A stretch of 32,621 bases of DNA. Origin: Promethearchaeota archaeon. GTDB lineage: Archaea > Asgardarchaeota > Lokiarchaeia > Sigyniarchaeales > SOKP01. The notes below the pieces were generated by a model. That model searched no databases, was not told the origin of the DNA, and saw only the letters and a list, made by a program, of their open reading frames with translations. Below, in pieces: positions 1-32,621 of this stretch. The translations under genes were made by a program, and so were the position numbers. The DNA is taken from positions 1-32,621 of the forward strand of contig JAEOTP010000044.1 of assembly GCA_016839765.1 (NCBI GenBank), given 5' to 3'. Within the stretch, counting starts at the first letter, position 1, and every line of letters starts with the position of its first letter.

Positions 1-300
1 ATATTCAATGAAATTAAGTTTTTTCATCTAACAACTAATTTGAGAAATATTATCTAATACATATTTACTCTTATTTAACACCGTTTAATTATGATCAAAA
101 TCTTGGAATGAAACCAAATTTTTATTTAAAATGCAAAAATTAATGGAATTAACTCAAGAACTCTCATCCACACTATATTAGAATATCATTTATCATTATT
201 TAAATATGAATAGTGTCTATTATTAATTAAAGAAAAACTTTACCAAAAATAAATAAGGAAATTAATCAAAATATAAAACCAGTAAAGGAGGTATAGAATT

Positions 301-756
301 ATGAGTAAACAAGAAAAAAAGGCAAAAAAAGTACAATTAACGCTTGATAATATGAAAGCAGGTATGACTATGAAAGATTTACACGGTAAGGACGTACAAA
401 TAGACGATGACTTAATAGAGCAGATGAGAAGATATGAGCAAGAATCAAATAAAAATGCTATTTGGAAAAACAAGATTACAGGACATTTCATTCATTACAA
501 GTGGATTGAAGAACATCCAGAGTATTTAGTAGAAAAAGAGAAATCCAAAGCTGAAAGAATGGAGAAAAGGAGAAAAGCAAGAGAAAGCAAGAAAGAAAAT
601 AAAGTAGAAACCGAAATTGAAAAAGAAATGATAGACGAAGAAAATTTAATGCTTGATTGTATAGCCGATTATCAGAAAGAATTTGGAGTTAAAAAAGTAA
701 ACACCAATACGAAGAAATTCAAAGCCTTTTTCGAAGAATGGAAAAATTCTAATTAA
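301..756 (+). CDS. Hypothetical Lys/Glu-rich protein with two copies of a short Y-x-x-E...T-x-x-F motif
   Basis: 151-aa ORF; GGAGGT Shine-Dalgarno-like motif just upstream of the ATG; T-rich tract after the stop. Confidence 0.8.
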   Translation: MSKQEKKAKKVQLTLDNMKAGMTMKDLHGKDVQIDDDLIEQMRRYEQESNKNAIWKNKITGHFIHYKWIEEHPEYLVEKEKSKAERMEKRRKARESKKENKVETEIEKEMIDEENLMLDCIADYQKEFGVKKVNTNTKKFKAFFEEWKNSN

Positions 757-802
757 TTTTTTTTCTTCTGTAAAAATTATTTAAAAATTACTTTTAATTG
801 TG

Positions 803-825
803 AGCGTTGTTTTTTAAACAACGCT
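803..825. promoter_or_regulatory. Perfect 10-bp inverted repeat AGCGTTGTTT-ttt-AAACAACGCT (operator or hairpin)
   Basis: Arms at 803-812 and 816-825 are exact reverse complements; about 50 nt upstream of ORF 874; function inferred. Confidence 0.55.
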
Positions 826-873
826 AAATATTATTTATTTAAAGACAATAATAATATCTTCAATGAAAAAATT

Positions 874-2601
874 ATGAAAAATCCTGAGAATATTGATAAT
901 ATGTTATATCAATATAATGTAGGAGTAAGAGAAATTATACAAAGTGTAAGAGTTTCTGATGAAATAGCTTTAGGTATTTATAATAGAACTGAGCGTTACC
1001 TTCAGTCATCAAATGAGGAAAAAATTTATGACGATCGTGCAAATCTGTTAGAATATATTAATAATTGGTTAACTGATGGTGTTTTAGTCAGAAAAGAATT
1101 AAAAAAATTTTTTGATTCAATTGTTAAATATTTTAGAACTAAATCTGCTGAAGTGAGTAGAAACATTATTGCTTTTTTCTCAAAAGAAAAAGAATTGTTT
1201 CTAATTCACACAAGAGAAGATGTAAGAATAATTAATGTAACCTTCGATGAGATTGTAACAGTTGGTTTAAGTAAAGAAAATATTCTAAGAGCTTTTAAAT
1301 TTTATTTTTCAGATGAATTAAATGAAATAGCGCTCAGATATAGAGAAAAACATAGAGCAAAAGTACTTTTGCGACTTTTTAACATCGAGAGCATTACATT
1401 TGATTATTCATCTATAATAAGGATAAGTTGTACAAATTCTAATCGAAATATGACTTATCAAATAAGTTTATCACCCATGAGATTTATGGAATATTATAAG
1501 GATGGTGTTATTGAAATTAATCCTACTAACCAAACTATTATACCACCACAGGAATTGATGGATATTGTATCATTAAAGGTCAAAAATAAGACTTTTAGTA
1601 AAAAAAATATTAGCGATTTTTTAACAGCAATTAAAAAAGAGTTTGATAATCCTATTATTGAGAAGATTGAAGAATATCTCACAGAGTATAAAGCAAAAAG
1701 GATTGAGTTAAAAATTGATTTAGAAAAATATGGTTTAGAGAGGTTTATTACTGAAGAATCTCAAGATTATAAAATTATAGAGCATTCAGAGAGAATTGAA
1801 TTTATAGTAAATGAAAAACATGAATTTATAGCTAAACCAAGAGTAGATTGGGGTACTCTAATTATGTTAGATGAAGATATTAATTTATCAAATAAATTTT
1901 TAGAGTCTTTGGAATATGAGATTTTAAAAGGATCAAGTATAAGGAGAATCAATTTTGTGCAATTAATGTATATGCCAGAACCCCTAAAAATTGGAAATTT
2001 TTTAATATTTAATTTATCTGATTTAAAATATTCAACAAATTTGATACAAATATTACAAAATGAATTTGAAACAAAATATGATCCTTCTTATAAAGTAATT
2101 ACTTTATTAATTCAGCTTAGTCTCTTAAAAACATCCGATATTTTCCAATATGAGTATTTAGCTGATAATTTAATTAAAAAAATAATTAGTAAAGAAAGAA
2201 TTATATTAAATCGTGGTATTGAAGAGGACTTTATTTTAGAATTCAAAGGTGGGGAATTTTTTAATACTCATAGTAGACAAGATGAAATAGCACACTATAT
2301 TACTGAAAAAATCCAACCAAAATTAACTAATTCTAATATTGTGGCAATTATATTTGGTTATGATGAAGTTTCTGATACAATTCAACCAATTAGTTATAAT
2401 AATTATAAAAACGAAGAAAGAGATGAATTACAACAAAAAATAAAAGAAATTCTAAGAGAGGAATATACTTTCAATGTGGAACATTTAATTATCAACATAT
2501 ATCTACTTAATCAAAATGAAGAAGAAGGTTTACTTTTGGTAGTTTCTGGTAATTCTGCTATAGATAATGGAGTGTATTTAGAGTCATTATTTACTCAATA
2601 G
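874..2601 (+). CDS. Uncharacterised N-terminal region fused to C-terminal Schlafen/AlbA_2-like domain
   Basis: 575-aa ORF; E-x4-EFK motif (IEEDFILEFKG, aa ~449-459) followed by a helix and VAIIFGYDE, matching the Schlafen AlbA_2 pattern. Confidence 0.6.
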   Translation: MKNPENIDNMLYQYNVGVREIIQSVRVSDEIALGIYNRTERYLQSSNEEKIYDDRANLLEYINNWLTDGVLVRKELKKFFDSIVKYFRTKSAEVSRNIIAFFSKEKELFLIHTREDVRIINVTFDEIVTVGLSKENILRAFKFYFSDELNEIALRYREKHRAKVLLRLFNIESITFDYSSIIRISCTNSNRNMTYQISLSPMRFMEYYKDGVIEINPTNQTIIPPQELMDIVSLKVKNKTFSKKNISDFLTAIKKEFDNPIIEKIEEYLTEYKAKRIELKIDLEKYGLERFITEESQDYKIIEHSERIEFIVNEKHEFIAKPRVDWGTLIMLDEDINLSNKFLESLEYEILKGSSIRRINFVQLMYMPEPLKIGNFLIFNLSDLKYSTNLIQILQNEFETKYDPSYKVITLLIQLSLLKTSDIFQYEYLADNLIKKIISKERIILNRGIEEDFILEFKGGEFFNTHSRQDEIAHYITEKIQPKLTNSNIVAIIFGYDEVSDTIQPISYNNYKNEERDELQQKIKEILREEYTFNVEHLIINIYLLNQNEEEGLLLVVSGNSAIDNGVYLESLFTQ

Positions 2602-3041
2602 ATTTAATTCCTCTTTCTTATTACTGGCTCTATTAGAATACCTTATTTATTTTGGAGGAAAAATGATACTGTGTTTATTTGCTATCTTTTTTGTATCCAG
2701 AATTAAAGATTGATAATTATAAATAAAAATATTATCTATCATTAAAATTGCGATCAAGTTTAATTCTATAATTTTTGAGAAGTAAATTATGAAATCTAAT
2801 TGGAAATTATTTATTTTTGCCGAAACGGAATTTTTTGAATCATCAAATTTTAAAAAATAAAATCATTTTATCTCAAAGAAAAAGTATGATTTGATTTTTA
2901 TTAACATTCAAAAACTTGAGTAATTTTTAACTTCAAAAAAATATTATATTATTTCAATTATAAAATTTGGATTATTATATTAATTTGGTGGCACAAAACA
3001 ATAATTATTTCTGGTACGTCATCGAAACTTTTAATAAATTA

Positions 3042-3830
3042 ATGAAAGCTGCAATTAAGGGTCCTGATTGTACTAATCCTAATAATTGTAATGGTGCTTG
3101 TTGTTCTATAAAAATTGATGTTCCTAAAGTCTTAGCAGAGGAATATATTAAAAGAAATTATGCGACTAAGGATGATTTTATTAGAAGTAATGTTTTCTCG
3201 TTTGAGTTAAGATTTGATAATAAAACTGGAAAATGTTTTTTATTCGATAAAGAATTAAATGGATGTAAGGTTCATAAGTCTGGAATAAAGCCACCTCAGT
3301 GTTGGATTTATCCTACTAAATTTTCAAATCCAAGAAAGGAGTTAATTAGTTGCAAGGAACTATCAGGTTGGGAGATCAAAACTCCTCTGGATGCTTTAAA
3401 GGCGGAAAAGTTATTAGAAAAATACAATTTCTTATGTAAAGTTGAAGCTAAAAGAGAAATAAAAGAAATAAAAAAACGATTAGGCAATAACTTTTTACTT
3501 GAAAATATTGAAATTTTGAAGCAATCAATAAAAACTACTGCACCAAGTAAGTTAGGAGGTATTATAGACAAATGGGATAGTTTTGATATTCTCCTAGCTG
3601 AAGGCTTTTCCTTACAAATGAAAAAATTTTGTCTTAAACATAATAAGGATTGCAAATATCTTCCAAGTAACTTCATAGAATGTAATTCTATATGCAATAC
3701 AATTGCAGACCAATTAATTTTATACCTACAACTTAATCTACCTAACTTTATAAAACAAGAGGGATCTGATGTCAATGGTGAATATCCGCTGTTTAAAATA
3801 TTTAAAAGTTCAAAAATCGTGAATATTTAA
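3042..3830 (+). CDS. YkgJ/CxxCxxCC family Fe-S/Zn cysteine-cluster protein
   Basis: C-x5-C-x3-CC (CTNPNNCNGACC), CFLF...CKVH...KPPQCWIYP motifs; ATG at 3042 preferred over TTG at 2967. Confidence 0.75.
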   Translation: MKAAIKGPDCTNPNNCNGACCSIKIDVPKVLAEEYIKRNYATKDDFIRSNVFSFELRFDNKTGKCFLFDKELNGCKVHKSGIKPPQCWIYPTKFSNPRKELISCKELSGWEIKTPLDALKAEKLLEKYNFLCKVEAKREIKEIKKRLGNNFLLENIEILKQSIKTTAPSKLGGIIDKWDSFDILLAEGFSLQMKKFCLKHNKDCKYLPSNFIECNSICNTIADQLILYLQLNLPNFIKQEGSDVNGEYPLFKIFKSSKIVNI

Positions 3831-3899
3831 TAAGCACTATCAATCTATGGTTTTTGTCGGCAAAAAATTAAGATTTAATTCAAATTTTTTATTAGATAC

Positions 3900-3921
3900 A
3901 TGGGCATATTATGGGCATATT
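3900..3921. repeat. Tandem 11-bp direct repeat ATGGGCATATT x2
   Basis: Exact copies at 3900-3910 and 3911-3921 in the intergenic region upstream of ORF 4011. Confidence 0.8.
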
Positions 3922-4010
3922 ACATATTTTTATGATGGTTGGCGAGAATTATACAAATAACATTTAAATAGTACATAAACGATCTATTTAAGTAAAAAAT
4001 TCGTGATTTC

Positions 4011-4379
4011 ATGATAATAGGAGATATCCCTTTAGCTGAATTAGCAGAGAAAGTATTCTCTGAAAAATATAAGTATGTTAATAATCCTCAAAAGTTAAAA
4101 GGCCAATCAGGAAAATTTTGGGACTTCAATGCTGTTGTAGATAACGGAAAATATGGAAAGTATGGAATATTCATTCGTGATTGGAAAAGGGAAATCTCTA
4201 TAACCCAATTACGGCAACTTCATAAGGCTTGCATTGATATTCCTGAAATTGAGGGCGGTATTATGGTTTGTAATATCGCAACTGATTTTGCCCGAGATTA
4301 TTCTACTCAATTTGGAATTCAGCTCCTCAGCAGAGGCCACTTAGTATCAAAATTAAGAAATCGAGAATTTCAGTTTTAG
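4011..4379 (+). CDS. Stand-alone Mrr_cat-like restriction-endonuclease-fold protein, probably catalytically degenerate
   Basis: LKGQSGKFWDFNAVV ... IFIRDWKREISITQLRQL ... GGIMV ... ARDYSTQFGIQLL follows the Mrr_cat layout; expected D and (E/Q)xK residues replaced. Confidence 0.65.
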   Translation: MIIGDIPLAELAEKVFSEKYKYVNNPQKLKGQSGKFWDFNAVVDNGKYGKYGIFIRDWKREISITQLRQLHKACIDIPEIEGGIMVCNIATDFARDYSTQFGIQLLSRGHLVSKLRNREFQF

Positions 4380-4562
4380 AATAAACTCTTTTTTAACAAA
4401 TTTACGCAATTTCTAAATGCCACAATAATGTGATTATTAAATTGTTTATAGTATTAGACTGGAAAAAGTAATATTTTCTAACTTAAACCCAATAATAAAC
4501 TTCTTTAATTTTAGAATATATTTACTTCAAAATAATTTCTTTAATTGCAATGGTGAATTTTA

Positions 4563-5747
4563 TTGGTTTCTCGGAGAGTAAACGATATTGAATATGCAAT
4601 AAGGGATATTGCTTTAATCGCAAATGAAGTTAAAAAGAGTGGGAAAGAGGTTCTTTCTCTAAATATAGGGGATCCTGTATTATATGATTTTAAAACTCCA
4701 GATTTTATTTCTAATGCACTTGCAAAAGCTAGTTTGGATGGAAAGAATTTTTATGCTGATTCATTAGGTGTATTAGAATTAAGAGAAGAAATTAGTAAAT
4801 ATCTAACCAATAGACACAATCTTGAAATAAAAAGTGATAGTATTGTTATTACTACAGGCGTAACGGAAGCAATCTATTTTCTCTTAGCAGCTTTGATTGA
4901 GAAAAATGATGAGTTTCTTATACCTGGTCCAACTTATCCTTTATATATTAATAATACGAAATTTTATGATGGAATACCTGTAGAATATGAACTAGATGAG
5001 AAAGATGATTGGGATCCTAATATAGATGACTTAAGAAAGAAAATTACTGAAAAAACTAAAGGTATTTTAATATGTTCTCCAAATAATCCTACTGGAGTAT
5101 TATATAGTGAAAAGAGAGTAAAAGAAATCATTGATTTAGCAGGTGAATTTAACTTACCTATTTTATCTGATGAAATTTATGAACAAATAACTTATGAAAG
5201 AGATTTTGTATGTCCAGCTTCTCTAAGTAAAGATGTACCAATAGTAGGTATGAATGGTTTTTCTAAAGCACATCTCATGACAGGTTGGAGGTTGGGCTAT
5301 ATTTATTATCATGATCCAGAAAATAAATTATCTGAATTAAAAGAAGGAATTGCTAAGATGGCAAGAGCTCGTCTTTCTGCTAGCACTATTGCTCAATATG
5401 CAGCAATTGAAATTTTTAAAACAAAAAGTAATCATACACGGGAAATGGTTAATAAATTAAGAGAAAGACGTGATTACTCATATAAGAGATTGAGACAAAT
5501 TGAAGGGATTAATTGTGTTAATGCTAGTGGCGCTTTTTATTTATTTCCTAAAATAGAACTTGAGGAATTCAATAAGTGGAAAGATGATAAAGAATTTGCC
5601 ATCGGTTTACTTAAAGAAAAAGGGGTTTGTAGTGTTTTTGGTTCGGGATTTGGAGAATTTGGAAGAGATCATATTAGATTAACCTTTTTACCTAATGTGG
5701 AAATCCTTGAGAAAGTATTTAATCACATTGAAGATTACTTAAAGTAA
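4563..5747 (+). CDS. Class I/II PLP-dependent aminotransferase (alanine/aspartate aminotransferase-like)
   Basis: LNIGDP, SPNNPTG, SDEIY, GFSKAHLMTGWRLGY (PLP lysine); TTG start with GGTGA SD-like motif. Confidence 0.93.
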   Translation: MVSRRVNDIEYAIRDIALIANEVKKSGKEVLSLNIGDPVLYDFKTPDFISNALAKASLDGKNFYADSLGVLELREEISKYLTNRHNLEIKSDSIVITTGVTEAIYFLLAALIEKNDEFLIPGPTYPLYINNTKFYDGIPVEYELDEKDDWDPNIDDLRKKITEKTKGILICSPNNPTGVLYSEKRVKEIIDLAGEFNLPILSDEIYEQITYERDFVCPASLSKDVPIVGMNGFSKAHLMTGWRLGYIYYHDPENKLSELKEGIAKMARARLSASTIAQYAAIEIFKTKSNHTREMVNKLRERRDYSYKRLRQIEGINCVNASGAFYLFPKIELEEFNKWKDDKEFAIGLLKEKGVCSVFGSGFGEFGRDHIRLTFLPNVEILEKVFNHIEDYLK

Positions 5748-5750
5748 AAG

Positions 5751-6278
5751 TCAGACTCTATTATCCAAAGCTATTCCACAATTAAAACAATATCTTTTCA
5801 AAACATCTGGATAATGAAATTTCTTAGTATTAATATAACGTTTTAAACTTCTATTTAAATTAGTATAAATATCTGAAAACATATAATTCTCTATAGACAT
5901 CAACTTTAATTTAGCCTTTTTGTATAACTTGATTTTTTCCTTTTTTCTTTTCAAATAATTTTTTCCATGGAAGCCCCAGTACTCGATATAAATGTTATAA
6001 TCTGGCAGATACCAGTCACATTTGACTTGGTTTTTCAGGATCTTTATTTTCTTTTCATAGATATGGTTAAAACCAAGGATATACAAGTAATTATCAATGA
6101 TTAATTCACCCTTAGATCTTACGACATGACCATCAAGAGTTTTAAATTTTGATATTGAGTCTTCTTTTCGAGATTTCTCATTCTTTTTTATGATTTTTTT
6201 TACACTATAATAAACTAATATAAAAATTAATACGAGAATTATTCCGACAAAAATGAAATAACCCCAAATACTATTCAT
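5751..6278 (-). CDS. Membrane-anchored PD-(D/E)xK-like nuclease-fold protein with terminal CxxC
   Basis: N-terminal hydrophobic helix; DGHVVRSKGELIIDNYL...CDWYL...IYIEYWG motifs; C-terminal CFNC. Confidence 0.6.
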   Translation of the reverse strand: MNSIWGYFIFVGIILVLIFILVYYSVKKIIKKNEKSRKEDSISKFKTLDGHVVRSKGELIIDNYLYILGFNHIYEKKIKILKNQVKCDWYLPDYNIYIEYWGFHGKNYLKRKKEKIKLYKKAKLKLMSIENYMFSDIYTNLNRSLKRYINTKKFHYPDVLKRYCFNCGIALDNRV

Positions 6279-6485
6279 AAGTCAATTATCCCCTTATATT
6301 GAATTTCAAATGATTTCTATTTTGATCATGGTCTTCCAGTATTTAAATGTAGCGAGTGAGGGTATAGTGATAATTTTTTAGATTTTGCGTTAGAAAACAA
6401 CAATTCTGAAATATAAACGATTATTTCAAATCCATAATAAATAAAGTATTTAGATATTAAATTTAAAAAAATTTGATGATAAGTT

Positions 6486-7514
6486 ATGTTTTATAAAGAA
6501 AAATGTACAGTCTGCGGAGAGTGTTTATCAAATTGTCCTTATTTATCATACTCAGAAGAGAAAGCGAAAATTGAATTTGAAAAATTAATAAATGGCAATG
6601 AATCTCTAGTGACCTCAGAATGTATTACATGTGCTGCTTGTAATATGTTTTGTCCTGAAGGTGCAAATCCTTTCGATTTAATTAATCAAAGGCAAGAAGA
6701 AACGGGTACTTTTAAAACCACAGATGAATGGTTAGGTATGATGAAAATGGCTTCCCGAATGCCATCCAAAGTGATAAAAGGTGATCCTAATAAACCAACT
6801 TTAAGTTTATGTACTGTTGGTGATATATTACCCGGAGTCATTACAGGTCAGTTATTTAAGGGGTTAACAATCCTAAAAGGGGGAGATTATTTCTGTTATT
6901 TTGGATGGATTCATGGAGGGAAACCCAGTGAGGTAGAAAAGAATGCTCAAAAATTTGTAGATAATCTTGCTAAAACTGGTGCAAAAGAGATAATATTATA
7001 CCATGATGATTGTTATGCAATGTTGGCAAGCAAAGTAAAAGAATTTAACATACAATTACCATTTAAACCAATTCATATTATTGAATATTTAAAAGATTAT
7101 GTTATTGAAAACGAAGATCGGGTAGAAAAATTAGATCTCAAAATTGCTTACCAGCAACCATGTGCATCAAGATATAATTTTGATAAAAATAGAGTATTAG
7201 ATGAGCTTCTTGAACTAATTGGAGTTGAAAGAGTAGATAGAAAATATGATAGAGAGAATGCACTTTGTTGTGCTGGTGTTATTGCATCAATGACTAATAA
7301 ATCAAAAGAAGAAGCGAATGAGTGGAAGATGAAAAATATATTTGATGCGAAAGAAAGTGGCGCTGATGGTTTTGTTTTTCTATGCCCAATATGTGTCCTT
7401 AACCTTAGGACCAGAGCTAAAACCCAGGGGATGGAACCATATATACTGAGTAATCTTGTAAGGTTAGCGCTAGGAGAAACATTAACTCATGGAGGAGCAG
7501 GAAAAATATATTAA
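6486..7514 (+). CDS. Fe-S oxidoreductase with ferredoxin and CCG domains (HdrD/GlpC-like)
   Basis: Two CxxCxxCxxxCP motifs; YQQPC...LCCAG...CPIC CCG motif. Confidence 0.88.
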   Translation: MFYKEKCTVCGECLSNCPYLSYSEEKAKIEFEKLINGNESLVTSECITCAACNMFCPEGANPFDLINQRQEETGTFKTTDEWLGMMKMASRMPSKVIKGDPNKPTLSLCTVGDILPGVITGQLFKGLTILKGGDYFCYFGWIHGGKPSEVEKNAQKFVDNLAKTGAKEIILYHDDCYAMLASKVKEFNIQLPFKPIHIIEYLKDYVIENEDRVEKLDLKIAYQQPCASRYNFDKNRVLDELLELIGVERVDRKYDRENALCCAGVIASMTNKSKEEANEWKMKNIFDAKESGADGFVFLCPICVLNLRTRAKTQGMEPYILSNLVRLALGETLTHGGAGKIY

Positions 7515-9613
7515 ACTTGTTCCCTTTTCACTTTTGTCTGATGATTAATTTTTTGGAAGTTGTAGATATCTGTTACAAATGAATCGAGATTTCTATCGTG
7601 AGATATGATAAACATTTGAGTTGTATTGAGTTTCTCAAATATATCTTGCATTTTATTTATTTGTTCTTGGCTAAAACCATCTGTAGGCTCATCTAAAATT
7701 AACAAATCTTTTGTTTTTACTTCCCGATATCTTTCATTGATTATTTTATCTAATGCAAGTCTATATGCCAAAGATAAAGCACTTTTTTCTCCTCCTGATA
7801 GGTCTCTAAATGGTGAGTCATATCCATTTATAATAATAATTGGTTCAAAATCATCCAATCTAATCTCTACTTCTATATTGTCCTCCTCAACTAAGATTCT
7901 AAACCACTCTTTGAAGTGGTCGTTAAATTGTCGCGCACTGGCAGAAATTATTTCTCTTTCAATGTCTCTTATAAGAATTTGAAATTCGTTGGTAATCCAA
8001 CTTCTTAGATTACTTAGATATTCAAGTTTATCTTTAAGGATCTTTCTCTTATTTAGAGCCTTATTTAGCGTTTCTATCTCAGATTTTAATAATTTTAACT
8101 TAGCTTGTTCAATACTTAATTTTTTTTCAATTTCAGATTTTTCTGATTTCACTTTTTTTATGAGTGTTTTTTGAGATACCAATCGAGAATTTAAATTATT
8201 TTCAAATTCTCTGAATTTTTTTAAATCTGTTATATTATATTTTTTTAGTATAGATTTTATTTGTTCTTGATTATTTTCAATTTTATTTTTTAATTGATTA
8301 ATTAGATCTTTTAATTTTGCTTCTCTCTTTCTTTTTTCCTCAATTATTTTTGTTAAAGATTCCTTCTTTGATTGATTAATACTAAAATCTCTTAAATTTT
8401 TTAAATATAATTCAAATTTGCTAATTCTGGAAATAAGGTCTTTAATTTCTTTTGAAAATTGTCCTATTCTTTCATTTATTTCTTTAAGTTCAGAATTAAA
8501 CCTCTCTTTTTCATGTATTTCTTGTCCACATAAGGAACACTTTCCTTCTTTAAGAAGTTTATTGAAATCATTTACTTTTTCATCTAAAATCGCTTTTCCC
8601 TTCTCTTTTTCCGATTGGATTTTTCGAAATTTTCTAATTTGAGTTTCAAGTTGTTCTTCTGTAAAATCACTCTCAAGTTTTATCTTTGGTAAAGTTTTTA
8701 TTTCTTCTTCTGATTTTAAAAATTCATTTTTCAAACTTTGTAAAGATTCGTCATTTTTTTCTTTAGAGAGAGTAGATTCATCAATAATTTGCTGATAATT
8801 ATCTATTTTTACTATTTTTTTTGAATATTCATTTAATTCTGATTGAACTGCCTCAGAATTTCGTTCCCCTATTTCAATTTCCTTTTCCTTATTTTTAACC
8901 ATTTGTTCTATTTCTTTAATTTTTTCTTTTTGCTCATCTTTTTCATTTTCTTTTTCAGGAATCAATAATTCTGGTTCTCCGACAGACTCTAGATAAATTT
9001 TCGTTTCTTTTATCCTGTTGTAAAGGTATTCATTTAAAACACCGACATTCTTAAGGGCAATCTCATATTTTTCTATACCAAAAACTTCTTTTAAGATTTC
9101 AAATCTCTCGTCTGGTCTTGCCTGAAGTATTTCTTTTACCTGTTCTTGGGGCGTATATACAGTATATCGGAATAAGGGAATTTTTTGGGCGTTTTCATAA
9201 CGAGTTATTGAGTAATTTAAAAGTTTCAATATATTTCTTCTCAAATCAGTAGGTGCATATGATATTTCTGAAATATCGTCGCCTAAATATTCAATAATTG
9301 ATCCTTCTTCCTGAGAAATAGTACTTTTTTGATTTTTAATTGTTCTCTTCAAATTCCGTTTGATTGTGTATTTCTTATTGTCAATTGAAAAAGTTAATTC
9401 TACTGATCCTCTATTTTCACCTCTTCTTAGTAACGAATCACCACTTAAATCAGCTGCAGTTAAAGTCCCAAATAATCCAAATTCTATTGCTTTTAAAACT
9501 GAAGATTTACCACTTCCGATATCTCCATAGAAAAGCATCGTTGAAGCAGGGAATGCTAATTCTAAGTGTTTTATGCTTCTGATATTCTCGAGTTTCACAG
9601 ATTCAATAATCAT
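7511..9613 (-). CDS. rad50: DNA double-strand break repair ATPase Rad50 (SbcC/SMC family)
   Basis: Walker A GDIGSGKS, Q-loop YTPQ, coiled coils, Zn-hook CSLC, signature LSGGE, Walker B LILDEPT, H-loop ISHD; start at 9613 or 9622. Confidence 0.95.
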   Translation of the reverse strand: MIIESVKLENIRSIKHLELAFPASTMLFYGDIGSGKSSVLKAIEFGLFGTLTAADLSGDSLLRRGENRGSVELTFSIDNKKYTIKRNLKRTIKNQKSTISQEEGSIIEYLGDDISEISYAPTDLRRNILKLLNYSITRYENAQKIPLFRYTVYTPQEQVKEILQARPDERFEILKEVFGIEKYEIALKNVGVLNEYLYNRIKETKIYLESVGEPELLIPEKENEKDEQKEKIKEIEQMVKNKEKEIEIGERNSEAVQSELNEYSKKIVKIDNYQQIIDESTLSKEKNDESLQSLKNEFLKSEEEIKTLPKIKLESDFTEEQLETQIRKFRKIQSEKEKGKAILDEKVNDFNKLLKEGKCSLCGQEIHEKERFNSELKEINERIGQFSKEIKDLISRISKFELYLKNLRDFSINQSKKESLTKIIEEKRKREAKLKDLINQLKNKIENNQEQIKSILKKYNITDLKKFREFENNLNSRLVSQKTLIKKVKSEKSEIEKKLSIEQAKLKLLKSEIETLNKALNKRKILKDKLEYLSNLRSWITNEFQILIRDIEREIISASARQFNDHFKEWFRILVEEDNIEVEIRLDDFEPIIIINGYDSPFRDLSGGEKSALSLAYRLALDKIINERYREVKTKDLLILDEPTDGFSQEQINKMQDIFEKLNTTQMFIISHDRNLDSFVTDIYNFQKINHQTKVKREQV

Positions 9614-9614
9614 A

Positions 9615-10910
9615 TTAATCATTTCCCTCCTTACCTAATTGAAAGATCTTTTTAAAATTGATTATTAATTCTTCGTCATAGTCTTTTACTTTAGTTCCTT
9701 CTTCTCTTTCCTTACCTAATATCGATAATAAATCATGAGTTTTATTCTCTAAATCTTTTTTATTGATATCTTTAATTTTTATTTTTTGAACATGCTCATG
9801 AATAAGCGTATTTTCTATCTCTTCATTAGTTTTCCCAATAGAAACTCGAATAGAGGTATATTCCCTAGAAGAAAGCGCTACTTTATTAATTAAAACTTCA
9901 TAAGCACCTTTTTGTTTGAGTAATTGGATAATTTCATTAGTTTTAATTTCATATGGTTTGCCAGATGATAAAGTTCCATAAATACGTAGAGTGACAATTT
10001 TGTCTTTCACATTTAGATTATCTATCTTATCTTTCAAAATATTTTTTACTTGTATTGAAGTCTTATTATCACAATTGAAGTCGATACTAATTATTTCTTT
10101 AATTTTTAAGGGAATAAATTTGACATTAAAATCAGCTTCTTGAGTATTATGATTTATATCTCCAGAAATAATGCAAAATCCACCATATTTGTATTTTTCT
10201 AGTTCTCTAAAATTAGTAGGGGTTAATGCTCCAGGATAGATAACTTTAGTTTTTTCTGAAATCCTAATAATAGTTTTTTCTTTTCTTAATTCTGTAGGAA
10301 CAGTTTTGTGAAGATGCCCTCCAGCATAATAATGAAAATTAGATGGCAATAAGGATTTAGGAGCAGATTCCATATCTTTGAATTCAATTGGTTTTAATTC
10401 ATTTAACATCGTGTGCAAGATAAATATCTTAATTCCTTTTTCTTCCTCTAGATTCTTTTTATCTAATATTTTATAATCTTCAATCTCTAGACTACGCTTT
10501 CTTGCTCTTAATCCGGTCAGTTTAATATTAGTTTTCTGATCTAAGGTAAAATTAAGTATTAAATTATCTTCTGGTTTTTCTCCCTGAGAAACATCATTAA
10601 ATAATCCTGCTGTTATTAAAGGTCTAAGCATTGACTTATTTGAAGGAGAAAAATCATGAGAGCCCATAACACCATATACGGGAATTTCATGGTCTCTTAA
10701 TTTTTTTAACTCCTTAACTGCTAAATCTATAACATCTACTTTTGGATTACTAACATCAAAAAGATCTCCACTAATTATTACAAAATCTACTTTTTCTTCG
10801 ATAATTTTGTTAATTGCGGTTTCAAAAGCAAAATACCCCAGGTTATTTAACTTTTCATTTCTCCAAGCACCTAGGTGGCAATCAGCTAAATGTGCAAATT
10901 TTACTTTCAT
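9615..10910 (-). CDS. mre11: DNA repair nuclease Mre11 (SbcD family)
   Basis: Phosphoesterase motifs ADCHLG, SGDLFD, GSHD, LH, GGHLH; adjacent to rad50. Confidence 0.95.
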   Translation of the reverse strand: MKVKFAHLADCHLGAWRNEKLNNLGYFAFETAINKIIEEKVDFVIISGDLFDVSNPKVDVIDLAVKELKKLRDHEIPVYGVMGSHDFSPSNKSMLRPLITAGLFNDVSQGEKPEDNLILNFTLDQKTNIKLTGLRARKRSLEIEDYKILDKKNLEEEKGIKIFILHTMLNELKPIEFKDMESAPKSLLPSNFHYYAGGHLHKTVPTELRKEKTIIRISEKTKVIYPGALTPTNFRELEKYKYGGFCIISGDINHNTQEADFNVKFIPLKIKEIISIDFNCDNKTSIQVKNILKDKIDNLNVKDKIVTLRIYGTLSSGKPYEIKTNEIIQLLKQKGAYEVLINKVALSSREYTSIRVSIGKTNEEIENTLIHEHVQKIKIKDINKKDLENKTHDLLSILGKEREEGTKVKDYDEELIINFKKIFQLGKEGND

Positions 10911-10959
10911 ATGTAATAACTTAAATAATATTTTGTTCTATATAAAGAAAAAAAAATAA

Positions 10960-12528
10960 TTATGAGAATCCAGGTGATATTTTCTTTATCTTTTTTTCAG
11001 GTTTTATACTAGCTTTTATCAAATCATCGAATAAAGGAATTATTATTGGTATTGCAAATTTTGTAAAATTAGAGGTAACTATTGCCTCACCGATATCTAA
11101 ACTTGCGATAGTTTGACTATCATCTGATAAATCTTGAGCAGAGCTTTCAATTAAAGTCCGTCGCTCGGGTCCCATTTCATTACCAAGTATTATTTTAGTA
11201 TTCATATTGGCAAGAATTTCTCTAGGTATTAGGCTTGGTAATTGAGTAATTCCAATTAAGCCAATCTTAAATTTCCTCCCCTCTCTAGCAATTTTGCCAA
11301 AGACATTTTCTTTAGCTTCTAATGCTTTAATACCAATAACTCGAGGAGCTTCCTCAAGTATAATTGTTATTACAGGTTTATCTTCTAATCGATCATTAAA
11401 TTTATAATTCTTATATCGATTAAAAATACTCTCAACAATAATAGTAGCAATAAAAATTTCTTCCCTCCCGGAAAATAAGGAGCTATCAATAATTACAGTT
11501 TTTCCATCAATCAAGAAATTAATAATATCTTCAATTGTAGATTCATACCCATTAAGGTAATATATACCATTTTCAATTATATTATCATTATCATCAAATC
11601 CAAAATCAAGTAATAGAGCCAATTTTCTACGTAATACCGATAAAGTAATCGGATTTATTCCATTAGGTAATAGTTCATTTTTATCAAAAATCTTTTGTAT
11701 CCATTCTTTTTTATATAATCTATAATATAAAATAAGGGCATCACTTTGAGGCTGAGAAAGGTCTATACTACCTAAAACATGGCTAGGATAAAGATATTTT
11801 GTATTAAATTTCAAATCAAGTTTTCCAGAAACATTCCTTAATGTATAATATTTTATGAATTTATTACTATTAAGATGTTCCTTAAGACCCTTGACCTTTG
11901 GAGTTCCATAATACTCATTATGAGGATCAAAAACTAATTTTCCACAAGAATCATTTTCAATAATATTATAGAGAATAACCTTAACTAAATTTGATTTACC
12001 TCTACCAGTAGTCGCAGGTATTAAGACATGATGTCGTAGAATTTCAGAAGCGCTAACATTAACATCTATATCTAATGTTTTAGAACCAGACCTAACTTTT
12101 CCTAAAGTAATTGGATCTTCAATACTCATTTCTTTAAAAAAATGTAAATGCTCTTCTCTAATTTCAAATAGATCTCCAAAGAATTGAGGGAGCTTTTTTG
12201 GTAAATATAATCCATTATCTCTAACTTTTATTAGAGGTTTTGCTAATGCTAAAATATAATTTCTCAATTCTGGCTCATATATCTTAAGATCTACACCTTC
12301 TCTCTCTAAACCATATCCCGCAATTAATTCTAAAGAGGTATCTGGAATTTGGCTACCATAATATAGATCCTTAATTTGATATATTGAATAATCATCCTTG
12401 TCCTTTCCAGCTACAAATAATTGCCCTAATTCAAATTCTTCATCAGATTTTTGTCTTAGTATAAGTCTAACAAAAGAACCAGAAACGAAACTTCCGATTT
12501 TTTTTCCTAAATTGGTCATATTAATCAT
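10960..12528 (-). CDS. herA: HerA helicase/translocase
   Basis: N-terminal HAS barrel, Walker [16 protein letters not shown], Walker B LEEAP, AREGRKF, ITQLP; start at 12528 or 12519. Confidence 0.93.
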
Positions 12529-12535
12529 ACATCTC

Positions 12536-13666
12536 TCATTTTCTTATTTTATTTAGAATATCATGAGCATCTACGGAGCGTAGACGTGGTAATATGAATT
12601 TGTTGAAAATATCCTTGTCAAATTCAATTAATAATTGTATTTTGTAAGATTCGACTTCCTTTTTTGAGATTCTTGCTAATTGGTCTACTTTTATCAAACC
12701 ATATGGATAACCTAAAAATGTAGGATCATTTGAATTATTAGTAATATTAGATATTATAATTTCTCTTTCTTGTTTACTTAAATTGTTAGATTGCTCAATA
12801 TAAATATCAAATCGAAAAGAATAAGGTGAATCCTTATTAAATTTGACAAAGAAAAGATCTGCTTGATTATCAACCCTTGTAATTTTTTTAATCGGGTAAT
12901 AATACCATGGATCTTTAGGAAATTTTGAATTACCTATTAGATTTATTTGGAAATTTAAGGAATCTCCACTTTGGTTTAATAAGCGACATGATTTTGAAAG
13001 TCCTGTGATATAAACATTTTTATTAATCCCTGCGGAATAAACTTCATTAGCTAATCTAATCTCTTTAGGGTAACCAGTTTGTAATGATCCATCTCGAATA
13101 AAAATATCTCCTTTACCCAATTCATTGAGAATAAAGTGTTTTGCATATGTCCACTCAGTAAAGCGCATTGCTATTCCACCATGATTTTCTATCGGCATCA
13201 AAAACTTACCTTGCATTCTAATTGAAGGATCTTTTAAGGGAATCAGTATATCTTCTTGAGGTAGATAATTGCTATAACTACTTTCTTTTGGAAAAAGCGA
13301 AGTTCTAAAAATTATTTCGCCATTACCATTCTTTTCAGAAATGGTTGCTGAATAAAATTCAATAATAGGTGGTAATTTTTCTGGGGCATTTAATTTTTCT
13401 GAATCCAAAATAATTCCAGCAACTCGGCAGATACTAATATTAAAATCAGAACCCTTTATTATAGGTTCAGTACCGCCATCTACAAAACCTAGTTTTCGGT
13501 AATCTTTTACTTCAGGTATTTTGAAAATCCTATCATCAGAAATGACAAAGGCCTTTTCGCCATCTTCAATAGTTAAAGCGGATTCTTCTTCCTTAAAATC
13601 TTTTTTATGATTTTGTATAAATCTTATACAATTACGAAGAGCAGAGAATTTTTCAGTTGTTTTCAT
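12536..13666 (-). CDS. nurA: NurA 5'-3' nuclease
   Basis: [31 protein letters not shown] motifs; operon with herA-mre11-rad50. Confidence 0.9.
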
Positions 13667-13986
13667 CTTAAAATTATGAATTTTCTGAGATTTTCAATTT
13701 AACTGTTATTCACTTATATATTACAATAAGATTTGTTCAAAATCTTTAAAGTTATATATTATAATCTTAATAATGTATCAAACATCTGATTTTTAAAGCT
13801 AATGGAGTGTTGAAATTTAAAAATTTTTATAATCACCTAAAAGATTATTGAATTAGAGTATCTGTTTCTAAATAATAGGTTAATAAACTTAGGTTTGTTC
13901 TACTCGATATTATAAAAAATATATAAAAAAAAAGAGAAATTGATGTTTTTTTGTTTGACTGGAGAGAATAAATATTCTCTATTAGT

Positions 13987-14274
13987 TTACTTTGGAGGTG
14001 CTAATACGATCTCAATGCTTGAGACGTTATTACTTTGACCATTTTCACCTTCTAATTGTTCAGTGGAGAGCGTAATACCTTTGTATTCTGTACCTTTTAG
14101 GAATCTGTTTCTTAAAATCTCACATACATCTACTGCATGAGAGATTGCTCTTCCACGGGCCTTAACTGTGCAGTCTTCACCTTTGTTAAGGATCATCATA
14201 GTCGCCATTACATAATTCATTGTTGGGCGGCGACCAACAAAGACAGAATTTGCTTCTTTTGCTTCTCTTGCCAT
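13987..14274 (-). CDS. albA: Archaeal chromatin protein Alba
   Basis: VGRRPTMNYV, KARGRAISHAVDVCE, NVSSIEIVL. Confidence 0.95.
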   Translation of the reverse strand: MAREAKEANSVFVGRRPTMNYVMATMMILNKGEDCTVKARGRAISHAVDVCEILRNRFLKGTEYKGITLSTEQLEGENGQSNNVSSIEIVLAPPK

Positions 14275-14348
14275 GTTTATAACCTCTCTGTTTTTTTTTG
14301 CTTTATTTTGTTTAATTATTAGTTTTTTTGTTTTTATGGATGTTTTAA

Positions 14349-14368
14349 TCGTAATTATTCAATTACGA
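14349..14368. promoter_or_regulatory. 8-bp inverted repeat TCGTAATT-attc-AATTACGA upstream of alba
   Basis: Exact reverse-complement arms about 75 nt upstream of the alba start; function inferred. Confidence 0.4.
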
Positions 14369-14506
14369 GTAATAACATTTCTTTTGAATATTTGGTATCA
14401 TAAAAATCTTATTATCTATTTAATAAGGATTTTTAATGCTATAATTCTGTAAAAATCAGTATTTATATAATTTTGAAGAAATAATAGTTAAGCGACTTTC
14501 TCAGTA

Positions 14507-15142
14507 TTAAGCTCTTTTTTTTTTTTCTTTTTTTTCCTTTTCGTCATCTTCCTTTAGAACATCTCGTATAATACTAATAATGAGAACTACGGAAATAATA
14601 ATAAGTAATGGTATCAATAAACCTGAATCAGTGAGAATAATTTTTACCCAACCGATCCAAGGTATTATTACCCGTACTACTCCATAGATCTTATAGTCTG
14701 GAACCCAATATTCAAGCGGGTAGCCATCAACATTAGGATTATTATCACCTTTGGTTTGAAATTCCCAGCGACTTTTGTTCACGTTATATGTTTTATTTAC
14801 AACTCGGTGTACTACGGGCTCGTCTGGTGGTGAGAGCCATACTCCATGAGCATCAAATACTATGATATCACCATCTTTATTTTCAACAGTACCAGTCCTA
14901 ATATCAGCAGGATTGATGCCTCTCACAAAAAGTAAATCTCCTTCGTTTAAAGTAGGCTTCATTGAACCAGACACTACAACAACAATTGGAGTTTCAGTAT
15001 TTAAGGCAACTTGTAGTATGAAATAGATTAGAAATGAGCCAAAAAAAGCTACACTAATCATAACTACCGCAATTATTACTTTCTTTTTAGAGACAGGTTT
15101 CTTTTCTTTCTTAGGAATTGTTTCTGAGCTGTTCTCTTTCAT
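14507..15142 (-). CDS. sec11: Signal peptidase I, archaeal/Sec11 type (S26B)
   Basis: VVVSGSMKP (catalytic Ser), GDIIVF, VVHRV (His), TKGDNN; N- and C-terminal TM helices. Confidence 0.93.
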   Translation of the reverse strand: MKENSSETIPKKEKKPVSKKKVIIAVVMISVAFFGSFLIYFILQVALNTETPIVVVVSGSMKPTLNEGDLLFVRGINPADIRTGTVENKDGDIIVFDAHGVWLSPPDEPVVHRVVNKTYNVNKSRWEFQTKGDNNPNVDGYPLEYWVPDYKIYGVVRVIIPWIGWVKIILTDSGLLIPLLIIISVVLIISIIRDVLKEDDEKEKKEKKKRA

Positions 15143-15467
15143 AATACAAATAATTTATATTTCCTTTGTCTAAATAAATAAATATGGAAATTTAAATTTT
15201 GTTTAAAAAGATAACAATTTTTCAGATTTTCTATAAAGTGTTATATTTCCGAAGAAAATAATCATAACATTAATTTCCTCTATGAGTTTTAGAGAAAATC
15301 AATTATTTTATTTCTACCAAAAAATATCAACAAAATTTTTTTAATTGAAAAAATAAAATTGAATTGATCAAAGTGAGATAGTATTTTATATAATCACATC
15401 TTAATCTTAAGATATTAGAAGATCGTTTCGATCATAGGTATTAATTTCTAGGGTGAGGTTGAAAAGT

Positions 15468-15983
15468 ATGTTTATGGAGAACCCTGTTTTAAAAGATTAT
15501 ATAATCAACGATATAATAAGAGAAATAGAAGATATTGGCTTTAAAATTGAGAAAGTGTATGTAGAACATTTTGTTGATAATTTTCAAGAAGAATATCATC
15601 GATTACCCAAAAAGAATGAAATAAATTCTATTGCAAAGAGTTATATTAAAATCTTGAAAGATGATGACAAGGATCAGTTTATTAAAGTACCATTTGAAAA
15701 AGAAAAAAGCCTTTCTGAGCAAATGGAACCTGTTATCAAAAATTTTGTACAAAAAAAGAATTTAATGAAATCAATTGCAAGTGAACCTATTTTTAAATTT
15801 TCTGGAGAAATACTAAAAATTCCTAAACCAGAAGGTCGAAGAGTATGCCCGATCTGTGGTGATGAAAGTTGGTTTAAAATTCACGAAACTATAGATAAAA
15901 GTTATATTATATGTCATTATCCACGTATTTATGGTAAAAAATATTCTTGTTCTGGTTGTGGATGCCAATGGAGGGAAGGATAA
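15468..15983 (+). CDS. Hypothetical protein with C-terminal Zn-ribbon
   Basis: CPIC...CSGC pair; GGTGAGG SD-like motif favours ATG at 15468 over GTG at 15453. Confidence 0.75.
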   Translation: MFMENPVLKDYIINDIIREIEDIGFKIEKVYVEHFVDNFQEEYHRLPKKNEINSIAKSYIKILKDDDKDQFIKVPFEKEKSLSEQMEPVIKNFVQKKNLMKSIASEPIFKFSGEILKIPKPEGRRVCPICGDESWFKIHETIDKSYIICHYPRIYGKKYSCSGCGCQWREG

Positions 15984-16081
15984 AGTTTTCCTCTCATAAC
16001 TAGTATGCTACCTTTATTTAAATAAAGATTTAAATAGTTCAATATTTAAAATTATATTACTAAATAATCTTAGGTTTTTTT

Positions 16082-17062
16082 ATGGAAGCAGAACATGCGA
16101 TAGTCTATAATCCAATTGCTAATAAAGGTAAAGTAGGAACAGATATTGGAATCGTAACTAAATATTTAGATGATTTAAACGTTTTATACAAACTTTATTC
16201 AACTGAATATGCTGGTCATGCCATTGAATTAGCTAATAGACTTGCCAAAGATGGCTATAGAGTGATAGCTGCTGGTGGAGATGGAACTGCAAATGAGGTG
16301 TTTCATGGAACGATAACATCGAATTCAGGAGCGCTTTGTGGATTTATTCCGATGGGTTCTGGAAACGATATTCCTGCTGCGGTAGGATATAGAGCAGATA
16401 TTAAACGAGCATGTGAAATTATAGCTGAGGGATATTCAAGTAAATGTGATATTGGATTTGCTATAACTGATGATGAAGTCGAAAGATACTTCCTCGGGAT
16501 TGGGAGTCAAGGATTTGATTCTGAAGTTGCTCGAAGATCAAATGAAAATAAAGAAAAAGACTATAATTTGATACTTCTTGACTTATTAAGATCATGGGAA
16601 AATAAAGAAATTATCGTTAAAATGGATAATGATACCTTTGAAGGTGAAGCTAATCTTGCAGCTGTAGGACTTTCTGGAGCTTATGGGGGGGGTATGTTTA
16701 TTTGCCAAAGAGCTAGTATTGACGATGGCCTTTTTGATATAAGTATCGTAAATATTGATAAAGTTAAATTAGCTAGACAATTTAGAAGAATGTACAACGC
16801 CTCTCTTCTACCACATCCAAATATCGAGGAATATCAGAGTAAAAAAGTAAGAGTTGAAATGAGGAACCTTGAAGATGAGCCATACTCAAGTCAAGTAGAT
16901 GGTGAGGTATTGGGACCACTTCCCATCACTTATGAATGTATCCGAGATGGATATGAATTCATTCGGCCAAGAACAAATGAATTTGCTGAAGAATTTAAAC
17001 AAAGATACGGACATTACATGTGGGAATGTTGGGACGAATTAGAAAAACGTAAAAGCGATTAA
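16082..17062 (+). CDS. Diacylglycerol-kinase family lipid kinase (YegS/DAGK_cat)
   Basis: YNPIA, TEYAGHA, AGGDGT, IPMGSGND, DDGLFD, QVDGE. Confidence 0.92.
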   Translation: MEAEHAIVYNPIANKGKVGTDIGIVTKYLDDLNVLYKLYSTEYAGHAIELANRLAKDGYRVIAAGGDGTANEVFHGTITSNSGALCGFIPMGSGNDIPAAVGYRADIKRACEIIAEGYSSKCDIGFAITDDEVERYFLGIGSQGFDSEVARRSNENKEKDYNLILLDLLRSWENKEIIVKMDNDTFEGEANLAAVGLSGAYGGGMFICQRASIDDGLFDISIVNIDKVKLARQFRRMYNASLLPHPNIEEYQSKKVRVEMRNLEDEPYSSQVDGEVLGPLPITYECIRDGYEFIRPRTNEFAEEFKQRYGHYMWECWDELEKRKSD

Positions 17063-17111
17063 ATTTTTTTATTCAATTTTCTAGTTATAATAAAATAAAT
17101 AATTATTGATA

Positions 17112-17735
17112 ATGGACATTTGGAATTCTATTTTTACTGAAAAAGGTAAAGTATTCATAGAACCTCATCCTGACATGGAAAAAATTGTAGAAATTTTCCA
17201 TGAAAGAAAATTCAGAAAGATACTTGATCTTGGATGCGGTACAGGAAGACATTTAATTTATTTTTCTAAACATGGTTTTGAAGTATATGGGCTGGATGCT
17301 GCTCCTAAAGGTTTAGAAATTGCCCAACAGTGGCTAATTAAGGAAAATTTTAAAGCAAAATTAACTCAACATAGAATCGAGAATCAATTTCCTTTCGAAG
17401 ATAACTTTTTTGACGTTATTATTTCAATCCAAGTAATCCATCATAACTTAATGAAAGACATTTTATTTACAATAAAAGAAATCGAAAGGATTTTAAAAAA
17501 AGGGGGCTACATATTTATAACCTTTCCAATATTAAATGAAGGAACTAAAATAGATAAGTGGGAATTAAAAGAAATAGAAAAAGGGACATATATTCCTTTA
17601 ACAGGACCAGAAAAAGACTTACCTCACCACTTTTTTACTATAGAAGAAATTCATGAAGTCTTTAGATCTTTTAATTTATTAGAAGTATATACAGATAAAT
17701 CAAAACATCGAGCTATTTTAGGAGTGAAAAAATAA
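17112..17735 (+). CDS. Class I SAM-dependent methyltransferase
   Basis: ILDLGCGTGRH, YGLD, FDVIIS, RILKKGG. Confidence 0.92.
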   Translation: MDIWNSIFTEKGKVFIEPHPDMEKIVEIFHERKFRKILDLGCGTGRHLIYFSKHGFEVYGLDAAPKGLEIAQQWLIKENFKAKLTQHRIENQFPFEDNFFDVIISIQVIHHNLMKDILFTIKEIERILKKGGYIFITFPILNEGTKIDKWELKEIEKGTYIPLTGPEKDLPHHFFTIEEIHEVFRSFNLLEVYTDKSKHRAILGVKK

Positions 17736-17752
17736 ATATTGTGAACTTTTTT

Positions 17753-18214
17753 TTAACCTAAATCATATTCAATGAATAATTTTTTAAAAAAAGTTTGCCA
17801 TCCGGCTAATTTTCCTAATTCTGTCGCTGCTTTAGAATATCTTATTATAATTCCAACATTTCCTTCAAATTTTAATCTACCCGACATTATAAATTGAGTT
17901 GGATTGATTCTTTTTGTACGCATCTCTTTCCAAATATTAAGTGGTGCTCTTAAGATTAATATAGAATTCCGTGGAGGATCTTCATTTGGAGCCAGTAATT
18001 TTATTCCCAAACATTTACCGTCTTTAAGGTCTAGATATATTCTAATATCATCTTTAATCTCACCACTAGCCCCCAGCACCCACAGTAGAAATCCCTCAAA
18101 TCCTACTCCCCACCCTTTTGCTGCTTGATTATATTCTAAGCTGTTATTAATAGTTTTACAAAATTCTTTTGTAAAATTGCCACTCAGTTTTAGCAGCCCT
18201 TCGTATTTTAGCAT
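17753..18214 (-). CDS. SCP2 sterol/lipid-binding domain protein
   Basis: YLDLKDGKC ... INPTQFIMSGRLKFEGN, typical SCP2 C-terminal signature. Confidence 0.85.
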   Translation of the reverse strand: MLKYEGLLKLSGNFTKEFCKTINNSLEYNQAAKGWGVGFEGFLLWVLGASGEIKDDIRIYLDLKDGKCLGIKLLAPNEDPPRNSILILRAPLNIWKEMRTKRINPTQFIMSGRLKFEGNVGIIIRYSKAATELGKLAGWQTFFKKLFIEYDLG

Positions 18215-18257
18215 GGTTCAAAAAATTCTTATTCTTAAAATAACAATATCTCTTATA

Positions 18258-19070
18258 ATGGATTTTACGTGGGATATTATAATTATTTTATTATTATTAG
18301 GGTCTTTATTTGGGATACTCAGTACAATAACCGGAACAGGAGGAGGTGTTTTTTATGTTAGTTTTATTACTCTATTTTTCTTAATCCCAATTAATGTTTC
18401 AATTGACACCTCTAATTTTATTATCTTATTAACCTCTGCTTCAGGATTTATAATGTATTTGAAAGATAAAAGAACTAATTTAAAACTTTCCTTGATATTT
18501 AGTGGATTTTCAATAATTGGATGTTTATTAAGCACGTTATTATTGGTATTTGTAAAAATAGATATCACAATGCTAAAATTATTATTTGCCACTTTATTAA
18601 TCATTATTGGATTATATATGGTCTATAAAACTATTCATAAGCATAGAAATTCAAATAACGATAATAATAACAAGTTGTTTAATGAAGATCTTTCTTTTTT
18701 AAAAAGTATTGACTATAAAACTAAATTAAAGAAAACTATACCTCTTTTCTTATTAGCAGGTTTCGCTTCAAATCTCTTAGGAATTGGTGGTGGTGTGATT
18801 ATAACTCCTGCCTTAAATCTCCTCTTGAATTTTCCAATTCATTATGCTACAGCAGTTTCAACATCTATAGTATTCTTTTTAGCCATTTACAATTCACTAT
18901 CGAAACTACTATTTGGCCAGGTAGAACTAATATTAGGATTGTTAATGGGGTTAGGGTCCATTTTAGGTGCGATTATTGGAGCTAAGATTTCGAAAAAAAT
19001 GCCAAAATTTTATCTCAAGTTGTTTGTAGCAATAGTTTTAATAGGTTTAGCTATTAGAATGTATTTTTAA
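18258..19070 (+). CDS. TauE/SafE (TSUP) family exporter
   Basis: Duplicated GxGGG motifs (GTGGG, GIGGG), ATAVS, multiple TM helices; ATG 18258 avoids overlap with the SCP2 gene. Confidence 0.9.
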   Translation: MDFTWDIIIILLLLGSLFGILSTITGTGGGVFYVSFITLFFLIPINVSIDTSNFIILLTSASGFIMYLKDKRTNLKLSLIFSGFSIIGCLLSTLLLVFVKIDITMLKLLFATLLIIIGLYMVYKTIHKHRNSNNDNNNKLFNEDLSFLKSIDYKTKLKKTIPLFLLAGFASNLLGIGGGVIITPALNLLLNFPIHYATAVSTSIVFFLAIYNSLSKLLFGQVELILGLLMGLGSILGAIIGAKISKKMPKFYLKLFVAIVLIGLAIRMYF

Positions 19071-20253
19071 TTTTTATTCTTGAATTGTTATCTTTTTTCT
19101 TAACATAAATTCTTCTGATTAGAAGAATTACTAATGAAGAAACTCCAATTATTGCAAAAAAAATGATAAGAAAAATCAATAATTCTGTATCTAATACATT
19201 GATATCTTGTTTCCATGGATAATTACCTTGGTAATCATTAGAAGGAATACCTAAATAATTATTATAGACAAATTGCTCGACAGTCCGACCTGTGATTTCA
19301 AGACTCATATTGGAAATATGAGAAAGATCATCTTGAGTAGTATGATGATAAGGCCATTCAGGATTATCCCAAAATTTTATTATTAAATCTGCAGAAGGAA
19401 TCCCAATATTGATAAAAGCAACATGATCGTCAGTAATAGTTGCCGAATAAGGATCTGTGGGAAATTGAGTTGTATATCCTAGTTGCCTTCCTATTTCAAA
19501 TAATTCTTCTAATAATGATGAGGTCGAGTGTTGCTCATTGATAAATTGTAAATTTTCACTTCCAACCATATCTAATAAAAGCATACAATCAAAGTACTCT
19601 TTTGAGGAATTATAGAAGTTATTGATATTATTTACAAAACTTCTTGATCCTTCACACCAATCCCATCCTTCTATTCCAGCAGCATAGTCATAACCCTGAT
19701 CTTCTGCATCAAAAAATAAAAACCAAATTTGACAACTTAAATTTATTCTTCTTTCATATAAAGCTCTTGCTAATTCGATTAATACGGCACAACCACTCGC
19801 ACCATCATTAGCACCTGGAACTGGCTTTGTTCTATTAGTAATTATTGGATCTTTTGTCGCTCTTGCTCTAGAGTCATAATGTGTACCTAAAATAACGATG
19901 TTGCTGAAATTTTCATTGAGTTTGAATAGAACATTTTGACATTCTATTGAATGAACTGTGAAATTATGTAATATATATGAAAAATTAGTAGTTATCTGCT
20001 GAAATTTTGTTATAAAATATTGAGCACATTGCTCTCTTCCTTGAGTACCAGGAATTCGAAAATGAGTTTGATTTATTAGAATTTGTTCCTCCACATGAAT
20101 ATATGCATTATCACCCTCAAATTTCAATTGTATGTCAATATTTTCTATATTAGTCCCTTTAATTAAAAGTAAAGGTAACAAAAATCCGCTAGATATTATT
20201 ACAATTAGTAGGATTATTACAAAGATTTTGTATGATTTCTTTATAGGCTCCAC
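19054..20253 (-). CDS. Membrane-anchored M28-family Zn enzyme, glutaminyl-cyclase-like
   Basis: HYDSR, GANDGASG, FFDAED, LLDMVG, DDH, HHT motifs; N- and C-terminal TM helices; many N-x-S/T sequons. Confidence 0.85.
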   Translation of the reverse strand: MEPIKKSYKIFVIILLIVIISSGFLLPLLLIKGTNIENIDIQLKFEGDNAYIHVEEQILINQTHFRIPGTQGREQCAQYFITKFQQITTNFSYILHNFTVHSIECQNVLFKLNENFSNIVILGTHYDSRARATKDPIITNRTKPVPGANDGASGCAVLIELARALYERRINLSCQIWFLFFDAEDQGYDYAAGIEGWDWCEGSRSFVNNINNFYNSSKEYFDCMLLLDMVGSENLQFINEQHSTSSLLEELFEIGRQLGYTTQFPTDPYSATITDDHVAFINIGIPSADLIIKFWDNPEWPYHHTTQDDLSHISNMSLEITGRTVEQFVYNNYLGIPSNDYQGNYPWKQDINVLDTELLIFLIIFFAIIGVSSLVILLIRRIYVKKKDNNSRIKIKNTF

Positions 20254-20329
20254 CTGAAAATTATTTGAATAATATTCTTATTTCTGTTAAAAAATTATAG
20301 AAAAAAATAAATAAAAAATGTAATGAAAT

Positions 20330-20752
20330 TTAATTAGGTTCAAATCCCAAATCTATTTTAGTTTCTCCCTTAATTTCAGTTTCTAGAAATTTGACTTTTA
20401 CTGGCATTCCAATATTAATGGTTTCTGGTTTACTTTCTTCTACACCAACAAGTTGTGCTGAAACCATAGGACCTTCTTTAAGTTTAATAATTGAAAAGCA
20501 ATAAGGTCTTTTTCTATCATATCCTTTTTCAATAAAATAAGGTGTTCCTACTGTAATACTTGTAAAAGCTGCCAATTCACCTTTTCCAGACATTTCGACC
20601 CATTCCATGTTAGATGTATTACATTTAGTGCATAATTTTCTTACTGGGACGTATAGTATACCACAATTTTTACATTTTGAGCCCATTAATTTTTTACTTT
20701 GTAAAAATTCTAAATAGCTTTGTATAGTAAAATCTTTATCCATTTCTGACAT
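20330..20752 (-). CDS. DUF35 Zn-ribbon/OB-fold protein (thiolase partner)
   Basis: CKNC...CTKC, SGKGELAAFT, IGMPVKV; directly downstream of the thiolase. Confidence 0.92.
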   Translation of the reverse strand: MSEMDKDFTIQSYLEFLQSKKLMGSKCKNCGILYVPVRKLCTKCNTSNMEWVEMSGKGELAAFTSITVGTPYFIEKGYDRKRPYCFSIIKLKEGPMVSAQLVGVEESKPETINIGMPVKVKFLETEIKGETKIDLGFEPN

Positions 20753-20768
20753 TTTTAAAATTTCACCT

Positions 20769-22028
20769 CTATTTCTGGTAAATGGTGACTACGCAAGTTC
20801 CACCAGATCCTCCTAAATTGTGAGTCATTGCTTTTTCAACATCAAATTTTACCTGTCTATTTCTTTCTGCAATACCCCTCATCTGTTTGAAAATTTCTAC
20901 TGCCATTCCTGCTCCACTTGCCCCTACAGGGTGTCCTTTACTTTTAAGCCCTCCGGAGGTGTTAATTGGTAGAGCTCCATCTCGTTTTGTTTCTCCATTT
21001 TTTATTGCTTCAACAGCTTTACCTTTTTCATAGAAACCTAAGTCTTCAAGAGCGACAATTTCAGCGATTGTAAAACAATCATGTACTTCACAGATTTCAA
21101 TATCTTTTGGTTTTAAACCAGACATCTGATATGCTTGCCTTGCTGACTCTTTTGTCGCAATAAAAGAGGTTAGTGAATCCCTATCATGTAATGATAAAGC
21201 AGCACTACCTTGACCTGTACCAGTTATCCATATAGGTGTGTCTGTAAAGTCTTTAGCTTTTTCTTCTGATGTTAAAAATAGACATGCCGCTCCATCAGTA
21301 ATTAAAGAACAATCAAATAATCTTAATGGATATGCTATGATTGGGTTAGCAGAACTTTTAAGAAAATCGAACTCATCCGACCAATCAGGAATCTCTCTTC
21401 CTTGTTCTTCATATCTTTTCCTTTTACTTATCATCATATCTTTAATTGATTGTTGCATTTGAGCGTAAGGATTCTCCGCACCATTCTCATGATTTTTAAT
21501 ACCAACCCTCATTAAATCTTCTGCAGTTGTCCCATATTTATGAAAATGTGCTGATGCTAGTGTAGCATATAATCCCGGAAACGTTGCCCCAGCAGGATAC
21601 TCAAATAAACTGTCGGAAGCTGTCGCTAATACGTCAGTAACTCCCGCTGTTGGGAGTTCTGTCATACATTCTACACCACTTACCGCTATTACATCATGTA
21701 TGCCTGAAGCAATTGCAATAATTGCCTGTCTTAATGCTATACCACTACTAGCACAAGCTCCTTCAAATCTAGGTGCTGGCTTTGGCGTTAAACCAACTAG
21801 ATTAGCCATTTGGGGTCCCAAATGTCCTTGATGATTAAATAAATCTGAAGAATAATTACCAACATAGCAGGCATCAATATCTTTTGGCTCAATTCCATTA
21901 TCCACTGACTCAACTGCATTAAGCCAAGCATCAATCCATAAATCAGGATTGCGTTTAACTGGGAAATGATTTCCAAATTTGGACATTCCCGCTCCTACCA
22001 ACGCAACGCCTTTAGCTAATTTTCCCAT
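20769..22028 (-). CDS. Thiolase, SCP-x/archaeal type (acetyl-CoA C-acyltransferase)
   Basis: EGACASS (catalytic Cys), TDGAA, EVHDCFT, KGHPVGASG, HNLGG. Confidence 0.95.
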   Translation of the reverse strand: MGKLAKGVALVGAGMSKFGNHFPVKRNPDLWIDAWLNAVESVDNGIEPKDIDACYVGNYSSDLFNHQGHLGPQMANLVGLTPKPAPRFEGACASSGIALRQAIIAIASGIHDVIAVSGVECMTELPTAGVTDVLATASDSLFEYPAGATFPGLYATLASAHFHKYGTTAEDLMRVGIKNHENGAENPYAQMQQSIKDMMISKRKRYEEQGREIPDWSDEFDFLKSSANPIIAYPLRLFDCSLITDGAACLFLTSEEKAKDFTDTPIWITGTGQGSAALSLHDRDSLTSFIATKESARQAYQMSGLKPKDIEICEVHDCFTIAEIVALEDLGFYEKGKAVEAIKNGETKRDGALPINTSGGLKSKGHPVGASGAGMAVEIFKQMRGIAERNRQVKFDVEKAMTHNLGGSGGTCVVTIYQK

Positions 22029-22156
22029 TTTTTGTACCTTTTATTTGTTTTTAATTAATTTAAAAAAATTAATAAATTGAATTGTTGACTTTTTTTATTT
22101 CTTTTTCTTTCACTTAATAGTTAATATTTTTATCTATTTTTTCATTAGTTGAATTT

Positions 22157-22591
22157 ATGTCAAAATTAGAACTAGTTAAATGGGAAGATTATAAAGTAGG
22201 AGATTCAGCAGAATTTACTAAAACTATAACCGAAGAGGATGTAATGAAATTTGCAGAAGTGACTGGCGATTACAACCCTATACATGTTGATCCCGAATAT
22301 GCAAAAACTCAGATGTTTGGGAAACAAGTTGCACATGGTGCTCTAAGTTCTGGTTTAATTTCAGCTGTTTTAGGCACTAAATTGTTTGGACCAGGTATTT
22401 TATATGGTGGACAGACTGTTAAGTTTATTAAACCCGTGTTTTTTGGCGATACATTAACCGCTGTTGGCACAGTGAAAGAAAAGTTCACTAAAAAGGATGG
22501 TAAATTAAAATTCATTATATGTGATACAATAGTAAAAAACCAGAATGATGAAGTTGTAACATCTGGAGAAGGAACAATAGTATTTATGTAA
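22157..22591 (+). CDS. MaoC-family (R)-specific enoyl-CoA hydratase
   Basis: FAEVTGDYNPIH, VAHG, FIKPVFFGD. Confidence 0.93.
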   Translation: MSKLELVKWEDYKVGDSAEFTKTITEEDVMKFAEVTGDYNPIHVDPEYAKTQMFGKQVAHGALSSGLISAVLGTKLFGPGILYGGQTVKFIKPVFFGDTLTAVGTVKEKFTKKDGKLKFIICDTIVKNQNDEVVTSGEGTIVFM

Positions 22592-22673
22592 TCTTTAGCT
22601 AAAAATTCATTAATTTTTATTAAGGTTAATTTATCTGAGTATCTCGATAAAAATATGATGTTGGAAAAAAATT

Positions 22674-24335
22674 CTAATAATCTACTTTTAAATCTTTTAT
22701 ATCAATGATTCTTTTCTCGCATTTTTTTAGGATTAAATCATGAATTTTATTAACATTTTCCTTAAATTTAAAAGGAACAAAATGTACTCCTAACCTTGAT
22801 TTTAAAAGCGGAGGTATATGATCTGGACTAAAGAACACAGGAATAATAGGTATTTCCATACTATCCGCCGCTGTCCATTCCTTTGTGACGGGTTTAGATT
22901 TTAATGCATGAGGAGAACAAAATAAGAGCATCACATCACATTTACCCAGATTCTCATCCATATATTCAAAAATATTATCTTTCATATCCTCTTGCCAATA
23001 AAGAACTTTTTTTATGTCATTATAAGTAGTCAGGATTTCTGAAATTTCTTTAATTTTAAACCAATCAGCATCTTTAGTTGCATAACTAACAAAAACTAGT
23101 AGCTCTTCACTAACCGAAATTTTAGATATACTAGGAGTTTCAGCGGTTTTGAATATAATTTCATTATTTTGAATTTCTGCATTTAGTTCTCCTTTAAGTA
23201 TCATCTCTTCAATTAGTTCTTCAATTTTTTTAAGTTCTAATCCAGTCTTTGAAGATAAATTATCAAATTTGATTCCTCTATGCGTTTGTAATATTCTGTT
23301 CTTAATATATTTATTAAACTCATTTTTAATAACAATATCTTTAAAAGGGAAATTCGGAACTTTCCACTCTGCAACTTCTAAGTCTTTAACATAATCGATA
23401 ATTTGGCTGGTATAACTATTATCATATAATATACTTCTTAAAGGTAAATAATTATAAACATAAAGAATGAAATCTTTCATTTTTCTTAAAGCGAAAGGAG
23501 CATTATTATAGATTTCTTTATCCATTAATTTAATAACTGGTCGAGATTCAAAATGTGCTATGCCTAATTCATAAAATACGTTTGGATCTGGGAATGTTAA
23601 GATTGCAATGCACAAATCCATGGTTAACATTGCCTCATACACTTGATCAGATAATAATTTTAGTCTTTGTTCTGATAATAATCTGAATGCTCGTTCAGAT
23701 AATAACCCTGGTTCTGATGGAGTCTCAGTAGATTTAAAATCAAAAATTGTGTAAGGGTTCATACCACACTTTTTCAATGCAGGTTTAATAATATAATTGA
23801 TAACATCATCAACATGATTTCTCAGATTTGATCCTTCATGTCCTATAGGCCTGATTATATAACATTTCTTCATATTTTCTTTTTGAAAAGGTTTTAAACC
23901 TTTTATTTTCTGGATTTTTTCGAAACTAAATGGTTGAGATGCTTCCCAATTGTTTTTTTCAACGTGCTTGACCCTTTTAACAATTTCTTTAATAACAGTC
24001 TCAACATTCAACTCAGTTACGTCATTTACATCGTAAATAACACTGTATTCATTATTGAGGTAAAAAGGAAGGGATTCTCCTTTTGCCTTCAGAAAAATAA
24101 GTGGTCTACCTGCACATTTGGCAATTGCAGTTTGGTAATATAATAATGGGTGTTTTCTTGAATGAACTATGATACATAAGTCATAGGTGGGTATTAAATT
24201 AAACACTTCATTAGTCATTTTAGGTGCTTGGAACGTTTCTATACCACATTCTTGTATTGCCGGCTTGATAATGTGATTAAAAACTTGATCATATCTATTT
24301 ACTCGGTATGGACTTATTACAAAGCATTTAGGCAT
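22674..24335 (-). CDS. Multidomain protein: NDT-like (degenerate) + NDT-like + PCI-like winged helix + TIR
   Basis: KCFVISP/KCYIIRP, IIKPA, DLCI and (N)VFYELGIA..RPVI repeated twice; wHTH at aa ~345-397; TIR VFVSY...CDVMLLFCS...SKPVTKEW...IIPVF. Confidence 0.8.
   Translation of the reverse strand: MPKCFVISPYRVNRYDQVFNHIIKPAIQECGIETFQAPKMTNEVFNLIPTYDLCIIVHSRKHPLLYYQTAIAKCAGRPLIFLKAKGESLPFYLNNEYSVIYDVNDVTELNVETVIKEIVKRVKHVEKNNWEASQPFSFEKIQKIKGLKPFQKENMKKCYIIRPIGHEGSNLRNHVDDVINYIIKPALKKCGMNPYTIFDFKSTETPSEPGLLSERAFRLLSEQRLKLLSDQVYEAMLTMDLCIAILTFPDPNVFYELGIAHFESRPVIKLMDKEIYNNAPFALRKMKDFILYVYNYLPLRSILYDNSYTSQIIDYVKDLEVAEWKVPNFPFKDIVIKNEFNKYIKNRILQTHRGIKFDNLSSKTGLELKKIEELIEEMILKGELNAEIQNNEIIFKTAETPSISKISVSEELLVFVSYATKDADWFKIKEISEILTTYNDIKKVLYWQEDMKDNIFEYMDENLGKCDVMLLFCSPHALKSKPVTKEWTAADSMEIPIIPVFFSPDHIPPLLKSRLGVHFVPFKFKENVNKIHDLILKKCEKRIIDIKDLKVDY
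23647..23705. repeat. Three copies of TC(A/T)GATAATAA at 24-nt period inside the NDT-TIR gene
   Basis: Copies at 23647, 23671 and 23695; encode LLSERAFR-LLSEQRLK-LLSDQVYE. Confidence 0.8.
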
Positions 24336-24629
24336 TTTATATCATCAATAATAAGTAAAATAATCTAGGGTTGACAGATTGAGATTTATAAGAAATTAAC
24401 TTCTATATTTGATAAATTGAATTTTTTATTATTTAAAACTTACAATATTCTTGTTTTCGTATGGAATTATAGAGATACATATTTAATATCAATTACTAAA
24501 TAGGAAATTAGTCAATTTTATTCAATTTGATAATTAATTTTTTCGCTTAACAAAGGTAAATTTAAAATTATTATAAGTCATTATTATCTTTTAATTAAGA
24601 TTATTTCAAATGGTTATAAAGGAATCTAT

Positions 24630-25325
24630 ATGGTTTATTTGGATGTTATTAACATAGTTAAAGTAATTACTGCAATAATTACAATCATAATTGCATTTAG
24701 TGCGGGATTTATTGAGCTGCGTTTAAATTCAAAAAACTGGTTAAATAGATGGTTTGCCTTGTTTTTTTTATCTGCTTCCTTGGGATTTTTAGCATATACA
24801 ATTTACCATCTAATAACATGTAGCGGATGTGAACCTATTATTATTTCCATTATGATTACAGCACAGATTTTTTTCAATTTTATTCCTATATCCTTAGTAA
24901 TGACAGTTTTTATATTAGAAAAATCTCCGAAGATAGCTATGAGTCTAAAATATCTTGGAACAATGATAGCATTATTCATATCAATGAGTTTCGGGTATTT
25001 TATCTGGAAACCATGGGTGGATCCAGTTAAATATGCACAAAGTATTGTTGATACCAAAACCGAACCTATTTTACAAATTTTTGTGAATCTTCTCAGGATA
25101 GTATTAGCCGCTTATGTAGTGTATAAATATGCTATGATTACCAGAAAAACCGAGGGAGAAACTAAAAAAAGAATACAATGGTTTTTTGTAGGAGTATTTA
25201 TCGTCATTGTTGGGCTCATTATCAATTTAATTGGAGGTTTGCTCAAATTTCCTGAATTTGAAATTCTTGCCTTGATTCTGTTTAATATCGGGGCAATAAC
25301 AATAGTTAAGGGCTTTTTTATGTAA
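24630..25325 (+). CDS. Stand-alone seven-transmembrane protein (HisKA_7TM-like sensor module without output domain)
   Basis: Seven hydrophobic segments; WLNRWF after TM1 and KKRIQWF before TM6. Confidence 0.65.
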   Translation: MVYLDVINIVKVITAIITIIIAFSAGFIELRLNSKNWLNRWFALFFLSASLGFLAYTIYHLITCSGCEPIIISIMITAQIFFNFIPISLVMTVFILEKSPKIAMSLKYLGTMIALFISMSFGYFIWKPWVDPVKYAQSIVDTKTEPILQIFVNLLRIVLAAYVVYKYAMITRKTEGETKKRIQWFFVGVFIVIVGLIINLIGGLLKFPEFEILALILFNIGAITIVKGFFM

Positions 25326-25403
25326 TAAAATTTATTTTATTGCTCCGTATTTCTTATAAATAGTTATAATGAACTTATGGGAATAGATAGCTTAACAGAT
25401 GTA

Positions 25404-25946
25404 TTAATATTCTATACCTAATCGAGCATTTATTCCCTTAGAAGCATAATAATGCTTTATCATTCTCATTTCTGTTAATAGATCAGCCCTCTCTTTTATT
25501 TTCGGATGCATATTTGGTCCCCCAGTTAAAATTAATTCGACTTTTTCTGGCTTTTTTCTTATTAATTTTAATACTGCCTCAACTTCAAGTAATCCATACG
25601 TGATTGCAACACCTATCTCATCCAAAATGACAATATCATATTCATCACTCATAATTATTTTTTCTGCAAACTCTAAGGCTTTCTTAGCTTGCTCGTAATC
25701 GATATCCCTTGGTTCACTAATTAAATCTGGAGTACCAAATTGTTTCACTTCAAAATTAGGTGTATTTTTGATTGATTCTAACTCACCATACCGATAGTCA
25801 CCTTTCATAAATTGTACCATATATACTTTAAAACCATGTCCAATTGCTCGGAATCCTTGTCCTAAAGCGGCTGTAGTTTTACCCTTCCCCCTACCAAAAT
25901 ATACTTGAATAAATCCTTGCTTTAACCTTTTTCTATTGGAACTCAT
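25404..25946 (-). CDS. cobO: Cob(I)yrinic acid a,c-diamide adenosyltransferase (CobO/BtuR)
   Basis: YFGRGKGKTTAALG, VQFMKG, ILDEI, ELILTG, ARLGIEY. Confidence 0.95.
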   Translation of the reverse strand: MSSNRKRLKQGFIQVYFGRGKGKTTAALGQGFRAIGHGFKVYMVQFMKGDYRYGELESIKNTPNFEVKQFGTPDLISEPRDIDYEQAKKALEFAEKIIMSDEYDIVILDEIGVAITYGLLEVEAVLKLIRKKPEKVELILTGGPNMHPKIKERADLLTEMRMIKHYYASKGINARLGIEY

Positions 25947-26060
25947 AATTTTCCTTATCGTATATTTAATTAAATAGTGGAATATTCTATCATTTAATTA
26001 TTTTTTAATATCAGCTATTAAGGTTTAATTAATATCTAATGAAGATATAACTGTGATTAT

Positions 26061-26828
26061 ATGGGAAATTTTGAAGAATTAAGTAATAAAATAAATAAAT
26101 ATCTACGATTATCCACTTTTCCGGTGGGAGTAAAATTATTAGAAAATACAGAAGAGTTAAATACCATAAAATTCTTAAAAAACCCAGAAAAAAAACTAGC
26201 TATTTGTCAGATTTTCAGCTATGCCAGATATTATGGGTGGACTATGGGTTGCACTAAAGAAGATAATTTATGCCCACTCGCCGGAATATCTCTTGGGTTA
26301 GAAGAATCTTATAGATTATTTGAAGAAGGAGCTTTTTTCGTAGGTAGATATAATGAAACTAAAGAAGCCGCCATAAAAACAACAACCTCAATGCCTAAGT
26401 TACCATTTGGTAAATTTTCTGCTATTCTAGCTGGTGCTTTACACCGTATCGATTTCACACCAGATTTAATATTAATTTGGGGAAATTCTGCTCAAATAAT
26501 GAGAATTATTCAAGGATATCTATGGAAAAAAGGCGGGAGAGTCTCAATGTCAACATTCTGCGACGGAGTGTGTGCAGATACTATTTCAAATGCATTGATT
26601 ACAAAGGATTTACAAATAGCTTTTCCTTGCCTTGGTGATCGCCGATTTGGCATGGCATTAGATTCAGATTTAATAGCATCTATACCAATAGAACTTATTG
26701 ATGAGATATTAGAAGGAATAGAGAAAACCCACAAAGCAGGTACGAGATATCCAATACCATACCAAATATCAACTCCAGAGTTTTTTATGAAGTTGAAAGA
26801 ACAATTAGATAAGGTCGAAAAGAATTAA
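26061..26828 (+). CDS. DUF169 family protein
   Basis: PVGVK, ICQ...AR, LCP, PDLILIWG, GVCAD, PCLGDRRF. Confidence 0.88.
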   Translation: MGNFEELSNKINKYLRLSTFPVGVKLLENTEELNTIKFLKNPEKKLAICQIFSYARYYGWTMGCTKEDNLCPLAGISLGLEESYRLFEEGAFFVGRYNETKEAAIKTTTSMPKLPFGKFSAILAGALHRIDFTPDLILIWGNSAQIMRIIQGYLWKKGGRVSMSTFCDGVCADTISNALITKDLQIAFPCLGDRRFGMALDSDLIASIPIELIDEILEGIEKTHKAGTRYPIPYQISTPEFFMKLKEQLDKVEKN

Positions 26829-26918
26829 TTTAAATTACTTTTCTTAATAATATTAGTTTATAATTAAAATTTAAGATTAGATTTCATGAGGGGAGAATAA
26901 ATCAGAGAAAGCAAACTT

Positions 26919-27761
26919 ATGCCTTTAAGGGAGGCAATCTCTACTTACGTTCAAGATGGCGATTTGGTTGGATTAGGAGGGCTTTCTTTTTGGAGAAAAC
27001 CAATCAGCGCTTGTAGAGAGATAATTAGACAAGAAAAGAAAAATTTATCAGCATGTACATTTGTGGGCGGAATTGATATAGATATGCTTATAGCCGGAGG
27101 GTGCATCTCAGAAGTAAGAAGTTGTTTTGTAGGAATGGAAACATTTGGTATGGCTCCGCATTATAGAAAAGCTGTTGAATCTGGTAAGGTGAAGATTTCC
27201 GAGGAAAGTGAAGCTACGATTGCTTTAGGATTAAGAGCGTCTTATTTAAAAACACCTTTTATGCCTTTAAAGGGGATAATAGGAACTGACTTTCCTAAAG
27301 TAAGAGATGATATTAAACAAATAGAAGATCCCCTTGGGTCAGGAACTCAAGTAATGGCAGTTCCTAAAATAGATCTAGATGTTGCAATTTTGCACGTACC
27401 TTATGCTGATGAAATTGGAAACGGTAATATTGCCGGTGCTGTGTGGATGGATGATGATATGGCAAAAACAGCAAAAAAGACGATTATTATATGTGAAAAA
27501 TTAGTGGAAACTGAAGATATCCGATACTTACCTGGGAAAGCTCAATTACCAATGCAGACAACCACAGCTGTAGTAAAATCTCCTTTTGGAGCTCATCCTA
27601 CTAGTTGTTACCCTATATATACTTTTGATCCTCTTCATATTCAAGAATATCTTAAAATGGATTTTGAAGATTATAAGAATAAGTTTATTATAGATAAAAC
27701 TCCAGTACAATATCTTGAACAAACAGGTGGAATACAAACCATTTTTAACATATTATTATAA
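26919..27761 (+). CDS. CoA-transferase family subunit A (GctA/IpdA-like); true start may be upstream near 26901
   Basis: VQDGDLVGLGG, PFMP..IIGTD, DVAILHV..AD..GN, PFGAHPTSC. Confidence 0.9.
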   Translation: MPLREAISTYVQDGDLVGLGGLSFWRKPISACREIIRQEKKNLSACTFVGGIDIDMLIAGGCISEVRSCFVGMETFGMAPHYRKAVESGKVKISEESEATIALGLRASYLKTPFMPLKGIIGTDFPKVRDDIKQIEDPLGSGTQVMAVPKIDLDVAILHVPYADEIGNGNIAGAVWMDDDMAKTAKKTIIICEKLVETEDIRYLPGKAQLPMQTTTAVVKSPFGAHPTSCYPIYTFDPLHIQEYLKMDFEDYKNKFIIDKTPVQYLEQTGGIQTIFNILL

Positions 27762-27805
27762 TTATAATCAAATTTTCAAAAATTAAAATTAAAAAGTGTG
27801 GTTTT

Positions 27806-28603
27806 ATGAATGAAACTAAGAAAATGAATCAAACTTTAGAGATAATCGAGAAGAGAAGAACTATCCGTGCATATAACCCTACTCCATTAACTCCAGAAGA
27901 AATTAATACTATTATCCATGGAGCCATGAGAGCTCCCACAGCAGGTAATATGATGTTCTATTCTATTATTCAGGTAAATGACCAAAAAATGAAAGATAAA
28001 TTAGCATTAACCTGTGATAATCAGCCTCATATTGCTAAGGCTCCCTTAGTTCTGATTTTTTTAGCTGATGTGCAACGTTGGTGGGATTATCTTCAACTTA
28101 GCATGGTTCCTGATCTATGTGAAGAAAGGGGTATAGACCTTGAAACTCCACAAGAATCAGACTTGCTAATGGCATGTTGTGATGCCTTAATTGCTGCACA
28201 GAATGCAGTTATCACAGCTGAGTCATTAGGAATAGGTTCATGCTATATTGGTGATATTATGGAAAACATCGAAATACATCGCGAAATGTTTAATCTCCCT
28301 AAATGGGTATTTCCCATTACAATGGTCTGTTTTGGATACCCTAAAGGTGATAAAGAAAAGATACCATTAAAAGAACGATTCCCCAAGAAATTTATCCATT
28401 TTATCGATAATTACAATAGACTAAATAAGGAAGATTTTACTGAAATGTTTCATAATGTAAATAGGGATTTTAATATAAAATTTGCTAAGAATTTAGGACA
28501 ACAGTTTTATTTTGGGAAATTAGGTGCTGATTTTTCAAAAGAAATGCGTCGATCTGTTAAAATCGCTATTAAGGATTGGATTGCAAAAAATGGTGATTTG
28601 TAA
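27806..28603 (+). CDS. Nitroreductase / flavin reductase (NfsA/FRP-like)
   Basis: RRTIRAY, APTAGN, AAQN..AESLGIGSCYIG, FGYP. Confidence 0.92.
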   Translation: MNETKKMNQTLEIIEKRRTIRAYNPTPLTPEEINTIIHGAMRAPTAGNMMFYSIIQVNDQKMKDKLALTCDNQPHIAKAPLVLIFLADVQRWWDYLQLSMVPDLCEERGIDLETPQESDLLMACCDALIAAQNAVITAESLGIGSCYIGDIMENIEIHREMFNLPKWVFPITMVCFGYPKGDKEKIPLKERFPKKFIHFIDNYNRLNKEDFTEMFHNVNRDFNIKFAKNLGQQFYFGKLGADFSKEMRRSVKIAIKDWIAKNGDL

Positions 28604-28644
28604 ATTTAATTATTGAAAGTATATAATGAAAGAGGTATAAAAAA

Positions 28645-29526
28645 ATGAGTGCAGATTCAGAAGATTATACTATAGATGAGATAATGACAGTTTTAATGGC
28701 AAGAGAAGTACGAAATGATGATGTTATGATTGTTGGAGTTGCAACTCCAATGGTATGGGCAGCATTTACATTAGCAAAATTAACCCATGCCCCTGATGCA
28801 ATTTATCATTACATTATGGGAAATACATTTGTCATGGAACCCCGACAAGTATCATTACTGTATTTTGAAATGAATACTGCAAGGGCTTATAGATTTCAAA
28901 ACTCAGTTGAATGTACATTAGAATCCCTTCCCTCTGATAAACTTACTACAATAGAGTTCTTTAGACCTGCTCAGGTTGATCAATATGGAAATACCAATAA
29001 TATCTGCATAGGTGATTGGTCCAAACCCAAAATTCGTCTCCCTGGATGTGCGGGAATAGCTGATTTTAGCATGTTTTATAAGCGAGGTTCTTTTTTATAT
29101 ATTCCTCGACATGATACTAGAACTTTTGTACCAACAGACAAACTTTTTTTTATCTCTGGTGTAGGATTTCCTGATGGTAAGCCTTCTATATGCGGTGGTT
29201 CCGGTCCTAAGTGTGTAATAACTAATTTAGCTTATTTAGATTTTGATGATGATACTAAAAGAATGAAATTAGGAGCTATTCATCCTGGCTTTGACCTTGA
29301 AACTGTAAAAGAATCAACGGGATTTGAATTAATTATCCCAGATAAGTTGAAAGAAACAGTACCACCAACATTAAAAGAAATTAAATTGCTAAGAAAAAAA
29401 GTTGATCCATTGAACATTAGGAAATTGGAAGTTCTTTCTGGGCCAGAGAGAGAGGAATTATTAGATGAAATAATTCAAAAAGAATTAAAAATGGAGATAA
29501 AATATCCTAAATTAATAATACAATAA
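28645..29526 (+). CDS. CoA-transferase family subunit B (GctB/IpdB-like)
   Basis: AQVDQYGNTN, RLPGCAG, GPKCVITNL, IHPG...STGFEL, PPT..E..LLR..VDP. Confidence 0.9.
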   Translation: MSADSEDYTIDEIMTVLMAREVRNDDVMIVGVATPMVWAAFTLAKLTHAPDAIYHYIMGNTFVMEPRQVSLLYFEMNTARAYRFQNSVECTLESLPSDKLTTIEFFRPAQVDQYGNTNNICIGDWSKPKIRLPGCAGIADFSMFYKRGSFLYIPRHDTRTFVPTDKLFFISGVGFPDGKPSICGGSGPKCVITNLAYLDFDDDTKRMKLGAIHPGFDLETVKESTGFELIIPDKLKETVPPTLKEIKLLRKKVDPLNIRKLEVLSGPEREELLDEIIQKELKMEIKYPKLIIQ

Positions 29527-29762
29527 TTTCTTTCTAACTTTCTTGTTAAAAAGAATTGTTTATCAACATAATATTTCATGCTTGATAAATTTCATAATTA
29601 TTCTCAGAAGATAAATAATTGAACTTTCAATAATATTTTTCGATTTTTTATTTTCGAATACCTCCTTCAATATTATTAGGAACCATAAAAATGATATAAA
29701 ATATTTGAATAATTAGGTTATAAATAACTTTATATAAAGATTATGAAAAATAGGTAAGAATT

Positions 29763-30749
29763 ATGAAAAAATATAACTGGGGTATTGTCGGTACAGGGAG
29801 GATGGTAGAAAAATTTCTGAACTCCATACAAGGTATAAATCAAATTAATATTCTTGGTGCTGCATCCAGAGATAGAAATAGGTCATTTGAAATTAAAGAA
29901 AAATATTCTTTAACAAAACATTATGATTCTTATGATGATTTATTTCAAGATAAAGAAGTAGATGTTATATATATAGCAACTCCACACAACTCTCATTATA
30001 AATATACAAAAACCGCACTTGTACATAAAAAAGCAGTTTTATGCGAAAAACCTATAACAGTAAATTCAAAGGAATTAAAAGATCTAATTATTATATCTCA
30101 TGATAATGAGTGTTTTTTAATGGAAGCTATGTGGACTCGCTTCCTACCTGTTATTAATAAAATTAATCAATGGATTGATGAAAATAAAATAGGTGAAGTT
30201 AAGCAAGTAATAGCCGACTTTGGAGTCAATTTTGAATATGATCCAAACCATAGAGCATTCAATCCTCATTTAGCAGGTGGTGCTTTATTAGATCTTGGTA
30301 TTTATCCAATCTTCTTAGCATCAATGGTATTTAAAATAGAACCAATTAATATTATTTCACATGTTTTTAAAGTAGAAACAGGTGTTGATGGCATTACTAA
30401 TTTGATCTTTGATTATGGAGATGATAAAAGTGCTTTACTAACTTGTTGTAATTTATTCCAAACTCCTTGTGAAGCGACTATTATGGGTATGAATGGTATG
30501 ATTAAAATTCCAACTAGATTTGTCCAAGCTGAAAAAGCTATTTTAATGAATAATAATTTTAAGATATTAGATGAATTTAATCACCTAGAATATAATAAAG
30601 GATGGAAATATGAAGCAATTCATGTAAGTGAATGTTTAGAAAAAGGAAAAAAAGAAAGTGAAATCATGCCTTTAAAAGAATCTCTTAAAATTATGAAAAT
30701 TATGGATAGAATTCGAAAACTAATTAAGTTGAAATATCCTTTTGAGTAA
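29763..30749 (+). CDS. Gfo/Idh/MocA family oxidoreductase
   Basis: WGIVGTG, YIATPH, LCEKP, MEAMWTRF, GGALLDLGIY. Confidence 0.93.
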   Translation: MKKYNWGIVGTGRMVEKFLNSIQGINQINILGAASRDRNRSFEIKEKYSLTKHYDSYDDLFQDKEVDVIYIATPHNSHYKYTKTALVHKKAVLCEKPITVNSKELKDLIIISHDNECFLMEAMWTRFLPVINKINQWIDENKIGEVKQVIADFGVNFEYDPNHRAFNPHLAGGALLDLGIYPIFLASMVFKIEPINIISHVFKVETGVDGITNLIFDYGDDKSALLTCCNLFQTPCEATIMGMNGMIKIPTRFVQAEKAILMNNNFKILDEFNHLEYNKGWKYEAIHVSECLEKGKKESEIMPLKESLKIMKIMDRIRKLIKLKYPFE

Positions 30750-30858
30750 ATTTTAATTATAATTAAATTTCAATTATAGAGCCTAATAAGCTAAAAATTG
30801 AACCGTGGAAGATTAAAACTATTAAATTTGGGACAGAATTTTAATTATCAATTATAAT

Positions 30859-31566
30859 CTATTCTTTAGGATATAATTGTATTTTTCGACCCTTTTTTTT
30901 AAAAAGAATTAAATCGTTCCCTGATAATTTATCGATGTGATATTTAACAGTATTGCGTGCGAGATTAATATTATCAGAAATCTCAGAAGATGTAATTCCT
31001 GGATTTTTCTGAATTAATTTGAAAACTTTGGTAGTAGTTTCTGATTTTGCTAATCCATTTTCGAACGATTCTAATGTTTCAATACTATTCATTAATGGAA
31101 AATATACCGAATATTGTCCAAATCTTTCTTTCCTAATAATATTATATTTCAAAAGCACATCTAAGTGCCACTGCAATTGTCCTTTTTGGATATTACATTC
31201 TCTCAATAATTCATTATGGTGAATTCCTGGACTTTCAAGAATAAATTTAATAAGATTTTTACGATTTTCATTTCCAAATATTTCTTTTAAGGTTAATCTT
31301 GATCTACCACTATAAAAGAATTGTTTGCGTGTAAATCGATTTTTGTACTCCTTAACAGAGATGACTGAAGAAAGAAACACTAAGATAATCGCGGTAATTG
31401 ATAGGATAATTATAAAAAACTTAATAACAGGATTTATTGGTTCACCAAATACATCTTCCAAGGAAAAAAATACATGAAGAGTTAAAATTAATAGAGTAAA
31501 AAAAATTGGGATTAATATAAGATTAATTAATAAAATCTTATTTAACTTAAGTTTATATTTTACCAT
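30859..31566 (-). CDS. Membrane-anchored tandem winged-helix transcriptional regulator
   Basis: Two N-terminal TM helices; two wHTH repeats PGIHHNEL...LQWHL and PGITSSEI...VKYHI. Confidence 0.85.
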   Translation of the reverse strand: MVKYKLKLNKILLINLILIPIFFTLLILTLHVFFSLEDVFGEPINPVIKFFIIILSITAIILVFLSSVISVKEYKNRFTRKQFFYSGRSRLTLKEIFGNENRKNLIKFILESPGIHHNELLRECNIQKGQLQWHLDVLLKYNIIRKERFGQYSVYFPLMNSIETLESFENGLAKSETTTKVFKLIQKNPGITSSEISDNINLARNTVKYHIDKLSGNDLILFKKKGRKIQLYPKE

Positions 31567-31572
31567 TTGCTT

Positions 31573-32160
31573 CTATTCATCTTTTTTCTTGTTCAATCTC
31601 AAAACTGGAAACATAAAAAATACTTTATTTGCATATTTTAAATATTCATCCCTATATTTAGATTTTAATGCAATATCTTCAATTTTACCTAATACTATAT
31701 AAGCCAAAACTTCCCCTATCCAAATAAGTAGGATAATTGTATAGCTACTAATATTAAAAGGATTAAAATCTACAATTGGGTAAGTCTGAAATGCAACTAA
31801 AGTCATACCAAATGTCATTATTATAAAAGCTAAATATTGAGGATGTCTGACAAATTTATAAGGTCCATTACGAATTAACTGTTTCCTATGAGTTATTTGA
31901 AAAATTAGAGCGTATATGTAAAGAGTAAATCCAACTAATGCAATGTAGGTTCCAGGAATTCTAAACAAGAACCGGAGATCATATAGTAAAATTCCTGGAT
32001 TTTGAAAGAAGAGAGCTATGTATGAGATTATAGGAACACTCATAATACCAAACCATACAGCAGTACAAGGTACATATTGGAAAATTGGGATTAGAAATGA
32101 AGAAATGCTGGTTGAAATTGATACAAGTTTATTTTTAATTTTATATCCTTTTTGATTCAT
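31573..32160 (-). CDS. Isoprenylcysteine carboxyl methyltransferase / PEMT family membrane protein
   Basis: LIRNGPYKFVRHPQY and IEDIAL..Y..EY..Y motifs; multiple TM helices. Confidence 0.85.
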   Translation of the reverse strand: MNQKGYKIKNKLVSISTSISSFLIPIFQYVPCTAVWFGIMSVPIISYIALFFQNPGILLYDLRFLFRIPGTYIALVGFTLYIYALIFQITHRKQLIRNGPYKFVRHPQYLAFIIMTFGMTLVAFQTYPIVDFNPFNISSYTIILLIWIGEVLAYIVLGKIEDIALKSKYRDEYLKYANKVFFMFPVLRLNKKKDE

Positions 32161-32351
32161 TTTTCTTTACCTTTTAATTTTTAATATTCCTTACAAAATA
32201 AGAAATAAATCGCTTTATAAAGGTTTAAGGTGCACTTTTCGAACAATTCAAAGATTTATAAAAGTTAAAACAAAAGCACAAACAAATAAAAAAATTAGTA
32301 TTTAGGGTTTTCTTAATCCCTTTTTTGCAAATATATGGTTTTTAGGTACAC

Positions 32352-32621
32352 TTATTGAACAACCTTTCTTTTAACCATTAATCTATATATAACTGAAATG
32401 ATTAAAATTAAACCTGCTATACTAACAGTTATTATAACCGGTATTATAAAACTTGGATTTTGAATTAGTGGAATATTTGAAAGTTCGAGGATTTCTAAGC
32501 CATCATCTAAATCAGTTAAAAACACTATATTATTATCAACAAAGAGATTTCTCGTGTGACCTCCATCATTAAATCCACTTATCTTCCAAGGATTAGTAGG
32601 ATCACTTATATTAACGATTTC
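32352..32621 (-). CDS. 3' end of an LVIVD-repeat surface protein with C-terminal membrane anchor (partial, runs off the window)
   Basis: Manual translation, not in the ORF track: EIVNISDPTNP...IVFLTDLDDGLEILEL...IIPVIITVSIAGLILIISVIYRLMVKRKVVQ*. Confidence 0.85.
   Translation of the reverse strand, partial: EIVNISDPTNPWKISGFNDGGHTRNLFVDNNIVFLTDLDDGLEILELSNIPLIQNPSFIIPVIITVSIAGLILIISVIYRLMVKRKVVQ

What the first reader, a model, noticed from the sequence alone, without database searches (positions are those of the whole stretch)
874..2601. Unknown ~440-aa region fused to a Schlafen/AlbA_2-like nuclease domain: candidate single-gene antiviral system
Seen: the C-terminal ~130 aa carry E451-x4-E456-F-K and IIFGYDE; the N-terminal three quarters match nothing I recognise. 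The gene stands alone with a palindrome upstream and a long AT-rich non-coding tract downstream. Established: Schlafen domains are RNases (tRNA cleavage by SLFN11/13) and are usually fused to sensor domains, most often lying N-terminally. Inference: a novel sensor coupled to a C-terminal tRNase/nuclease effector in an Asgard-like archaeon.
Basis: partly seen in the sequence, partly recalled or inferred. Interest (0 to 1): 0.7.

Follow-up and report, generated by a model that had tools for sequence, protein, structure and literature searches.

The report
Archaeal YejK-like Schlafen defence nuclease
This Asgard archaeon carries, on a recently inserted piece of DNA, a gene that joins a domain with the fold of a bacterial DNA-clamp protein to a Schlafen-type RNA-cutting domain of the kind used in human and bacterial antiviral immunity, so it is most likely a one-gene anti-virus system of a recently recognised class.

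Summary
Window 874-2601(+) is an intact 575-aa ORF with E451-x4-E456-F-K458 and IIFGYDE (492-498), a perfect 10-bp palindrome upstream (803-825) and a 365-nt, 19% GC spacer downstream.

The gene is accessory:
- It occurs in 10 of 400 genomes of the phylum.
- Here it sits on a strain-specific insert flanked by 15-bp direct repeats.
- Relatives lie between hsdM and hsdS of type I R-M operons.
- One relative replaces the Schlafen domain with the retron effector domain PRTase-CE.

Best reading (about 0.6): a sensor-effector prokaryotic Schlafen (pSlfn) defence protein. Catalysis and defence are untested.

Earlier notes of this scan describe the same architecture inside archaeal R-M operons on other DNA. 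New here are the stand-alone inserted copy in a genome without hsdS and the effector swap.

The parts
874..2601 (+). 575-aa gene: YejK-N-domain-like module, unassigned middle region and C-terminal Schlafen/AlbA_2-like domain
   Evidence: ORF. Full-length homologues. AlphaFold model with pLDDT 82.1.
895..1389 (+). Residues 8-172: domain with the fold of the E. coli YejK N-domain, including a long beta-hairpin (137-158). Family-conserved residues are T89, E93, R/K96, H112, F143 and E158.
1408..2082 (+). Residues 179-403: two unassigned alpha/beta regions with family-conserved K321, P370, G374 and N380
2095..2565 (+). Residues 408-564: Schlafen C-lobe / AlbA_2-like domain with the putative acidic triad E451, E456 (+K458) and D497/E498
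803..825 (.). Perfect 10-bp palindrome with a 3-nt loop, between the upstream gene's stop (756) and a TATA-like TTTATTTAAA about 30 nt before the ATG. It could be an operator or a terminator; this is undecided.
   Evidence: Unique in the genome. Not present upstream of the G241 homologue.
1..2964 (.). Window part of a strain-specific insert (151-aa gene, 575-aa gene, AT-rich spacer). It is absent from relatives that are 92-97% identical in the flanks.
   Evidence: Genus-wide DNA search: the closest relatives match only from position 2965 on. Empty sites in G239, G265, G259 and G256. GC is 24.2% against 29.4% for the rest of the window.
2965..2979 (-). 15-bp TATAATAATCCAAAT: one of two direct-repeat copies bounding the insert. 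The other copy is at contig C9 97-111. The sequence is single-copy at the empty site in G239.
301..756 (+). 151-aa Lys/Glu-rich gene on the same insert, of unknown role. It is not a conserved partner of the family.
   Evidence: ORF. No family hit. Homologues elsewhere have different neighbours.

Best explanation
The gene encodes a single-polypeptide sensor-effector defence protein of the prokaryotic Schlafen (pSlfn) kind. The C-terminal domain (about 441-565) is a single-lobe Schlafen/AlbA_2 metal-dependent endonuclease. Its E451/E456/K458 and D497/E498 correspond to the Ex4(E/D)xK motif plus third carboxylate that cleave tRNA/rRNA in SLFN11, SLFN13 and bacterial pSlfns. The N-terminal 440 residues are the regulatory or sensing part. 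They start with a YejK-N-domain-like module that probably binds nucleic acid or dimerises through its long hairpin. This part would hold the nuclease off until an infection cue arrives, such as altered or degraded DNA or, in the R-M-embedded relatives, interference with the restriction complex. RNA cleavage would then stop translation. Shown here: the folds, the motif conservation, the patchy distribution, the strain-specific insertion, the R-M/pAgo neighbourhoods of relatives, and the effector swap. Inferred: catalysis, the RNA substrate, the trigger, and the antiviral outcome.
For: (2) Motif. E451-x4-E456-F-K458 equals the published catalytic Ex4(E/D)xK (PMC13056530). SLFN13 E205/E210/D248 lie in the C-lobe only (PMC5862951). 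The motif residues are kept in 17-19 of 20 family members. hhalign puts them in register with canonical AlbA_2 at P 4e-5, while the other three regions of the protein give P>=0.086.
(3) Accessory and mobile character. The gene is in 10 of 400 genomes of the phylum, with degraded copies in G249 and G271. Here it lies on an insert bounded by 15-bp direct repeats that is missing from relatives 92-97% identical in the flanks.
(4) Defence context of relatives. In 10 of 12 metagenomic loci, and in G006 and G064, the gene is translationally coupled between hsdM and hsdS. Three of those loci also carry a short pAgo. In G214 it lies beside an N6-methylase and two canonical AlbA_2 proteins.
(5) Effector swap. 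The G143 homologue keeps the N-terminal module (profile E 1e-62 over positions 9-448) but carries PRTase-CE (E 1.5e-46), the type III-A retron effector domain.
Against: - No sequence model recognises either domain. PF04326 and PF04245 are silent at E<=1. The profile-profile probability is only 63-70%. Foldseek E-values are above 1e-3.
- The E..EFK signature is also kept by AlbA_2 domains of proteins annotated as regulators, so conservation does not prove catalysis.
- I could not inspect model coordinates to confirm that the three acids cluster.
- The YejK similarity is fold-only and covers only the YejK N-domain. hhalign against the E. coli YejK sequence finds nothing.
- In the window itself the neighbourhood is only weakly defence-like: a PDC-S69-like PD-(D/E)XK protein and a weak Mrr_cat match. 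The own genome has no hsdS.
- No PADLOC model hits the protein.
- No experiment exists for any family member.
Confidence: 0.6

Rival explanations
1. The protein is a non-catalytic nucleic-acid-binding protein. Its YejK-like and AlbA_2-like domains would both bind DNA or RNA. It would act as a nucleoid or mobile-element-associated regulator, or as an accessory or modulating subunit of type I R-M complexes, rather than as a nuclease effector.
For: YejK is a non-specific DNA clamp. The SAMD9 AlbA_2 domain was first solved as a DNA-binding domain (7ksp). SLFN5 is described as a DNA/RNA-binding protein. Alba, SpoVS and IF3-like folds appear lower in the hit list. The translational coupling between hsdM and hsdS would also fit a stoichiometric R-M subunit.
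Against: Three acidic positions and the Lys are kept across about 17% pairwise identity, in exactly the pattern shown to be catalytic in Schlafens and pSlfns. The G143 relative replaces this domain with an enzymatic defence effector domain, not with another binding domain. The window copy and the G241 copy work without any adjacent R-M, and the own genome has no hsdS.
Confidence: 0.2
2. The protein is a nuclease effector, but its target is DNA or another RNA class rather than tRNA. For example, it could degrade DNA held by the clamp-like N-domain, as single-gene DNase defences such as Shedu do.
For: The N-domain resembles a dsDNA clamp. [quoted passage not shown] 2dnj DNase I and RNase E appear weakly in the hit list. 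The substrate cannot be read from sequence.
Against: All characterised Schlafen-lobe nucleases with this motif cleave tRNA or rRNA: SLFN11/13/14, SAMD9, RorSlfn5 and Cash.
Confidence: 0.12
3. The gene is selfish cargo that serves maintenance of its mobile element, as an addiction or exclusion module, with no role against viruses. Alternatively it is a decaying remnant without function.
For: It lies on a strain-specific insert with direct repeats. Degraded copies exist in G249, next to an integrase and ParB_N, and in G271.
Against: The ORF is intact and full length. Conservation across Asgard, Methanobrevibacter and Halosimplex members implies purifying selection. Recurrent placement inside R-M operons beside pAgo points to defence.
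Confidence: 0.08

Closest known systems
Prokaryotic Schlafen nucleases (pSlfn; e.g. RorSlfn5, Nat Microbiol 2026, PMC13056530; CRISPR-associated Cash, PMC13462974)
   Same: It has a single Schlafen-lobe domain with the Ex4(E/D)xK motif fused in one polypeptide to a variable presumed sensor. It is patchily distributed and linked to defence genes. It shares the modular sensor/effector logic.
   Different: It is not detected by PF04326 or by any profile library used here. The Schlafen domain is C-terminal. The partner is a YejK-like domain plus about 225 unassigned residues, an architecture not named among the listed fusions (HisKinase, HTH, DUF5929, Ig-like, DUF262, TBP-like). The lineage is archaeal (Asgard, methanogen, haloarchaeon). 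I could not check whether it hides among that paper's 558 'unknown-domain' clusters, because its supplements are not held.
Eukaryotic Schlafens (SLFN5/11/12/13/14) and the SAMD9 tRNase domain
   Different: No N-lobe or bridging domain was found, so there is no pseudo-dimeric pincer in one chain. No helicase or linker domains are present. Sequence identity in the alignments is 7-16%.
YejK/NdpA (NA37) nucleoid protein and PANGU defence systems (bioRxiv 10.64898/2026.04.06.716658)
   Same: Residues 8-172 reproduce the YejK N-domain fold and the order of its elements, including the long hairpin that mediates YejK dimerisation. In PANGU, YejK-like proteins are the infection sensors that switch on toxins.
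   Different: Only the N-domain is matched; no YejK C-domain was recognised. There is no sequence similarity. NA37 was not found above its cut-off in 201 Asgard genomes. PANGU sensors are separate bacterial proteins that act in trans on operon-encoded toxins (GRel, lysozymes and others), whereas here sensor and effector are fused.
PrrC / RloC anticodon nucleases linked to type I R-M loci (PMC1484252, PMC3458546)
   Same: Relatives of this gene sit inside type I R-M operons, as prrC does. A latent RNase guarded by the restriction enzyme is a plausible shared logic.
   Different: The domains are unrelated: PrrC has an ABC-ATPase plus its own nuclease domain. The window copy has no R-M partner. 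Silencing by R-M is untested.

Membership tests
Schlafen / AlbA_2 superfamily (Pfam PF04326 SLFN_AlbA_2; pSlfn) | Match to the PF04326 profile at or above the gathering score | tested here: not met
   No hit even at E<=1 for the window protein or any of 17 family members. The same library does find canonical AlbA_2 in neighbouring genes of relatives.
Schlafen / AlbA_2 superfamily (Pfam PF04326 SLFN_AlbA_2; pSlfn) | Fold of the Schlafen lobe (four-stranded sheet with surrounding helices) | tested here: met
Schlafen / AlbA_2 superfamily (Pfam PF04326 SLFN_AlbA_2; pSlfn) | Catalytic Ex4(E/D)xK motif plus a downstream acidic residue | tested here: met
   E451-x4-E456-F-K458 and D497/E498. These are conserved in 17-19 of 20 members. 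They align with the E..lEFK and GI.d..I.G motifs of 23 canonical domains (hhalign P 4e-5). The motif definition comes from PMC13056530 and PMC5862951.
Schlafen / AlbA_2 superfamily (Pfam PF04326 SLFN_AlbA_2; pSlfn) | Metal-dependent endoribonuclease activity on tRNA/rRNA | not testable with these tools
   This needs biochemistry.
YejK / NdpA (Pfam PF04245 NA37) | Match to the NA37 profile or to the YejK sequence | tested here: not met
   No Pfam hit. A family profile against all PDB sequences gave 0 hits at E<=10. hhalign against E. coli YejK gave probability 0.04%.
YejK / NdpA (Pfam PF04245 NA37) | N-domain fold (six-stranded sheet, four helices, extended beta6-beta7 hairpin) | tested here: met
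YejK / NdpA (Pfam PF04245 NA37) | C-domain with intertwined hairpins that closes the dimeric DNA clamp | tested here: inconclusive
   No alignment extended beyond YejK residue 190.
PANGU (YejK-like NAP sensor plus toxin operon) | A separate NAP gene in an operon with a toxin effector; the NAP leaves the nucleoid on genome degradation | tested here: not met
   Here there is one fused polypeptide and no conserved partner gene. Relocalisation cannot be tested here.
PrrC-type R-M-linked anticodon nuclease | ABC-ATPase N-domain plus PrrC nuclease domain, encoded within a type I R-M locus | tested here: not met
   No ATPase domain is present. The R-M linkage is met only by relatives, not by the window copy, and the own genome has no hsdS.

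The most novel reading that the evidence does not exclude
The YejK-like plus middle module is a portable archaeal infection sensor. It would read the state of cellular or invading DNA, or the integrity of the type I restriction complex, and it can be wired in cis to interchangeable effectors: a Schlafen nuclease in most members and PRTase-CE in G143. That would merge, in one protein of Asgard archaea, two defence principles that were described separately for bacteria only in 2026 (PANGU sensing and pSlfn killing). The conserved T89/E93/H112/E158 cluster would then be a ligand or catalytic site absent from YejK.
Probability: 0.3. Interest if true: 0.75.

Novelty: new variant of a known kind. 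Interest (0 to 1): 0.55.

Why it matters
Schlafen nucleases were shown only in 2026 to be bacterial antiviral effectors. What their many fused sensors detect is the open question. This family offers three things.

- It is an archaeal, Asgard-centred example that profile libraries miss.
- Its sensor starts with the fold of a DNA clamp, and that fold was independently implicated as an infection sensor in PANGU systems.
- It provides a natural domain-swap experiment, with the same sensor on a Schlafen or a PRTase-CE effector, and natural stand-alone versus R-M-embedded forms.

Together these make the sensing mechanism testable. The family also adds to the list of immune modules shared between Asgard archaea and eukaryotes.

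Tried and rejected
- **Sequence libraries.** Pfam, NCBIfam and PADLOC gave nothing for the protein. Pfam run on 17 family members also gave nothing relevant.
- **PDB by sequence.** A family profile found 0 hits at E<=10.
- **ESM Atlas.** No usable hit for residues 1-440.
- **Foldseek on the N-terminal model.** Only low-probability rows (PCNA, Rtt106, KwaB), which I treat as noise.
- **YejK by sequence.** hhalign of the family against the E. coli YejK sequence found nothing.
- **Internal repeats.** hhalign of the N, M1 and M2 regions against each other and against AlbA_2 found no second Schlafen lobe detectable by sequence.
- **Viral sources.** No relative in the viral contigs. BFVD fold hits were weak and included a vaccinia Schlafen-like protein at probability 0.63.
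- **Other fused forms.** The 'longer' homologue search found none, which is weak evidence.
- **Neighbours of relatives.** PADLOC gave only a marginal DpdK hit.
- **RNA genes.** Rfam and the tRNA scan were both empty for the window.
- **Palindrome.** It is not conserved upstream of the G241 homologue and occurs once in the genome, so it is not a family feature.
- **Closed or missing resources.** The supplements of the pSlfn papers are not held.

Full report
**Observation**

The window holds an intact 575-aa ORF at 874-2601(+).

A perfect 10-bp palindrome, AGCGTTGTTT-TTT-AAACAACGCT, lies at 803-825. It sits between the stop of the upstream 151-aa gene (756) and a TATA-like TTTATTTAAA about 30 nt before the ATG. 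It occurs once in the genome. It is not conserved upstream of a homologue, so I cannot say whether it is an operator or a terminator.

The downstream spacer 2602-2966 is 365 nt at 18.9% GC. It holds no Rfam family and no tRNA.

**Sequence searches**

Pfam, NCBIfam and PADLOC give no hit for the protein. PF04326 stays silent at E<=1 for it and for all 17 aligned relatives.

An exhaustive phmmer search of 1.84 billion representatives finds only 16 proteins at E<=1e-3. A profile of the N-terminal 440 residues finds 36, mostly a 546-563-aa subfamily.

Named members are all 'hypothetical'. They come from LCGC14_0908650 (marine sediment), Halosimplex rubrum and Methanobrevibacter sp. V74. Genome relatives are titled Promethearchaeota, that is, Asgard. 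The family is conserved over its full length.

**C-terminal domain**

An AlphaFold model built on the family alignment has mean pLDDT 82.1. Foldseek's best PDB hits are SLFN13, SAMD9, SLFN11 and SLFN14, at probability 1.0 but E of about 6e-3.

VIA-align places residues 408-564 on the catalytic C-lobe of the following:

|---|---|---|
| SLFN5 | 174-304 | 9.5 |
| SLFN14 | 188-318 | 9.4 |
| SLFN13 | 188-319 (rmsd 3.0, 116 aligned) | 9.3 |
| SLFN11 | 191-323 | 9.1 |
| SLFN12 | 182-313 | 8.5 |
| rSAMD9 tRNase | 167-381 | 8.5 |
| AlbA_2 protein DIP2311 | 9-172 | 7.6 |
| Best unrelated fold | | 5.7 |

A search of 48,161 PDB representatives that does not depend on Foldseek reproduces this ranking.

At sequence level, hhalign of the family's C-domain against 23 canonical AlbA_2 domains from Asgard genomes gives P 4e-5 to 7e-5 (probability 63-70%). 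Those domains were collected with PF04326. The alignment puts E451/E456-F-K in register with E..lEFK, and GYDE...I.PI with GI.d..I.Gi. The three other regions of the protein give P>=0.086 in the same test.

The motif equals the Ex4(E/D)xK catalytic signature of pSlfns and SLFN11 (PMC13056530). In SLFN13 the E205/E210/D248 triad lies only in the C-lobe (PMC5862951). E451, E456, K458 and E498 are kept in 17-19 of 20 members that share as little as 17% identity.

I therefore treat the domain as a divergent Schlafen/AlbA_2 lobe. Catalysis itself is inferred.

**N-terminal region**

The order of elements matches the published YejK N-domain topology: beta-beta-alpha-beta-alpha-alpha-beta-beta, a long hairpin, then a helix. 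In YejK that hairpin mediates dimerisation of the DNA clamp (PMC11229321).

The similarity is fold-only:
- Pfam NA37 does not hit the protein.
- The family profile finds nothing in PDB sequences.
- hhalign against the YejK sequence is null.
- NA37 was not found above its cut-off in 201 Asgard genomes.

No alignment reaches the YejK C-domain. Residues 179-403 have no convincing match, but they were not searched as a separate model.

The N-domain carries a conserved polar set (T89, E93, R/K96, H112, E158) that a plain clamp does not explain. I leave this unexplained.

**Distribution and mobility**

The family profile hits 10 of 400 genomes of the phylum and 4 of 42 in the genus. Two of the genus copies are degraded: G249, beside an integrase and a ParB_N gene, and G271.

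A DNA search of the genus shows that the closest relatives match the window only from position 2965 onward: G239 at 94% identity and G265 at 92%. In four relatives the CxxCxxCC gene abuts a conserved 704-719-aa gene. In the window's genome the orthologue of that gene, 94% identical, starts contig C9.

Both junctions carry the same 15-bp TATAATAATCCAAAT: window 2979-2965 on the minus strand, and C9 97-111. This sequence is single-copy at the empty site.

So window 1-2964, an unassembled gap and C9 1-96 together form a strain-specific insert of at least about 3 kb. It is bounded by direct repeats. Its GC is 24.2% against 29.4% for the rest of the window. This excludes a housekeeping role.

**Context of relatives**

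Twelve metagenomic loci of the largest subfamily were recovered. Eleven carry hsdM and/or hsdS directly beside the homologue, and ten show the hsdS gene immediately downstream. Where the contigs reach far enough, the operon reads hsdR-hsdM-X-hsdS with overlapping stop and start codons. In three loci it is followed by a 250-aa unknown, a short pAgo (Piwi, E 7.8e-49) and a 342-aa unknown.

G006 shows the same arrangement. In G064, a different subfamily, the gene overlaps the start of hsdS. G214 places it beside an N6-methylase and two canonical AlbA_2 proteins.

The G143 homologue (738 aa, closed genome) keeps the N-terminal module, with profile E 1e-62 over positions 9-448. From residue 489 it carries PRTase-CE (E 1.5e-46) in place of the Schlafen lobe. 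PRTase-CE is the accessory effector domain of type III-A retrons (PMC13712802). An effector swap on a constant N-terminal module is the signature of sensor-effector defence proteins.

The window copy and the G241 copy have no R-M neighbour, and the window's genome (96% complete) has no hsdS. The protein must therefore be able to act alone.

**Mechanism**

Most likely (about 0.6), the N-terminal 440 residues sense or regulate and the C-terminal Schlafen lobe cleaves RNA, probably tRNA, to stop translation on infection.

Two models for the trigger are consistent with the data, and neither is tested:
- PANGU-like sensing of DNA state by the YejK-like module.
- For the embedded forms, PrrC-like guarding of the restriction complex (PMC1484252).

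The rivals are a non-catalytic nucleic-acid-binding or R-M accessory protein (0.2), a nuclease with a DNA or other target (0.12), and element-maintenance cargo (0.08).

**Comparison and novelty**

pSlfn single-gene defences, with 55 named architectures and many unknown partners, were published in 2026 (PMC13056530). PANGU appeared as a preprint in 2026. No held paper contains both 'YejK' and 'Schlafen'.

Earlier notes of this scan (e1-726887, e1-724730) describe YejK-like-plus-Schlafen genes between hsdM and hsdS of archaeal operons on other DNA. I reached the same reading independently, before seeing them. By sequence look-up they are not close relatives of the sequences I tried.

Four things are new here:
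- the stand-alone copy on a defined insert in an Asgard genome without type I R-M;
- the breadth of the family;
- the hsdR-hsdM-X-hsdS-pAgo islands;
- the PRTase-CE swap.

I rate it a new variant of a known kind, with interest 0.55.

**Limits**

- The supplements of the pSlfn papers are not held.

Noticed in passing
window 2653-2713: A GGAGG followed 5 nt later by an ATG opens a 16-codon hydrophobic mini-ORF (MILCLFAIFFVSRIKD) inside the AT-rich spacer, 60 nt after the 575-aa gene. No counterpart was seen downstream of the G241 homologue.
   Followed up: partly
window 5751-6278 (-): A 175-aa protein with an N-terminal hydrophobic segment and a PD-(D/E)XK-like C-terminus hits the PADLOC candidate PDC-S69 (E 4.9e-27) and HEAT_CxxC_PD-DEXK. 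It lies in the conserved core, not on the insert.
   Followed up: no
window 4011-4379 (+): A 122-aa protein has a weak Mrr_cat match (E 0.019). It is conserved across the genus together with the CxxCxxCC gene and the aminotransferase.
   Followed up: no
window 7511-13666 (-): A complete archaeal Rad50-Mre11-HerA-NurA DNA-end-processing operon (AAA_23/SbcC, Metallophos, DUF87, NurA).
   Followed up: no
L056, L057, L061 (metagenome loci), e.g. L057:8512-11592: Downstream of hsdS, the R-M operon that carries the homologue continues with a conserved trio: a 250-aa unknown, a short pAgo (Piwi, E 7.8e-49) and a 342-aa unknown. This is presumably a short-pAgo system whose partners match no Pfam or PADLOC model.
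   Followed up: partly
L015:6280-8829 (G143): Just upstream of the PRTase-CE variant lies an 849-aa protein with weak AAA_16 and Mrr_cat_2 matches. It is a possible NTPase-nuclease defence gene.
   Followed up: no
window residues T89, E93, R/K96, H112, T/S113, E158 of the 575-aa protein (nt about 1138-1347): A conserved polar cluster lies inside the YejK-like domain. It is not expected for a plain DNA clamp and could be a ligand or catalytic site.
   Followed up: partly
G000 contig C9 1-96 and window 1-300: The two contig ends that face into the insert do not overlap. The interior of the inserted element is unassembled and could hold an integrase or a repeat.
   Followed up: partly
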